From the NCBI GenBank assembly GCA_025558095.1, contig JAIVFI010000043.1, positions 1 through 64,000 on the forward strand: a stretch of DNA of 64,000 nt, written 5' to 3'. The notes under the pieces are model-generated. The model was not told the DNA's origin and ran no database searches. It saw only the letters and a list, made by a program, of their open reading frames with translations. Positions 1-64,000 of this stretch are shown here, in pieces. This DNA comes from Hyaloraphidium curvatum SAG 235-1. Its lineage: Eukaryota > Fungi > Monoblepharomycota. Every line of letters starts with the position of its first letter. Within the stretch, counting starts at the first letter, position 1. Both the position numbers and the translations under genes were made by a program.

Positions 1-30
1 ATCACTGATCGCGACCGGTGCCTTTGGCAG

Positions 31-277
31 CTGGATGATCACAGGACACGCTTATTCCGCCGCTCGCGGCCCGGTGGCGACCGCCTCGCTGCGCCTCTCG
101 TTCACCCCCGCCGGGAGGGCCTTCCCATCGGGGTGGATGACGATCCGGGCGGGGCGGCACGAAGCGGCCGGAGGGAAGAGGATCGTGGGCAGGGCGGAGA
201 TCACGGATGCGGCAGGCAACTTCCTCGCGAGGGCCGAGGGGACCTTCGCGGTGCTCGGGCCGCCGCCCAAGATGTAG
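31..277 (+). CDS. 3' exon of a HotDog-fold (PaaI-like) thioesterase, truncated by the window edge
   Basis: Branch point and acceptor (ctgat...ggcag) end at 30. Translation VATASLRLSF...GKRIVGRAEITDAAGNFLARAEGTF matches the C-terminal strands of HotDog thioesterases. Confidence 0.7.
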
Positions 278-319
278 TTCCGAGTGGGGGGGAACAACGC
301 GCCGCGCGCACGGCCCCGC

Positions 320-3300
320 GAGTGCTCCAAAAGCGTCGCCGTCTACTACCAGCGGCTATTGAATACAAGACGCATACATCCATCCTCCCGACATCCTCCA
401 AATATCCGACTCATGCGATTGCTACTGTTACTTTACGTGCGTTTTAGCCCCTCGATCTGTCACTCTTCCCCCATCCCTCCCCCACATCCCTCCCCCCCTC
501 TACCGGCTCTTGGCCTTGACCGTGACGGTCTTGGTCGCGGTGACCTTGATCGTCTTGGTCGACTTGATGGTGATCTTGGTCGTGCGCACGAGCGTGGTCG
601 TGACCTTGCCGACGGTCTTGGTCGCGGTCGACACCTTGGTTGTCGTCACGGGGAAGGAGAGGACGCTCGTGGAGACGCTCGTGGAGACGCGGGTGACCGT
701 GGTCGGAACCGAGACCGTGCTCGTGCTGAAGACAGTGATGGTGGCGAGCGAGGTCGTGCTGGTGAGGGTGACGGGGGGTGCGTTGGAGACCGAGACCGAG
801 GTGACGGTCGACGTGACGGCCGGCAGCGAGATCGTCGAGGTCACGGTCGAAATGGCCGTCGTGGTGAGTGTCGAAGTCACGGCTGCGATCACGCCGGGCT
901 TGAAGGAGAGGCACCACGAGTCGACGTAGATGGACGTGGCGCCGTCGTTGACGTTGCACGAGAGCGTCCACGTGGTAGCGGAGCCGTTGAAGGCCAGCCC
1001 CGAGAGTGGCGTCTGCGGGCGGTAGCGAGTCCCCAGGCATGCCTCCTCGACCGTCAGGTTGCCGTAGTTCGGCGAATCCAGGTAGCGGAGCACGGCGGAG
1101 TCGTCGAAAATGAGTGGAGCCCCTGCGAGGCGTTCGCGGCACTTGGTCTCGTTGTAGGGCGATTCGAAGAGCAGGCTCTCGGGGGCAGGGCCCCCATTGA
1201 GGGAGTTGCCGTTGGAAACAGTCACGAAGATGGACCCGAGGGACTTGGTGTCGAAGTAAAGCTCCACGTCCACGCCGCCGACGGGGCCGACATTGGCCAC
1301 GTCGATGTTGAAGTTCTGCGGCGTGTTGCGATAAGTGAGGTCCTTCTGCACCGAGCCGCAGTAGCGCATGACGCCGGGCACGGCAGGCGTGGCGGTGGCC
1401 TGCAAGGATGGGGAGGAAGGCAGCACGTCAGACCTGGCAATGCAAAGCGCGGGCACGGTGTCCTTACCCAGGTCCTCGTGGTCGAAGGTGTGGCACTGGT
1501 AGTCGTGGTTCTCGTGCGAAGACCTTCCAAGGAGATGCACCACGAGTCGATATGCACGGCGGGCATGTTTTCGTCCAAACCCCAGACCCCCAGCTCCAGC
1601 TTCGAAAGCCCAAACTCCAGCTGCCGCGGTGCCAGGTCGTCCAGGATGAAAATGTCTCCAGACGGCCGATAGCGCGTCCCGAGGCAGGCGTCCTCGACCG
1701 TAGGAGGCTCCGCCGAGCCGTAGAGGTACCGGGACGGTGCGTCGTCGTCGAAGATGATGGGCAGTCCCGCGGGGCGGTCGCGGCAGATGGTGTCGTTGTA
1801 ACGCTCGGCAAATGGCCCTGTAAACAGCTCATGCCAGTAGTTCCTGTCGGGGTCGGTGACGACCATCATGAGCCCCGCTACGCTTGGGCTGTCGAAGTAG
1901 ACCTCCACGTCCACGCCGCCGAAGGGTTCCGAAGGGAGGTCGATGCCGAAGTACTGGGGCGTGTTGGCCCAGTCAAAGTCGCTCTGGATCTGCATGCAGT
2001 AGCGTCGGCCCCCTCCAGTGAGCGGCGTCGCGGTGGCCTGGATGTGGGGGGCCCCTGTGAGCAGGTGAGCGCCGGGACGCGTGCGCACGGCCGTACCCAG
2101 GTCCGGGTCGTCGTGGGGGTCGCAGTCGTGGTCGTCTGGGTCGTTTCGGTCACGGAGCCGTTGGCGACGGAGAGCTTGTACTCGAGCCAGGACCGCGCCG
2201 AGGACAGCCTCGCAAAGGTGCTCTGCCCGATGTCGCAGGTGTCCCAATACCAGCTCGCCAATGCGACCTCCTCCAGGATCCCGTCGGCGTTGAACTGCAG
2301 CAGTGGGCTTCCAGAGTCGCCGATGCAGTGGGACTTGCCCGGGCCGCCGGCGCAGAGCCAGCTCGGGTGGAAGGTCTCCGCGGTGAAGTTCACCAGGGAG
2401 GGGTCTCCTTCCAGGGTGGAAGCCTCGTTGTACCGGTCCATGCACTCGGCGATCGTTAGGGCCGTGAGGTTGCCCTGTTGCAGGTACTGGGGGGGAAGGT
2501 GGGGTTAGTCGAGGGGCGCAGCAGGCCGACGCGGGTGGTCCCGGAACGAACCCTAGGTTCTCCGCGCTGGACGCCATCAAGGAAAAAGTCACTCTCGGCC
2601 ATGCCGAAACCGATCGCGGTCACGACCGAGCCGGGCAGCGGATCCTCGGCGCGGAAGTTGATGGGGAGCACTGCTGGACTCCCTTCACCGGTCACGGTGG
2701 GCTCCGAGAGGTGCAGCACGGCAAAATCGTTGACGGTGACGCCCGGGAGGGGGGAGTCCACAAGGAAATCGGGATGTAACTCGAAGCTCTTGACGGGGAA
2801 CGAAAATCCCCCTTCTTCCTCGACGGTCTTGCTGCGGTTGCGGCGGCCGGTCTCGATGAAGCCGGTGAGGCCGTACATACGCCAGAAGTCGACGCAGAGG
2901 CCTGCATAGGGGTGAGGGAACGCGTGTCAGAAGGTGTATCCGTGCCGCGAAGCGGACGGAGCCCCGTGGCCTGCCTCCCTACCTGCGGTGAGAGCCATCC
3001 TCGGGGCCACCAGGGCCGCCCCGCAGACAAACACGTTTGGGCCGCCAAAGGGGATGGTGACATACAGCATCGCGTGGAAGGGGTACTTGGAGTCCGATTC
3101 GACCGTCGTGCCGCCGATGATGGCCGGCGGAGGCGAACCACCGGCGGTGCCGATGCGCTGCGCGGCCGGCCGGGCGGAGGCCGCCGAGGGGCGCGGCCCG
3201 CTGGTGCGGTTGAGGAACGCGGCCTTCAGGATCTTGAGCTCCCGGAGGTACGTGGCGGGGAGCCGGGAGCCGAGCTGGGCACGCGGGGCGGCGGCATCGG

Positions 3301-3750
3301 CCCCGCACAGGAGGGCGAGCGCGGCGAGCGCGGCGAGCGCGGCCACGGCGAGCGCGGCGTGGCGGATCATGCTTGCGGCGCGGCGGAGATCTCGGCGGCG
3401 GGAGCGGGTGGCGACGGCCGGTTTTAGTTCCCGTCAGGCAGAAATCTGGACTTTCAGGGAAGGTTCTTTTCGGGTCCAGCGGCTGAAGGGGTGATGACCC
3501 GAGGTCCCCGCTTCGCCGCAACGCCGCGCCCCTTGCGCCAAACTCAGCTGGATATTTCAGGAGGTCGATCGCCGGCCACAGGGCCATCGACCGGCGGCGG
3601 TGGTGTGCGGACACGGCCGGCAGCGAAAACGGCGGGGCCGGTTCCAGCCAGGAGAGTGTTCCATGGCTTTCGCCCCGCGGGCCGACATGACCGCCCGCCC
3701 GGGCCGCCGAACGTTCTTTCGAACTGCATCTGGGCGCTCCGGCATGGCCG
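320..3750. repeat. Left arm of a diverged inverted duplication (partner about 6490-9825)
   Basis: Similarity covers CDS, intron positions, 3' flank (ttgtattca-tagccgc...tggtagt) and promoter motifs (gaaagaacgttcgg, tggctgga). Confidence 0.85.
500..3370 (-). CDS. Secreted S1 (trypsin/chymotrypsin) protease homologue, copy A: catalytic His replaced by Leu; two P-domain-like repeats and a Thr/Lys-rich tail; 4 introns
   Basis: Signal peptide MIRHAALAVAALAALAALALLCG; mature start IIGG; CGAALVAPRMALTA|GLC across intron 2902-2982; NDFAVL; GDSGSP. Introns lie at the same positions as in paralog 6819-9674. Confidence 0.88.
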
Positions 3751-4320
3751 GCGGTCCTCTTGACCGCGTCTTAGGCGCCCCAGATGGGGCGCCTTCGGCG
3801 ATTGTGGGCGTCTGCACCGCCAGCGATGCCAGGGACGGGTGGCAAACGGCCGATGGTCCGGCCGTTTTCCCGGAGGGCCGCTCCTCCTCGACGCGCTAAG
3901 CATCGGGCGCCGGTCGGACGCCCAGCACGTCCCGCGTTGCCGCCACTTTCTCCTCGAGCTCGCAGAACCTGTGCTTCGGGGTTCGTAGCCGCACGCAACC
4001 TGCGGCGATCGGCACAGCCCCGCTCGACCGCTCCCATCGCGGCGGTACTGCGGGCTCCCGCCCACAGCTGCCGCCCATGGGGACCCGTGCCAGCCCCAGG
4101 ATACGTCGTCTGGCGTCCCGGGCACCAGGGCAGCACCGCGATCCCGATTCCGCTGGCCGTCCCCGATCCGCCCGGACTGCTGGCTTCTTCGTCGGGTCCG
4201 CGTCGTGGACCGCCGGCTGGAGGACGGAAGGAGAAACGGGGCATGGATTCGGAGCACGAGAGCACGATCCAAAGCGCGACCACGGGGTCATCTTCGCCCG
4301 TCGCCTCTTCGGGCCCGGCA

Positions 4321-5700
4321 TCACCCACACCCCACCCGTCCCTCCTCCTTCCTCCCGACCTCCACCCCCGCCGCCTCGTAGACCATCTCCAGCGCGTTCC
4401 CCAGCATGTCGGCCCACGCGTTGCCCGCCTCCCAGGTGACGTAGTGCAGGCAGTCCGCCCCGCCCTTGTGGCCGTCCCCGCGCAGCGCGGTGGCGAAACT
4501 CACGTCCAGCAGGATCACCCCCGGGAACTCGTCCCGCAGGAGGGCGCCGAGGAGGTGGTTCTGCCGGTAGAACGAGCCCCAGTGGTGCGGCAGCCCGCAC
4601 CACGGCTGGGGCACATCCAGCGGCGCGCGGATGAGGGAACAGTTCTCGTGACCCGGGGGGGTCGTCCGCGCGAAGACGATGGCCCGGGGGGCGGCGCGGC
4701 GGAGGTGGGAGAGGGCCGAGCGCCACGAAGACACGTAGAGAGTGTCGTTCTCGTAATGCGAGCCGCGGTTGAGCACCAGCACGCCCGGGAACCCCGCCAG
4801 GCCCGTCGACCAGGGAAAGTCCGAGTAGTAGTAATTGACCGTCGCCCTCGGGTCGCCGTCGACGAGGAGGCGGTCCGCGCGGTTGTACAGCATGTAGGCG
4901 CACTTGAAGTCCGCGTCGCCCGGCTGCAGGGGCTGCGGGGGGGTGCAGATGTTGACGACGATGGTCTTGTTGTACCGCCCGATGTGCCAGTCGGGCAGCG
5001 GCGGAGGCGTGGGGAGGAGGTGGGGATCGGTGTCGTTGCCGCAGAAGGGGTCGGAGGAGGGAGGGGCGGAGGATGGACTGCTCCGAGGGTGCAGTGAGCT
5101 GCCTGTCCGGCCGGGGGTCTGCCAGGCGGCCTCGGGTGCGGCCCAAGGCCCGCCGGCGGTGAGCTTCGCGTCCAGCGCGTGCAGCACGTACCGCGTCATG
5201 GAGTCGCCGACCAGCCCGAGCTTCCTGCCGTCCAGCAGGCGGCACAGCCCGCGGGGCGAATACCGTTTCCAAGGCCTGCCGCAGTTCCCGGGCGCCCACA
5301 AATAGGTCGCGTTGGCGGGGTCGCCCGGGGGGGCGGGCACCCATTTCCCTTCCCACGAATAGCACTGCAGGATTTTGTTGAGGTCGGCCCATTTTGAGGC
5401 GGGCATTTCGATACCCTCGGCGACGAGGACCGGCAAGTCCGCCCCGGGGGCAGGGGCCCAGGGGAGCGGAGGCCGCGGAGGTAGCGCGGGCAGGGCCGGT
5501 GGGGGCGGCGGGGGCGGCGGGGGCGGCACCGGCTGACCGGCAGTCAAGACCGGAGCGCTCCCTCCGGGAAATGTTTGGCCGCCCCAGCCGTCGTCGCCCC
5601 CGCCTGAAAGGAGGAGGAAGAGGCCCGCCGCAAGCAGCAGTGTGAGGAGCGCCGCGAGGAGCGGCGCCCACCGCGGCCCCGGCGCCGCGGACGCCGCCAT
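4321..5700 (-). CDS. Type II membrane SGNH/PC-esterase (TBL/CAS1-like O-acetyltransferase or esterase)
   Basis: N-terminal TM helix, Pro-rich stem, Cys-Trp region (CYSWEGKW...YLWAPGNC), GDS motif (LVGDSMTR) and DxxH motif (DCLHY). Confidence 0.8.
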   Translation of the reverse strand: MAASAAPGPRWAPLLAALLTLLLAAGLFLLLSGGGDDGWGGQTFPGGSAPVLTAGQPVPPPPPPPPPPALPALPPRPPLPWAPAPGADLPVLVAEGIEMPASKWADLNKILQCYSWEGKWVPAPPGDPANATYLWAPGNCGRPWKRYSPRGLCRLLDGRKLGLVGDSMTRYVLHALDAKLTAGGPWAAPEAAWQTPGRTGSSLHPRSSPSSAPPSSDPFCGNDTDPHLLPTPPPLPDWHIGRYNKTIVVNICTPPQPLQPGDADFKCAYMLYNRADRLLVDGDPRATVNYYYSDFPWSTGLAGFPGVLVLNRGSHYENDTLYVSSWRSALSHLRRAAPRAIVFARTTPPGHENCSLIRAPLDVPQPWCGLPHHWGSFYRQNHLLGALLRDEFPGVILLDVSFATALRGDGHKGGADCLHYVTWEAGNAWADMLGNALEMVYEAAGVEVGRKEEGRVGCG

Positions 5701-6489
5701 GACCTGTCAAGAGAGCCCGCACGCACGCCGCGGCGGCCCTCCGGACCCGGGCGTGGAAAAAGTGGGCGGGGCCCGATTGCAGCGGGACTGGCTGTGCAGC
5801 CCTTGCCGCCTCTCTCCTCCTCTCGGCCCGTCCGCCTACGGCACCCAAACCGTATCGGCCATCACAAAACTTGACCAGCGGGTAGAAGTGAGGGTGAATC
5901 TCCCAGCCGTATTGCAGATGCTCCCTGGAGCCCGTCTCCCACATCCCGTTCCCGATTGCACTTTCCGGTCCATCCCATCCTCGTCGTCCAACCCTCTTGA
6001 TTTAAGACGACCGCCGGAGAATGCCATGCTCGTGATGAAGGAGTGGGACGGGCGGCTTGCGAGGGTCCGGACCGGTCCGGTCACTCGGGTTGTCGCGGGG
6101 ACACCTAGGGAATTCGGGATCGCGGTGGCCCGCGGATGCCCGGGCTGCCCGACCATCCGCCCCGTGTTACGGATCTCTGTCCACGAGCTGGGAGCCCGTT
6201 CGCAATGGGAGGGGGCGAGCGAGCGGGCGGTGCCGATCGGGTGGGTGGGTCCGCGGCCCGGTCGAACCCGGAAGCGAAGAACATGCGCACAGGAGCTTCA
6301 AATGACAGTGCCGCAGTATTGCCGGGTCGCTTAGTCGGCTCCCCGAGGCGGAACGCGTCGCTAAGGACGGCGTCCCGGAAAATCGGCCCGTCCCTGGGCC
6401 ACTGCCTCCTTCGCCACCCATCCCCGTGCCCGTCGCGGGATAGATTGCGCCCTCCCTGCGGGGTTGCGCCGCAACCGCCGCTCCCGCTT

Positions 6490-9400
6490 TGCCGGATTTG
6501 ATGCAGACGCCCTCCGGAAAGAACGTTCGGGCGGGCCCGGCGGGCGGTCCGGCCCAGCCCTGGAACATTCTGCTGGCTGGAGCGGCCCGCCAACGCGTTC
6601 GCTGGCCAGTGCCCGGACCGCGACCACCGACGGCCGGAAGGTCGGTCCCCAGTGGCTGACGATGCCGAGATCTGCCCCGGCAGGCGGCGTGGCGATCGGA
6701 GGTGAATCATCGTCCCCAGCCTCCGGAGGACCCGAAGGAGGAAATCCCTGGAAGTCGAGATTTCTGCTGAACAGGACTCACCGAATCGGCCCCATCGCCG
6801 CGCGCCATCGCCGCAAACATGGTCTGCCGCGCCCTGCTGGCGCTGGCCGCGCTCCTCGCGCTCGCCGTCGCGTCCGGCGCCGACGTCCCCGCCGGGCGCT
6901 TCCGCGGCTCCCGGCTGCCCGCCACGTACCTCAACGAGCTGCGCGCCGCCAAGGCCGAGTTCCGCAACCGCACCGCCAAGCTGCGCCCCTCCGCGGCCGC
7001 CGGGAGACCGGGCGCGCTGCGCGTCGGATCCGCCGGTGGTTCGCCCCCGCCGGCAATCATCGGCGGCGCCACCGTCGAATCGACCTCCAAGTACCCCTTC
7101 TACGCGATGCTCCTCGTGCACTTTGGCGAGGACAGCCCCAGGTACTTCGTCTGCGGGGCTTCGATGATCGGGCCGAGGCTCGCGCTCACGGCAGGTGGGT
7201 CGAGGGCGTGCTCCTTCGCTGTGCGGCGGGGGAACGATCTGACTTCCGCTCCCGCGCAGCCCACTGCGTTTACTTCTGGGCTTCCGAGGGCATCGTCGGC
7301 GGCGTCATCGAGACCGGCCGCCGCAACCGCAGCAAGACCGTCGAGGAGGAAGGCGGATGGGCCTTCGAGGTCGAGAGCTTCGTGATGCATCCCGACTACG
7401 ACGACTATGCGACCACCAACGACTTTGCCCTGCTGCGCCTCAAGGAACCCTTCGTGACCGGCACCAAGGACATCGCGCTGCTCCCCGTCAACCTCGGCCC
7501 GGGCGACCCGGCGCCCGGGTCGGGCGTGACCGCGATCGGCCTGGGGATCGCGGAAAGCGACTTTTTCGTCGATGAGACAATGCGTGGAACGCCCAGGGTT
7601 CGTCCTGCGTTCGGTTCGCCGCCGGGCTCTGTGCCTGAAACCGCTTCCCGCCACACAGTATCTTCAGGAGGTCAACATCACGGCCCCATCGAACGCCGAG
7701 TGCATCGCCGCCACCAACGAGTACGGCATAGTGGCCTTCCCCCCTCCCGAGTGGGACTGGGTCAACATGACCCAGGAGGACTTCAGCCCCACGTGGCTCT
7801 GCGCCGGAGGTCCGGGCAAGTCGCCTTGCCAGGGGGACTCTGGTGGTCCCCTGCTGCTGTACACGGCCGACGGCAACGTCTCGGTGGTCGGGCTCGTGAG
7901 CTGGGGCTTCCTCGGCTGCAGCGCCCCGTACGGATTCTTTTCCCGCATTTCCGCGGCGCAATCCTTCCTGGAGTGGCCGATCCTGGTCGCCAACGGTTCC
8001 GTGACCGAAACGACCCAGACGACCACGACCGCGACCCCCACGACGACCCGCACTTGGGTACGGCCGTGACCCCGCGCCCCGCCGCTTCCCCGCTCACCCC
8101 GTCTTCCCCGCATCCAGGCAACCGCTACGCCTCTCACACCCGGGGGCCGGCGCTACTGCGCACAGGTCCAGCAGGACTTTGACTACGGCAACACCCCCCA
8201 GTTTTTCGGCATCGATCTCCCCAACGATACCTTTGGCGGCGTGGACGTGGAGGTCTACTTCGACAGCCCCAGCATCTCGGGGCTCTCGATGGCCCTCACC
8301 GACCCCGACTGGTTCTACTGGACCACCCTGTTCGACGCGCCCAACATCATCGACGGCAACGAGACCATCTGCCGCGACCGCCCCGCCGGATTGCCCATCA
8401 TCTTCGACGACGACGCCCCGTACGGGTACGTCGACGGCTCGGCCGAGTCCCTGACGGTCGGGGAGGCCTGCCTCGGGACGCGGTACCGGCCCTTCCAGGG
8501 CGATGGTTCCTTGGACTCGCTGGTGCAGCAGCAGCAGGAGTCCGGGCTCTCGACGCTCCTGCTGGGGGTCAACATCTTCGATTTCCAGAGCACCATGCAC
8601 GTCGACTCGTGGTGCGTCTCCTTCGAGGGCCCCCGCACGACCACGACATCTGCGTCCGCCACGCCTTCGACCACGAGGACCTGGGTGAGTGTTCCGCGGC
8701 GGGCCCCGAGGCGCCGAATCTGACGTGCAGCCTTCCTCCCACCCGTGCAGGCCACCGCCACGCCGGCCGTGCCAGGCGTCATGCGGTACTGCAGCTCGGC
8801 GCAGAAGGACCTCACCTACCGCAGCACGCCCGCGAACCTCAACATCGAGGTGCCCAACGTCGGTCCCGTCGGCGGCGTGGACGTGGAGCTCTACTTCGAC
8901 GCCAACTCCCTCAACGGAATCTACATGTCGGTCTACAACGGCAACTCGTTCAACGGCGGGCCTTCCGCCGAGACCCAGCTCTTCAACTCGCCCTCCAACG
9001 AGACCAAGTGCGGCCAGCGCCTCGCCGGGAACCCCCTCATCTTCGACGACTCGGCCGCGCTCCAGTACCTGGATTACCCGGACAACGATAACCTGACGGT
9101 CGCGGAGGCGTGCCTGGGGACGCGCTACCGCGCGCAGACGCCCCTCTCGGTGCTGGCGTTCAACGGCTCGGCCACCACGTGGACGCTCTACTGCCACATC
9201 TACAGCGGCATGACCTCCGTCTTCGTCGACTCGTGGTGCCTCTCCTTCAAGCCCGGCGTGATCGCAGCCGTGACTTCGACGCTCACCACGACGGCCATTT
9301 CGACCGTGACCTCGGTCTCGACAGTCTCGCTCCCGGCCGTCACCTCGACCGTCACCTCGACCTCGGTTTCGGTCTCGAACGCACCCCCCGTCACCCTCAC

Positions 9401-9825
9401 CAGCACGACCTCGCTCGCCGCCATCACTGTCTTCAGCACGAGCACGGTGTCGGTGCCGACCACGGTCACGACCGTCTCGACGAGCGTCTCCACGAGCGTC
9501 TCCACGAGCGTGGTCTCATTCCCCGTGACGACCACCAAGGTGTCGACCGCGACCAAGACCGTCGGCAAGGTCACGACCACGCTCGTGCGCACGACCAAGA
9601 TCACGATCAAGTCGACCAAGACGGTCAAGGTTACCGCGACCAAGACCGTCACGTTCAAGGCCAAGAGGCGGTAGAGGGAGGGAGGGAGTGGAGAGACGGA
9701 CGGGGAAAAGGCAACCACAGTATTGTAACACTATCACTAGCATATTCGGGGAATGACGAACGGAGTTTTGTATTCAGTAGCCGCCTTTTTGGTAGTGGAA
9801 GCCGGCAGCCTTTGGACTACTCGTA
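6490..9825. repeat. Right arm of the inverted duplication
   Basis: Reverse-complement similarity to 320-3750. Confidence 0.85.
6819..9674 (+). CDS. Secreted S1 serine protease, copy B (intact triad), with two P-domain-like repeats and a Thr/Lys-rich tail; 4 introns
   Basis: Signal peptide; IIGG; TAAHC across intron 7195-7259; NDFALL; GKSPCQGDSGGP; GLVSWG. Confidence 0.92.
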
Positions 9826-9923
9826 GGCCGACGCAGCGCTGTTGACGGGTGCGAAAGCCCGACCGGTGACGCACCGTCTCCCAAGACCTTCGGAGCCCCA
9901 CCCGCACAGCAGAAACCGGAAAG

Positions 9924-10267
9924 ATGACCTCCTCGGGCGCGCCTCCCCGCACGGACGACCGCGATTCCGCGGCCCCCGGCTCCACCGCCTCCGGGCAGCC
10001 CAAGGACCAGGGCGGCGTCGTCGGAGGTCCGCCCGGCGCTTCTTTCCCAAAGCCCTGATAGAATGCCTGCTCAACTCGCCGTCCCCACCAGCGCTCAAAT
10101 CCGCCGTCGGCCTGGGCGCCTCGCAGCCCGCGCAGGAGCACGGCTCGTCCAACGCCACGCCGCAGGCGCAGGCGGCATTCACCCCCGGCGAGACGCCCAA
10201 GCCGGCGTCGGCCGAGGCCGCGGGGAGGGGGCAGAACCCGTGGACGACGGAGGAGCCGAGGCACTGA
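9924..10267 (+). CDS. Small (92 aa) hydrophilic, disordered, hydrophilin-like protein; 1 intron
   Basis: ATG at 9924, intron 10027-10091 (gtccgc...ccag), spliced frame MTSSGAPP...QGGVVG|ALKSAVGLG...EEPRH*. Confidence 0.6.
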
Positions 10268-10422
10268 GGGCGTGCGGAGGGCGGTTTCGGCGCGGGCTCG
10301 TGCGTGCCCGATGGGAGATCTGGCTGGCCGGCCGGGAAAGGAGGACAACTCAGCAACACACTCTTCGAGCTTGCTACAAACATGCCTGCCCGATTCGCCC
10401 GTCCCAAGACCGTACATACCGC

Positions 10423-12132
10423 TCAAAGCCACGTCAGCTCCACGATCTGCCTCACAGTCGGATCCCCTTTGTAGACCATCTCCACCAACTTCCCCATCCT
10501 CGCCTCGCCCAGCGCCCCTGCCAGCCCGCGGAACTTCTTCTCGATCCGCGCGCCCTGCGGCTCGGGCTCGCCCTCTTCGGCCTCGCCGCCGGGGGCGACG
10601 ACGTACTTGGCCGGCCTGCCCGAGTCCGACTTGCCCTTGCCCACGGTGCCGTCAGCGAGGACAACTTCGACCTCGGCCTTGTTTCCCGTGGGGTCCCATC
10701 CCTCGAGGAAGTCGATTTCCACGCCCTCGCGGACCAGCCTCGCAGCCTCGGCGTCGGCCTGCACCGCGGCGTCGGTCCAGGTGGCGAGACGGCCCGTGTC
10801 GCGGCCGAGGGCGGCGGCAGCGAGGGCGTGCCGAAGCGAGAACTTGGCTTCGAGGCCGGTGCGGGGGTTCAGAATGTTGCAGACTCGCGAAGTGTGGGCC
10901 GCGATCTTGAGGCGAATCGTGCGGATCGGGGCTGGGAGAGGGTTGGGAAGGCTCCGAACCGCAAGAACAGCCGCATCGATCGGCGCGGCCGTGAAGTAGC
11001 AACTAGCGTGATACTTGAAGAGGTTGTTGCGGAGGTGCCACCCGCCGGCCTTGCCCTTGCCGGGGAACCAGTCCTTGGCGGCCCCCTCGAGCGACTCTGC
11101 CCAGTTGAAGTCGCCGCTGTGGCTCGCCACGAACCCCTGCGCGCACTCGAGCGCGTCGGGCCTGCTCTCGAACCCGCGCGAGGCCAGCAGCGCCGACAGC
11201 AGCCCGTGGTACCCGGCCTTGCCCGCGTGGAACGGCTTGGCGTGCGTGCCGAAGAGCGACTTGAGGCCCGAGGCCTGGGTGCCCGCGAGCCCCATCGCGT
11301 GCGCGGTCTTGGCGGCGTCGAGGCCGAGCAGGCGGGCGCACGAGGCGGCGGCGCCGATGGCGCCGAGGGTGCCGGTGGCGTGGAAGCCGCGGCCGGTGTA
11401 CATGTCGGGCGAGACGAGGGCGCCGAGGCGCGAAGTGACCTCGAAGCCGGCGGCGAAGGCGACGAGGACGGCGGGCAGGGAGTTGGCCGGTGCCGGGAGG
11501 GTCTCGGCAAGGGCAAAGAGCGGCGGGAGGAGGGCGACCGAGGTGTGCGTGGGGCCCATCATCTCCACTGTAGGACATTTCCCGACGGAGTAATGTCAGA
11601 TGCTGTAGACTACCGACACTCCTCCTCTGGGCCACCCACCATCGTCGAAATCCAGCGTGTGGGCGGCGGTCCCGTTGAGCAGCGTGGCATCAAGGGAAGC
11701 CAGCCGCATCGGCTTGAGCCCCTCCGTGGTCCCGCCCCAGATCGACGCGCCGCCCTCGAGCAGCGTGTCCCCGAACGCCGGGTCGTACTGCTTCGCCTGC
11801 GCGACCAGCTCGGCCTCCAGGATTTTGAGCAGCTCGACGTTGTCGAGGCCCTCGACCGACGCGGAGGGCAGCTGGTGCGCGGCGACGGCGCAGCCGAGCG
11901 TGTCCAGGACGCATTGCCGCGCGATGTGCAGGCACTCCTCGGGGACCTAACACAGCGAGATGAACAGGAGGTGGCAATAGAAGGTGGTTAAAGGGTGTTT
12001 AAGTCGGGAGACCGGAGCAGGTCGGCGCACCTCGTTGCCGGGCGTGCCGACGGCCGCGACCCACTCGGCCAGCCGCATCGTGAGGCCGGACGAAGCGCGG
12101 TCGGGCGCGGAGGAGGCGTCGGCGGCGGGCAT
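10423..12132 (-). CDS. MmgE/PrpD family protein; 2 introns
   Basis: ARQCVLDTLGCAVA, LNGTAAHTLDFDD...THTS, GFHATGTLGAIGAA, KPFHAG, FKYHASC, EAKFSL. Confidence 0.92.
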
Positions 12133-12737
12133 CGCGGGGGCGTGTGGGGGGCAGAGCGGAAGTGTGGGGTTCGGCCCGACGGAGCCGCGGTTCGTCGGCC
12201 GCCGGATGAGCCTGGCACTGAGCGGAAATGTCGGCCGTGCGCTTCTGAATTCGCATGCAAAGATGACAAAAACAGAAAAGACTTGCAGCCCGACGCAGGA
12301 TTCGGATGGATGCCGCGCGGAGGCAATGATTCGCGGTCCCAGACACCGCTACTTTCCCCGTCTTCCGTCGGCAAGGTAGTGTGCCCAAACCTTGTGACGA
12401 CCAGCAAAAGATCAGGCAGTCAATGAATCCGGTTGCAATCGACATTGTACGAAGATCTGTTGCGCGGGAGGCTGCTCATTTGAGCGGCTGCGTTCCCCTG
12501 ACTGGGAGCCCGGCCGAGCCTCTTGACACTTCGTCGTCTGCCCATCAACCACGCGCGAGCGTCGCCGTAGCTGGATGCCTCACTCCGAAATCATATCCCG
12601 CGCCTCCTTACGCAGCAGCCGGGGCGACGAGAAGCCCGGCCATTCGCCGCCTTGAGGTGGGCCGCGGTGGCAAGTGGCAGCCCGCGCCGTGACTAACTTT
12701 CCTCGCGCCCAAGAGCCCCGCGTCTCCCACGGGGACC

Positions 12738-14533
12738 ATGGCATCTCCGCCCTCGCCACCGCCACTGCCGCTCGCCGCGATGCCGTCGCCCGCGGAGGGC
12801 GCGGCGCTGCCGCCGTCGCCGGCCGAGGAGGGCAGCGAGCGCGGCTCGGACGCGGTGACCATCGGCGACGCCGCCGAGGCCGAGGCGCGGCCGGCGCCGG
12901 CGGGAAAGGACATTTCCGAAGTGGCTGAAGCCGCGTACTCGAGCGCGGACGGGGGCGGCGCCGCAGGGGACCCGGAAAAGGGCGACGGTGTGGAGGAGGA
13001 GCAGCCGAAACCAGGGCAGGGGCTCAAGGACTTTCCCGACGGCGGCTACGGCATCGTAATCGTAATCGCCAACTTCCTAGCGCTCTTCATGTCCTGCGGG
13101 TGGGCGGCGACCGGACGGCCCGCTCCGGATCCCCCTCACATGCTGACCTCTCCACCGCCCCCGCAGCCTGCAGTACGCCGCCGGTGTGTACATCCGCTCC
13201 TATTTCTACACGCAGTACTTCGGCCCGCAGACGAGCTACTTCGTCATCTCCTTCGTCGGCTCCCTCAACGCCGTCGCCTTCCCCGCCTTTGCCCCCTTCA
13301 CCGGCTCCCTGTGCTCCTACCTCGGCCCGCGGATCGTCGTCATCACCGGCGGCGTCATCCAGGGCATCTCCCTCATCCTCGCTTCCCTGGCCACCCAGCC
13401 CTGGCAGATGCTCCTCTCCCAGGGGCTCATGTTCGGCATCGGCGAGGTGCTCGTGTACATGGGCGGCGTCGCGGTCATCCAGCAGTGGTTCCTGCGCAAG
13501 CGCGGGCTGGCGATCGGGCTGGCGCTCAGCGGGAGCGGGTTCGGCGGGCTGGCGATGAGCGCCGTGTGCCAGCTGCTGATCGACCGGTTCGGGTTCCCGT
13601 GGAGTCTGAGGATCATCGGGTTTTTGACGCTGGGGGTCGTGGTGTGCTGCGGGGCGCTCATGACGCCGAGGATCAAGCCGGGATTCAGGACGGGCAAGGT
13701 GGCGGGCAAGAGGCTGCCGATCCGTGGGTCGGCATCAAAGGGGCAACACGACGGCTTGCTGACCGCGTTCGCATGCAGTCGACTTTTCCGTCTTCAAAAA
13801 CAAGCACTTTGTCGTGTTCTACGTCAGCGGCGCCCTCTCGATGATGGGATACTTTGTTCCGTAGGTCGTGTTGGACTCGTGGACGAGCCTCTCGCTCACT
13901 GGCCCGTTTCTTGCCGTCCTGCACATCAGCTTCCTCTACAGTGAGTCTCCGACCACATGCTTCGATCTGGTCCGTGACTGAACCGCATCGCCGTCAACAG
14001 TGTCTTCGTACGCGACGTCCAAGGGCATCTCCGCCTCCCTGTCCGCGCTCGCCCTCGGCCTCATGAACGGCGCCTCGGCCGTAGGCAGGATCATCGGCGG
14101 CTACGCCGGCGACAAGGTCGGCTACATGAACGCCTTCACCGCGTGCCAGCTGGTCACGCCCGTCGTCGTGCTGTGCATATGGCCTTTTGCCAACACCTTT
14201 GGCGCCGTGGTCGCGGTGTCTGTGCTCTACGGGCTCGGCGCGGGCGGCTACATTTCCGTGATGCCGCCGATGGTGCTCTCCGTTTTCGGCGGGGGCGAGG
14301 CCGTCGCCATCCTGGGCATGCAGATGTCCTCGGGCCTGATGGGCTCGCTCGCCGGGCCCCCGATCGCCGGGCTCATCACGGACTCGCACACGACCACCCT
14401 TCCCGACGGGACCAAGTCGATAGACTGGATTCCCACGATCATGTATGCCGGCGCGTTCCTGCTCGCCGGCAACGTGCTGCTGGTGTGGATCCGCGGGGAC
14501 AAGACCGGGTGGAAGCTCAGGTACAAGATCTGA
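12738..14533 (+). CDS. MFS transporter, monocarboxylate-transporter (MCT/Mch)-like; 4 introns including an 11-nt micro-exon
   Basis: FPDGGYG motif, QWFLRKRGLAIGLALSGSGFGG, GRIIGGYAGDKVG, multiple TM helices. The start may instead be ATG 12780. Confidence 0.92.
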
Positions 14534-14772
14534 GCGCGGCGCGGACCCGTGCGGCGTGGCACCGCAGGGCGATGTGGAAAGGGTGGCTTGCCAATAGACT
14601 GTGCAGTGAACGTGTTTGAAGCTCGCGACCGCTCTATCTGTCGCAGTGGAGGCGGCCGGGCGGCGGACAATAAATTCTCGCGACCGCCGACGGGCTTGGC
14701 CACCGGCCGCCCCCCTTCCCGAACTCCTCACTCTCGCGGTCTCCCGCCCGCTCCGCCCCTCCTTCCGCCGCG

Positions 14773-16760
14773 ATGTCCCTCCTGCCGAGCTCGTGGCTCG
14801 TCACCTTCCTGCTCCTGGCGGCCGTCGGCGCGCTCTGCTACGAGCTGTACCGCCGGCTGTTCCTCTCGTTCGACGACAACATCCCGACCGTCGTGCTGCC
14901 GATGCACCCGCCGCCAGCACACGTGGAGGACCTTCACGTGTGGGACACGGGTTCGTCCTGTCACTTGGCGGAGGTCGCGGAACGGGATTCACCACGAGCC
15001 GCCGCCAGAACTGCTCCTCAAGCACAAGACCACCGTGATGCGGGTCATCAACATGTTCAAACCGTACGGCGGGCCCGTTGCTCCGCGCGATTCGGGCTTA
15101 CACGCCGCTAAGGTGGAACCGGACCCTGCTCGTCGCCGACCCCGCCGTCGCCAAGGAGATCTTCGCCGGTCCCAACTGGGAAAAGTTCCAGCGCCCGCAC
15201 TGTCGGTCCCCCCCGCCGACCGCGCCCGCCAGCCCCTGATCACGCCGGTTTTCAGGGTCGCAGGACTACCACATGTTCCACGCCGGCGGAATGATCCTCA
15301 TGCCCAACGGGCAGGAGTGGCGCGAGGCGCGGGAGCACCTGGGCACGCGGACCTTCTCGTCGACGACGGTGCGGACCTACGTGCCCATCCTGAGGGAGCA
15401 GTTCGCGTTCCTGCGCCGCAAGATCGAGGAGGAGATCGACAAGAACGGGGGGAAGATCGACATCCAGCACCTTTACAACAACTTTAGTGCGTACGCCGTT
15501 CCGCCGTTTGGGCCTGCCTTGACGACCCTTCCGCCCCAGCTTTCGACGTCATCTGCCGCCTCACGTTCGGCGAGTCCGTCAACGCGCAGACCACCGACGA
15601 GGGCACTCGCTACCTTGAGGCGTGGGACAATCTGCTCGAGTATTCCAACATCCTCGTCGCGATCAAGGGCCTCCTCCACCCCACCTTCTACAAGCTCTTC
15701 CCCGGCATCGTCAACGGCCACAAGGATGCCTACGAGCTCGTCTCGGGCCTGATCCGACGCAACGTCGCGCGGCACCGCAACGGCGAGGACAAGCGCGTGT
15801 CGATCCTGGACGACTTCCTGAACAACGCCAAGGTGCCCGGGTGGCTCAAGGAGGACTCGCAGCTGGAGAAACAGATGATGACGTTCCTGTTTGCCGGCCA
15901 CGACGTGGGTTTGCCGGGCCGCCGCGGCCCCTGCGCCCTCTCACCCGGCCTTTCCGCCAGACCACCGCGGGCCTCCTTTCCTTCCTCACCCACGAGCTGG
16001 CGATCCACCCGGAGTGGCAATCCCGCGCTCGAGAGGAGGTCCTTGCGGCCTTCGGCCCCGGCAACGGCGAGAACTACGTCACCGAGCTCGAGAAGCTCGA
16101 GACGCTCCCCGTCCTGAACGCCTGCATCAAGGGTGGGATCCGCTGCCCGCCGCCGCCGCCAGCCATGCACGTTTCCTGACAGGGTTTCCGCAGAGACCCT
16201 CCGGATGTACCCCTCCGCCCCCGTGACGGGCGGCCGCGCGATGTACGAGGACTTTGTCTACCAGTACACGGACAGCCTGACCAAGGAGCAGAAGCGGATC
16301 GATCTGCGCACCGGGGACCAGGTGCTGCCGTTCCTGTACGCGATGCAGCGGCATCCCGACATGTGTGCGTGCTGCGGCGCCCCACGGCGGTGCTGCCTTC
16401 AGCTGACCTTGCTTCGTCTGCAGGGGACAAATCCTTCGGCTCGCCCGACGAGTTCAACCCCGAGCGGTTCATCAAGGATCCCGTCGGCGGGGCCATCAGC
16501 CTGTACGCCTTCAGCCCTGTAGGTTCCCTGCGACCCAGGCGATCCTTCCGCGACTGATCGAATGTCTGCAGTTCGGCAACGGCGCCCGCAAGTGCGCCGG
16601 CGAGCGCCTCGCCCTCGGCGAGGCCCGGCTGTCCATGGCCGAGATCCTGCGGCGGTACGAGTGGGTGCCGCAGGACGGGCACAGGCTCGAGCAGGCCTTC
16701 TCGGGGACGATCAAGGCCAAGCACGGGGTGAAGATCGTGATCAAGAGGCTTGTGGCGTGA
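14773..16760 (+). CDS. Cytochrome P450 (multi-intron)
   Basis: N-terminal TM anchor; I-helix FLFAGHD|TT; ETLR; FNPERF; heme motif FSP|FGNGARKCAG. Confidence 0.95.
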
Positions 16761-17078
16761 GCGGAGCCGAGGAGGCGTCGAGATCGGCATGAGGAGCTGG
16801 CGGTGTCCGCTTGGTCGTGGAGAGGCTTGCGGCGTGATGGAGCCGGGCACTGCCGCGCATTTGGAAGATCTAGACAATGTAGAGCTCAGTCAAACTTCTG
16901 CCATAGATTATCGCACATTTTCGGTGCCACGGCGGGCGGGGTTCTGTTGGGAGACAGCAGCTGGCCCGACGCCAACAGCGCGGCGAAACCCTCTATCTTT
17001 GCAGGACAGCAAACCCCCTGCCCGGGCGTCGATTCGCTTTCGGGGCCACTTTCTGCCTGCGGGTCCAGTGCCCCCACG

Positions 17079-18907
17079 ATGCCGTCCCGCGAGGCGCTCG
17101 CCACGGCGGCCGGCGTCGCGGCCGGCGCCATCGCGCTCGGCACCCTCGCCGCGCGCCGCACCCTGCAGGTCGGCGCCTTTGCCTCCGCGGCGGACGTGCT
17201 CTTCGGCCCCGCGAAGCCGCCGCCGCTGCCCACCGCCGCCGATGCCGACGGCAACGTCAAAATCGACATCGACACGCCCCGATACTCGGTCACCGGAACC
17301 GTGCACAAGGACCTGCTCCCCGTCGCCGAGGCCTTCCTGGACAACATCGTGCGCGGGGAGGAGGTCGGCGCTGGGTTCACGCTCTACCACGAGGGGAAGC
17401 GCGTCGTCGACCTCGCCGGCGGGCTCAAGGACAAGTCGGGGCGGCGCTACGACCACGAGAGCTTCAACCAAGTCTGGTCGTCGGGCAAGGCCGTGACGGC
17501 CGTCTTGATTGCGTACTGCGTCTCGAAAGGCTACTTCAACTACGACGATCCCGTCGCCAAGCACTGGTGGGCATCTTTCGACCGCGCTGAAAGAAGATCA
17601 GCTGATTCAGGTGCCCCCTCCAGGCCCGAGTTTGCGCAGGGCAACAAGGAGAACGTCCTTATCAAGCACCTACTCCAGTCGCGGGCCGGGGTAGGCTGGA
17701 TCGACAAGGAGAACCTGCCCCACATCGAGGACTTCTGGGAGGACCTGGACAAGGTAGCCGCCATGTTGGCCAAACAGCAGCACAACTGGGATGGCAAGCT
17801 GGTCCAGAGCTAGTGGGTTGCGCGTGCCCGCCCTCTCGACCAACTCAGCTGACGTCTGTTCCCGCAGCCACGCGCTGAGCGGCGGCTGGTTCCTGAACGA
17901 GATCCTCCGCCGCACGCACCCGAAGAAGTTCACCATCAGGGAGGTCATGGAGCAGGAGGTGCTGCCGGTGCTGGTCCCCAAGGGCGAGGAGAAGAGCCAC
18001 CCCCTGTTCGTCTCGGTGCCCGAGACCCCGGAAGTGATGGGCCGCCTCTGGGACATGACCGAGTACGCTGCTCCGTCCCGTGCCCCCTCTGACGCCGGCT
18101 CACGGGATCCGCCACACCAGATACCCCGCCACCCGCGCCCTCCTCCGCGCCCTCCTCCCCCTCTCGATCAACCCCGAACCCATCCACCCCTCCTTCCTCC
18201 GCGACCTCGGCAACCCCGACTCGATCGCGAACCGCTCCGCCGCCGCCTCGACCCCTCCCATGCGCGGCCCCGACCCCGTCTCGGGCAAGCGCGGCCCGAT
18301 CCCGCTGGGAATGAACACCTGGGGCACCCGGCGCGGGCAGCACACGTCGTACGGGATGCACGCCAACGCGCGGTCCCTGGCGCGGTTCGCCGCCGTGATG
18401 TGCGAGGGCGGGGAGCTCGACGGGCAGCGGCTCGTGGACCCCGAGGCGTTCGCGAGGGCGACAGGGAGGGATCCATGGGTCGGGTACGACAGGTTTTTGA
18501 ACGAGGTGATACACTTCACCGACGGCGGGTTCGCGATCTGGGACGCCAAGAGCGTGCCCAACATGCCGACGGACGACAGGTGGCTGCACGCGGGGCAGGG
18601 GTGGACGTGGTACGGTGGGTGATCCGGATGCTTGGCATGCGTGCCGGTTGGTGATTGATCCGGTGGTGGGCAGGCTGGGGAGGGTACGGCGGTTCCGTCA
18701 TCGTCTGGGAGCCCAAGAAGCGCCTTGCATACGGCTAGTGGGTGCCGTCCACATGGCCCGCACGGCCGCGACCTCACCAGACCCTCTCCTTTCCCGCCCA
18801 GCGTTCCCTCGGCGATGCAGATCGCCATCCTCGGCGACCACCGCTCGGCCAAGCTGGTCGAGAAGGCCGTCGAGTGCCTGGAGAAGAGCGGCGCCATCAA
18901 GGCCTGA
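17079..18907 (+). CDS. Beta-lactamase/serine hydrolase (class C-like esterase) family protein (multi-intron)
   Basis: GKRVVDLAGG; SxxK (WSSGKAV); DDPVAKHW|PEFAQGNKE; spliced C-terminus GWGGYGGSVIVWEP. Confidence 0.9.
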
Positions 18908-19023
18908 GCATCTGCGAGTATTGCTTTCTATGCTTGATTCAACGGGTGTAACTATAAACAACGAGGTAACAATTGTGCACTAGGGAGACCAATTTGACCA
19001 CGGGCGACGTGGTGGTCATCGGA

Positions 19024-19632
19024 TCAGCAAACTTGGGTCGGGCACGCGGACCCCTGCGCAGCGTAGAACGAAAACCCGGGGTTGTCGTTCTCGTACGTGA
19101 GGCACCCGATCGCGGTGTAGCACTGCGTCCCCGCGTCGTCGGGCGTGTTGCGGAAGGTGTAGTGCGTGCAGCCGGATCTGGCCTCGCACGCCGCGCGGCA
19201 GTTTGCGTCGGTAGTGACGCCCGCGTGCCGCACCATGCTGTTCGCGGCGTAGAGGCAGCAGGCGTTGCCGGCGCCGCAGTTCGTGTAGGAGCGCGGCTGG
19301 GCGTCGTAGCGGCGGTAGAGGTTCGCCCTGACGGTGTTGGCAACGCAGGCGACGTGGTCGGCCGGCGCGCCTTCGTAAGCGAACTCGCTGCGGGCGGCGC
19401 GAAGGGTCAGCCGGTGGCGGTTCCTCAGACGGGTCCTTCGCCTACCAGAACTCTTCGGAGGAACACTCGGAGCAGCTCCGCCGAAAGACCGCGGCCAGTT
19501 CCGGGACGCTGCGCGAGGAACGGTCAGAAGCTCGGCCGGCGGAGCCGCGCGGGGTACCAACGCAGCGGAGGCGGCCGGCCGGGCAAAGAGCAGAAGAGCA
19601 ACCAAGGCGGCTTGTGCGACGCGGGCTGGCAT
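19024..19632 (-). CDS. Small secreted Cys-rich protein with a PAN/apple-like domain; probably 2 introns (19509-19561, 19388-19445)
   Basis: Signal peptide; spliced SCSECSSEEFCEFAY; PAN-like CRAACEARSGCTHYTF...CY. Confidence 0.75.
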   Translation of the reverse strand: MPARVAQAALVALLLFARPAASAALVPRAAPPAELLTVPRAASRNWPRSFGGAAPSVPPKSSGRRRTRLRNRHRLTLRAARSEFAYEGAPADHVACVANTVRANLYRRYDAQPRSYTNCGAGNACCLYAANSMVRHAGVTTDANCRAACEARSGCTHYTFRNTPDDAGTQCYTAIGCLTYENDNPGFSFYAAQGSACPTQVC

Positions 19633-19927
19633 CTAGACGGTTTGCGGGGGGATTGGGGGATTGTTCGAGGGTTTCGAGGGACTGGCGCAAAGCGGGCTTG
19701 GCTGATTGGCTGTGCCAACTTCCGGCTCGGAAATGCATCGTTCTGGTGAGCCAACAAACATATGCTGTGCTAGGAGGGTCCGCTCTCGTGGCACCCCATC
19801 CTCCGGCCGAGCCCGCGCCTCTCGCGAGTAACATCGGCAACTCCGAACCAACACAGCCCGCTGCAGCCACCGTTCCAGTCCGCCCCGTCCCGCATGAGCT
19901 GGGGGACTCGCAGCGCCGGAAGGCACC

Positions 19928-21499
19928 TCACAAGCCCGCTGGGCAGTAAGAGTCCAGCACCACACGGATCCCGACCCCGTTGAGCAGGCCCCAGAGCGCG
20001 AATAGCACCGTGAAGAGCGAGACCACCAGCGCCCTCGTTGTCCCGTAGGTCACCTTGATCCCCGCGAACCGCGCGGGTTCGGCGGATGCAGCGACGGCAT
20101 CGAGGCGTCTCGAGAGGGCGGAGAGACGCTGCTGCAGCGCCTGCAGGTCGAACGCGGCGTCCCGGTCCGGCCGGGGCCTCGAGGATGCGGCGAGCGAGAG
20201 GAGCCGGAGGGCCTCGGCGGAGCCGGCGCGAATGACGGCGCAGACGGCCCCGATCCGGGCGTTTGCCGCGGCGAGTTCGACGAGGAAAGAAACAACGATG
20301 AACAACCACCATACGAGGAACGCGAGTTCCCAGGCGGGGACGCAGCGGCCGACGGCGAGGTTCGCGATGAAGGCGGGAACGAAGAAGAGGACTAGCACCA
20401 GCGAAAACCGCTGCACGGAAGCGGTCTGCATCCGCAGGGGAATGATCCACGAGCTGCTGAGGTAGCCGAGAAAGTCGAAGAGAAAGGGTTCCTTGACGTC
20501 TTCGGGGCTGGCGGCCACCTCATCTCCGGCGCGCGCGGGGCCCCCATTGCCAAATGCGGCTTCCGTCTTTGCCTGACGAGGTACCGAAATCGCGCCAAGG
20601 TTGGTCCTGTAGTCCGTGAGCAGGCCTGCGAGCAGCACATCCACGGCCCGGCACTGCAGCCTACGCGAGAGCTCCATCAGGGGTGGCTTCGGCCGGCGGA
20701 AAATCAAGACCGAAGCCGGCCCAAGTAGGTTTCCGAGAGTAAAGGCAAGAATGAGAATCCCCAGAATCAACGTGTACCAAGTGCTCCAGAAAACGGACGC
20801 GAGGGCGACCATCGGCGTCCAGAGAGGGAAAAAGCAATGCGACAGGAAATGCAGGCCGTTCCTAATGGCGGTTTCAGGCACCGCGTACATGCCTTCCCAA
20901 AATGCCAGTCCGCCGGCACAGCCGACGGAGGCGCAGGGGCAGTTGGGATCGCCCGGCACGTGCTCCACGAGGGCAGATGGCCGCGAAAGACACAGTTCGG
21001 ATCCATTCTCACCGGAAGCGCATCCCAGGAGGTCCTGCCACCTCAGCAGGGCGTGCAGCTTATGCCTCGCGGGTTCACTGATGAGCGCCCATGACTTTAC
21101 GAAGGGTAACGTGAGGGCCGCAGCAGCAACCAGCGTCAAGGCCACGCCGACGGTGCCGACGATAAGATTGGCGGTGCCGAACGGTGCCACCGTGCCGGCC
21201 AACGCCGGATAAAGGGCGACAGCCGGGCCAACGGCAAAATGCCCGACCATCCCCAGCCCGAGTAGCCAGGCACCGGCCCGGCCCGCTGCCGGCGCGAGTA
21301 ACGCCGCGAGAAAGCCAAGAAGACGCGAGGACCGACGTGCGGAGCGGAGGAGGTCCGCGGTCGTCGGCAAGGTCGCCTCGCGGAGCACGCGCGCTTCCAC
21401 GACCTCCCCCGGGGGATCGAGCGGAGGCAGGCTCCGCAGCGCCGGCGGGGGATCGGCGAGGTCGGGCAGAATAGCCAGGAGCTCTTCCGGGGTCGGCAT
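19928..21499 (-). CDS. Intronless polytopic membrane protein (about 7 TM), possibly 7TM ion-channel/GR-like
   Basis: 523-aa ORF with multiple hydrophobic helices; C-terminus ARFAGIKVTYGTTRALVVSLFTVLFALWGLL. Confidence 0.75.
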   Translation of the reverse strand: MPTPEELLAILPDLADPPPALRSLPPLDPPGEVVEARVLREATLPTTADLLRSARRSSRLLGFLAALLAPAAGRAGAWLLGLGMVGHFAVGPAVALYPALAGTVAPFGTANLIVGTVGVALTLVAAAALTLPFVKSWALISEPARHKLHALLRWQDLLGCASGENGSELCLSRPSALVEHVPGDPNCPCASVGCAGGLAFWEGMYAVPETAIRNGLHFLSHCFFPLWTPMVALASVFWSTWYTLILGILILAFTLGNLLGPASVLIFRRPKPPLMELSRRLQCRAVDVLLAGLLTDYRTNLGAISVPRQAKTEAAFGNGGPARAGDEVAASPEDVKEPFLFDFLGYLSSSWIIPLRMQTASVQRFSLVLVLFFVPAFIANLAVGRCVPAWELAFLVWWLFIVVSFLVELAAANARIGAVCAVIRAGSAEALRLLSLAASSRPRPDRDAAFDLQALQQRLSALSRRLDAVAASAEPARFAGIKVTYGTTRALVVSLFTVLFALWGLLNGVGIRVVLDSYCPAGL

Positions 21500-21720
21500 G
21501 GCCCGATTCGTCCTCGGTGAGGGACGTTATCGCGCGTCGAAGCTTCGGCGGAGCTTTCGCTCATCCCTCGCCGCGCAGAACCGTCGATCTGGGCACAGTC
21601 CGCACTGCCGTTGGCCATTCTGCGCATAAGGAAATGGCAATCGAATCGACAAAGAGCATGTAGAGCATTCCACCCCAATCCACCGTGGCCCAGACCATCG
21701 GCTCCCCCCGGCCGCCTCCC

Positions 21721-23448
21721 TCACTGGTAGCAGCCCCCCGGCCACCCCGCCGTGCACGTCCCCATGTCGACGAGCTGATACCCCCTCGAGCGGACGTAGT
21801 CGATGGCCCTCGGCGCGAGGTCGTACGCCGTCGACGGGAAGATGTCGTGCATGAGGGCGATGAAGTTCGTCCGCCACGGGTCCGCGTTGGCCATGGCGGC
21901 GTAGTAGACGTTCATCTGGCCGTCGACTCCCCTCTGTTCCCTGCAAAGGTGACGCGGGTCAGCAGAGAGGATAGGCTGCGGGGCCGTGCCGTGCCGAGGC
22001 GCACCAATCGTACGTGTCGAGGTTCCACCGCGCGAGGTCGTGCCCCAGCCTCGCCGCAATCTCCTGGGTCTGCGCGTTCCAGTACCCGTACGGCGGCCTG
22101 AAGAACCTCGGCCGCGAGCCGATGATGTCCCTCAGGGCGTCCGACACGCGCTCGATGTTGCGGTACTGCTCGTCGTAGCTGTGCGCGGGCATGTCGATGT
22201 GCTTCCACCCGTGGTTGCCGACGCAGTGGCCGTCGGCGACCATGCGGCGGATGAGGTCGGCGCGGGCGTAGACGTTGTTCTTCTCGTCGCCGTTGAGAAA
22301 GAAGGTGGCCTTGACGCCGCGGGCGCGGAGGATGTCCAGGAGGTCGGAGGTGTAGATGTACGGGCCGTCGTCGAAGGTGAGCGCGACGCGGTTGGCGTCG
22401 CGGCACTGGGTGATGAGCACGCCGGAGCCGCGGCCGCTGCCCGGGGGGAAGGGTAGCGGCGGGCGGGTGGTGGTCCGGGTGCGCGTCCGCGTCCGGGTGA
22501 CGCAGCGACCGGCCGGATTGAGACCTCTCGAGGTGCAGCTGGTACAGCCGCGGCACTCCTCGCACCTGCCGAGGACTGTCAGCCCCATGCGGTGCCGCGC
22601 GGCCTTCACAACACCCACCACTGGCACTGCCTGTTCTTGCAGCACCCGCTCCTGCACGTCCCCGCCGTCGCATTGCCCAGCTGGCACCTGTCCCCGATCC
22701 GCAAGCACCCCTCTGGGCTCAGCGGGAACCGGCCGTTGATGCAGGCCCTGCACCTGGCCGGGTTGGTCGTCTGGCACCGGTCGCAGAAGGTGCAGCGCCC
22801 GTTGAGGCAGCACGAGGAGGCACAGCCGCCCCAGGGCCGGCCGGGGGTGACGCTACACGAGGCGCCGATGGGTGCCATGGCGTTTGGCTCGAGGGCGGCC
22901 TTCCGGCTCTGCAGCGAGCTCTCCGCCTCGTCCTCGTCGTGCGCGGCGGTTCTGCTCGCGTTGGCCCCCGGCGGCTGGGTGCGCCGCACGGCGACGAAGC
23001 CCTCGTCGCAGGCGCCCTTTGCCGAGAGCGAGGACAAGCATGAGTCGGAGCAAAAGTCAGGGCCCGTCCCGCAGCTGTCACAAGGCAGAGCGCCGTGTCG
23101 AAAATGGTTTCAAATACGATCAGGAAGGCCGGATATTGAAGCAAGGACGGAGATTCGAGGCCCGGCGTCAGGGGAAGCAGAGTGGCCGGTGGCGGTCACC
23201 CACGTCAGGTCGCTCCGGCGGCAGCAGCCCGAGCGGCACGGCCCGCAGCCGAACCCGCATTTTACCGCTCCGTTTTCTGCCGTGCAGCTTTCGGCGAGCT
23301 GGCGTTTGGCCAATGGGGCCGTGGCCGTGGCGGCGTCGGCGGTTCCGCCCTCCCGCACCCCCACCCCATGGCGCGCATCGGCCCCGACGCCCGCGCAGAG
23401 CAGCACCAGCGCGGTCACCAGCACCGGCAGAGCGCGGCGGAGGCGCAT
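21721..23448 (-). CDS. Secreted chitin deacetylase (CE4/NodB) with an N-terminal hevein/CBM18 module and extra Cys-rich modules; 3 introns
   Basis: Signal peptide; CGPCRSGCCRRSDLT|CGTGPDFCSDSC across intron 23075-23203; ALTFDDGP; HGWKH; RPPYG; DTYDW; LMHD. Confidence 0.92.
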
Positions 23449-23819
23449 CGGGCGGATTTGCGAGGGGAATCGCGGCGGGCTCGTAGAGGTCCCCCACGCT
23501 GCTGCGGCAAAAGGGGCAAGGGGCCCTCGGATCTTCCACCGGCCATTCCGCTCCAGAACTTCCACCTGCGATGCAGTGGGAACATTTCTGACGCTCCAAG
23601 CAGTTAGTTGTCGGAACTAGGAAGAGAATTGCATCGCCGCAAGGTGGACCAGAGGATGACGGCCGGGCCCGTCCACTTGAGGAGAAGGGCATCTCATCCT
23701 CATCCATTGTAGGCAGGGCGCGGAACAACGAATCAACAGCCCGTCAGATTTCCCTTCTTCCGTTGATGGCTCGGCGACCGGCTCCTCTTGGCACAATCAT
23801 CACGCACAACTAATCGACA

Positions 23820-25619
23820 TCAACGACACGGCTGCACATCACGAACCTCGTACGAAGCCGCCCCACCGTAGATAACCCCATGCTCGTCCGGCGATCCGCT
23901 CTCCCCGTCCTCCTCTCCACCGCCCGCAAAAGCCCGCTGCTCGAGCGCCAACCACCCCCCCATCCCGCCCCTCCACGCCCTCACCTCGGCCGCCACCCCC
24001 GCCAGGGACCCCGCCAGCGACGCGCACTTGCGCCTGTTGCTCCTGCCGAGCATCCCCGCCGCCCTCGCCGCGTACGCCAGCCCCGCCTCGGGGCCGAAGC
24101 CCAGCCTGTCCTCGAGCGCCCCCGTGCGTACGGCCAGGCGCACGCGGGCGAGCCGGTACCGCGCCGCAAAGAGCACCATCGAGGTGATGTACGCCGTCTC
24201 GGGCAGCGCAGCGAGGGCAGGGTCGGGGGTGTGCAGGTCCGACAGCGCGTTGGCGGCCGCGAGGCACACCCGGTCGCTTTCGGAGCCCGGTTCCGGGCCC
24301 AGGCTGCCGAGCGCCTCCTCCACGAGGCCGGGGAGCGGCTGGGGCAGCGCGCGAGGCGGGCCGCGGAAGGGCGCCGAGGCGATGGCCTGCGAGGCGGAGG
24401 AGGGGGAGTGCAGGCCGAGCAGGATGGCGGCGGCGAGCCACTTGGTTTGGATCTGCTGCCGCGGGGATCGGGGGAGGGATGCGACGACCGAGTGGAGGAG
24501 GACGGCGTGGAGGACGACGCTCGGCCCGACGGGGAGCGCGGGGTCCGGGTCCGGGTGGCCCGCGGCGCGGCACAGGAGGTTGTAGAGGACGACGGTCCGC
24601 CCGGTGGGGTGCATCTGCAACCAGTAAAGCCGCACGAGCGCGGCGTCGTTCAAAGCGAGCGCCTCAAAGACGTCCCAGTAGCGGGGACCGTCTCTGCCCA
24701 GCGCGGCCATGACGGTGTCCGGATCCGAGCGCAGGGCGCGGGGGACGGCGAGCACCGGCGGGCGGTCGCAGTCCATGGCGTCCGCGCGGTCCAGGCACAG
24801 CACGGTGTCCCACACCGCGCGCCAGCCGGGGGTGAACCACTCAGGGGCGCCTCCGTCGACGGGAAGGGCGGCCATGAGGTTCATGGCGGCGGGCATCAGC
24901 ATGTCCAGGTCGGCCAGGACGGCGGCCTCGATGTCCCGCAGCAGCGCCTGCAGCTCGTGCCCGCCGACCCCGACCCCTGCGGCCCAACGCTCCGTGGCCC
25001 GCAGAATCGACCATGCGACTGACCCACAATAAGCCAGACATGCGGCCTGCACGGTCCGCATCAACGAAACGGCATCCGTCGCTGGCGACGAGAGCCCGGC
25101 GGCCAGACCGGCGACCAGCGGCTGCCAGAACCACGCGGGCCACGTGAGCGCGGGCGGCGGCGCGGGCACATAGTCGGGCACACCCCCCGAAACGCACCAC
25201 AGCATGGCGCACTGCACCAACGGCGGCAGGGTCCCGAAGCCCTCGGGGGAGAAGATGGCCGGGCCGTCGCTGAGCACGCAGAAGACGGGCTGCACGTGGC
25301 GCGCGAAGGCGGCGAGCAGCGGGGCGAGCAGCGGCGCGGGCAGCGCGGCCACGGCGGCGGCGGCGGCGGCGGCGGGGGCGGCAGGGGCGGCGGGGGCGGC
25401 GGCATCCACGGCGGCCCCCGCCGCAGAACGGCGCCGCTGCGGGGCCCGCGGGGTCCCCTTGGCCGGCCCGGGGGCCCGCCGCGGCGTGGACACGCATGCG
25501 ATGCGCCGGCGCACGCAGAGCTCGCAGGCTCCGCCGGGCGCCCCGCCGACGCACCGGCGGCGGGCCTGGGTGCAGGCGTCGCAGGTCTGGCGCGGCTGGG
25601 CGCCAACGGCGTCGGGCAT
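23820..25619 (-). CDS. Zn(II)2Cys6 fungal transcription factor
   Basis: CDACTQARRRCVGGAPGGACELCVRRRIAC followed by a helical middle region; ATG at 25619. Confidence 0.85.
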   Translation of the reverse strand: MPDAVGAQPRQTCDACTQARRRCVGGAPGGACELCVRRRIACVSTPRRAPGPAKGTPRAPQRRRSAAGAAVDAAAPAAPAAPAAAAAAAVAALPAPLLAPLLAAFARHVQPVFCVLSDGPAIFSPEGFGTLPPLVQCAMLWCVSGGVPDYVPAPPPALTWPAWFWQPLVAGLAAGLSSPATDAVSLMRTVQAACLAYCGSVAWSILRATERWAAGVGVGGHELQALLRDIEAAVLADLDMLMPAAMNLMAALPVDGGAPEWFTPGWRAVWDTVLCLDRADAMDCDRPPVLAVPRALRSDPDTVMAALGRDGPRYWDVFEALALNDAALVRLYWLQMHPTGRTVVLYNLLCRAAGHPDPDPALPVGPSVVLHAVLLHSVVASLPRSPRQQIQTKWLAAAILLGLHSPSSASQAIASAPFRGPPRALPQPLPGLVEEALGSLGPEPGSESDRVCLAAANALSDLHTPDPALAALPETAYITSMVLFAARYRLARVRLAVRTGALEDRLGFGPEAGLAYAARAAGMLGRSNRRKCASLAGSLAGVAAEVRAWRGGMGGWLALEQRAFAGGGEEDGESGSPDEHGVIYGGAASYEVRDVQPCR

Positions 25620-26212
25620 GGCGGGGCGATTGGGGCGAACGGCCGTGGGGTGCGGCCGCCAGGGTGCCTGGGCCTGGCTTGCACTTCTACGGAAACCAAT
25701 TTGGCCAAAACTCGACACTGGCACACTCCGACACTCGCACACTCGTACACGAAGCTCTTTAACCACACTCTGAGCCGCAGTAGGCTTCATAGGCCATATG
25801 AGGCGGAACCGTGTTTGAAGGCCTGTAAAGCCTTGACTTCCGATTGCCGTGACTGGATGCGAGGCGGTGCACGGCCACCGTTACAAGGGGCCGAAATCTG
25901 TCCGGCAGCAATATCATTTTCGTCTGGTAAACTTGACTCGGAAGGACCAAGCTCGGGGAATGGAACTGCGCGAATGGCGGCGTGGAGGCGTGGGCCGTTC
26001 GAGCCCACGGGCAAGCAAAGCCCCACCCATGTGCTCCAATCCGCAAGAATTCGTGGTCACCATGCCCCTAATTCCGTTTTCTCATCTTGCGTGCGCCAAA
26101 TGCTCGCGTAGTAGCTCGACTGGGGGACATTCGCAAGGAATGTCCTTTGGGCTGAGCCGGTGCTCGTGGCCCATCGAATCCGCACCGCATCCCAACCCGA
26201 ATCGCCATTGCA

Positions 26213-27310
26213 ATGGTCTTCGAGATCAGCGGTAAGCGCGCCTTGGTCACCGGCGGCACCGAGGTACCGCGCGTGTTGCCTGTGCCGCGTTCGCCGCTCA
26301 CTGCCTTGCCCACGAGCAGGGCATCGGCCGCGCCCTCACCGAGGGCCTGCTCGGCCTGGGTGCACGCGTCGTGATCGCGAACCGCAATGCCGACAAGGGG
26401 CGCGAGGTGGTCGCGGACCTCCGCGCGCGCTTCGGGGACCGCGCCGCGGGGTTCGTGAGGGCGGACGTGTGCAACCGGGGCGAGGTCCGGGACGCGTTCG
26501 CCAAAGCGCTCGAGCTGCTCGGCGGCGTGGACATCGTGGTCGCCAACTCAGGCTTCTCGACCGACGCGATGCCATACAACCGCGCCGAGGGGACGCGGTT
26601 GACCCCTGGGGACCTCGATTCCGAAGAGGACAGTCGGTGGCTGCACGACATTGACGGGAACCTCGTCGGGTTCGGGCAGCTGGTCCGGTGTGCCACGGCT
26701 TATTGGTGGAAAAACGGCATGCCCGGCGCGTTCGTGGCCAATGCGTCGGCGGCGGCCGTCCTCGGACTTGATGCCGCCCTCGTCGGGGGCCACCCCAGCT
26801 TCTCATGTGAGGGCGGTTCCCGATCAGGGCTGCCGCTTAATGCTGATCGTCTTCTCGGCATCCCTGCGCGCCATGTCCCGTCCCCCGCAGATGGACCGAC
26901 CAAGGCCGCCCAGGTCTCCATGATGTGCAACATGCAGGCCTTTGTCGACACCGCTGCCGGCGGCCGCTCCGCCATCCGCTTCGCCTCCGTCCTGCCGGGC
27001 ATGACCTTCACCCACATCTTTGCCGCCGCCGGCGTGGGCCCGTCGTTCGCCGGCTGCACTTCGCCTGCTGATCGCATCCCCGCAGTGCCACACGCCCGAG
27101 GAGGTGGAGCGGCACCCCATCTTCGGCCGCGTCGTCGCAAAGTCGGGCGGATGGGTGCCGATGGAGAAGCTCGTGGACGCGTTCGTGCGCTGCATCGAGG
27201 ACGAGGAGGTCCGCGGGCAGGCGTTCGAGGTCATCGGCTCGGGAGGGAACATGGTGCCGTACATCAGGGACTTCGGGGCGGAGGAGTACATCACCACTGC
27301 AGGCCCCTAG
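26213..27310 (+). CDS. Short-chain dehydrogenase/reductase; 3 introns
   Basis: ALVTGGTE|GIG; DIVVANSG; YxxxK (S|YGPTK) formed across an intron. Confidence 0.9.
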
Positions 27311-27490
27311 TGAGCGTGGGGTTGATTCGTGTAAGGCCGTCGCAGCCCGAGAGCATCTTCTCATGGCGATGAGGTGAAGTAGAGCGTGGTGGCCGCGGGA
27401 TCTCGCAGCCAATCTCCTGCCACGCCCGGCGACGTTCCTGCCAAGAAATTTAGCAAGCGGTCTTCGACTTAAGCACCCTCGGGGTGCCGA

Positions 27491-28738
27491 TCACGAGCTC
27501 CTCGCCGGGTTCGGATTGATGTGGTAGCACGACCGCTTGTGGTCCTTCCAATCGGCCCGCTGGCAGTCCACGGAGCAGTATCTGGCAAGCTTGCACTTGG
27601 AGCACGCCATCACGGGCGCCTGCGCGAGGCACGCGTCGCACCGGTCGGGAAGGGGCACGCTGCCAGTGCGCACCGCCTCCATCCGCTCATCAGCTTCCTG
27701 CTGGCTCGGCAGAAGGCCTTCGCCAAGCGCAGGGCCGTCGCAGCCCGAGAGCATCTTGAGGATGGCGAGGTGCACCAGAGCCTGGTGGACGGCGGGGTCG
27801 ACGTCACCGCTAGCAGCTTCGTGCCTCTCGGCAGTCGCAAACAGCACGCTTCCGGCCTGGATGAGGGTCGCAGCGCGGCGCATGGCATCGGGATGGGCCC
27901 GCACGTGCTTGCGATACGGCTCGGGCTCCGCGGCGATCACGCACACCAGCAACCCCAAGATCGGAACGAGCTCTCGAACAGCACTTCGGCGCCTCGCTTC
28001 ATCCCATTCGTCTGCCGCCGTTTGGAAAGCTTCCTGGACGTGCTCGCGGAAGGGCGCGCAGCCCACGATCATATCGAGAAGATCAGGCCGGTTGGAAATG
28101 CGAGATCTGGCCGGACAGTAAGGAGCACATGCTTTGAAAATCTTCAGCAAGCTCATGATGGGGCTCCGCACGCGCCCGTAGATCGCGAAAGCGTCGGATG
28201 ACGATGCAACGATGACGGGGACGGGCAGCTCGCTCGCCGCGTTCGGGACCGGGCGGAGCTCCACCTGCAGATCCACTTCCAGTGCTTCCGAGAATGCCCT
28301 TGGATCGGCGATGTGCGCAAGACAGGTCCGGAGACTCATGGCGATCCGCGACACGAGCCTGGTCGCGACCGAACAGACCTTGTCGTCCGTTCGGGCCGGC
28401 ATCGGAGGAAAAGGCGGGCCGATGGAGTGCTCCCCAGCTCTGACCGGTGCCGAGAATCCCTCGGCCATGATTGGGAACGCAATGCCCACCGTGAGGATGT
28501 CGAGCTCCGCTTCGGCAATGGCCTGTCCGCCGTTCTCGGATGCCATGTTCCCGCTCGCCGGCACCTTCCACGAGCAAACTTTGTCCGCCGCCTTGATGGC
28601 GTGAGCGGAGAGCTTGGCCGAAAGGGTGAGCAGGTCCGAAACGGTCCACGATTCCTGGGCCAGGAGGCGCTGCACGTCCGGCAGCGTCTGCGACAGGACG
28701 AAGGCGACGATTTCGGGAGAGTCGTTCGGCCTGCTCAT
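27491..28738 (-). CDS. Protein with a C-terminal MYND zinc finger
   Basis: CDAC...CSKCKLARYCSVDCQRADWKDHKRSC. Confidence 0.88.
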   Translation of the reverse strand: MSRPNDSPEIVAFVLSQTLPDVQRLLAQESWTVSDLLTLSAKLSAHAIKAADKVCSWKVPASGNMASENGGQAIAEAELDILTVGIAFPIMAEGFSAPVRAGEHSIGPPFPPMPARTDDKVCSVATRLVSRIAMSLRTCLAHIADPRAFSEALEVDLQVELRPVPNAASELPVPVIVASSSDAFAIYGRVRSPIMSLLKIFKACAPYCPARSRISNRPDLLDMIVGCAPFREHVQEAFQTAADEWDEARRRSAVRELVPILGLLVCVIAAEPEPYRKHVRAHPDAMRRAATLIQAGSVLFATAERHEAASGDVDPAVHQALVHLAILKMLSGCDGPALGEGLLPSQQEADERMEAVRTGSVPLPDRCDACLAQAPVMACSKCKLARYCSVDCQRADWKDHKRSCYHINPNPARSS

Positions 28739-29019
28739 ATTGCTTTCAACGCACGCCGGTAGGGCGGCTTTGATAGGCGTTGCTCTGCGGTGACGTGGAG
28801 ATGCGAGGCGCTGGCGAACTGAAGCGCGTAGCGGTCTTCGATTTGTATACGCACTGGAGCCCAACACGACGCCAACGCTGAACTCCCGCACAACGGACCC
28901 ATTCGCGATCCTCCTACTCCCCGTAGTTGATTCCAAAATAGCATTACCCCGTTACTCCAATCTCGCTACTCTGACATTTGCCTCAAAAGTCTCCACCCCG
29001 TATCCGGCGGCCAAACGCC

Positions 29020-31908
29020 TCACGCCCCGTGGTCCCTGTTCTCCTCCTCCGTCCAGCTCTCCAAGAACTCGGGGTGCGGCGACGGCAGGTCCCCCGCCGG
29101 CTCATCCCCCTCGAACTCCCCCGGGCTCGCCGGCTGCGGGCTCGCGGAGCCCCTGGCCCTCTTGCCCCGGCGCGGCGCCGCGCCGGCCGCCTTGCGCTTG
29201 CCCCCGCGCGCCTCGTCGGCGAGCAGGAAGCCTTCCTCCCCGCGGGTCACCCGCCCCGAGCGGATGAGCTGGTTGAACACCCGCGCGGCGAGGTCGCGGA
29301 ACGCCCCCGGGTCGGCCGGGATCGGCGCCCCCGCCGGCGCATGGGAACGCATCCACGCCGCGAGCGCGCCCGCCGACGCGCCCTCGGGCCCGGCCAGGGA
29401 CGCCAGCGCGCGCACCGCGAGATCGGTCACCGCGGCCTCGGCCGTCTGCTCCCCGCCGGTGTCGCGCTCGGGGAACGCCCACCACTCTGCCACGTACTCG
29501 GTCTCGAGCTTGACCGCCTCGTGCTCCTCCTCGTGCTGCACGGCCAGCAGCGGCCGGACCATGTCCAGCACCGCGTCGCCGGCGCGCACCGAGCCCGCGT
29601 CGCCGCGGGCGCGCATCCGCGAGACCACGTCGTCGAGCTCCGAGTAGCGCACCGAGCACTGGATGAGCAGCTTGGCCAGCACAGCCTGCGGGAGGCCGGC
29701 GATGAAGTCCCTCTTCTGCTCGACCGCCGCGTCAGCTCCGTCTTCCCGTTCAGAGCGAGCGCGAGGACAAACCTTGCCGAAATCCGCCCCGCACTCCCCG
29801 CACATCCTCCCTTCCAGCTTCTCCACCGGCCCCTTTGTCCCGTCCACGATCCTCCCCTCGGCGATCTTGAGGTACCGCCTCGGCGCCGCCCTCACCGCCG
29901 CGCCCTGGGCCACCACGACCTCCTCCGCGGGCCCGTCGGCGCCAAAGAGCGCGTCCATGGCTTCCGAAGCGGGATGGCGGTGCTTCCTCCAGAACCTCTG
30001 GATCTTTTTCGCCGCGCGGGTGTCGTTCCCCTCTGCATCCGCGGGCCGCCACTTTCCCCCCTCCTCCCTCTCCACCACCACCCCGCCGCGCGACCCGAGC
30101 TCGACCGTGGCCCGCGTGCGCACGTCCGTCCCGCACACGCAGCACCACCCGTCGTGGAACACCTTGGCCGGCGCGTCCGTGACGAGCGTCGTGCCGCCGT
30201 TGACGGGGAACGGCGGCGGCGCGGCGCGCACGGGCTGCGGGAGGGGGGACGGCTGGTGCATGTGGCATTTCCAGGGGGCCGACTCGGAGGCAGTGACCTC
30301 GTCGGGGATCTTCAAATGCGGGGGATCAGCAACCGATCGATCGCGCGGCCACACCGCGGCGGATCACCTTGGGGTTGTGGCAGTTCTGGTGGTACGGCCT
30401 GGAGCACTCGTCGCACAGCACGATCCGGTCCCCCAGCGGGGAATGCCCGCGGCCGCAGTTGGCGCAGAACAGCGTCCCCGGCCCCTGGAACACCTCGGCA
30501 GGTGGCTCCTCCTCCTTCTTGGGCTTGTGCTTGCGCGGGGGCGGGTCCATGGGGAGCATCTCGAACACGGGCTCGCGCTTGGGCGGCGCCGCGGGGGTGG
30601 GGACTGGCGCGGCGGCGGCGGGCGCCGGGGCGGGCTCCGGGGATGCGCCGCCCCGCGATTTGCGCGACCGGCGGCGGCCGCCGTAGCCGCCTTCCTGGTC
30701 CGCCGTCCTGGGCGGCCGCGAGATGCGCCCGCTCTTGGTCTCGCGCGGCGCCGTGACCGTCACCTCCTTCTCCGACTCGGACGTCAGCCCGTCGGATTCG
30801 CTCCCGCTCTCGTCCTCCTTCCTCCCCGCGCGCCTCGGCTTGTCCTTGCCCTGTACCCCTTGCGCAGCCGCGGGGGCACCGGGCGGGCGGAACCCCTGGG
30901 CGAACGCGGCGGCGGGGTACCCCGCCGCCGAGGCGTAGTACGGCCTCGTGGCCCCCCCTCCGACGGCGACGCCGGGGTACGCGAACGTCGCGGCGGCGCC
31001 GGGCGCGCCGTACCCGCCCCATGGGGCCGCGGGCTTGGCGGAGTCGGGCTTGGCACCGATCTGCGCCGCGGCGCGCTGGATGCTGGCGTTGGCGATGCCG
31101 AGGGTGGAGCCGAAGGCGTAGCCGCCCGCCGCGGCGGCGGCGGTGCTGCTGTAGGGGGAGTCGAAGGCGGGGGCGGTGCCGGCGCCGGGGAGGGTGCCGG
31201 TACCGGCGGTGGGGGTGCGCACGGCGGCGCTGCTCGGCGGGAGGGAGGTGGCGAGAGCGGGCGGGCGGGTTCCTGAAACCGCAAGGCTGTCAGGGACCGC
31301 GAACAGCGAGACGCGCGAGACAACGCACCCTGCTGGGCCGCGGCGAATGCGGCGGTGGTCCCGAGCTGCGCGGCCGTGCCGGGCAGCAGCTGCTGGTACG
31401 GCAGCTCGGCCGCAGCCTGCGCCGACCACGCCTGCTTGGCCGGCGCCTCGTCGGGTTCGAACTCGCCGTCCTCATCTCCCTGCGAGCGCAAAATGAGAAA
31501 CGCATCCAACACCCCGCCCCGTACGGTCAACCCACCCAATCCTGGCTTTTCTTGGGCACCCCCTGCCCCCCCTGCCCCCCCGCCTGCGCCTGCTTCCCGT
31601 AGTACTCCCCCTGGGCCCCCTGCGCGTACCCGTACTGCCCCTGCGCCTGCCCCCCCTGGCTCTGCTGCACCTGCGTGGCCTGCGACGCGGGGTACTCGTA
31701 GCCCCTGTAGGCCCCCTGCTGCGACTGCTGCTGCTGCTGTCCGGCCTGCTGCTGCCCCGCAGCGCCGCCCGAGGCGGGCGCGCTGCCGGACTGCCCGTTG
31801 TACCCGTACCCGCCGTACTGGTTCCAGTACTGCCCCTGCCCCTGGAACCCCTGCTGCTGGAACCCGGCCTGCTGCGCCGCGAAACCTTGCTGGGAGTTCT
31901 GGAACATG
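29020..31908 (-). CDS. Nuclear PHD-finger protein with a Gln/Gly/Tyr-rich low-complexity N-terminus and an IQ-like motif (multi-intron; start uncertain)
   Basis: CANC...IVLCDECSRPYHQNCHNPK|IPDE...WKC; AAKKIQRFWRKH; TKSGRISRPP. Confidence 0.8.
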
Positions 31909-32213
31909 CTCAGCGGGTACGTGGAGGAGGGGTACTCCTTAGGTTGGCTTGCCGGTTCAGGCCTCCGTTGTCTGCCGCCGGCGAAAAACGGTCCCCTTTG
32001 AGCACCTCTTCGATCGGATTCTCTTTCGCCAAATTGCATCCGCACTTTGGCTGCCCCGGTGACCCGCACCGTCGCCGTTGCTTCCTGGCGATCTCCTCCG
32101 AAGGGGCCCCCGCCCTCCAGGGTCCCTTGCCGCACGCCCTGAAAACCTCCCGGCCCCGTCTCCCCACTCTCCCTCCGCAGCATCCCGCCTCCCGCCCCCA
32201 TCTCGGCGCAGCA

Positions 32214-34223
32214 ATGTCGTCCAAGGTTCGCGCCGCGTCCTCCGGACTGTGTGGGGAGGGCAGGGCGGCGGCGGTGTGGCCCGTCGCCCCCGGGAGGCAG
32301 CCCGCCCGCCGCGGCCGCGGCCCGCATCGCGCACCGGGGCGCCGAAGACGGGCGGGTCGTGCTATTCGCCGCCCGATGCGCCCGATCCCGGGGCATTCCG
32401 GCCGCCGGGACCCGCCGCCCCCCGCCCGCCCCTTCGGCCCCCCGCTGACGCCCGCCCCCGACAGCGCAAGGCCGCGGCGACCGCCGAGTCGGAAAAAACC
32501 AAGACCTCGCGCACCTCCTCGCGCAAGGTCGACAAAATGGAGGTCGACGGCGCCGAGGTGACCACGACCACCGAGGTCACCAAGATCGTCACGACCTCGG
32601 CCGAGGCGCTGGTCGGCGACGCGCAGGAGGAGATCAACAGCCTGCGGCTGCAGCTCCAGGCCAAGGACACGGAGATTGCGGACCTGAACAAGCAGATCGC
32701 GGACGGTGGGTGCCTTGCTGCGGGCGCTCCCCGCTCCGGCCAGCTAATGGCAACGCGCAGGCTTCGCCAAGGCGGCCAAGCACTCGGAGATCACCGCCGG
32801 GCTCAACGCCAAGATTGCCGAGCTCGAGCTCCGCGTCAAGGAGTCGTACGAGCGCTACGTGACCATCGAAAAGACCGTCACCATCCTCCGCGTCGAGAAG
32901 GCCGAGGCCGAGAAGAAGATCGCCGAGGTGTCCAAGGAGCTCAAGCACGCCTCGGCGGCCAGCACGGCCGAGCTGGACAAGCTCAAGGGGGAGAACCACC
33001 GCCTGAAGGACCAGGTGAAGGAGTACAAGGAGCTGGCGGCCAAGCTCGAGAAGGAGGGCGGCGAGGCGTGGGCCGCGCTCAAGCAGGTCGAGGACAACGC
33101 GGCCGCGGCGCTGCACCAGGTGCGTACCCTGCAGGCCGGTGGGGTATCCGGGGGAAGGGGCTGACGGGGTCCCCGTGCAGGCTGCGGCCGCCGAGAGGGC
33201 GATCGCCGAGAAGCTCAAGGAGGCCCAGGCCGACGACGAGTACATGTGGGTCTCAACCGCGCCTCTCCGCCGGCGGATAGGACGCTCACCGCTGCTCTCG
33301 CGGCAGGGACAACCTGGTCAAGGAAAAGGCCCGCGAGATCGCCGACCTCAAGAAGGCCGAGGCCGCCATGGCCAAGGCCCTCGCCGAGGCGCAGGCCGAC
33401 GACGCGGCGATGGAGAAGCTCATCTCGCAGAAGGACAAGGAGCTCAAGAAGATGGAGGCCGAGCGGCGCGCGCTGGCCAAGCAGCTCGCCGACGCCAAGG
33501 CGGACGACGCCTACATGGACGACCTGGTCAAGCAGAAGGACGCGGAGCTGCAGAAGCTCGCCAAGCAGAAGGAGGCGCTGGCCAAGAAGCTGGCCGACGC
33601 CGAGGCCGACGACGTGTACATGGACAAGCTGGTCAAGGACCAAAAGTCCAAGCTCGACGCGCTGCACGCCAAGGAGAAGGAGCTCGCGGACAAGCTCAAG
33701 GCCGCCCAGGCCGACGACAAGTACATGTGCGTCGCCCGGCTCGCCGCCTCATCCCATCCCGCCCCCGCTCACCTACCGTTGCCCGCCGTCCAGGGAGGAC
33801 CTCGTCAAGAACAAGGACGAGCAGATCGCCGAGCTCCAGAGCCAGATCAAGCAGCTCACCTCGGTCATCCGCACCACCCAGATCGAGATCAAGCAGCTCA
33901 TCGCCTCGCGCGAGGGCCTCATCGCGCGCCTCGAGGGGTCCGCGGCCTTCTACGAGAAGATCAGGAAGCTGGTCAGGATCACGGCGGACCTCGAGGAGGA
34001 GGCCAACAAGGAGTACAGCAGGGACCTGGACGTGGGTTGAACCCGGCCGCCCTTGCCCGGTGCGGATGGGCGCTGACCGGTCTCCTCCCCCGCGCGCCTG
34101 CAGTGCATGAAGGCGTTCGGCGGCGCCATCACCGTGACCATCGCCACCATCGTCGAAGAGACGACGACGACCACCGCGACATCGTCGGCGCCGTCGCCGA
34201 CCAAGGCCAAGGGCAGGAAGTAG
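32214..34223 (+). CDS. Long coiled-coil protein with five 35-aa repeats (multi-intron)
   Basis: MSSK|RKAAATAE; heptad-rich; repeats AxADDxxM(D/E)xLxxxK. Confidence 0.85.
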
Positions 34224-35703
34224 GCCGCGGTGCGGGCGCGCTGTGCGCGCTGCTCTGTACAATGCCGCTGCAAAAAGACTAGGTCGTTTGTGATTCCATC
34301 TTCGAAGGGTCCCGGGGCGTCCATCGCGCAGAGCATCGGAGGGACTGTGGCCGGGCCCTTCTTTCCGTGCCTGTGAGCACCGATCGTCCTCGTGCAGAAC
34401 CCATGGAAGGCCGACTACAAGTGAAGCCAGGCCACCTCGGGCTACATTGCATCTCATGCTATCGCTCGTCCAACGGAGGATTTTCTCTTATCGTGAGGGT
34501 CCCGCGCCCCGCTCCCCACGCCCCGCGTTGACCTGTAGCTCTTCAGACACCTCGCATACTCCCGAGTCCGGCGCGCTTTCGGGCCCGGCGGCTCCGGATC
34601 CGCCGCCCATCGTGCGTCCCCCGCCCGAGCTGCTTGCAGGCAGAGAGCCGACGGCGATCGTGTGCCGCCGGCGCCCTGCTCCGCCGTCTCGAACCTCTTG
34701 CGGGAGGTTGCCATCCCTGTCCTCGTCGAATCGGTCGTGCTCCGTTCGAACTGGCTCGCGGCCCCGGAACGGCGCTCGCCCGGTCGCACCTCGGCGTGGC
34801 GGGAAGAGCCCGGAAACACGGTCCCTGCGCGACTCTCCTGCGGCCTTTCGCCAGCGTCGCGAACCCGAGTGCGCCTCGCCCTGCGCGGCCGCACGGCCCC
34901 GGAATCCCCGGCCGACCCCCCCGCGCACCTCGCCAGTCTCCAAGTCCAATTCTTGTGGGATCGAAGAGGGCACAGGGGAATGCCTGGCAGGCACGGCTCA
35001 GGTTCTCGCTGGGCCTGCTCGGCATCCGTTCCGAATGCCGGGCCGCACAGTCATCGAGGCCGATCGCCCGCGCCTCCGCGCCCCGCAAGCCCGGAGCAGC
35101 GCGGACCGCGGCTCTGCGCGGCTCATGGCGCGCATCGGAGCAAAGCACCGCCGGCTGCTCGGGAACCCGGTCGCATGTGCGGGGCTTCCGGAGATCGCGC
35201 TCTCCGCGCCGTTCCGGCCCAAGGACGTCGTCCTCCGGGCCCGGCCGGGTCCGCTGGGCCCCGAACCACCCGTCTGGCGGGCGGCGGTGACGGCGGAGGG
35301 GCAGCTCCGTTGCCTCGGGCTGGTGGGTTTTCGACGGGCATCATCCGGCCCGGGGTTCCCCCGGACGACGGCGCTGGCGGTGTTTGTGACGGGCGTCGGC
35401 CTCCTGGGTTTCGGCAGAGCAGAGATCCCAGGCGTGCGGTGCTGCGGAGCCGCGTGCGTCGCATCAAGGTGGAGATGTGTGACTTGCTGTCGAACGGAAA
35501 GGGAGGCGCGCACGGTCATGCGAATATCAGGTCCAATTGGTGAAAGTGGCAAGAAGTACACCAGAGCGCGGCTGCCGGCGCCGCGTCGAAGAAGAGCACC
35601 GTCCGCGGCGCGGAAGGGTAAGTCCAAGCCGTCCCAGTCTCAGGAGGCCCGTCACAATGTCAAGTGCGCCCAGAGCAAACCCAACGCATCCGTCGATCCG
35701 GCG

Positions 35704-36675
35704 CTAGGCGGCCGTCCTGTCCGGCTGCCCGCCCGGATCGCCCGCCCAGTAACCCTCGTAAGCCCCCTGCCCCCCTCCCTCCACCTCCGACGCCAGCACC
35801 GGCTTCCTCCCCCTCCGCCTGACCGGCACCCCCCTGCACGACTTTTCGTGCACCGCACGGTTGTCGCTCCGCTTGAACACCGCGCCGCAGCCGCCGCCCT
35901 TGCGGCAGGGATGGTTGCGCGCCTCGGAGTGCACGGTGGCGCCGTGGCGCGACAGCTGGGAGGAGGTGCGGAAGGCGGCGGGGCAGCGCGGGCACGCATG
36001 GGTGCGGGAGGAGGAGGAGCCGCGGCGGGGCGAGGAGTCGTCGTCGGAGGAGGCGGAGGAGGGCGAGGAGGGCGGCGAGCGGGGCTGCGGGGGCTCGGGG
36101 CGTGCCGGCGGGGGTGGCGCGGGCCGCGGCGCGGGATCGCGGGGGCGCTGGGTGCCGTACGCCGGGAGAGGCGGGTAGGCAGCGTGTGGCGCGGATGGAG
36201 GAGGTGCCTGGTAGGCATGGTACGGTGTGTAGGGTGCATTCGGGGCCCAGGGGGCGTAGGAAGGATACGGGGCCTGCTGCGGGAAACCGGGCAGCCGCGG
36301 CGCCGTGTAGCCGTAGCCCGGGAGGGGCGGGAAGCCGGGGTATGCCGGCAGCCCCACTTGCGGCGGTAGCTGGTGGATGTGCGGCGGGGGGGCGTTGGGG
36401 CGCGCGTGCCGCCACGCGAGCCCCGGGGTGGCCGGCTGCAGCCACCGCGGCGGCGAGGGCGAGCGGCGCGGCGGCCACGCGGCCGGCTGCGCGGGGCGTG
36501 TCAGCGAGCCGCTGCCGTCCGACACGGGCGACGGCAGCCCGCTGGGCGGCGCTGCGCCGGGGGCGGCCGGCCGGCCGCGGGGTGCGGCTGACGCGGCCGG
36601 CGGCGCGGGCGCGGGCGCGGGGGGGGCGTCGCCGCCCGCCGGCCCCGACCGGTTCAGCAGCGTCGCGATGTCCAT
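35704..36675 (-). CDS. C2H2 zinc-finger transcription factor
   Basis: MDIATLLN start; HACPRCPAAFRTSSQLSRHGATVH...HPCRKGGGCGAVFKRSDNRAVHEKSC. Confidence 0.85.
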   Translation of the reverse strand: MDIATLLNRSGPAGGDAPPAPAPAPPAASAAPRGRPAAPGAAPPSGLPSPVSDGSGSLTRPAQPAAWPPRRSPSPPRWLQPATPGLAWRHARPNAPPPHIHQLPPQVGLPAYPGFPPLPGYGYTAPRLPGFPQQAPYPSYAPWAPNAPYTPYHAYQAPPPSAPHAAYPPLPAYGTQRPRDPAPRPAPPPPARPEPPQPRSPPSSPSSASSDDDSSPRRGSSSSRTHACPRCPAAFRTSSQLSRHGATVHSEARNHPCRKGGGCGAVFKRSDNRAVHEKSCRGVPVRRRGRKPVLASEVEGGGQGAYEGYWAGDPGGQPDRTAA

Positions 36676-38191
36676 CGCCGCACAGGCTGCGTTCCCCTGG
36701 AACCCTTGTTGGGTCGGAGAAATGGGGATAATCGGGAGCAGAGTCGGGGCCCCCGCCAGCGGATCTCCGTCGGCCACGCCCACACAAACACGCCGCGGGC
36801 GACGCGCCCGGCTCGGGTCCCCAGAATAACTCCGGACCCAGCAAAGGGCTGCTTCCCGCGCGCCGGCCCGGCAGAGCGGCGCGGGGGTCTCCTTGCAAAC
36901 AGCGCAGCCAAGCGGAGTCCAGACCCCCCAATTGGTCCCTTGAGCCCGAAACGGAACGGTGCCACATGCAGGCCGAGCACTTTCCGATAGCAGCAGGTAG
37001 CCCTCGGGCCCGGCGTCGATTGTCATTCTCGACCGTCCCGGAGCGAGGGCGCCGCGTTCCGGCCCCGCCAGCAACGGAAACCCCCAATAACCTCCCAATG
37101 CTGTGCACCATCCGAGGCTGGAGGGGGCGGCCGACCCCGCTTCCCCGACACCCCTCGAACCGGATCCGCTGCGTCCTTTAGCAACAATTAGGCACCGAAT
37201 CTCTGCCTTTCAGTTTACTTGCTGCCGCGTCGCGCGACAAACGGCCGCCTCGAGTTTCGCGACCCGCCCGCCGAGGTCTCGACTCCAGACCAGCCAGTCC
37301 AGCCTCCGACGGTTCAACCTTTAGCGCTCCTGTCGGGCAGAGGCCGTGCTTCCACACCAGTCCCGGCGCACGAAGCAGTGCCCCGAGTCTATAGCTAATT
37401 GTCCCGGGAACCTCGTCTCCTTCGGGACGACAACCGCCCAGCAACGCCCGACCTCCCACATCCCGTCGGCACCCTTCCGGAGCCGCACCGCAAGCTCCCC
37501 TGCCTCCCCCGCAGCTCCCCGCGCACGCAACAGACACATCGCCCTCCATCCGCCCTTCTCCGCTCCACCGTTCGCACCACCGCCCTCGATCGTCCGCCCT
37601 CCGCCCGGCCGCAGCTTTACCCGCCTCCACCCCCTTCCCGCGCTTCTTCGGCCGCGCGGGATGCGCACGACCGGCGCCGAAACGCTCGCGTTAAGCTCCC
37701 CCGCACCCGTCAATCCGTCTCGCGGGCCTTCGGCGCCCGGTGCCGCGGCCCGGCCCCGCGAGGCACGGGCGGCGGGGTTTAATCGAGGCGCATGGCTTTC
37801 GCGGTCGCCGCCCCGCCCCGACCGCTCCCATTGCCGCGCGGGGGAAACGGACGGATGGGGGCGGCAGGGCTTCCGGGGTGCCCTCGCGTCCGGTTGTGCG
37901 CCGGTCGGAAGCCCGCGCGGCCGCGGAAGGAAGCCTCGCGGATCGGGAGTGGCTGCGCGGGCGGCGCGGGCTCGCGTCGGGGTCGGCCGCGTCGTGGTCC
38001 TCGCGCAAGGGGGGGGCGGGTGGATTAATACCGTTTCCGCCTGGGAAGACTGGATTTGGTCTTCGGAGAAGTGTTTCGGCTCGCCTTGGCTTTCTAGTTT
38101 GCGGATAAGTACTGCTTTCCGCCGAGCGCCGCTTTGCCGCGCGGCCCGCCGCGTCACTCCAGCCGGCTCGGGGCCGCCGGCCCGGCCGCCA

Positions 38192-40346
38192 TCACCTCGC
38201 GAGGATCGTTTTCATCGCCTCCCGGAGCTCCTCCCCCGCCGCGCCCTCCTCCCCCTCCGGCACCGCCCGCTTCCTCCACCCGACCATCTGGTCCGGCCGC
38301 ACCAGCACCGCCCCCGACTCCCCGATCCCGGAGACCGCCGCCCACTCCCCCAGGAAATCCGATGCCCCCTTCCCCGGCCCGACGACCACCAGCCGCACCT
38401 CCACCCCGAGCTCCTTCCCCACCTTTCCCGCCGCCGGACCCCACACGGCTTCCCCCCGCAGCCCGGTGAACACCGCGAACCCAGGCTTCCCAGCGCGCGT
38501 GCCGCACAGGTCGAGCGTGCTCACGCGCCTGCCCCGGGCGTCGAACAGCCACGCATGGGGCAGCCGGTGGCCGGGTACGGTGGTCGGGCGGTACTCCAGC
38601 TCGGCGTCGCCGACGGCCGGCGCGGAGTCGGCGTCGGGAGAGGCGTCGGGGACGACGGCGGAGGACGTGTAGCTCTGCGCGGCAAACAGAATCAGCGGTC
38701 CGCCTCCGGCCGGGCGCCCCGGGAAACCCACGTGGTTCATCTCCACCCCCAGCGCGTTGAACTCGTACTCCTTCCCCGCGATCCCGTCCCTCAGCGCCCT
38801 CCTGATCCCCTCCCCCGCCGCGGACCCCGAGCGGAACTCCCCCAGCGCGCGCTCCATGTCCTCGGGCCCGAAGCCCTCCCCGAACCCGAGGGCATCGAAG
38901 ATGGGCGCGAACTCGGTTATGCTCTTGTTGGCCCGCGCGACGATCTGCTTCCCCACGGGCGCCCGCTCGGCGTCGTACGAGTGCAGCAGGCCGCACCCGG
39001 CGGCGCCGCGGAGCACCAGCGCGAGCTTCCAGGCGAGGTTGTACGAATCCTGGATCGACGTGTTGCTCCCCAGCCCGTTGGACGGCGGGTGGCGGTGCAC
39101 CGCGTCGCCGGCGCAGAACACCAGGGGGTCCGGGAACGCCGCCGTGGGGAGGGGGACGTACCGCTCGGCGTGGCAGTCGTTGACGGTCCAGGTGGAGACG
39201 GACTTGATCCTGGCGTCGAGGTCGGGCACGCCGACGAGCTGCCGCACCACGGCGAGGGCTTCCTCGTCCGTGAAGGATCGGCCCTCGGGCGGGCAGCCCC
39301 AGATCACTGGATGGCGCGGAAGGCGTCAGCCGGGCGTGCCGCCGCCCGAGGGAGGGAGACCCACGGAGCCACTCGTTCCACGGCCTGACCATCCTTACCA
39401 ACCCCATCCCGATGCCCCCGTTCTTGGAATCCGCCCCCGGCTGGAGGATCCAGTACAGCACCGACGGCCTGTGGGCCACGTACCGCGACAGATCGCACTC
39501 GAAGATGACGTTGACGCTCCCCGCGACGCCCATCTTCCCCTTGAAGGGCAGCCCGGCGTCGCCGGCGACCTTGGACCTGCCTCCGTCGGCGCCGACGAGG
39601 AACCGCGCGCGGACGAGGGAGATCCCGGCGTCCGGGTCGGAGGGGTCCGCGGGGACGAGGCGGTTCCGCACGCGGGCGACGACGTGCGGGTGGGGGTAGT
39701 CCGGGGTGGGAAGGCGCTGCTCGTAGGAGAGATATTCGGTGTTGAACATGGGGATGGTGCCGCGGGTGCAGGCCTGGCCGAAGAGCTGGGGCGGAGGGCG
39801 GTCGGCACGCGGATCGGGAGCGGACCGCCGGCGAGCGACCCACGATGGGTTCCATCAGGTTCTGCGGCATGTCGCACGGCCTGCTCGGGCTGGCCATGGT
39901 GTAATCGGCCAGCCGGCGCGGGTGGGTGCCCCAGGCCATGATCCGGCCGAGCTCCTCGCCGGCGAGGGAGGTGGCGAAGATAGTGTTGCCCATGATGTCC
40001 TGCGGCGCCGCGTAGAGGTTGACCTCGTCCTCGACGCCAAAGTCGCGGAGGACCTCCATCGTGCGGCTGTTCGTGATCTGTGGGTCGCAAAGCGGGGGAG
40101 CTCGTTGGTGCCCTGGAGGTTCCAACGGGCGCGCTCGCGTTGACCCACGTGAGCCCTGGGTGTGTCCGCCAACCATCTGAAAGATTCCAGTTAGCACTTC
40201 GTCTCAAAGTTCCCACGATTGCCCCACCTGTACTTCGTGACGACGAGGTTCTTGACGCCGTAAGTCGACAGCGCCAGGGCCATGGCCGAACCGGCCGGGC
40301 CGCTCCCCACAATGAGCACGTCGGTGTCGATCGTCGGCGGCGCCAT
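38192..40346 (-). CDS. FAD-dependent phenol monooxygenase, 2,4-dichlorophenol 6-monooxygenase (TfdB)-like (multi-intron)
   Basis: DVLIVGSGPAG; TKYR|WLADTPRAH|ITNSRTMEV; GADGGRS; CAGDAVHRHPPSNGLGSNTSIQDSYNLAWKL; LVRPD. Confidence 0.93.
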
Positions 40347-40522
40347 CTTGTCCCCCGTCGGGTCGTGCTGCGCGGTGAGGCAAGGAGCGCGGTCGGCGCG
40401 TCCCGCGGGGGACACTTGCCACAACCTCCCGGCCTCGCAACTTGCCTTCACCGCCTCCACCGACCCGCCGCCGCTCACCCGGCTTTTTTCTCATTTCCCG
40501 CCGTGCTTCCCACCTTTTGGCG

Positions 40523-41560
40523 ATGGCGGCCCCGAACGGCACGCCGCTCACGCTCGCCACGATGACCGAGCACGTGCTCGCGGCCACCACGCAGGGCATC
40601 CCGCCCGGGCCCAACGCCGCACGCACAAAGGAGGTGCTCACCTCGCTCATCACGCACCTGCACGACTTTGCCCGCGAGACCAACCTGACCACGGAGGAAT
40701 GGGAGCTCGGCATCGACTTTTTGACGCGCGTGGGGCAGAAGTGCGACGACAAGCGGCAGGAGTTCATCCTGCTCTCGGACGTGCTGGGCATGTCCAGCGT
40801 CGTCGACGGGCTCAACAACCCCGTGCCGTCGCCGGAGCAGAAGATGCAGGCCACCGAGAGCACCGTGTTGGGGCCGTTCTGGTGGGAGCACTCGCCCGAG
40901 GTCGCGGCGGGGGGCAGCATCTCGGCCGGCGGGGAGGAGGAGGGCGAGCCGCTGCTCGTCCGCGGGCACGTGTACGACACCGACGGGAATCCTGTGGAGG
41001 CCATCCTGGACGTCTGGGAGACCGACGCGTGGGTTCGACGCGTCCGCTACCGCCGCTACTGTTCACTCGCCCTCCCCAAAACGCCAGACACGGCCAATAC
41101 GACGTGCAGTACTCCTCCCCCAACCCCAACCACCGCGGCCGCATCCGCTCCTCCCCCGCCGACGGCTCTTTCCTCTTCACCGCCATCCTCCCCATCACCT
41201 ACCCCATCCCGACCGACGGCCCCGTCGGGGAGCTGCTCCGCGCCACGGGGCGGCACCCGATGCGGCCGAGCCACATGCACTTCATGATCACGCCGGCTGG
41301 GAAGGGAGCGAGGAAGCTGGTGACGAGCATCTACGACGTGGGTCGCAGCAACCGTGGGCCGCAATCTGGGGCTGATCCCGCGTCGCCAATTCGCGCAGTC
41401 GAGGGATCCGCACGTGCTGAGCGACACCGTGTTCGGCGTCAAGTCGTCGCTCATCGCCACGTACCGCAAGCTCGCGGCGGACGACCCGGACGCGGCCAAG
41501 GTCGGGTTCAAGGGCGGGGAGTGGCTGCTGGAGTGGGACTTTGTGCTCGGGAAGAAGTAG
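40523..41560 (+). CDS. Intradiol ring-cleavage dioxygenase (hydroxyquinol/catechol 1,2-dioxygenase); 2 introns
   Basis: RQEFILLSDVLG; TESTVLGPF; GQYDVQ; PITYPIPTDGPVG; RPSHMHF (the Tyr/Tyr/His/His iron ligands); DTVFGVK. Confidence 0.95.
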
Positions 41561-41702
41561 CGGACGATGTCGACGGACTTTGTGCGTGGCACACGGCGTT
41601 CAACATCTCTGCGCCGGAACAATGTCTGTGGAGCCGAATCGCGGGGACCCAAGTCCCCCCCCCCTGACTCCACGCCCTTCGCCGACCCTTCTGCCCTCCT
41701 CG

Positions 41703-42770
41703 ATGGCCGTCGACTCGGGCGCCTCGAACGCCCTCGATGTCGCGGACCCGGCGCCCATCCTCGCTCTGCCGCCCGAGATGCTCGCCAAAGTGTTCAGCTG
41801 GCTGAGGGCGGACGGGAACCCCGCGCCGCTCGCTGTCTGCCGCACCGTCTCGAAGTACTTCTGCGAGGTCGCGTCGCCGGTGCTGGTCGAGTCGGTCAGG
41901 GTGCGGTGGAGCTCGCGCGCCGCGGGGCTGGCGCTGCCCGCATCGCGGTGGGCGGCGTCCGTGAAGAACCTGCGCCTGGAGAGCCTGGATGACTGCGACG
42001 GGTTTCTCCGGGCATTCCCGAACGTCAGGAAACTGCACATGGACCTGCACGTCTCCGCGTTGGAGGACCCGGCGGGCGCGCTGCTCGGCCTGGCCGGCCT
42101 CGAGGAGCTCGTGCTGTGCCTCGAAGAGGGCGGGGCAGAGTGCCTTTCGCGGCTCAGGTTCCCATCCTCGGTGGTCTCGCTGGCGCTGCACGACGTGTGG
42201 TTCGAGGGCCTGCCCGCGGACGCGCTGCCGGCCGTCGAGTCGGACTGCCCCTTCCTCCGCACGCTGGAGGTGAGCAGCAACGCGACGCACGGCATGGGGC
42301 GCTTCATGTCGCGGCTCGGGGCGGACCACCCCCGCCTGCTGGGGTGCCTGGCCGCGTTCGAGGGGCCGACCTCGGCCCTTGCCCGCGAGACCGCGCTGTC
42401 CCCGCTGTTCCGGCCGGGGGAGCTCGCCCTCTGGGCCCCGCTGTATCCGCCCCTGCCCGGCCATCCAGAGTGGTGGGCCGACGCCGCGGAGAGGTGGGAT
42501 GTCCGGTGCCTCCGGCTGTCGAACTTGTCGACGGGCGTGCTGCGGCGCGGGGTTCCCAGGACGGAGGCGCTGGAGGTGGACGTCACGGGCACCGGGACCC
42601 TCGGTATCGGGAAGACGGAGATCCCGAGGGTGGAGGCGATGCTGCGGGTCCGCGCAAGGAGGATTGAGGTGCCAGGGTTGGGGTCGTTGCTGGGGTACTT
42701 TGCCGAGGGCACGGACGAGGCGGAGGAGGTGCGCATGTGGGAGCGGCTGGCTGATCGGGGGCGTTCCTAG
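41703..42770 (+). CDS. F-box-like protein with a degenerate LRR-like region
   Basis: ILALPPEMLAKVFSWL...CRTVSKYF; FPNVRKLHM; LEELVL; LRTLEV. Confidence 0.7.
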   Translation: MAVDSGASNALDVADPAPILALPPEMLAKVFSWLRADGNPAPLAVCRTVSKYFCEVASPVLVESVRVRWSSRAAGLALPASRWAASVKNLRLESLDDCDGFLRAFPNVRKLHMDLHVSALEDPAGALLGLAGLEELVLCLEEGGAECLSRLRFPSSVVSLALHDVWFEGLPADALPAVESDCPFLRTLEVSSNATHGMGRFMSRLGADHPRLLGCLAAFEGPTSALARETALSPLFRPGELALWAPLYPPLPGHPEWWADAAERWDVRCLRLSNLSTGVLRRGVPRTEALEVDVTGTGTLGIGKTEIPRVEAMLRVRARRIEVPGLGSLLGYFAEGTDEAEEVRMWERLADRGRS

Positions 42771-42975
42771 CCTTCGCTTGAAGGCGACTGCCGGTCAGAT
42801 GTTAGTCTTTGACATGCATCCGTCGAATACGGTCGTGCCGAAGGAAGGGGGCGAAAAGGAGGGAATAGGGACAGGGACGTAGGGACCGCTTGGGAGGGAG
42901 CCTTTCCCCGACGCACACACGCGCACCACCGAGCTTCCGACCCTTCCGAGCGGCCACAACCGACGGCCGCGTGCC

Positions 42976-43662
42976 ATGCCGCCCCGCGCGGATCCCGCGG
43001 GCCCCGCCCCCTTCGCGGCCCCGCTCCCCGCCGTGCCCATCTTCATCACGATCCACCAGCACAGCTCGGGCGCCGACCCCCCGAAGTTCGTCGTCCACGC
43101 CACCAACGTCGACGCGCGCTTCGCCCAGCGCGCGTGGGACGAGGCGCACGGCGGCCGGCGCGACGACCTGATCGACGGCGTGCTGGCCGAATCCGAGCCG
43201 CGCTGGCGCTCCGCGGGGTCGCTGCCGCGGTTCCTGTGCCACGGCTGCGGGGAGCGCTGCAAGGGCCGCGCGATGGTGACCGCCGCCGCGCCCGGGCCTC
43301 AGTGGACCGCGTGGGTGTGGCCGTGCTGCGGCTCGCGGGGGTGCACGGCGGCCGTGGAGCGGGCGTCGGGGGAGCGGATGAAGATATTGGACGCGAACAC
43401 GGGGGATCTGGACCTCATGGTCGAATTCGGGGAGGGCCGGGACGGGCGCTTGGAGATATGCCTGGGGTGCGGGAGCTTCCCCAGGGAGAAGATGAGCAAG
43501 TGCGCCAGGTGCAAGGCGACGCCGTACTGCGGGCCCGCGTGCCAGAAGATGGACTGGCCCCGGCACAAGCTGACCTGCGTACCGGCTGCGGCGGCGAGCG
43601 AGGAGTCGTCATCTGACTCTGTCACTTCGGTCGGCAAGTCTGCGAGCGATGGAGCTCCCTAG
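42976..43662 (+). CDS. MYND zinc-finger protein
   Basis: CLGC...CARCKATPYCGPACQKMDWPRHKLTC; extra CHGC/CCGSRGC cysteines. Confidence 0.88.
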   Translation: MPPRADPAGPAPFAAPLPAVPIFITIHQHSSGADPPKFVVHATNVDARFAQRAWDEAHGGRRDDLIDGVLAESEPRWRSAGSLPRFLCHGCGERCKGRAMVTAAAPGPQWTAWVWPCCGSRGCTAAVERASGERMKILDANTGDLDLMVEFGEGRDGRLEICLGCGSFPREKMSKCARCKATPYCGPACQKMDWPRHKLTCVPAAAASEESSSDSVTSVGKSASDGAP

Positions 43663-43849
43663 ACCGGGCGGGCACAAAGATGCAACGGTGTAGCGGCCTG
43701 CAATTGACCGATCAAGTACTCTGCTGCAAGCTCCGCTCGTGGAGGCGGTGCTGCGCGGCCTGTGGGCACAGTTCGGGTGGAGGCGTAGGGCCCTCCGCCC
43801 GCCGAGAAGTCAACGGGCTTCGATCGAGGTACAGCGCCCCCCCACGGAC

Positions 43850-44005
43850 CCGCTGTGCAATCCGGGCGGACTTCCGGGCTTCCGAAGGGGCCGGCGAAAC
43901 GGCCTCATGGCGGTTCCGGGTGATCCAGGCCGGACCGGGACGCAGTGCTGCTGCGCCGCCCCTCCGAAGCGTCCCTGGACGCGCTGGACCCTACATAAGC
44001 TGCAC
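43850..44005 (+). promoter_or_regulatory. Conserved upstream region of WW copy 1 with a TATA-like TACATAA (43992-43998)
   Basis: Blocks shared with 54598-54750. Confidence 0.55.
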
Positions 44006-44062
44006 CCTTTGCCCCCGTTCCCCATCGTCAGCAGAGCACTTCACCCCGCGAAACCGGCCAAC

Positions 44063-44656
44063 ATGCACGAGCAGACGTCCGCCGAAGCGCCCCTCCCCGC
44101 GGGCTGGATCGCGCAGTCCGACCCGGCATCTGGCAGAACGTTCTTCGTCGACACTGCGAGGAACCCGGCCTACACCACCTGGGACGACCCCAGGGCGCCG
44201 CCCGCCCCCGCGCCCCCCGCATATGCACTGACGGGCACGGCGGCGATGGGCGCAGCGATACTGGGGGCCGCGGTGGTCGTCGGCCACCCGGCGCACGGCG
44301 GGCACTCCTCCCACGGAGGGCACGGCTCCCACGGGCACTCCTCGCACGTCCACGGGCACTCGCACGGCCACGGAGGGCACGGACACGGTCATGGTGGGCA
44401 CGGCTCGCACGGGGGCCATGGGGGCCACGGTGGCCATGGGGGGCACGGGTACTCGTCCCATGGGCACAGCGGCCATGGCGGCCACGGGGGCCACGGAAGC
44501 CACGGGGGACACGGTGGACACAATGGAGGACACGGAGGTCACGGTGGAGGCCACGGAGGTTACGGTGGAGGCCACGAAGGCCACGGAGGCGGCCACGGCT
44601 TCTCGCTCTTCGGCTTCGGCCACGGCGGGGGCCACGGCGGCGGTCACGGATGGTGA
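44063..44656 (+). CDS. WW-domain protein with PPxY, a glycine-zipper-like segment and a His/Gly-rich tail (Wwm1-like architecture), copy 1
   Basis: PLPAGWIAQSDPASGRTFFVDTARNPAYTTWDDPR; PPAY; (GGH)n. Confidence 0.88.
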   Translation: MHEQTSAEAPLPAGWIAQSDPASGRTFFVDTARNPAYTTWDDPRAPPAPAPPAYALTGTAAMGAAILGAAVVVGHPAHGGHSSHGGHGSHGHSSHVHGHSHGHGGHGHGHGGHGSHGGHGGHGGHGGHGYSSHGHSGHGGHGGHGSHGGHGGHNGGHGGHGGGHGGYGGGHEGHGGGHGFSLFGFGHGGGHGGGHGW

Positions 44657-45328
44657 TCTTCCGCGGCGAAAGCACGAACGTCGTCGAAACCCACAACTGT
44701 AGTCGTTGAATGGATGAACAGTCGTACATGTGCCGCGGATCCAATTCCATCCAAGCCATCAACCCTATGCAGGGCACGCCAGGTCCAAAGCCACTCCTGA
44801 CACCACCACCGCTAGCTCGTGTTCCGCTGCAAGGGCGAGGTAACGCGTCCGGGTAAGCCTGTCGATGGCACCATGATGTGGTCTATGCGATGGAGACTTG
44901 GGGGAGGAATCGGGCTCGCCGCGAGTTGTCGTTCACAACCGGGCAAGCGCCCTGGGCATGGACGGCACGTGGGGAAGCCCATCGGAGTGAACAGAAGTCC
45001 GGACGATACGAGGCATCATCATTGAATCGGCAAGTTAAGTTCGCTGCAGGTGTGTGATTGACGGAAGGCATGCTCTTGTAGTGCAACGCTGGCGGAGCGA
45101 TAAACTAGGCAGCCAACCAGACCAAACCGGAACTGCCAGGGTTTCGTTCTCATCATGCAGATTTCCACAAAAGCTGAGCTGGCTACCACGTCGATGATTG
45201 CCGCCGCCGCGACATGTATTCACCAGTCTCGCGGGTATCGTGGGCCCTCCATATGTATCGCGGGTCTTGGCCTCGCGCTGGAACGGGCTCCATGCAGGTG
45301 CTCCGGCCATCGCCGCACGCGCACCGCG

Positions 45329-47993
45329 CTAGAGCACCATGGCATCGAGCATGTCGTCGAGGCAATCGGCCGTGGCATCCGCCGACGCATCCGCCACCGC
45401 GTCCTCCTCCGCATCCACGGCGGCGTCCGACACGAGTCGACCGCCGCGTCGTCGACGAGGGTGGCGGCGGTGCCGGCCTCGATGGCCTCGACCCCCTCGA
45501 CGGCGTCGACGTCGACGTTGGTGAAGATCCGGAAGGAGCGGCGGAAGTCGGTCGTCGCGGCCGTTTCCTGGAAGAGGCAGCCCGGGCGGATCAGGAACGG
45601 CCCGCGGCAGGCGGGAACGCGCACCACCCACGTCGACCATGTCCCACAGGTCGTTCTCCCCCAGCCCTTCGAACGCCGAGCTGAGGTCGGGGTCGACCGC
45701 ATTGATCGCGTCCAGCAGCTCGCCCACCGACTCGCCCAGCGTTTCGAACAGGTCCACGAGGGTCTCGGTCAGCGTGTGAATGGCCTCGACCGCCATCTCC
45801 AGGATGGCCTCCGCAACCTGGTCGCCGACCCCCGGGAGGCCGAGCAGGTACCCCATCATGGCCGACCAGGCCTCGCCCGAGCTGATCTTGCGCGAGGCCT
45901 CGCGCAGGGTGCCGACAAACTCGAGGCACGGCTTGTTCGCGACCGTGCACATGGTCATGTTGACCCTGATGGCGTCCGAGATGGGCTCGAGCTTCCTGTA
46001 CGCGGGGCCGAGCACGGTGTCGGGCACCAGGCCGCGGAGCCGCCCCGCGTTGACGTCGCGCGGGTAGCCCGCGGGGGCCGCCCCGAGATTCAGGCAGTCC
46101 CTGCGGCTCCAGATCCTCCCGGGGGAGGAAAGCGGCGGGAAGGGTCCCGTGGTCCTGTTGCGGGCGCCGGTGTGCATGACGACGAACTGCACGTTGGCAA
46201 CGTTGGGGTTGGCGCCGGGCTGGCAGGGATGGCCGAGGACGGCGGTGCCGTTGTCGTGCAGGCAGACGTCCCCGAGGCCGCGGTAGTTGGGCTGGAGCTC
46301 GAACAAAGGGTGACCCTGGGGGCCCAGCAGCTGCTCGCCGTTGACGCCCAGAACGGGGAGGTTCTGCATGAACTGCTGCTGCTGGGTCCAGTAGGTCTTG
46401 TTGAACGTGGCGGGGACGTCCTTGACGTAGGGGTTGAAGGCGTAGAACCACTGGCCAGTCGCGTTCTTGCTGCCGAAGCAGCAGCTGGGTCCGGTGCCGG
46501 CGACGAGGGTAGCCCTGCGCAGGTGTCGTCAGCATGGGGACCGCCGGCCGATCGTGCGCGCACTACCCACCACCCTGATTCGAGCGGGGGCTTCACCCAG
46601 CTGATGCCGATCCCGGACTTGCCCTCCACGTAGATCTGGAACGCGGCGGGGTCCGATCCGTACGGCACGAACTGCGGGGCCCCGATGTCGGCGCATTCGT
46701 TGTTGCCCAGCGTGACGGGGCGGAGGCGCGTGCCGGGGCCGGCGCCGCCGTAGTAGAACGTGGTGGGGGTGTCCTGGTTCACGAGCCGGACCACCAGGCC
46801 GGTGGTGGAGAAGGTGCCGCGCTCCTCCAGGCGGGGCCCCGGCACAGGGGCGGGGGCCTGCCTGCGGCCGATCGGCGGCGCGCGGCGGCGGAGGGAGCGG
46901 GCGCGGCGGGCGCGGGGCGTGCCTTTGGCCTTGCGGGCGGCGATCTTGGCGGCGATCGCGGCGCCCCGCGCCGACTGCGGCCCGCCAAATGCGTACGCGA
47001 CGGGCCCAAAGGCCCCCCAGAACTTTAGGAAGCGGCGCGCCTCTCCGCACTCGCCCGCCAGGCTGGCGTTGGTGGCGGTGCGCGCGAGCGAGAACGAGGC
47101 CGGGCACGAGTGGAGGGCCGAGGCGGCCAGGGCCTGCGCCGACAGCCTGGCGGCCGCGGCCTCGCAGGCGCCGCGCGAGGCAAACACGACGCAGCACGCG
47201 GCCAGCGGGCCGGTGCACGCGGGGCCGCCCGATCTGCGCGCGCACGCGGGGGCGCTGCTGCGCGGGTGCGCGCGCAGCGGGGCGAAGCGCGCGGCGGCGA
47301 GGCGGTGGCAGTACCACGGCCCGACGGCGTTGACGCGCACGGTGGCGGTGGCGGTGCGGCGCGCGGTGGCGGTGACGCGCGACGTCATGGTGCGCCGCAC
47401 CGACCTCGTGACGAGCGTGCGGAAGCGCGTGCGCGTGGCCGTCAGCGCGGACGCCATGCAGCACGGCCCGGCCGCGGGGCAGCGAGAGCACACGCCGCCG
47501 TTGGTGTTTGCGGCGATCGGCGGGGGCGCCGCGGAGGCGTCGCCGGCGGGCTGATCGGCCACGGGGGGCTGATCGGCCGCGCCACGCTGATCGGCCACGA
47601 GCGCCGCCACGTCGGCAGGTGACAGCGCGTGGGGAGCACTGCGGGGCGGCGGCACCGCGGTGGCGATGAAGACCGTCTTGGTGGTGGTCTGCGTCACCCG
47701 CACGGTCGCGCGGATGACCGTGAGCGAGGTGAGGGTCGTCTGTGGCGCGCGACAGCGGCGGGATGGCTGGGCGGTCAGCACGGGCACGGCCCCCCCCCCG
47801 AGACACCCACGGTGCCCAGGGAAGCGGTCTTGACGACGGTCGTGGTGGCTTTGCAGCAGCAGCCGGCCCCGGCGCCCGCGGACCCGCAGGCCGGGCCGAC
47901 GGCGGTGGCGCCGGCCGGCCCGGCCGCGAGCAGCGCCGCGAGCGCGGCGCACGCGAGGGCCAGGAATGCGATGGAGCGCGGATGGACGCGCAT
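45329..47993 (-). CDS. Large secreted Cys-rich/Thr-rich protein of unknown function with an acidic helical C-terminus (3 introns; apparent frameshift near 45435)
   Basis: Signal peptide MRVHPRSIAFLALACAALAALLAA; gtgggt donors at 47810, 46570 and 45631 with matching acceptors. Confidence 0.72.
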
Positions 47994-48866
47994 CGGCGTT
48001 TTCGGCGTGCTTGTCGTTGAGGAATGGCGGGTGTGGCGGTGTGGGGATCGCGCGCCCCTTTTTGTTGGGATGAGTCGTTATTCCCGCGCCCAGCTTGGTC
48101 ATTTCCGCGCCTGCCAAGACGCAGAAAACGATTGCCCCGCGCAGCAATCGATCATCCGCGTCGGTCGGTACAGGATTGCCCGCTTTCACCGCTCTCGCGC
48201 TCCCGTGCCCGTGACGCTCCCTCCCGCTGCCGCCATGCCAGCGAAACACCTTCCAGAATGTATCCCGCGCCCGCCCGAACCGTCCCGCACCGCCCCCAGC
48301 CCCGCCGCCAGCCCCGCCTACGCCTCCCGCGCCGCCGTCACCCTGCTCCTCGCCCGTCTCCCCCAATCCCACGCAAACAGCTCCTTTGCCTGCTTACTCC
48401 TTGCCTTCAGCGCGGTGCAGGTAACCCCCCGCTGGCACGCCCGAAAGCACCCCGTAGGCCTCGGAGCAATGCGCCGCCACATGCCCAGTATCACCATGGC
48501 CACCGCTGGGCATGTCGGAGCCCGGGTCGCCGTCCGCGGCCCGCAGTTTTCGCCGACCGTTCATGGAGCCAGATGTCCTCTAGCCACGGTGGCGAGCTAC
48601 GCCGCCACGGCGATTGGTCCTGCCCCGTTCCTCCTCGGACATCTCTGACAACTCGCAGCCACGGCCGAGCTCGTCGCTGGACGCAGCCGGAGCCGCTATA
48701 TTGAAGCAGCGAAGGAGTCCACTGCGCGCACCGTCCACCACGCTCTCCAAACAGACACGATACCGGCATCCGCCGGGCATAGCAAGTCCACCGGTCCGTC
48801 AGCCCCCAAGGACGGGCTTCCATTCCGCAATCGGTCCCCCGGGGCTGGCCTTTCCCCTCGGTTTCC

Positions 48867-49722
48867 TTACCAATCACCCCTCGCCCGCATCCTCCTCCCA
48901 GTCACCGTCTTGACCCGCGTGACGGTCTTGGTGCCCCCGTTCTTCTTGACCGTCTTGAACCGTTTCTCCGTGATGGTCTTGAGCACCTTTTTCAGCGCTG
49001 TCCACCGGACGCGGGGGGAGGGGGGGGGTGTCAGAACGTCCCCCGCAGGCGACGCGGGAGGGCAACCCACGCGGACACGCGTATTCCACCGTCCCGTTCG
49101 CCGCGACCCCCGGCGGTAGCGCCTTGGTCCCCTTTGGCAGCACCGGGCAGAGGTGCCTCCTCTCCAGTCTGCCGTTGTTCCTCCTCCCATTGTTCACCCT
49201 CCGCGTCGTCCTCCGGGTCGTCGTGGGGGCACGCGTCGTCGTGCGGCGGAGCGTCGTCGTCACCGCCTGCACAGCCGTCGTGACCGCCTCGACCGTGACG
49301 GTGGACCATGCCGTCGCCGTGGCGTAGGTCACCACCGTGGCCGTGGAATACGAGGTGGCCGTCGTGGTCGCGGTGTACGTCCACGTGGCGAAGCCGGTGG
49401 ACTCGTCCGAGAGCGCGGCGAGGCGCGCGAGCAGGCCGCGGCGCGGGGGCGGCGGGAGGGCGCCGGGTGGGGGCAGCCCGGGCGGCCGCACGCAGCTGCA
49501 ACGTGCAACACATTTCGGACGTCAGTCGGTGATCGGCGAGGCAGTCGGGACCGCCCACCAGCAGGAAGAGTTGTACGAGCAGCCGCGGCAGCAGGCGTCG
49601 CCCGCGACGTACACCGGCGCCGCCGTCGGCACCGGCGTGCTCGCCGCGCACAGCACCGCTGGCAACATGCCGGACAGCAGGAGGACGGCGGCGGCCGCCG
49701 CCATCTGCCGGGCGGGGGACAT
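48867..49722 (-). CDS. Small secreted Cys/Thr/basic protein; 2 introns
   Basis: Signal peptide; CCRGCSYNSSC|CCVRPP; Thr-rich run; YACP|PLKKVLKTITEKRFKTV. Confidence 0.75.
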
Positions 49723-49926
49723 GGTGGAGGGGCGACGGGTCCAGTGACGAGTGGCGCAAGTCCTTTCCTGCGGCCACACCGCCCGGATCGTCGGCGAATG
49801 CGCGGGGAATCCAGTTGCAAAGCGCCAACAGTTGCATCCCGGCATCATCATCATTCGGCGTTGGTTAGGCTTCCGCGGCCCTGCAAGGCCCCGGGAACCC
49901 GCCTGCCCCTCCCGGGCTTCTTCCCG

Positions 49927-51177
49927 TCACCGCCTCAGCAACGGCAGCCCCACCCACACCACCATCCCCAGCAACCCCGCGTTCCTCGCCGCCATCACCA
50001 GCGCCACCCAGCCATCCACCTCTCCCTCAGGCCCGTCCGCACGGATCAGCACCCTCCTCCCGTCCCAAGGCGGCATCCCCGTGCCCCCCGCGACAAAGTG
50101 GTACGGGAACACCCAGGTCGTCAATAACGCCGCCGCGGTGCCCAGGAGGGAGAACAGGGCGAGGTGAGCGGCGGTAGGGAGCGATTCGGCGCCCGCCAAG
50201 GCGAGGAGGGGCAGTAGCCATACTAGGTACTGCGGGGAGAGGACCTTGGAGAGGGTGCCGGCGAGGAGGACGGCGAGGAGGGACGTGCGGTATGCGCGTT
50301 GCGAGGGGAAGGATGTCCGGCGGAAAAGGATCATCCGGAGGAGGAGCAGCAGGAGAAGTACCCCGACGACGGCGGCGGAAAGGTGCGCGAGGAGACCGGC
50401 CCAGGGGCCGGCGAGGTCCCACGACCCGGGCCCCTGCGCGGCGCGGGTTCCCGGGCGGAGCAGAAGGAGCAGGGAAGCCCACGCGGATTCGGCCTCGAGG
50501 CCGCGGGCGGCGTTGTAGGAGAGGAACTCGAGCGCGGCCCGACCGCCGACCAGCAGAGCGAAGGCAAAGGGGAGGCCCAGTGTGAAGAAAAGCACCCCCG
50601 TCGCAACCATCCGATGGCGCCCGTCGAGGCCGAGCAGGAAGTACGGCACCGCGACGATCGGCACCCACTTGTACGCCGCCCCGAGGCCCAGCGCAGCCGC
50701 CCCCACCGCGACCCACCTCGCCCCTTCCCCCCCTCCGATCCTCGCACACGCGTAAGCCCATGTTGCGAAAGAAACCAGCACCCCCGCGTCCAGCCTGTCC
50801 AGCAGCACCGGCGCCAGCGCGGCCCCCTGGAACATGAGCCCCCACGCGGCCGCGGCGTCCATCCCCGTCCCAGGGCGGCGGATCCGCACCGCCATCGCGA
50901 TCAGCGCCGCGGCAGTAGTTTCGCATGCGGCCATGAGCAGGCGGAACAGCAGGCGGTACTCGTTCGCCGGGCCCCCGGGGTTGGCCCATTCCGGCCACGC
51001 GACGGCCAGGTACGCCAGGGGAGGGTACTCGAACCGAAAATCCGCGTACGGCCTCCCGCGCGACGCGTAGGAAAAGTACAGGGGCACGTCGCTGCCCGCG
51101 GGCAGGAGGAACAGCGCGAGGAGGAGGCGCGAGAAGGCGTGGAACGCGAGCGGCGTGGCGAGGCGGGAGGGCGGCAT
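49927..51177 (-). CDS. GT-C fold glycosyltransferase, GT87/DUF2029-like; intronless
   Basis: SDVPLYF...RPYADFRFEYPPLA; DRLD; KWVP; RGLEAES; KVLSPQYLVWLLP; many TM helices. Confidence 0.85.
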   Translation of the reverse strand: MPPSRLATPLAFHAFSRLLLALFLLPAGSDVPLYFSYASRGRPYADFRFEYPPLAYLAVAWPEWANPGGPANEYRLLFRLLMAACETTAAALIAMAVRIRRPGTGMDAAAAWGLMFQGAALAPVLLDRLDAGVLVSFATWAYACARIGGGEGARWVAVGAAALGLGAAYKWVPIVAVPYFLLGLDGRHRMVATGVLFFTLGLPFAFALLVGGRAALEFLSYNAARGLEAESAWASLLLLLRPGTRAAQGPGSWDLAGPWAGLLAHLSAAVVGVLLLLLLLRMILFRRTSFPSQRAYRTSLLAVLLAGTLSKVLSPQYLVWLLPLLALAGAESLPTAAHLALFSLLGTAAALLTTWVFPYHFVAGGTGMPPWDGRRVLIRADGPEGEVDGWVALVMAARNAGLLGMVVWVGLPLLRR

Positions 51178-51361
51178 CGCGGGGAGGGCGCGCCCCAAAG
51201 TGTCCGGGACATTCAGCTACGCATTTCTTCAAGAGATGACGCGTCCTTTTGGGATTCCGGAGGCACGGAGGTGTGCGATGGTGCACGCGGCGCCGGCGGC
51301 AAATCACCCGACCCGACTCCCTCCACCTCTCGCGCTCTTCCCTCCAGTTGCGGTACCCACG

Positions 51362-52763
51362 ATGACCGCCTCCGTCCCGCAGACGATGCGCAACGTCGTG
51401 CTCTCGGAGCCCTCGACGCCGCCGAAGAGCAAGGCCGAGCGGTACGACCCGCTGATCCTCACGACGTCGCCGACGCCGAAGCCCGGGCCGGGGCAGGTGC
51501 TCGTGCGGTTGAGGGCGGCGGCGTTGAACCACAAGGACATTTACTACCGGGAGGTCGGTTGGCGGCCTCGCGGACCGGGATTCCGGCGGTTAAGGGCGGG
51601 AAGCTGACGGCGTCTCCCACGTCTCGCTCGTTGGCTACCCACCCTCCACCGCCGCCTCCCGTGCCTCTATTCTCGTTCCCCCTTGCACGTTCAGGGCATG
51701 ATGCCGCTGATCAAGTACGGCGCCACCCTCGGCTGCGACGGCGCCGGCGACGTGGCCGCGGTCGGCGACGGCGTGGAGCCCTCGCTCGTGGGCCGCGCCG
51801 TGTACCTCAACTCGCAGGTCGGCTGGGAGAGCGACCCCGTCAAGCCCGAGGACAGGAAGGTCAACGGTGGGACGATGCTGCCGCGGTGCAATGGCATGGG
51901 CTGATCGGGCGTCTGCACAAGGCACCCTCGGCTCGTACCCGCTCCCGGGGACGCTGGCGGAGTACATCGTCGTGCCCCGGAGCATCGTCCACGACAAGCC
52001 GCCTCACCTGTCGTACGAGGAGGCCGCGGCGGTGCCGCTCGCCGGCCTGACGGTGGGCCCCCCGCGATCCTGTCTGCTCCCCACCTGACTTTCCCGCGCC
52101 CGGCGAGGACCAGGCCTGGCGGGCGCTGGTCACCCTCGGCGAGGCCAAAAAAGGCTCCAAGATCCTGGTCCCGGGCATCGGCGGCGGCGTCGCCATCTTC
52201 GCGCTGCAGTTCGGCCTCGCGCTGGGCTGCGAGGTGTGGGTCACCTCGGGCTCGGACGAGAAGCTCGCGCGCGCCATCAAGCTGGGGGCCAAGGGCGGGG
52301 TGAACTACAAGCGCAAGGACTGGGCGACGGAGCTGGAGAAGCTTTCGGGCGGGGAGTTTGACGCCGTGGGCTCCGGCCGGCGCTCCTTAGCCGCCGTTGG
52401 GGCTGATCGCTCCCCGATGTGCAGATCATCGACGGCTCCTCGGGCCCCAACACCCGCATCTTCATGCGCCTCGTCAAGGAGGGCGGCATCATCTCCATCT
52501 ACGGCGCCGTGGCGGGGTCCAACTCGACCATCACCATGCCGTACATCTGGTTCAAGGCGTGCCAGCTGCGCGGCTCGCGGATGGGAAACAACGCCGAGTT
52601 CCGCGCCATGACGAAGCTGATCAACGAGACGGGGATGCGGCCCGAGGTGAGCGGGGTGTGGGACGGCCTGGAGGCGTTCGAGGGGGCGTTCGAGGAGATG
52701 AGGGAGGGGAAGCAGTTTGGGAAGCTGGTGGTGAGGATCGACAAGCAGGGGGCGAAGCTGTAG
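51362..52763 (+). CDS. MDR-family (quinone oxidoreductase / Zn-ADH-like) NADPH oxidoreductase ending in AKL (multi-intron)
   Basis: GPGQVLVRLRAAALNHKD; LGCDGAG; EAAAVPLAGLT; ILVPGIGGGVA; QFGKLVV; KQGAKL*. Confidence 0.92.
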
Positions 52764-52887
52764 AGCGGTAGATCTTCGGTGGCGACAGAGGGCCTGAGAG
52801 GGCGGATGTGGCTTTGGCAAACCTCGCGCTGATGTCGATATGCGATTGAGCCGTCCGCTACAACGAGGCCTCCTGGAGGCGCCCCTA

Positions 52888-54145
52888 CTAGAGCTTGCCC
52901 TTTGCCGCCTTCTCGTCCGCCTTCCTCATGGCTTCGATAGCCAGCTCCGCATTGTGCGCGATCGACGACTCGACCCCACCCGCTGCCGTTCCCGCCGCCT
53001 GGCCGGCGGCGAAGCGGGCAAAAATGCCTTGGGAGACGATGCCGTACTTGAAGTAGTTCCAGACCCTGCGCGGCTTTCGTGTGAGGAAGACGTTGGGCCT
53101 GCAACATGTCGCCAACCCACCGGAGAAGTGCCCAGTCGGCTTCGCTGGGCCTGGTCCTCCCGGCCCTTTTGCAGTACACATCCACCAGCTCCTCGAACGG
53201 CGGGATCCCGAGCTCCTCCAGGTCCAACCCGACGAGCCCGCTCTTCACCGTCCCCGCGAACCGCTCGTCGAACGGGGTGAAGTAGTGCTCCAGCGCCGTC
53301 CCCAGGTCCGCGAGCGGGTGCCCCAGCGTCGCCAGCTCCCAGTCGAGCACGGCGACCACTTGCGGTTCCGAGGGGTGGAACATGACGTTGCCGATGTGGA
53401 TGTCCCCGTGCGCGACGCACACCTCGTCCGCGATCTCGTGCTTCTCCAGCCAGGCCATGATCCGGTCGCGGTGCGGGAGCTCGGGGACAGCGCGGCCGTC
53501 GGGGAACTTGGTGCCGGCCTGCGCCTTCTCGATGAGGAGCCACGTCTTGAACTGCCGCTTGAAGTAGTTCCCGGGGCGGTCGAACCCCGGCTGCCCGAGC
53601 AGCCCGACCTTGGCGGGATCGACGGTGTGGAGGGCCGCGATGGTCTCGACGAAGCTGTGGTAGGCTTTCCTGCGGTCCGCCTTGGAGAGGGAAGGGAGGA
53701 GGGTGTCGTTGAGCACGCGTCCGGGGACGAAGTCCATGACGTAGAACGGCTTGCCAAGGACTCCTTCCGGGACGGTCAGCGAACGCCCTTCCCTCGGCAA
53801 CGCGCATCCGAGCTCGCCTTCGTCCTCCTCGAGCGCGTGGACCTTGGGAACCGGCACGCCGGTGCCCTGCATGGCCTTGAGCGCTCGGAACTCGCGCTCG
53901 ACTTGGTGCGCAGTTTTGGAAATCGCGACGCCGGGCGGCTTCCTCCTGAGCACGAGCCTGCGCCCGGTGCCGGACTCGGTGAGCATGTAAGTCGGGTTGG
54001 ACTGCCCGTTGGAGAACTGCTTGGGCGGCTCGAGCGGGCCCGCGTAGCCGGGGACGCGGGCGCGGAGCCAGCCCTCGAGCTTCGGCATGTCCAGGGGCAC
54101 GCGCACCGGGCCGGGCGGCGGGACCGTGCCCGGTGCGGAGGCCAT
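52888..54145 (-). CDS. APH-family phosphotransferase (ACAD10/11 N-terminal kinase-like) ending in GKL
   Basis: QFSNGQSNPTY; VLRRKPPG; AHQVEREF; HGDIHIGN; VLDWELATLGHPLADL. Confidence 0.92.
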
Positions 54146-54597
54146 CTTCAATCGGGTCCTTCCTTTGGGCAAAAGGTCGGAGCACTGCGATTGGGGGAAG
54201 GGGAGACAAAAGATTGGAGCACGGACGATCGACCGCGGGGCCGGCAAAGCGTGGCCAACTCCCACTCTCCCACCAACTTCCCGCCATCGAAGTCGCACCG
54301 ATCCGTCGGCCTGTGCCTGTTAAGTGCCAACTCTGATTCCTCCAGCCTTCATGAACCACCCTCGGGCTACCACGGACCTGATGGTAGGGCGGGCGGAACG
54401 GTGCTTAGCTCGTAATGTGAACCGAGGCCCCACCCTGGAGCACGGGGCCCGCATGGAGAACGGGGACGTGAGCTGCTGGCCGGCCGTTGCCTCGCGCGAC
54501 TGTTGCGTCCGGGCACGTCCTCTGCGTACGCGCGGCGGCGTTGGGGTGATGTCGGATGCAATGCCGGCCGTGCAGCGGGCACCGCCCCGCACGGAAC

Positions 54598-54750
54598 CGC
54601 TGTGCAATGCGTGCGGGCTTCCGAACTTCTGGAACCGCCGGCAAAACAGCCTCACCGCAGTTCCGGGTGATCCAGGCCGGCCGGGGACGCAGTGCTGCTG
54701 CGCCCCTCGCCGATCGAAGCGTCCCTGGCGCCGGACCCTACATAAGCTCC
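54598..54750 (+). promoter_or_regulatory. Conserved upstream region of WW copy 2 with TACATAA (54739-54745)
   Basis: gttccgggtgatccaggccgg, gggacgcagtgctgctgcgcc and ggaccctacataagct are shared with copy 1. Confidence 0.55.
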
Positions 54751-54814
54751 ACCCCCGCCTGCCTCCCCCGTCTTCAGCAGTGCCTCCCAAGCCAGCAATC
54801 GCACCGACAGCAAC

Positions 54815-55306
54815 ATGCACGAGCAGAACCCCGCGACGCCGATGGAAGCGCCCCTCCCCGCCGGCTGGATCGCGCAGTTCGACCCAACGACGGGGCGGAC
54901 GTTCTTCGTCGACACCGCGAGGAACCCGGCCCTTTCCACCTGGGACGACCCGCGGGCCGCCCCACCGGCCTACTCGCCGCCGTCGGGCACGGCGGCGATG
55001 GGTTCGGCGATACTCGGGGCCGCGGTGCTCGGCGGCGCGGTCAGCCACTCGACCGGACATGGGCACGGGCACGGGTACTCGTCCCACGGGAATGGTGGAG
55101 GATGCGGGAGCCGCTCTTACAGCCGCGGGCATGGCCACGGTCATGGAGGCCACGGCCATGGCCACGGTTACTCGTCCCACGGGCACGGCGGGCACGGATA
55201 CTCGCACGGACACGGCGGTCATGGGTCCCACTACAGCGGACACGGCGGGCACGGAGGCTACGGCTTCTCCCTCTTCGGCTTTGGCCATGGCGGCGGGTGG
55301 CACTAA
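54815..55306 (+). CDS. WW-domain His/Gly-rich protein, copy 2
   Basis: Paralog of 44063-44656: same WW domain, PPAY, GTAAMG.AILGAAV and terminal GFSLFGFGHGGG. Confidence 0.88.
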   Translation: MHEQNPATPMEAPLPAGWIAQFDPTTGRTFFVDTARNPALSTWDDPRAAPPAYSPPSGTAAMGSAILGAAVLGGAVSHSTGHGHGHGYSSHGNGGGCGSRSYSRGHGHGHGGHGHGHGYSSHGHGGHGYSHGHGGHGSHYSGHGGHGGYGFSLFGFGHGGGWH

Positions 55307-55821
55307 TGAGGCCGCTGTGCGGTCTGATCCTTCCAAGTGAAAAGCGCACCAACTGTATGGTCAACTTGTCAATTCGATTATGCCTCGCGTCTCTTCAACT
55401 TCTGATTGGTCGGTTTGGCTTCCTGATGGTGCCGTCCGTGCCCGGGGCGCTCGTCGGGGCCGCTCTGCGAAGTCCTGTTCCTCCCCTCGTCCCCAAAACA
55501 TGAGCCAGATCACCAGCATCGATGGATTCGGCCACCGATATATCTCATCTTTTGCCTTCCAAGTTTCCCGGCAGCTCACATCGGACTTCGAGTAGGTCGC
55601 GGGCCAGCTTCAGGGATCGACGCACCGTGCTGCAGCGGCGCCCAGTCGGCCGCTCCAGCAACAAGCAAAATCATTGTCGAAGTGTACATCAGTCATATCA
55701 TCAGCATTACACAGAGGAAAGGCACCCCGACGACGATGTGGGGCGTAGCTACGGCGTGTCTGCTCGAGAGATCGCGCCTGTTCCGCACGAAGTGTCTTCC
55801 CCGCACCGCCAATCGCCTCCA

Positions 55822-56652
55822 ATGGCCTCCACCGACGACCCCGTCCTCCGCATCATGGTCATCGGGGCCCACCCGGACGACTGCGAGTACTTCAGCGCCG
55901 GAACCGCGTCCATCTACACCTCGCTCGGGCACCGCGTGCGCTTCGTCTCGCTGACCAACGGCGACGCCGGGCACCCCTCGCTCTCCGGAAAACCGCTCGC
56001 GGAGCGCAGGAAGGCCGAGGCCGAGGCCTCCGCACGGGTGCTGGGCGTGGAACGCGTCACCGTTCTCGACAACCACGACGGGGAGCTGGTGGACACGTTG
56101 GACCTCCGCCGCACCGTGATCGCGCTGATCCGGGAGTTTGCTCCGGACGCGGTGTTCACGCACCGTCCGTGGGACTACCACCCGGACCACCGCGCCACGG
56201 GGAGGGTGGTGGGCGACGCGATGCAGCAGCTCGCGATCAGGGCCATCGTGCCGGACGTGCCGCCGCTGGCTCGGCAGCCGGTGCTGATCTACATGTTCGA
56301 CATGTTCCGGAAGCCTTATCCGTTTCAGCCGGAGGTGGTGGTGGACGTCACGCCGGCGCTCCAGAAGAAGGTGGACGCGCTGGAGAAGCACACGTCGCAG
56401 GTGTTCGAGTTCCTGTACGGGGAGCCGGACGTGCCGCCCGCGGGGAGGCGGGCGTGGTTGGAGCGCAAGCTGCAGCCGGAGCTGATGGCTCCTTTGCGGG
56501 CGCACCCCGAGGCGGTGAGCAAGGCGTTCGGGGACAGGGCGGGGGAGGTCAAGTGCGTCGAGGTGTTCGAGGCGGGCGAGTACGGCGCGCGGCTGACGGA
56601 GCAGAGGAGGAGGAGGCTGTTTCCCTTCCTGTACGGCGGCTCCAAGCTCTGA
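55822..56652 (+). CDS. PIG-L/LmbE family N-acetyl deacetylase, intronless, with C-terminal SKL
   Basis: AHPDD; LTNGDAGH; RRKAEA; THRPWDYHPDH; KKVDALEKHTSQ; GGSKL*. Confidence 0.92.
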   Translation: MASTDDPVLRIMVIGAHPDDCEYFSAGTASIYTSLGHRVRFVSLTNGDAGHPSLSGKPLAERRKAEAEASARVLGVERVTVLDNHDGELVDTLDLRRTVIALIREFAPDAVFTHRPWDYHPDHRATGRVVGDAMQQLAIRAIVPDVPPLARQPVLIYMFDMFRKPYPFQPEVVVDVTPALQKKVDALEKHTSQVFEFLYGEPDVPPAGRRAWLERKLQPELMAPLRAHPEAVSKAFGDRAGEVKCVEVFEAGEYGARLTEQRRRRLFPFLYGGSKL

Positions 56653-56727
56653 ATGGGTTTGGGCGAGTCCCATTTTTCTTTGACTGGCCCGTACATCCGC
56701 ACTCTCCCCGTTCGACGCCTGCAGCCC

Positions 56728-57861
56728 TCAGAGCTCGTCCTTTTTCGCTTCCGCCGGGATGTCCTCGACCTCCTTGGTCGGCTGGCCGATCTTGACCTCG
56801 ACGCCGTCGCCGTACTGCTCCCGCAGCATCTGCCGGATCCTCTCCTCCACGCCCTGGAGCTCCGGCGGGGTTTCTTCCTCGGCATCTGCTGGGGCGGGAG
56901 CAGGAGCGGGTGCGGGAGCGGGGGCCGGGGCGGGGGCAGGCGAGGCGGCCGGCGCCTCCTCTTCCTTCTTCGCCTCCGCCGGCACCTCCCCCTCCTTCGC
57001 CCCCTCCTCCTTCGCCTCCTCCTTCCCCCCCTCATCGTGCAGCCTCGCCGCCCTTTCCAGCGCCTCCTTGGCCTTCTGCATCGCGATCTCCCGCGCCGGC
57101 TCCTTGGCCGCGGCCGCGTACGCGTGGTTCTGCGCGTCCTCCTCGCCGATGCCCAGCAGCTCCACGTCAAAGGTGAGCTCGGCGTCGGGGGGGACGACGT
57201 CGGGGATGCCGCGGGATCCGTAGCCGAAGCTGCGCGACGGCAGGCGGGATCAGCTTCCTAGCAGGCGGGAACGGTCGGGAGGCAACCCACAGCGGCATCA
57301 CCCTGACCGCCGCCCTCTCGCCCACTTTCATGGTCCGCAGCGCCTGGTCGATCCCCGGCACCAGCTTGGGCGGCTCGGCGCCCACGACGAGGGAGGCGGG
57401 CGCGCGCTGGCGCGAGTTGTCGAAGATGGCGCCGGTCGAGTCGATGGTGGCGACGTAGTGGAAGGTGACGAGGTCGCCGGGCTTGGGGATCGCGCCGTGG
57501 CCTATCCGCGTCGGATATAAATCGAAATCAGGGAGATTCGTTTCCAGCTGGTTGCGTGCCACCGACCCTCGCGCGTGGTCTCCTTTGCCCAGTACTTGCC
57601 CTCGCCCCACGGCCACTCGCCCTCTCTCAGCTTCTTCTCCCCGCCCATCTCCGCCTGCGCCTGCCTGCTTGCGGCGGCGGGGAATTCGGGCACCGTCCTG
57701 ACGACCGGCTTCTTGAACACCGCGAGCAGGAACAGCAGCGCGACGAGCCCCGCGACGCCCGCGATGGCCGCGTTGGCGCGCCACGCCTTGGACGCCTTGG
57801 CGGGCTTGCGCAGCGCGGATGGCGGCGGCTTGGGCTTGCCGGACGGTGGGGAGGGCGCCAT
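56728..57861 (-). CDS. ER FKBP-type peptidyl-prolyl isomerase with a signal anchor and C-terminal KDEL; 2 introns
   Basis: TM helix; PKPGDLVTFHY; FDNS; VPGIDQALRTMKVGE; GYGSRGIPDVVPPDAELTFDVELL; KKDEL*. Confidence 0.9.
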
Positions 57862-57992
57862 CGTGGGGGGTGGAGGTGGAGGGCGCGGACGGAAGGGACC
57901 GGCCGACGTGGCGCCCTGAACGGTTGGGGACAGTCACCGGACCCTCGAATGCCTGCGAGGCTCCCTATCAGGAACGCAGCTCGCTGATCTCG

Positions 57993-59234
57993 TCATCCAC
58001 CTGCCCGGGCATCCATCACCATGTCCTGCTCGGCTTCTCCCGCCCCCCTGCCCCGTTCTGCCCACACCTCCCCCGCCGCCCTCCCAACCTCGTCCGCCCA
58101 CCGCTCGACCCCCCAACCCTCCCCCTCGATCACCCTGTCCACCGTATCCCTGCGCGCTGCCGACGCCCGCGCATACAGCGCGTCGTAGTGGTCCAGCAGC
58201 ACCCCCGCGGCCTCCTCCCTCCTGCCCTCCCCGAGCATCCGCAGCACGTCCGCCGTGCGATCCCCGCCCAGCCGCCTCGCGATCCGCCGCACCGCGTCCG
58301 AGAGGGCAGCGGGGTCGGCACCGCCGTACTCGTCGACCGCCCTCCTCAGCCGCTCCTCCCGGGGCACCTCGAGCACGATCCGCGGGGCGCACAGGAGCGA
58401 CGCGTAGATCCCCGCCGGCAGCGTCGCCCTCCCTATGCTCCTGTTCTCGTGCTCCGCCAAAATGGGCCCCGGCCTCGGATCGGCGAGCAGAGCGTCGACC
58501 TCCCCCGACAGGCGGTTCTCAAAATCCTCCGTGGTCGCGAATTCGCCCTGCGGCGCGGGGTGGAGCACCCCTCCCCCCGCGGCTTCGAGCGCCGCCCGCT
58601 GTCGGTCCGTGAACTTTGGAACGGGGTGCAGCGGGACGTGCGGCACGGGGAACAGGCCCCCGAACGCGCTGCCCCTGTGCCCTGCCAGCCCCTCGAGGTC
58701 CAGCACCTTGCTCTCCCTGGCAGCGAGGCACCGCAACACCTCGGACTTGCCCGATCCCGTCTTGCCCGCGATAACGACCAGCGGCACCCCGTCCGCCAAG
58801 CGTTCCAGAACGTGCCGCCTGTAGGCCGCGTAGCCGCCGGCCAGCACGGCGCACGGCACGCCCAGCAGCTGGAAAAGAAAGGCAACGGCCATCGACCGCA
58901 TCCCGCCGCGGGCGCAATGCACGCGCACCCGTTCGCCGGGCTTCAGTCCCCGCCCGACGGCGGCAGCGGCGGTCCCCAAAGCCGACATCCGCGGCCCGAC
59001 CCTCTCCAAAGCGAGCAGCACCGCCCTTTCTCTCCCGGCGCTCTTGTAAAGTGTCCCCACTTCCGCGCGGTCCGCGTCCGGGAACAGCGGCAGCGAGGCG
59101 GCGCCCGGGATCCGCGCGCGCGCGTGTTCGCTGGGGCTGCGGGCGTCCAGGAGGGGCCCCGGATGGGCGAGGAAGAGGGACGGCGGGAGGGGCAGCGGGC
59201 TGGGAGGGCCGGGTGGGAGCTTGGACGGGTGCAT
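57993..59234 (-). CDS. selU: tRNA 2-selenouridine(34) synthase-like protein (rhodanese + P-loop); intronless
   Basis: LDARSPSE...IPGAASLPL...RAEVGTLYK; CARGGMRS; GGYAAYR; GKTGSGKS; LDLEGLAGHRGSAFG; FEN; IGRATLP; HYDALY. All are MnmH/SelU/YbbB hallmarks. Confidence 0.9.
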   Translation of the reverse strand: MHPSKLPPGPPSPLPLPPSLFLAHPGPLLDARSPSEHARARIPGAASLPLFPDADRAEVGTLYKSAGRERAVLLALERVGPRMSALGTAAAAVGRGLKPGERVRVHCARGGMRSMAVAFLFQLLGVPCAVLAGGYAAYRRHVLERLADGVPLVVIAGKTGSGKSEVLRCLAARESKVLDLEGLAGHRGSAFGGLFPVPHVPLHPVPKFTDRQRAALEAAGGGVLHPAPQGEFATTEDFENRLSGEVDALLADPRPGPILAEHENRSIGRATLPAGIYASLLCAPRIVLEVPREERLRRAVDEYGGADPAALSDAVRRIARRLGGDRTADVLRMLGEGRREEAAGVLLDHYDALYARASAARRDTVDRVIEGEGWGVERWADEVGRAAGEVWAERGRGAGEAEQDMVMDARAGG

Positions 59235-59829
59235 CGCGGAAGGAGGAGGGCAAGAGGCCCGGCACCACAGCTAGTGGATCGACGGAGTGGACGCTAGGGA
59301 GTAAACAGTCGGGCGGCGGACCTGGCGCCAGCGACCCGGCGCGACCATCGAACGATCAGTCCTCTACTCCCGGGGCTATTCACCCCTCCACCGCTTGATC
59401 ACCCTACACCATCTACGTCCATTACATCAGCGAGAGAGAAAAGCTGAATGCCAGCAGGCACGGGAAGATGACTCTGCACATAGCAAGCGATCATGATCCG
59501 ACGGCAAGTGGAAGAGAGGAGGAGGATGCCAAGATCCGGATGCTGACAGCCGTCGACGGAAGCGCGGTTGTAGCGGAGCAGGGCGAACACGGATCCGGCT
59601 TTCGCTCCGGGTGCTGTGGATCTACACAGTCACGCGGGGACGTGCTAGCGGGAAGCAAAACGCCAGAGGCAGGGAACAGTTTTGGGGACAATGATTCGGC
59701 AAGTCGACTGTTGGATTCGCACTCATATGCCCGCCGCCGACGCGACGACGTCGCGCTTGCGTTGTGCCGCGTCCGCGTCCCCCCTGTTCGCCGCGTTCCT
59801 GGGGCCGTCCGCCGCTGGTTTTGGCCTGA

Positions 59830-62449
59830 GCCGGCTCGGCCCTGGCCATCGTGGGCATTGGCGGGACCGCCCAGCGCGGACCACTTCTTCTCTACTGGGG
59901 CCCCAGCGGGATCACGATCGGACGGCAAGACGAGACCGAATTCGGCGAGGTCGGAAGCCGAAATCAGTTGTATCAGCGAAGCACCTTCAGGAAACGGCAG
60001 TACCACTGCGAACCAGCGGGAGACGCACCGCCGCCCCGAGTGAGCATGGCCCTCAGCTGAGGACTGCGCGGGAGGTCAGAATGTATGCATCCACGAGGGG
60101 TTGCGCGCACCCACATCTGCTGCGAACAATTCCCGCTCCGAATAGATTGTACTCGTCCCTGCTCACGAACTCGTAGAACAGGCGGCTATTTGTCTACAAT
60201 TCCGGCACTTGGTCGCTCGGACTCTCGGGGATCCCGCCGATGAGTGATGCCGCCTGCACGTCCAAGACCTTTTGCGTTACCGTCGGAGCCCGGTCGACCA
60301 TACGGCTGTTCGACGGCGTCAGCTGGTCCGCCAAAGCATTCCCAAGTGCCGATGAGGGCACCTTTGCTGTGGTGGCGGACGTCGGCGACGGGCTCTTTTG
60401 GCTGTTCAAGAACAACGTCCCCGAAAGCGGATCCGGCGAGGGGCGCATTTGGTTCTGGATCCGGAGCAACGACACGTTCGGCGTAGTTCCGCAGTCCGTG
60501 GTCGGCAACTTCTCCAGCCTCAACAACATGTAGGTGACGCTGGGGCGAGACGATCTCGGAGACCTCCGTTGACGTCTGCACATCTGCAGCAACTGTCCCA
60601 CCGCCACCGACTGCATCGCCGTCGGAACCCAGGATTCCGGCTTTTCCAATGCCGTGGCTCGGTGGCGCGGCCCCGATCCCCTATCCTGGACGCGCGACGA
60701 CATCAACGGCTCGGTTGTCAGGGGCCTGTTCCTGGCAACTGGGTGCAACGCGGCGTGTTCAGACCGCGGCATGGACGATCCGTGCTGCCAGTGCATCGCC
60801 GTCGGATCCCGCGGGGTGGCTGCTATCGAGCCCGCGGTGGTCGACACGGCGTGCCTGCCGGCGCCCATCAAGACCACCAAGCGGGTGCCGGCCAAGACTA
60901 CCAAACGAGTCACGCGAAAGACGACGAAGCGGCGCACGACGACAAAGGCTCCGGCGCCGGCGCTTCAGACTTCGGCGGTGATCGTGTTGGATCTTGGATC
61001 GACCACCGTTCGTGCGGGGCTTGCTGTGGGTTGCACTCCGTTCGCGATCAGGATTGGAAGCTTACCCTATCTGTCAGGGCGACGGCACTCCGCAGATCAC
61101 TTTCCCGAACCTAGTCGCGAGGCTCGCCAACGGCAGCGTCCTGGTCGGCGAGCAGGCCCGTGCCTCCTCCGCCGCGAGATCTCCCCTCACGGACGGCACG
61201 ATCACCGACGTCGACGGCCTCGTGGCGGTCTCTTCGCACGCCCTCCGCCAGCTCGGAGCCACCAACCTGCGGCTCGTCCCCAACCGGCTCGTCTTCGTGG
61301 CGTCGCCGCGCAACACGCAGGCCGTGCGCAGGCTCTTTGCCGCCGCAGCGGCGCGTGCGCAGCGCCCACCCGGGCTCTTTGTTTCCCAGACCTCGCTGAC
61401 GGCGCCGTTCCTAACGGGATCAGGTGGGTTCTGCCTTCTGGAAGCCATCGCCGGCATACTGACTCCCGCGGTCCAGTCTCGGACGGCTCCCAGCTAATGT
61501 CGCTCGAATTCGGCACCTCGGCCTCGGCCGTCCCCGTCTTCCGCCGCGGCGGCCGCACCTACACCTTCCCCTCGGCGGTCCGCACCATGCGGCTCACGTC
61601 CTCGGCGATCGACGCCTACATCGCACGGCAACTCCGGATCACGACTGCGCAGGCGGAGGAGCTCAAATTGATCGCGGGGGTGTTCTTCGTCGCAGTGCCG
61701 GATGCGGGCGCCGCGGCGGGGACCAGGGCGGTGGTGGCGAGGCTGGGGAACGGGACGAGGGTGACGGTGCCTGGGACGCTGCGCTGGATGGCGCCAGAGG
61801 TGGGTTTGCGCGATTCGGATGCGGCGATCGCTTCTGAACTGGCTCGCGTCTATTGCAGTCGATCTTCCGCCCCTCGGCGATCGGCCGCACCGGTCCCGGT
61901 TTCGCCGACATCGCCCAGCAGGCCGTCGCCGCGACCCCGTCGTGGTTCCGTGGCAACGCCAGCACCATGACCCTCGTGGTGTCGGGCGGCACGACACTCT
62001 TCCGCGGGTTCGCGGGGCTGCTCCGCGCCGAGATCGGCCGGCGCGCACCGTGGAACACGGTCCCCTCCAACACCGGGGGCGGGCTGGCTAACTTCACCAA
62101 CGTGCTGATGGCGCCTGGGAGCACGACAGCCGCGTTCCGGGGAGCGAGCGCGCTCGGATGTGGGTGGCTGCGCAAGGCAGCGTCCGTGGCGCGTTACTGA
62201 TCTCATCTTTTTTCAGTCTTGAGCGGCACCCTGGGCCCTGCCTACGTCACCAGGCAGGCCTTCACCACGGGTGGCGCGGCCGCGTTCGCAAGTGGGTGGC
62301 TTCCTTCCCGATGATACGGAGTGATTCAGATGCTGATGTTCGCCCTCCTGCCAGCACGCTGCTTGGCCCCGGAGGGCACCATCTGCGCCTGCGACAATGC
62401 ACAATCGAGCGCGTGCGCGGTGTCGGGGCTGCAATGCGTCTGTCGGTGA
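59830..62449 (+). CDS. Fusion protein: Cys-containing propeller-like repeats + Thr/Lys/Arg linker + divergent actin-fold domain + Cys-rich tail (5' end unresolved)
   Basis: Introns 60040-60176 (tentative), 60530-60589, 61026-61077, 61424-61476, 61800-61858, 62160-62216 and 62292-62354 keep one reading frame. Actin motifs are collinear along the whole domain. Confidence 0.8.
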
Positions 62450-62710
62450 TGGGGAACACGCAAAAGGGCTGTTGAAACACGCAGACAGCACCCTCAAGGA
62501 GAATGTCTGTGTCTCGTGTCCAATGGACCCAAGAGCAGCTCGGATGCCGGCCAATCCAATCCTTACTTCCCTATCCGGCTGTCCGGTCATGCATGCGTCA
62601 CTCGGCGCGACGCGGCCGACTGCGGCCGGGGCCTTGCGTGCGTCGGATGCGTCATTGCGGGCCCAAACAAACATTCAGGTTCCGACGCCACTCGCCCGCG
62701 CCTACCCGTC

Positions 62711-63968
62711 GATGGCCGCGGCAGACGCGTCCGGAAGCTCATCATTGGCGCCCGAACCGCCCACGGACGCCCTGCTCGCCGCCTTCCGCGCCGCGTTCCC
62801 GCGCCACTCCTCCGCCCCGCTCGCCTTCTCCGCGCCGGGCGGCGTCGAGCTGTGCGGCGCCCACACGTACGAGCAGAAGGGCCGCGCAGTTGCCGTGGCG
62901 GTGGACCCGCCGACGAGCCTGGTTTGCGCGCCCAGCGGGTCGCCGGTGTTCACGCTGGCGTCGCTGGGAGGGGAACGCGTCTCGGTGGACCTCGCCTCGC
63001 TGGAGCCCGTGGAGGCGGAGAAGGGCACCGTGGAGGCGCTCATTCGCGGCGTTGCCAGCGGACTGTCGCAAAAAGGTTACCGAACCGCTGGCCTGGACGC
63101 CGCCGTCGGCTCGGCAGAGCCCGTCGCCCCGGGCTTCCCTTCCTCTGCCTCCCTCGGCGTCGTCCTCTGCTGCGCCTTCCTGGGGGCGCTGAACGACCCA
63201 CCGCCAAATTCTATCCCGCCCATGACGCCCACGGACATCGCCATGGTCGCGCACCGCGCCGAAATGCTCTTTTTTGGCCGCCCGTGGGGCCCGGCGACCC
63301 ACCTTGCGTCGGCCCACGGCTCCGTTGTAGCCGTCGACTACTCCTTCTCTCCACCCAGGGCGGAAAAGGTCCCCATGGACCTCCCCTCCGCCGGCCTCTC
63401 CCTCCTCCTCGCCTCCCCCTCCCCTCCCTTCCACCCCTCGCCGGCGCTCCTCGCCGCCCTGCACCACGACATGTCCTCCATCGCGCGGTGGTGCTCCCTC
63501 GGCGAAGCAACGGCGCTGGGCGACTGCAACGGCGACGAGTTCCTCGACATGGTCCCGCAGCTGCGCCGGCACGGCGTGCCGGACGGGGCGGTGCTGAGGG
63601 CGCTGCACTTTTTCGAGGAATCCGCGCGCGCGGACGACATCGCCGCCGTGTTGCGGTCCCCCGCGCCCGGCTTTTCGGCCGTGCTGGATGCCGTGCTCGC
63701 GTCGGGGCGGTCGGCGGCCATGTACCTCCAGGCGCTGCACGAGGCGCCGGAGCACCAGCCTGCGGAGCTCGCGCTCGCAATCACGGAGCAGTTCCTGGCC
63801 TCTCGGGGGGCGAAGGGGGCCTGGAGGGCGGGGGAGGGGAGCACGGTGCTGGCAATCGTGCCCGGGGAGCTTGCCGGGGAGCTGCAGGAGGTGCTCGAGG
63901 AGGCATTCGGCCCGGGGTGCGCCGTCCGCGCTTCGGTTCGGGCTACCGGGGCAGGGAAGACGTCGTAG
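62711..63968 (+). CDS. Degenerate galactokinase (GHMP kinase)-like protein; intronless
   Basis: FSAPGGVELCGAHTYEQKG; PGFPSSASL; AEMLFFGRPWG; RALHFFEESAR; ASGRSAAMYLQ. Confidence 0.8.
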
Positions 63969-64000
63969 CAGCTTTGCCCGGCATGTTCATTCCGCCGCCA

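What the first reader, a model, noticed from the sequence alone, without database searches (positions are those of the whole stretch)
57993..59234. Bacterial-type tRNA 2-selenouridine synthase (SelU/MnmH) in an intron-rich fungal genome
Seen: a complete intronless ORF with the rhodanese Cys (CARGGMRS), Walker A (GKTGSGKS) and DLEGLAxHRGSxFG, flanked by spliced eukaryotic genes and with host-like GC, which argues against contamination. It has an insertion of about 35 aa (PVPHVPLHPVPKF...HPAPQGEF) after GSAFG. Known: SelU converts 2-thiouridine to geranyl-thio- and then 2-selenouridine at the tRNA wobble position using selenophosphate, and is regarded as a prokaryotic trait. Selenocysteine machinery is absent from most fungi but has been reported in a few early-diverging ones. 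Inference: this fungus may make seleno- or geranyl-modified tRNA, a selenium pathway not established for fungi. No obvious mitochondrial presequence.
Basis: partly seen in the sequence, partly recalled or inferred. Interest (0 to 1): 0.82.

Follow-up and report, generated by a model that had tools for sequence, protein, structure and literature searches.

The report
Bacterial selenium-tRNA enzyme in a fungus
An early-branching aquatic fungus carries, as a long-settled nuclear gene, the enzyme that bacteria use to swap sulfur for selenium in tRNA; reviews call this trait prokaryotic, so the gene is a concrete, testable candidate for making selenium-containing tRNA in a eukaryote.

Summary
Confirmed: 57993-59234 (-) is an intact, single-copy, intronless 413-aa SelU/MnmH gene. 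It passes both curated cut-offs and keeps the catalytic Cys (C97 = C107) and Walker Lys (K155 = K163). It is not contamination. GC3 matches the host, and three orthologs (49-54% identical, from eukaryotic contigs of 54-56% GC) share its insert; two of them also lie beside the same FKBP gene. The genome also encodes Sec-type selenophosphate synthetase, tRNA-Sec, SepSecS, eEFSec, Elp3, Ctu2, mitochondrial MnmA, and tRNA-Lys(UUU) and tRNA-Glu(UUC). No ortholog has a presequence, so cytosolic tRNA is the likeliest substrate; that would give mcm5Se2U, a nucleoside missing from the modification list I read. It also sits on green-algal-type and other protist contigs, and those proteins probably form one clade with the fungal ones (98/90; 93/76 without the query). 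No other fungal ortholog was found, and no paper in the library describes eukaryotic SelU.

The parts
57993..59234 (-). SelU/MnmH gene, 413 aa, intronless, single copy in the genome
58815..59153 (-). Rhodanese domain (aa 28-140) with the SelU-specific helical insertion
   Evidence: PF00581 33 bits vs cut-off 22.2; superposes on 3g5j at rmsd 1.3-1.4
58914..58916 (-). Cys107 = Salmonella Cys97, required for selenation
   Evidence: pairwise alignment; Jager 2016, PMC4830565
59010..59012 (-). Ala75 = Salmonella Gly67, where larger residues raise geranylation; Ala is a natural minor variant (13 of 187 homologs)
58743..58766 (-). Walker A motif, aa 157-164; Lys163 = Salmonella Lys155, required for geranylation
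58659..58700 (-). Family motif DLE..A.H.GS.FG (aa 179-192)
   Evidence: invariant columns
58542..58658 (-). Loop after GSAFG carrying the insert of about 33 extra residues; a helix is predicted at aa 210-218; shared with the three orthologs, and shorter inserts occur at the same place in the other eukaryotic proteins
56728..57861 (-). Neighbouring spliced FKBP gene ending in KDEL (introns 57502-57566 and 57230-57290); not part of the system, but the synteny marker shared with L001 and L002

Best explanation
A functional, domesticated SelU that works like the bacterial enzyme, most likely in the cytosol. Inferred steps: Elongator and Ctu1/Ctu2 make mcm5s2U34 in nuclear tRNA-Lys, -Glu and -Gln. 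SelU binds the anticodon arm and S-geranylates the 2-thio group with geranyl pyrophosphate (P-loop, Lys163). It then replaces the geranylthio group with selenium from selenophosphate (rhodanese Cys107), supplied by the host's own Sec-type SPS2. The product would be mcm5Se2U34, with mcm5ges2U34 as intermediate or low-selenium form. Shown here: the gene, its family, its key residues, its long residence under purifying selection, and the presence of donor, thiolation and substrate genes. Inferred: expression, activity, compartment and product.
For: Passes the equivalog cut-offs, as do the three orthologs. A63, L66, C97, R129 and K155 of Salmonella are kept, and 45 family-conserved positions are kept. 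Orthologs are 50-57% identical with open frames and third-position differences (0.59-0.69) far above second-position ones (0.25-0.34). Sec-type SPS2 with in-frame TGA and no presequence; tRNA-Sec, SepSecS, eEFSec. Ctu2 and Elp3. Nuclear tRNA-Lys(UUU) and tRNA-Glu(UUC); the Lys loop reads CU-UUU-AA, the loop that E. coli SelU geranylated best, at 91% (PMC9105526). Bacterial SelU does not need a particular C5 group. All four fungal-clade proteins start 17-18 residues before the core with at most one basic residue, whereas the host's mitochondrial MnmA and four algal-type SelU proteins have Arg-rich leaders.
Against: No expression or biochemical data. This protein alone in its clade has lost the family Lys136 (92% conserved) and Gln232 (93%) and has Ala at the Gly67 site, and its branch is the longest of the four (0.64 vs about 0.4). 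Bacterial SelU has not been tested on mcm5s2U in the papers I read. Lack of a presequence does not exclude mitochondrial import. tRNA-Gln(UUG) and Ctu1 were not looked for specifically. No close ortholog from Gonapodya or another named Sec-using fungus came up, so the gene does not simply track the Sec trait.
Confidence: 0.55

Rival explanations
1. Same chemistry, but in mitochondria: SelU is imported by an internal signal and converts cmnm5s2U34 made by the mitochondrial MnmA and MnmE/G homologs into cmnm5Se2U34.
For: Mitochondrial MnmA is present. cmnm5s2U is a native SelU substrate. Related algal-type proteins carry organelle-type leaders.
Against: No leader in any of the four fungal-clade proteins, and stop codons lie upstream in frame. 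The only SPS found has no leader either. The mitochondrial genome is not in the assembly, so its tRNAs could not be examined.
Confidence: 0.18
2. The enzyme acts mainly as a tRNA geranyltransferase, leaving ges2U as the end product or regulatory mark.
For: Ala replaces Gly67, a site where every larger residue recovered in Salmonella raised geranylation. The Walker motif is intact.
Against: Ala was not among the ten residues in that table. The three orthologs keep Gly, and 12 other homologs have Ala. Cys107, needed only for selenation, is kept, and the genome makes selenophosphate.
Confidence: 0.1
3. The gene is real but decaying or repurposed in this lineage (for example tRNA binding, or sulfur/selenium transfer to another acceptor).
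For: Lineage-specific loss of Lys136, Gln232 and Pro233, and a long branch; a clade-specific insert of unknown role.
Against: Open frame, family cut-offs passed, all residues tested in Salmonella kept except Gly67, confident two-domain model (pLDDT 87.9, pTM 0.86).
Confidence: 0.14
4. Bacterial contamination or a chimeric assembly.
For: The gene is intronless and of a bacterial family; reads could not be checked.
Against: Host-like GC3; 132 bp from a spliced gene; the same FKBP neighbour in two independent samples with different GC, with identical intron phases in L002; best bacterial matches only about 46% identical or less.
Confidence: 0.02

Closest known systems
Bacterial tRNA 2-selenouridine(34) synthase SelU/MnmH/YbbB (TIGR03167, NF008750; E. 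coli and Salmonella enzymes characterised)
   Same: Rhodanese plus P-loop in one chain; Cys97, Lys155, Ala63, Leu66 and Arg129 equivalents kept; selenophosphate synthetase in the same genome.
   Different: Nuclear gene of a eukaryote; insert of about 33 aa after GSAFG; Ala at Gly67; Lys136 and Gln232 lost; presumed substrate has an mcm5 side chain instead of mnm5 or cmnm5; 29% identical to the Salmonella enzyme.
Archaeal split SelU (TIGR04568 and TIGR04569, Methanococcales)
   Same: The same two domains and the same reaction.
   Different: Two genes in archaea; this protein scores far below both cut-offs (69 vs 200, 21 vs 180), so it is not of archaeal type.
Selenocysteine trait of early-diverging fungi (bioRxiv 10.1101/314781; PMC9457484)
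   Same: The host has SPS2, tRNA-Sec, SepSecS and eEFSec, as described for Gonapodya prolifera and others.
   Different: The preprint does not contain the words ybbB or selenouridine. SelU would be a second use of selenophosphate in such a fungus.
Unnamed SelU proteins on other eukaryotic contigs (P0006, P0046, P0083, P0101, P0108, P0130, P0189-P0191; further groups P0051/P0114/P0151/P0153 and P0163/P0180)
   Same: Those scanned pass the MnmH cut-offs; the first group has an insert at the same place (all but P0046) and is the nearest kin in the trees.
   Different: About 40% identical. The green-algal-type members carry Arg-rich leaders. The other two groups fall elsewhere in the tree, perhaps separate acquisitions.

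Membership tests
SelU/MnmH (TIGR03167, NF008750) | Score above the curated equivalog cut-off | tested here: met
   251.4 vs 219.75 and 259.1 vs 241 bits
SelU/MnmH (TIGR03167, NF008750) | N-terminal rhodanese domain with the SelU-specific insertion of about 36 aa and catalytic Cys97 | tested here: met
   Cys107
SelU/MnmH (TIGR03167, NF008750) | C-terminal P-loop domain with intact Walker A Lys155 | tested here: met
   Lys163; fold matches are P-loop kinases
SelU/MnmH (TIGR03167, NF008750) | Gly at position 67 | tested here: not met
   Ala75; Ala in 13 of 187 homologs, so Gly is not strictly invariant in the family; the three orthologs have Gly
SeU trait (SelD + SelU) | Selenophosphate synthetase with Sec or Cys in the same genome | tested here: met
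   G000:C2 near 991 kb, in-frame TGA in the KG-U-GCK motif
SeU trait (SelD + SelU) | 2-thiouridine-34 precursor pathway and U34/U35 tRNAs | tested here: met
   Genes only: Ctu2, Elp3, MnmA, tRNA-Lys(UUU), tRNA-Glu(UUC); Ctu1 and tRNA-Gln(UUG) not checked
SelU/MnmH (TIGR03167, NF008750) | Geranylation of s2U34 and selenophosphate-dependent S-to-Se exchange | not testable with these tools
   needs an enzyme assay or LC-MS
SelU/MnmH (TIGR03167, NF008750) | Gene is expressed | not tested
Archaeal split SelU (TIGR04568/TIGR04569) | Two separate genes, each above its cut-off | tested here: not met
   single chain; 69.4 vs 200 and 20.6 vs 180 bits

The most novel reading that the evidence does not exclude
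An unrecognised eukaryotic SelU lineage, shared by monoblepharid-type fungi, some green algae and other protists, puts selenium into tRNA. In this fungus it does so in the cytosol and makes mcm5Se2U34 (through mcm5ges2U34), nucleosides absent from the 143-entry list in PMC7694415. That would be a eukaryotic selenouridine pathway with an identified enzyme and a second selenophosphate-using trait in fungi.
Probability: 0.4. Interest if true: 0.88.

Novelty: new variant of a known kind. Interest (0 to 1): 0.72.

Why it matters
Selenouridine is treated as a prokaryotic selenium trait (PMC9312934; PMC4561486). Selenium-containing tRNA was reported decades ago in plant, algal and mammalian cells, but the position of the selenium was not described (PMC7216251), and whether eukaryotes use the bacterial route is called unknown (PMC7694415). 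Here is an intact nuclear SelU, with donor, precursor and substrate genes, in a fungus. One LC-MS run on its tRNA plus an E. coli complementation would test the question directly, and could reveal a new nucleoside. Selenouridine favours reading of G-ending codons, and the five host genes counted use them heavily (AAG 40: AAA 3, GAG 102: GAA 21, CAG 38: CAA 2). The relatives at 54-56% GC keep the gene too, so codon bias is not the reason it was kept.

Tried and rejected
The insert as a retained intron: rejected, because it is conserved as protein in three orthologs. An upstream exon or longer N-terminus: no sign; all four orthologs start at an equivalent Met with in-frame stops upstream. Donor lineage: not found. 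The bacterial backbone of every tree is unresolved; the Cyanobium/Synechococcus group is near in some trees but at bootstrap 47; the GTDB scan gave one distant hit of 34%, and the best 80 metagenome hits were all 32-42%. Mitochondrial tRNAs: cox1 is not in the assembly. The organisms behind L001, L002 and L013 could not be named; their kinship rests on shared neighbours and on 53% identity of a PRP4-like neighbour to the host's copy. The journal version of the 2019 fungal Sec survey is not held; I searched the preprint instead. PMC7216251 says YbbB orthologues were identified in mammals, citing a bovine-liver study I could not read; none of my hits was recognisably animal. The large HMMER search was used once because the novelty claim rests on absence of relatives.

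Full report
Observation. It passes the curated cut-offs of two MnmH equivalog models (TIGR03167 251.4 vs 219.75; NF008750 259.1 vs 241) and fails the archaeal split models. It is the only copy in the 31.9-Mb assembly. A structure model is confident (pLDDT 87.9, pTM 0.86). Its N-terminal domain superposes on the only solved SelU fragment found, 3g5j, and the rest matches P-loop kinases.

Residues. Aligned to Salmonella MnmH, A63, L66, C97, R129 and K155 map to A71, L74, C107, R139 and K163. In Salmonella C97 is required for selenation and K155 for geranylation (PMC4830565). G67 maps to Ala75. Larger residues at that site raise geranylation, but Ala was not among the ten mutants listed; it occurs in 13 of 187 homologs, and the three closest orthologs keep Gly. 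This protein has also lost Lys136 and Gln232/Pro233; its orthologs keep the Lys and the Gln. These are mild warnings, not evidence of loss of function.

The gene belongs to the host. GC3 is 0.87 against 0.88-0.94 in neighbouring genes. The stop codon lies 132 bp before the start of a spliced FKBP gene with two GT-AG introns. Three orthologs, 49-54% identical, were found. They come from other samples, on contigs of 54-56% GC, and their GC3 (0.52-0.59) follows their own contigs. In L002 the same FKBP gene lies next to SelU, with the same intron phases and the same 211-nt middle exon. In L001 the FKBP tail lies just downstream, and two further genes match window 32.5-34.2 kb and about 10 kb. The third contig carries a Bromo_TP gene and a PRP4-like WD40 gene, the latter 53% identical to the host's copy. 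Among the four genes, third codon positions differ at 59-69% and second positions at 25-34%, with open frames throughout. So the gene has been inherited vertically and under purifying selection in this lineage for a long time. The host is a fungus by its full-length alpha-aminoadipate reductase (two halves, 746 and 683 bits). The name Hyaloraphidium curvatum comes from earlier notes of this scan; I did not confirm it directly.

Partners in the genome. Selenium donor: SPS2 with an in-frame TGA at the Sec position. Sec machinery: tRNA-Sec with UCA anticodon, SepSecS, eEFSec. Precursor pathways: Ctu2 and Elp3 for cytosolic mcm5s2U, and MnmA for the mitochondrion. Substrates: intron-containing tRNA-Lys(UUU) and tRNA-Glu(UUC). 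After splicing, the Lys loop is CU-UUU-AA, the loop on which E. coli SelU reached 91% geranylation; that enzyme needs U35 but seems independent of the C5 group (PMC9105526).

Compartment. All four fungal-clade proteins have 17-18 residues before the core with at most one basic residue, and SPS2 has no leader. In contrast the host's MnmA begins with an Arg-rich presequence, and four algal-type SelU proteins have leaders of 42-50 residues with 5-6 Arg. I therefore favour the cytosol. This is an inference from sequence make-up; no targeting predictor was available. H. curvatum mitochondria encode only seven tRNAs and must import others (PMC2488353), so cytosolically modified tRNAs could also serve there.

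Mechanism. By analogy with the bacterial enzyme: geranylation of s2U34 from geranyl pyrophosphate, then replacement of the geranylthio group by selenium from selenophosphate. With the Elongator side chain the product would be mcm5Se2U, which is not in the list of 143 modifications in PMC7694415. I put about 0.8 on SelU-type activity on tRNA and about 0.55 on cytosolic selenation.

Distribution and origin. The whole-library HMMER search gave one 50% cluster for the fungal group (360 bits) and then a drop to 238 bits. Two word searches, one with a profile of the eukaryotic group, added no further fungal member and none named from Gonapodya or any other fungus. Spliced, split or unannotated genes could be missed, and only the best 150 HMMER hits were listed. 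Several longer hits lie on eukaryotic contigs: beside a spliced eIF5A that looks green-algal to me (L014), a spliced EF-hand gene (L017), a COMM-domain gene and a dynein heavy chain (L016); one is from the euglenid Urceolus cornutus in EukProt. In a mixture-model tree the four fungal proteins (100/100) join nine of these proteins at 98/90. Without the Ala-rich query the support is 93/76, and in one quick tree the group was unresolved. Independent of the tree columns, 12 of the 13 have a lengthened loop after GSxFG (20-46 residues vs a median of 12; only 1 of 202 others exceeds 18), and 6 of 13 share a PCxxLxGGY motif seen in 2 of 275 others. One shared origin is likely but not shown. Two other eukaryote-like groups fall elsewhere. 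No bacterial donor can be named. Only some of these proteins have a checked eukaryotic context.

What is known. Reviews place selenouridine in prokaryotes and describe geranylated uridine as absent from eukaryotes that lack mnmH. Old reports of selenium in eukaryotic tRNA did not locate the atom, and the route is called unknown. The fungal selenocysteine survey does not mention ybbB or selenouridine. Ten literature searches returned no paper on a eukaryotic SelU. The library lacks most subscription journals, and family databases may already list eukaryotic members without comment.

Verdict. A real member of the SelU/MnmH family in an unexpected domain, with everything it needs present in the genome. 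It is a new variant of a known kind. The chemistry is borrowed from bacteria and unproven here, which caps the score; the question it opens is old and can be tested directly. Interest 0.72.

Noticed in passing
L016:8001-9947 (P0114): SelU fused to a C-terminal 4HBT thioesterase domain (PF13279, 71 bits) on a contig with a dynein heavy chain; a eukaryotic SelU of a separate group.
   Followed up: partly
P0095 and P0039 (no locus fetched): Fusions that tie SelU to selenium supply: P0095 is SelU followed by AIRS and AIRS_C domains (SelD-like); P0039 has an N-terminal putative Se/S carrier domain, PF11823.
   Followed up: partly
L014:729-2171 (P0130); also P0189-P0191: Green-algal-type SelU proteins with Arg-rich N-terminal leaders, probably organelle-targeted; candidates for the selenium-containing tRNA once reported in algae.
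   Followed up: partly
window 32300-34300 (+): Spliced gene for a coiled-coil protein with repeated acidic/Met units, about 70% identical to a gene near SelU in L001; only a weak Pfam hit, below cut-off.
   Followed up: no
window 9870-10260 (+): Small spliced gene conserved in L001 just upstream of its SelU; not identified.
   Followed up: no
window 55822-56652 (+): Intronless PIG-L family deacetylase ending in SKL, below the BshB1 cut-off (115.7 vs 182.5).
   Followed up: no
window 62711-63968 (+): Divergent galactokinase-like protein, far below all GalK cut-offs.
   Followed up: no
G000:C31:77548-78204 and 90101-90757: Two nearby copies of an intronless AIRS-fold gene that weakly match SelD (about 42 bits, below cut-off); not SPS2, identity not checked.
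   Followed up: no
L115 (G000:C43:220984-221076): Called tRNA-Pyl(CUA) by ARAGORN; the sequence looks like an intron-containing tRNA-Arg(UCU) read out of register, so probably not a suppressor.
   Followed up: partly

Follow-up and report, generated by a model that had tools for sequence, protein, structure and literature searches.

A third locus of a propeller–actin fusion family in Hyaloraphidium curvatum, with family features that point to the secretory pathway

Near the end of the window (the whole 64,000-nucleotide stretch of Hyaloraphidium curvatum SAG 235-1 DNA that was analysed), the original prediction placed, at 59830-62449, a full actin-fold domain embedded in a Cys-rich, extracellular-looking protein. 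To our knowledge, the actins and Arps described so far work in the cytosol or the nucleus, and we know of no described actin relative with a secretion signal. The locus thus raises the question of whether the fusion is real and whether a true actin fold may work outside the cytosol. We consider it probable, at about 0.6, that the locus is the third paralog of a family of propeller-linker-actin-six-Cys proteins that are extracytosolic by design, in which the actin part would serve as a non-polymerising clamp that still closes on nucleotide, and that the 5' end of the copy in the window has been remodelled.

The gene in the window (hereafter the window copy) was traced as seven in-phase exons over 60183-62449 on the plus strand, separated by six GT..AG introns of 52-63 nt, five of which have the donor GTGGGT. 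Its 640 in-phase codons contained no stop and no frameshift. The features of this model were as follows.

60183-60529, plus strand: exon 1 (RLFVYNSGTW...SLNN), propeller blades with one C-x5-C pair; traceable extent only, upstream limit uncertain
60530-60589, plus strand: intron 1, GTAGGT..CAG, 60 nt, with an in-frame TAG; predicted by homology
60590-61025, plus strand: exon 2, a single uninterrupted exon with Cys-rich repeats, T/K/R-rich linker and VIVLDLGSTTVRAGLA
60590-60854, plus strand: first part of exon 2, last propeller blades (INCPTATDCIAVG..., CNAACSDRGMDDPCCQCIAVG, ACLP)
60855-60974, plus strand: middle of exon 2, T/K/R-rich linker with three KTTKR units
60975-61025, plus strand: end of exon 2, first actin strand and phosphate-1 loop (AVIVLDLGSTTVRAGLA)
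61026-61077, plus strand: intron 2, GTGGGT..CAG, 52 nt; splicing seen
61078-61423, plus strand: exon 3, actin subdomains 1 and 2, shortened D-loop, Q137 equivalent (VSQTS)
61424-61476, plus strand: intron 3, 53 nt; splicing seen, GT..AG joint
61477-61799, plus strand: exon 4, phosphate-2 loop (SLEFGTSASAVPVF), subdomain 3 and part of subdomain 4
61800-61858, plus strand: intron 4, 59 nt; joint not seen among transcript contigs
61859-62159, plus strand: exon 5, subdomain 4 into 3, adenosine motif VVSGGTTLF, inserted loop with NFT
62160-62216, plus strand: intron 5, 57 nt; splicing seen, GT..AG joint
62217-62291, plus strand: exon 6, C-terminal helices of the actin fold
62292-62354, plus strand: intron 6, 63 nt; splicing seen, GT..AG joint
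62355-62449, plus strand: exon 7, six-Cys tail (RCLAPEGTICACDNAQSSACAVSGLQCVCR) and TGA stop

Exon 2 alone holds the last Cys-rich repeats, the T/K/R-rich linker and the first actin strand in one unbroken reading frame; therefore, the propeller–actin fusion is real and lies in one gene, in agreement with the original prediction of a true fusion rather than two adjacent genes. The peptides quoted there were all recovered in the claimed order and frames by three-frame translation, and the sequons NGS, NGT, NAS and NFT, the loop LEFGTS and the Cys tail (six Cys) were all present. The start at 59830 did not hold, as nothing upstream of about 60183 was convincingly homologous to the two paralogs described below. 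Removal of intron 1 restores the conserved motif N-INCPTxTDC, and the earliest in-frame ATG of exon 1 lies at 60240. A DNA-level repeat was looked for in the linker, and none was found. An antisense ORF of 240 codons was rejected as a gene, being the mirror frame of a GC-rich coding exon.

The window copy is transcribed and spliced. Transcript contigs contained GT..AG joints for introns 3, 5 and 6 at exactly the predicted bases, and the 17-nt loose end of a contig at 61026 is identical to 61079-61095, at the start of exon 3, so that four introns (2, 3, 5 and 6) were spliced as predicted. For intron 4, the inner 36 nt lay outside every listed contig (contigs stop at 61812 and restart at 61849). 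One contig spans 60362 through exon 2 into exon 3 and is unbroken over 60362-61026. The sole contig crossing intron 1 retains it, and no RNA joint between exons 1 and 2 was found among the transcript contigs.

By sequence and structural model, the actin part is a genuine member of the actin/Arp family with the four-subdomain fold. In an exon-by-exon search, the matches of the window copy to the Pfam Actin profile (PF00022; curated cut-off 27 bits) were colinear, with exon 3 covering profile positions 22-137 (E 1.3e-4, 21.2 bits) and exon 5 positions 285-381 (E 1.3e-3, 17.8 bits), each below the cut-off alone; exon 4 matched the related FtsA model of the ASKHA superfamily (E 1.3e-3). The paralog KAI9027814.1 scored 86.4 bits (E 2e-24), and a genome scan with PF00022 gave 43+32 and 43+37 bits at the two paralog loci. 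KAI9027814.1, whose actin part is 55-60% identical to that of the window copy, stood in for the window protein in the fold modelling. The AF2 model of its residues 388-798 had a pLDDT of 85.8 and a pTM of 0.85, and Foldseek ranked actins at the top (E 3e-24, TMt 0.87, rmsd 2.5 Å, about 390 aligned columns). The claim of a full actin fold was thus borne out by the profile matches and, on the paralog model, by the structural ranking.

Comparison with solved structures using phmmer returned Arp1 as the best sequence match (E 1e-20, 77 bits, about 310 aligned residues), followed by actins at 6e-17 to 1e-11. Arp1/centractin has the same four-subdomain fold; however, it is cytosolic, polymerises into a short filament, and has no signal peptide, propeller or Cys tail. 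Orthology of the fusion module to Arp1 is unlikely. A search of the same genome gave no closer Arp. Identity to actins was about 21% in structural alignments, and the motifs AG.AGD..P...FPN, RW..PE.IFRP and GG[ST]TLF are common to the module and conventional actin. The module differs from conventional actin in having Ala in place of H161, [DE]FGx[ST] instead of DSGDG in the phosphate-2 loop, an inserted loop of 11 residues carrying NFT, no Cys, and fused domains.

The nucleotide site retains the phosphate-1 loop DLGSTTVR, the adenosine motif GG[ST]TLF and the Q137 equivalent, within [SG]Q[TP]. The phosphate-2 loop had been described as degenerate; its canonical DxGxG is indeed altered, but the form [LV]-[DE]-F-G-x-[ST] is conserved in all family members, including a metagenome fragment, which argues for remodelling rather than decay. 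Because the phosphate-1 loop, the Q137 equivalent, the family-conserved phosphate-2 loop and GG[ST]T are kept, the module probably closes on a nucleotide and cation, judging from its sequence. The predicted shortening of the D-loop was confirmed: this region (FPNL VARLANGS VLVGEQA) is 8-10 residues shorter than that of actin, and the longer form occurs in P0006 and P0007 of alignment A3. Since the D-loop is cut down, actin-like polymerisation of the fusion module appears unlikely. The module may instead clamp or bind a ligand, with the propeller positioning it on a glycan or wall ligand.

The Cys-rich module was also present as predicted, and its repeats are better described as blades: on its structural model, the N-terminal part is a beta-propeller. 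Foldseek matched it to Ycf48, GH74 and sema domains with a probability of 1.00; VIA gave Z scores of 13-15 over about 180-200 residues to many propellers, with WD40 and other propellers tied; and the ESM Atlas search returned actinobacterial propellers of the Rax2-C/PSII_BNR type (TM 0.55, feature score 0.92). The model is confident only at residues of about 140-300, the first 110 residues being poorly modelled. The repeat C-x5-C-x-AVG...G..W resembles the blades of bacterial secreted propellers, and the model matches Ycf48, BNR, GH74 and Rax2-C propellers; however, the domain differs from Ycf48/BNR-type propellers in that searches of its pieces against Pfam and NCBIfam gave no family at E up to 10, including PF14870 and its relatives.

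The same architecture was found at two further loci of H. curvatum (C8 and C24), each annotated as a single protein, which answers the search for paralogs called for with the original prediction. These are KAI9027814.1 (798 aa, hypothetical protein DFJ74DRAFT_751279) and an 830-aa 'actin-domain-containing protein'. Both share the Cys pattern, the six-Cys tail and the remodelled nucleotide loops with the window copy, which is 40% identical to them in the propeller part and 44-60% in the actin part (exon 1, 40% to both over 116 aa; exons 4 and 5, 60% and 59% to the C8 paralog). Unlike the window copy, both paralogs have a signal-peptide-like leader, about 140 extra N-terminal residues and a linker that is not T/K/R-rich. 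Introns 1, 2 and 4 of the window copy are absent in the paralogs, whereas the paralog intron after ILSDT is absent in the window copy.

Among 1.84 billion protein representatives, family members were limited to the two GenBank paralogs and one metagenome contig; the contig is 2314 nt long and comes from JGI sample 3300059473. No paper on propeller–actin fusion genes and no described family with such an architecture was found in the literature, consistent with the earlier statement that none is known. Two further scans of metagenome contigs for relatives, with an alignment and with a single protein as query, gave none. A protein search with KAI9027814.1, whole and as residues 395-798, returned only the two paralogs; for the C8 paralog's read-through ORF of 433 aa, a word-indexed protein search gave no match. 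The searches that returned both paralogs gave no protein of 238-1400 aa for the window locus, which appears to be an unannotated third paralog of a small H. curvatum family missing from the public protein set. Comparison of the loci by tblastx was dominated by GC-rich low-complexity matches. The two recent paralogs, C8 and C24, are under purifying selection, with a dN/dS of 0.16 in both domains. Between the window copy and C8, dN was 0.48 and dS about 1, which is saturated and hence uninformative; exons 1 and 3 had a high dN/dS in this comparison.

Several features of the family point away from the cytosol. The leaders of the paralogs, MAGRYAALACAVLAGLAAAAEAA followed by RW and MATRFAPLGYVLLAALAAVADA followed by VKW, are the sole strongly hydrophobic stretches; as judged by hydropathy and the A-x-A rule only, they have a basic n-region, a hydrophobic core of 14-15 residues and an A-x-A site, and they are joined in frame by splicing straight onto the first propeller strand. 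Cys is absent from the 370-aa actin part, whereas 43 actin-like proteins have a median of 6 and never fewer than 2; the flanking modules have 20 conserved Cys, an even count arranged in C-x5-C pairs and clusters. Both paralogs keep the six-Cys tail C-terminal to the actin part, and inserted loops of the actin module carry conserved N-x-S/T sites. In addition, each of the two paralogs has an actin-like gene head-to-head with it, and these neighbours likewise begin with signal-peptide-like leaders. In each family product, a single polypeptide would combine a Cys-rich beta-propeller of the disulfide type, a linker, a complete actin/Arp-type domain and a C-terminal knot of six Cys, a design suited to the secretory pathway or the cell exterior. 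A secretory-pathway location of the family is plausible. An actin-like ATPase fold that works outside the cell or in the secretory pathway has precedents in the GDA1/CD39 NTPDases and ER BiP/Hsp70; they are other ASKHA families to which no sequence match was found, and the fusion module belongs to the actin/Arp family proper. No secreted actin-family protein was found in the literature searched. The earlier idea of a secreted or cell-wall protein gains only indirect support, from the two paralog leaders, the Cys-free actin domain and the conserved sequons; in the window copy itself, no signal peptide was found.

The 5' end of the window copy contained the following features.

59729-59840, plus strand: start of a signal-peptide-like ORF (MPAADATTSRLRCAASASPLFAAFLGPSAAGFG...), in a frame that differs from the downstream relic; possible decayed leader exon, uncertain
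59846-59893, plus strand, frame 2: weak relic of the first propeller strand, WPSWALAGPPSADHFF compared with W-TNIAVAGVPSVDNLV in the paralogs
60064-60114, minus strand: antisense intron, GTGGGT...CAG; joint 60063>60115, CT..AC on the plus strand
60306-60361, minus strand: second antisense intron, inside sense exon 1; joint 60305>60362, CT..AC on the plus strand

The relic strand (tblastn, 11/27 identical, E 0.01 against a 1.2-kb subject) is not significant alone, and RNA contig depth is 0 over 59508-59761, which covers the ATG at 59729. The ORF at 59729 is the only signal-peptide-like one; in frame or within RNA coverage, the window copy gave no signal peptide, and its start codon could not be assigned. 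An upstream exon joined in phase with exon 1 through a 143-nt intron (60040-60182, GTGAGC..AACAG) was not adopted; it has no RNA support, overlaps the antisense intron and shows about 3/26 identities to a paralog blade. The window copy lacks the approximately 140 N-terminal residues of the paralogs, and paralog residues of about 40-160 have no counterpart. Since intron 1 is retained and two antisense introns lie in or near exon 1, the RNA over exon 1 may be antisense rather than sense. The 5' end would have been remodelled, with no intact counterpart of the leader and the first 140 or so residues. Given this remodelling and the spliced antisense RNA that overlaps exon 1, the window copy may not be secreted, or it may be entering decay.

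These observations raise the alternative that the window copy, although still transcribed, has lost its N-terminal part and is becoming a pseudogene, from which the secreted propeller–actin protein is no longer made, while the family is perhaps functional. The missing counterpart of paralog residues 40-160, the out-of-frame first strand, the signal-peptide-like ORF beyond RNA coverage, the retained intron 1, the antisense RNA, the missing database protein and the high dN/dS of exons 1 and 3 against C8 all agree with it. However, the codons have stayed open despite only 40-60% identity to the paralogs, each of the six introns has an intact pair of splice sites, with four pairs in use, and the copy retains all motifs of the nucleotide site as well as the Cys pairing pattern and the six-Cys tail, which leads us to regard ongoing pseudogenization as somewhat unlikely. 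A very doubtful variant is that the actin part is expressed alone from a start in exon 2 (e.g., ATG 60771 or the linker), with the upstream Cys-rich exons untranslated or antisense. The lack of an RNA joint between exons 1 and 2 suits this variant, and antisense RNA together with a sense mRNA that starts in exon 2 could account for the contig over 60362-61026; against it, the frame is unbroken from repeats through linker to actin strand in one exon, and exon 1 and the first part of exon 2 are conserved at the protein level with paralogs annotated as fusions.

The remaining alternatives concern the family. The leaders could be gene-model artefacts or membrane anchors and the protein an odd intracellular Arp with a propeller, as might be expected from the location of described actins and Arps, from Arp1 as the nearest solved sequence, from the heuristic leader calls and from the commonness of propellers as intracellular modules too. 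We consider this unlikely, as both paralogs have kept the leader, which splicing joins in frame to their first propeller strand, the Cys-free actin module stands against 20 conserved paired Cys in its flanks, the N-x-S/T sites are conserved on inserted loops, and the head-to-head neighbours have similar leaders. It is hard to credit that the module is an ecto-nucleotidase derived from actin and analogous in function to the extracellular GDA1/CD39 enzymes: the extracytosolic signs of the family fit, and a likeness to apyrase conserved regions 1 and 4 may be seen in the loops DLGSTT and [DE]FGx[ST]A, but the fold and PDB sequence matches are to actin and Arp, and the equivalent of the catalytic-site H161 of actin is Ala. 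An NTPDase identity was rejected, with no GDA1_CD39 (PF01150) among the Pfam matches at E up to 10 (window exons) or 1 (KAI9027814.1).

The reading that we prefer, an extracytosolic propeller–actin family with the window copy as its third, 5'-remodelled member, may extend further. On a more tentative view, which we hold with less than even confidence, Hyaloraphidium has moved actin/Arp members (the three fusions and the head-to-head leader-bearing actins) into the secretory pathway or exterior, possibly as a luminal or wall-associated heteromeric assembly. If true, Hyaloraphidium would have the first extracytosolic actin-family system. Finding a true actin fold downstream of a signal peptide, in a protein that is disulfide-rich and probably glycosylated, would extend the range of uses of this fold, and the fusion family would offer a natural Cys-free, non-polymerising actin scaffold for study. 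It also provides a clean example of domain fusion specific to one lineage, in which introns have been gained and lost rapidly between paralogs.

Three-frame translation of 59400-62500 recovered all of the peptides quoted in the original prediction, in actin order. Exon bounds were set by reading frames and splice signals, with an arithmetic check, and gave the following model.

Exons of the window copy, each placed by frames and splice signals
60183-60529, forward strand, E1, 5' limit open
60590-61025, forward strand, E2
61078-61423, forward strand, E3
61477-61799, forward strand, E4
61859-62159, forward strand, E5
62217-62291, forward strand, E6
62355-62449, forward strand, E7, ending in TGA

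Every junction in E1-E7 was in phase, with zero internal stops, and the six introns were all GT..AG introns of 52-63 nt, five of them with the donor GTGGGT. E2 alone runs from the last Cys-rich repeats through the T/K/R-rich linker to the first strand of the actin part, including the phosphate-1 loop, confirming that the two parts form a true fusion. In the linker (60855-60974), the unit KTTKR(V/R) occurs three times and supplies dibasic KR/RR sites, which, judged from sequence, might serve in Kex2-type processing or as a basic localization signal; the paralog linker has no such units. The body comprises 640 in-phase codons with 40-60% identity to the paralogs, and translation from the earliest in-frame ATG (60240) of the ORF as traced would give a leaderless protein of 621 aa. 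In protein searches that returned both paralogs, nothing between 238 and 1400 aa corresponded to this locus; the gene therefore seems to be unannotated in the public protein set.

Transcription was examined in one public RNA run (X1, Logan contigs) containing 61% of the sampled words, which behaves as a transcriptome because Illumina adapters and spliced joints are present. Its contigs showed GT..AG joints at the predicted bases for introns 3, 5, and 6, and splicing of intron 2 was shown by a 17-nt overhang matching the start of E3. For intron 4, no joint was seen in these contigs and the interior lacked coverage, and intron 1 was kept in the sole contig crossing it. That contig contains two further joints, 60064-60114 and 60306-60361, which read CT..AC on the forward strand; taken on the minus strand, both are canonical introns, the first (GTGGGT...CAG) with the species-typical donor. 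It follows that E1 is overlapped by a spliced antisense RNA and that this contig, being unstranded, merges both strands. The antisense transcript (59776-60362, minus strand) overlaps E1 as well as the sequence upstream, and yielded no convincing ORF. The run also contains a visible paralog transcript, revealed by loose ends at 60977 and 61009.

When the window exons were searched singly, E3 matched the Pfam Actin profile at 22-137 (E 1.3e-4), E4 the related FtsA/ASKHA model (E 1.3e-3), and E5 the Actin profile at 285-381 (E 1.3e-3); these matches were colinear, each individually under the 27-bit cut-off. The database paralog P0001 (GenBank KAI9027814.1, a hypothetical protein of H. curvatum), 44-60% identical to the window copy in the actin part, served as the full-length proxy. 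Its actin part scored 86.4 bits against Pfam Actin (E 2e-24), and phmmer against PDB chains placed Arp1/centractin on top (E 1e-20, 77 bits), with actins behind (6e-17 to 1e-11). An AlphaFold2 model of P0001 residues 388-798, built on an alignment of the family and 36 actin-like sequences, reached pLDDT 85.8 and pTM 0.85, and Foldseek returned actins as its top matches (E 3e-24, TMt 0.87, rmsd 2.5 Å, about 390 columns, 21% identity). The actin fold first read from the DNA was thus found with both Pfam and Foldseek, and the assignment is solid for the family.

The module retains the motifs AG.AGDG.P...FPN and RW..PE.IFRP, a glutamine corresponding to Q137 of actin, and GG[ST]TLF as the adenosine motif; the phosphate-1 loop, DLGSTTVR, is identical in all three copies. 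The phosphate-2 loop, originally described as degenerate, is instead remodelled, since the form [LV]-[DE]-F-G-x-[ST] is conserved across the family, including a metagenome fragment. The equivalent of H161 is Ala. The D-loop is indeed shortened, by 8-10 residues, and the last strand is preceded by an inserted 11-residue loop with a conserved NFT sequon. All copies share three conserved N-x-S/T sites within the actin part. These features suggest a module that probably still binds nucleotide and probably lacks the actin-type longitudinal filament contact.

The N-terminal part had no family match in Pfam or NCBIfam and contains five to six occurrences of the repeat C-x5-C-x-AVG...G..W. Its AlphaFold2 model, from a shallow alignment, had a mean pLDDT of 58.5 and was confident only at residues ~140-300. 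For this region, Foldseek returned Ycf48, GH74 xyloglucanases, and sema domains; VIA gave Z 13-15 to many propellers; and the ESM Atlas pointed to actinobacterial Rax2-C/DUF2510/PSII_BNR propellers by shape (TM 0.55) and to the same families by features (0.92). All structure comparisons of the model are consistent with a β-propeller. The C-terminus is a conserved, poorly modelled six-Cys tail (CACDNAQSSACAVSGLQCVCR in the window copy).

The genome (31.9 Mb, 55 contigs) holds two further loci of the same layout, on contigs C8 (P0001) and C24 (830 aa, annotated as "actin-domain-containing protein"), and the N-domain is absent from the rest of it. When 1.84 billion representatives were searched exhaustively by HMMER with A2, the profile of the actin part, the matches were the 798-aa P0001 (E 1e-158), fragments P0002 (5.8e-54) and P0004 (8.6e-22), and P0003, a tandem actin protein (E 3.9e-22); other matches, at E 2e-12 or weaker, were at the level of ordinary actin-family proteins. 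P0002 (259-858) and P0004 (880-1221) lie on one 2314-nt metagenome contig (JGI/IMG sample 3300059473), called as two prokaryote-style genes and probably split by an intron. With about 48-50% identity over the actin part, this relative was the sole one outside the genome in this search; the family is restricted to Hyaloraphidium and one environmental relative. Introns at 60530, 61026, and 61800 occur only in the window copy, the C8 and C24 copies being continuous there, and an intron after ILSDT is present in both paralogs where the window copy is continuous. These shifting positions indicate recent gain or loss of very uniform 52-63-nt GTGGGT introns.

The paralogs begin with leaders, MAGRYAALACAVLAGLAAAAEAA followed by RW and MATRFAPLGYVLLAALAAVADA followed by VKW, each combining a hydrophobic core with a single basic residue and an A-x-A site. 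In both, the leader is spliced straight onto the first propeller strand and is the sole strongly hydrophobic stretch in the protein. The actin part (370 aa) contains no Cys, whereas 43 actin-like proteins (340-430 aa) from the same search have at least 2 each (median 6); 20 conserved Cys, arranged in pairs and clusters, lie in the flanking modules. Between the C8 and C24 paralogs, which are recent, dN was 0.064 and dS 0.40 (ratio 0.16) in both domains. Together with the conserved sequons, these features point to a secretory-pathway or extracellular protein. In both paralogs, an actin gene with a signal-peptide-like leader lies head-to-head with the fusion gene.

Head-to-head actin genes beside the paralogs
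C8:300236-302014 (locus L007, about 2237-4015), minus strand, near-canonical actin, start MARRHQRHSRVARIARAAALAAGALAAISGARGQ
C24:60869-62619 (locus L006, about 7870-9620), forward strand, more divergent actin, start MAGPSVWSVVVRVLAAAVAALAVLGNAAAQ

The secreted reading is well motivated for the family, if unproven, but unsupported for the window copy. No such neighbor lies beside the latter, and no counterpart of paralog residues ~40-160 was found upstream of E1 in the window. A weak relic of the first propeller strand lies upstream of E1 (59846-59893, frame 2); a signal-peptide-like ORF from ATG 59729 is in a different frame from it and within a stretch of zero RNA depth. In our reading, the body of the window gene is preserved intact and its 5' end has been remodelled; the product of this copy may not be secreted, or the copy may be starting to decay.

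Farther upstream, a 3501-nt transcript contig of very high depth (696) matched the intergenic sequence at 59354-59489 with 7 mismatches and 1 gap before continuing into unrelated sequence; it probably stems from either a repeated element or a relative that is highly expressed from another genomic site. An intronless 413-aa ORF (57993-59234, minus strand), which we take to resemble tRNA 2-selenouridine synthase (rhodanese and P-loop), has its mRNA 5' end near 59308, where the contig terminates in adapter.

For an actin/Arp-family domain, the architecture of these fusion proteins is unprecedented, and their location is probably unprecedented too.
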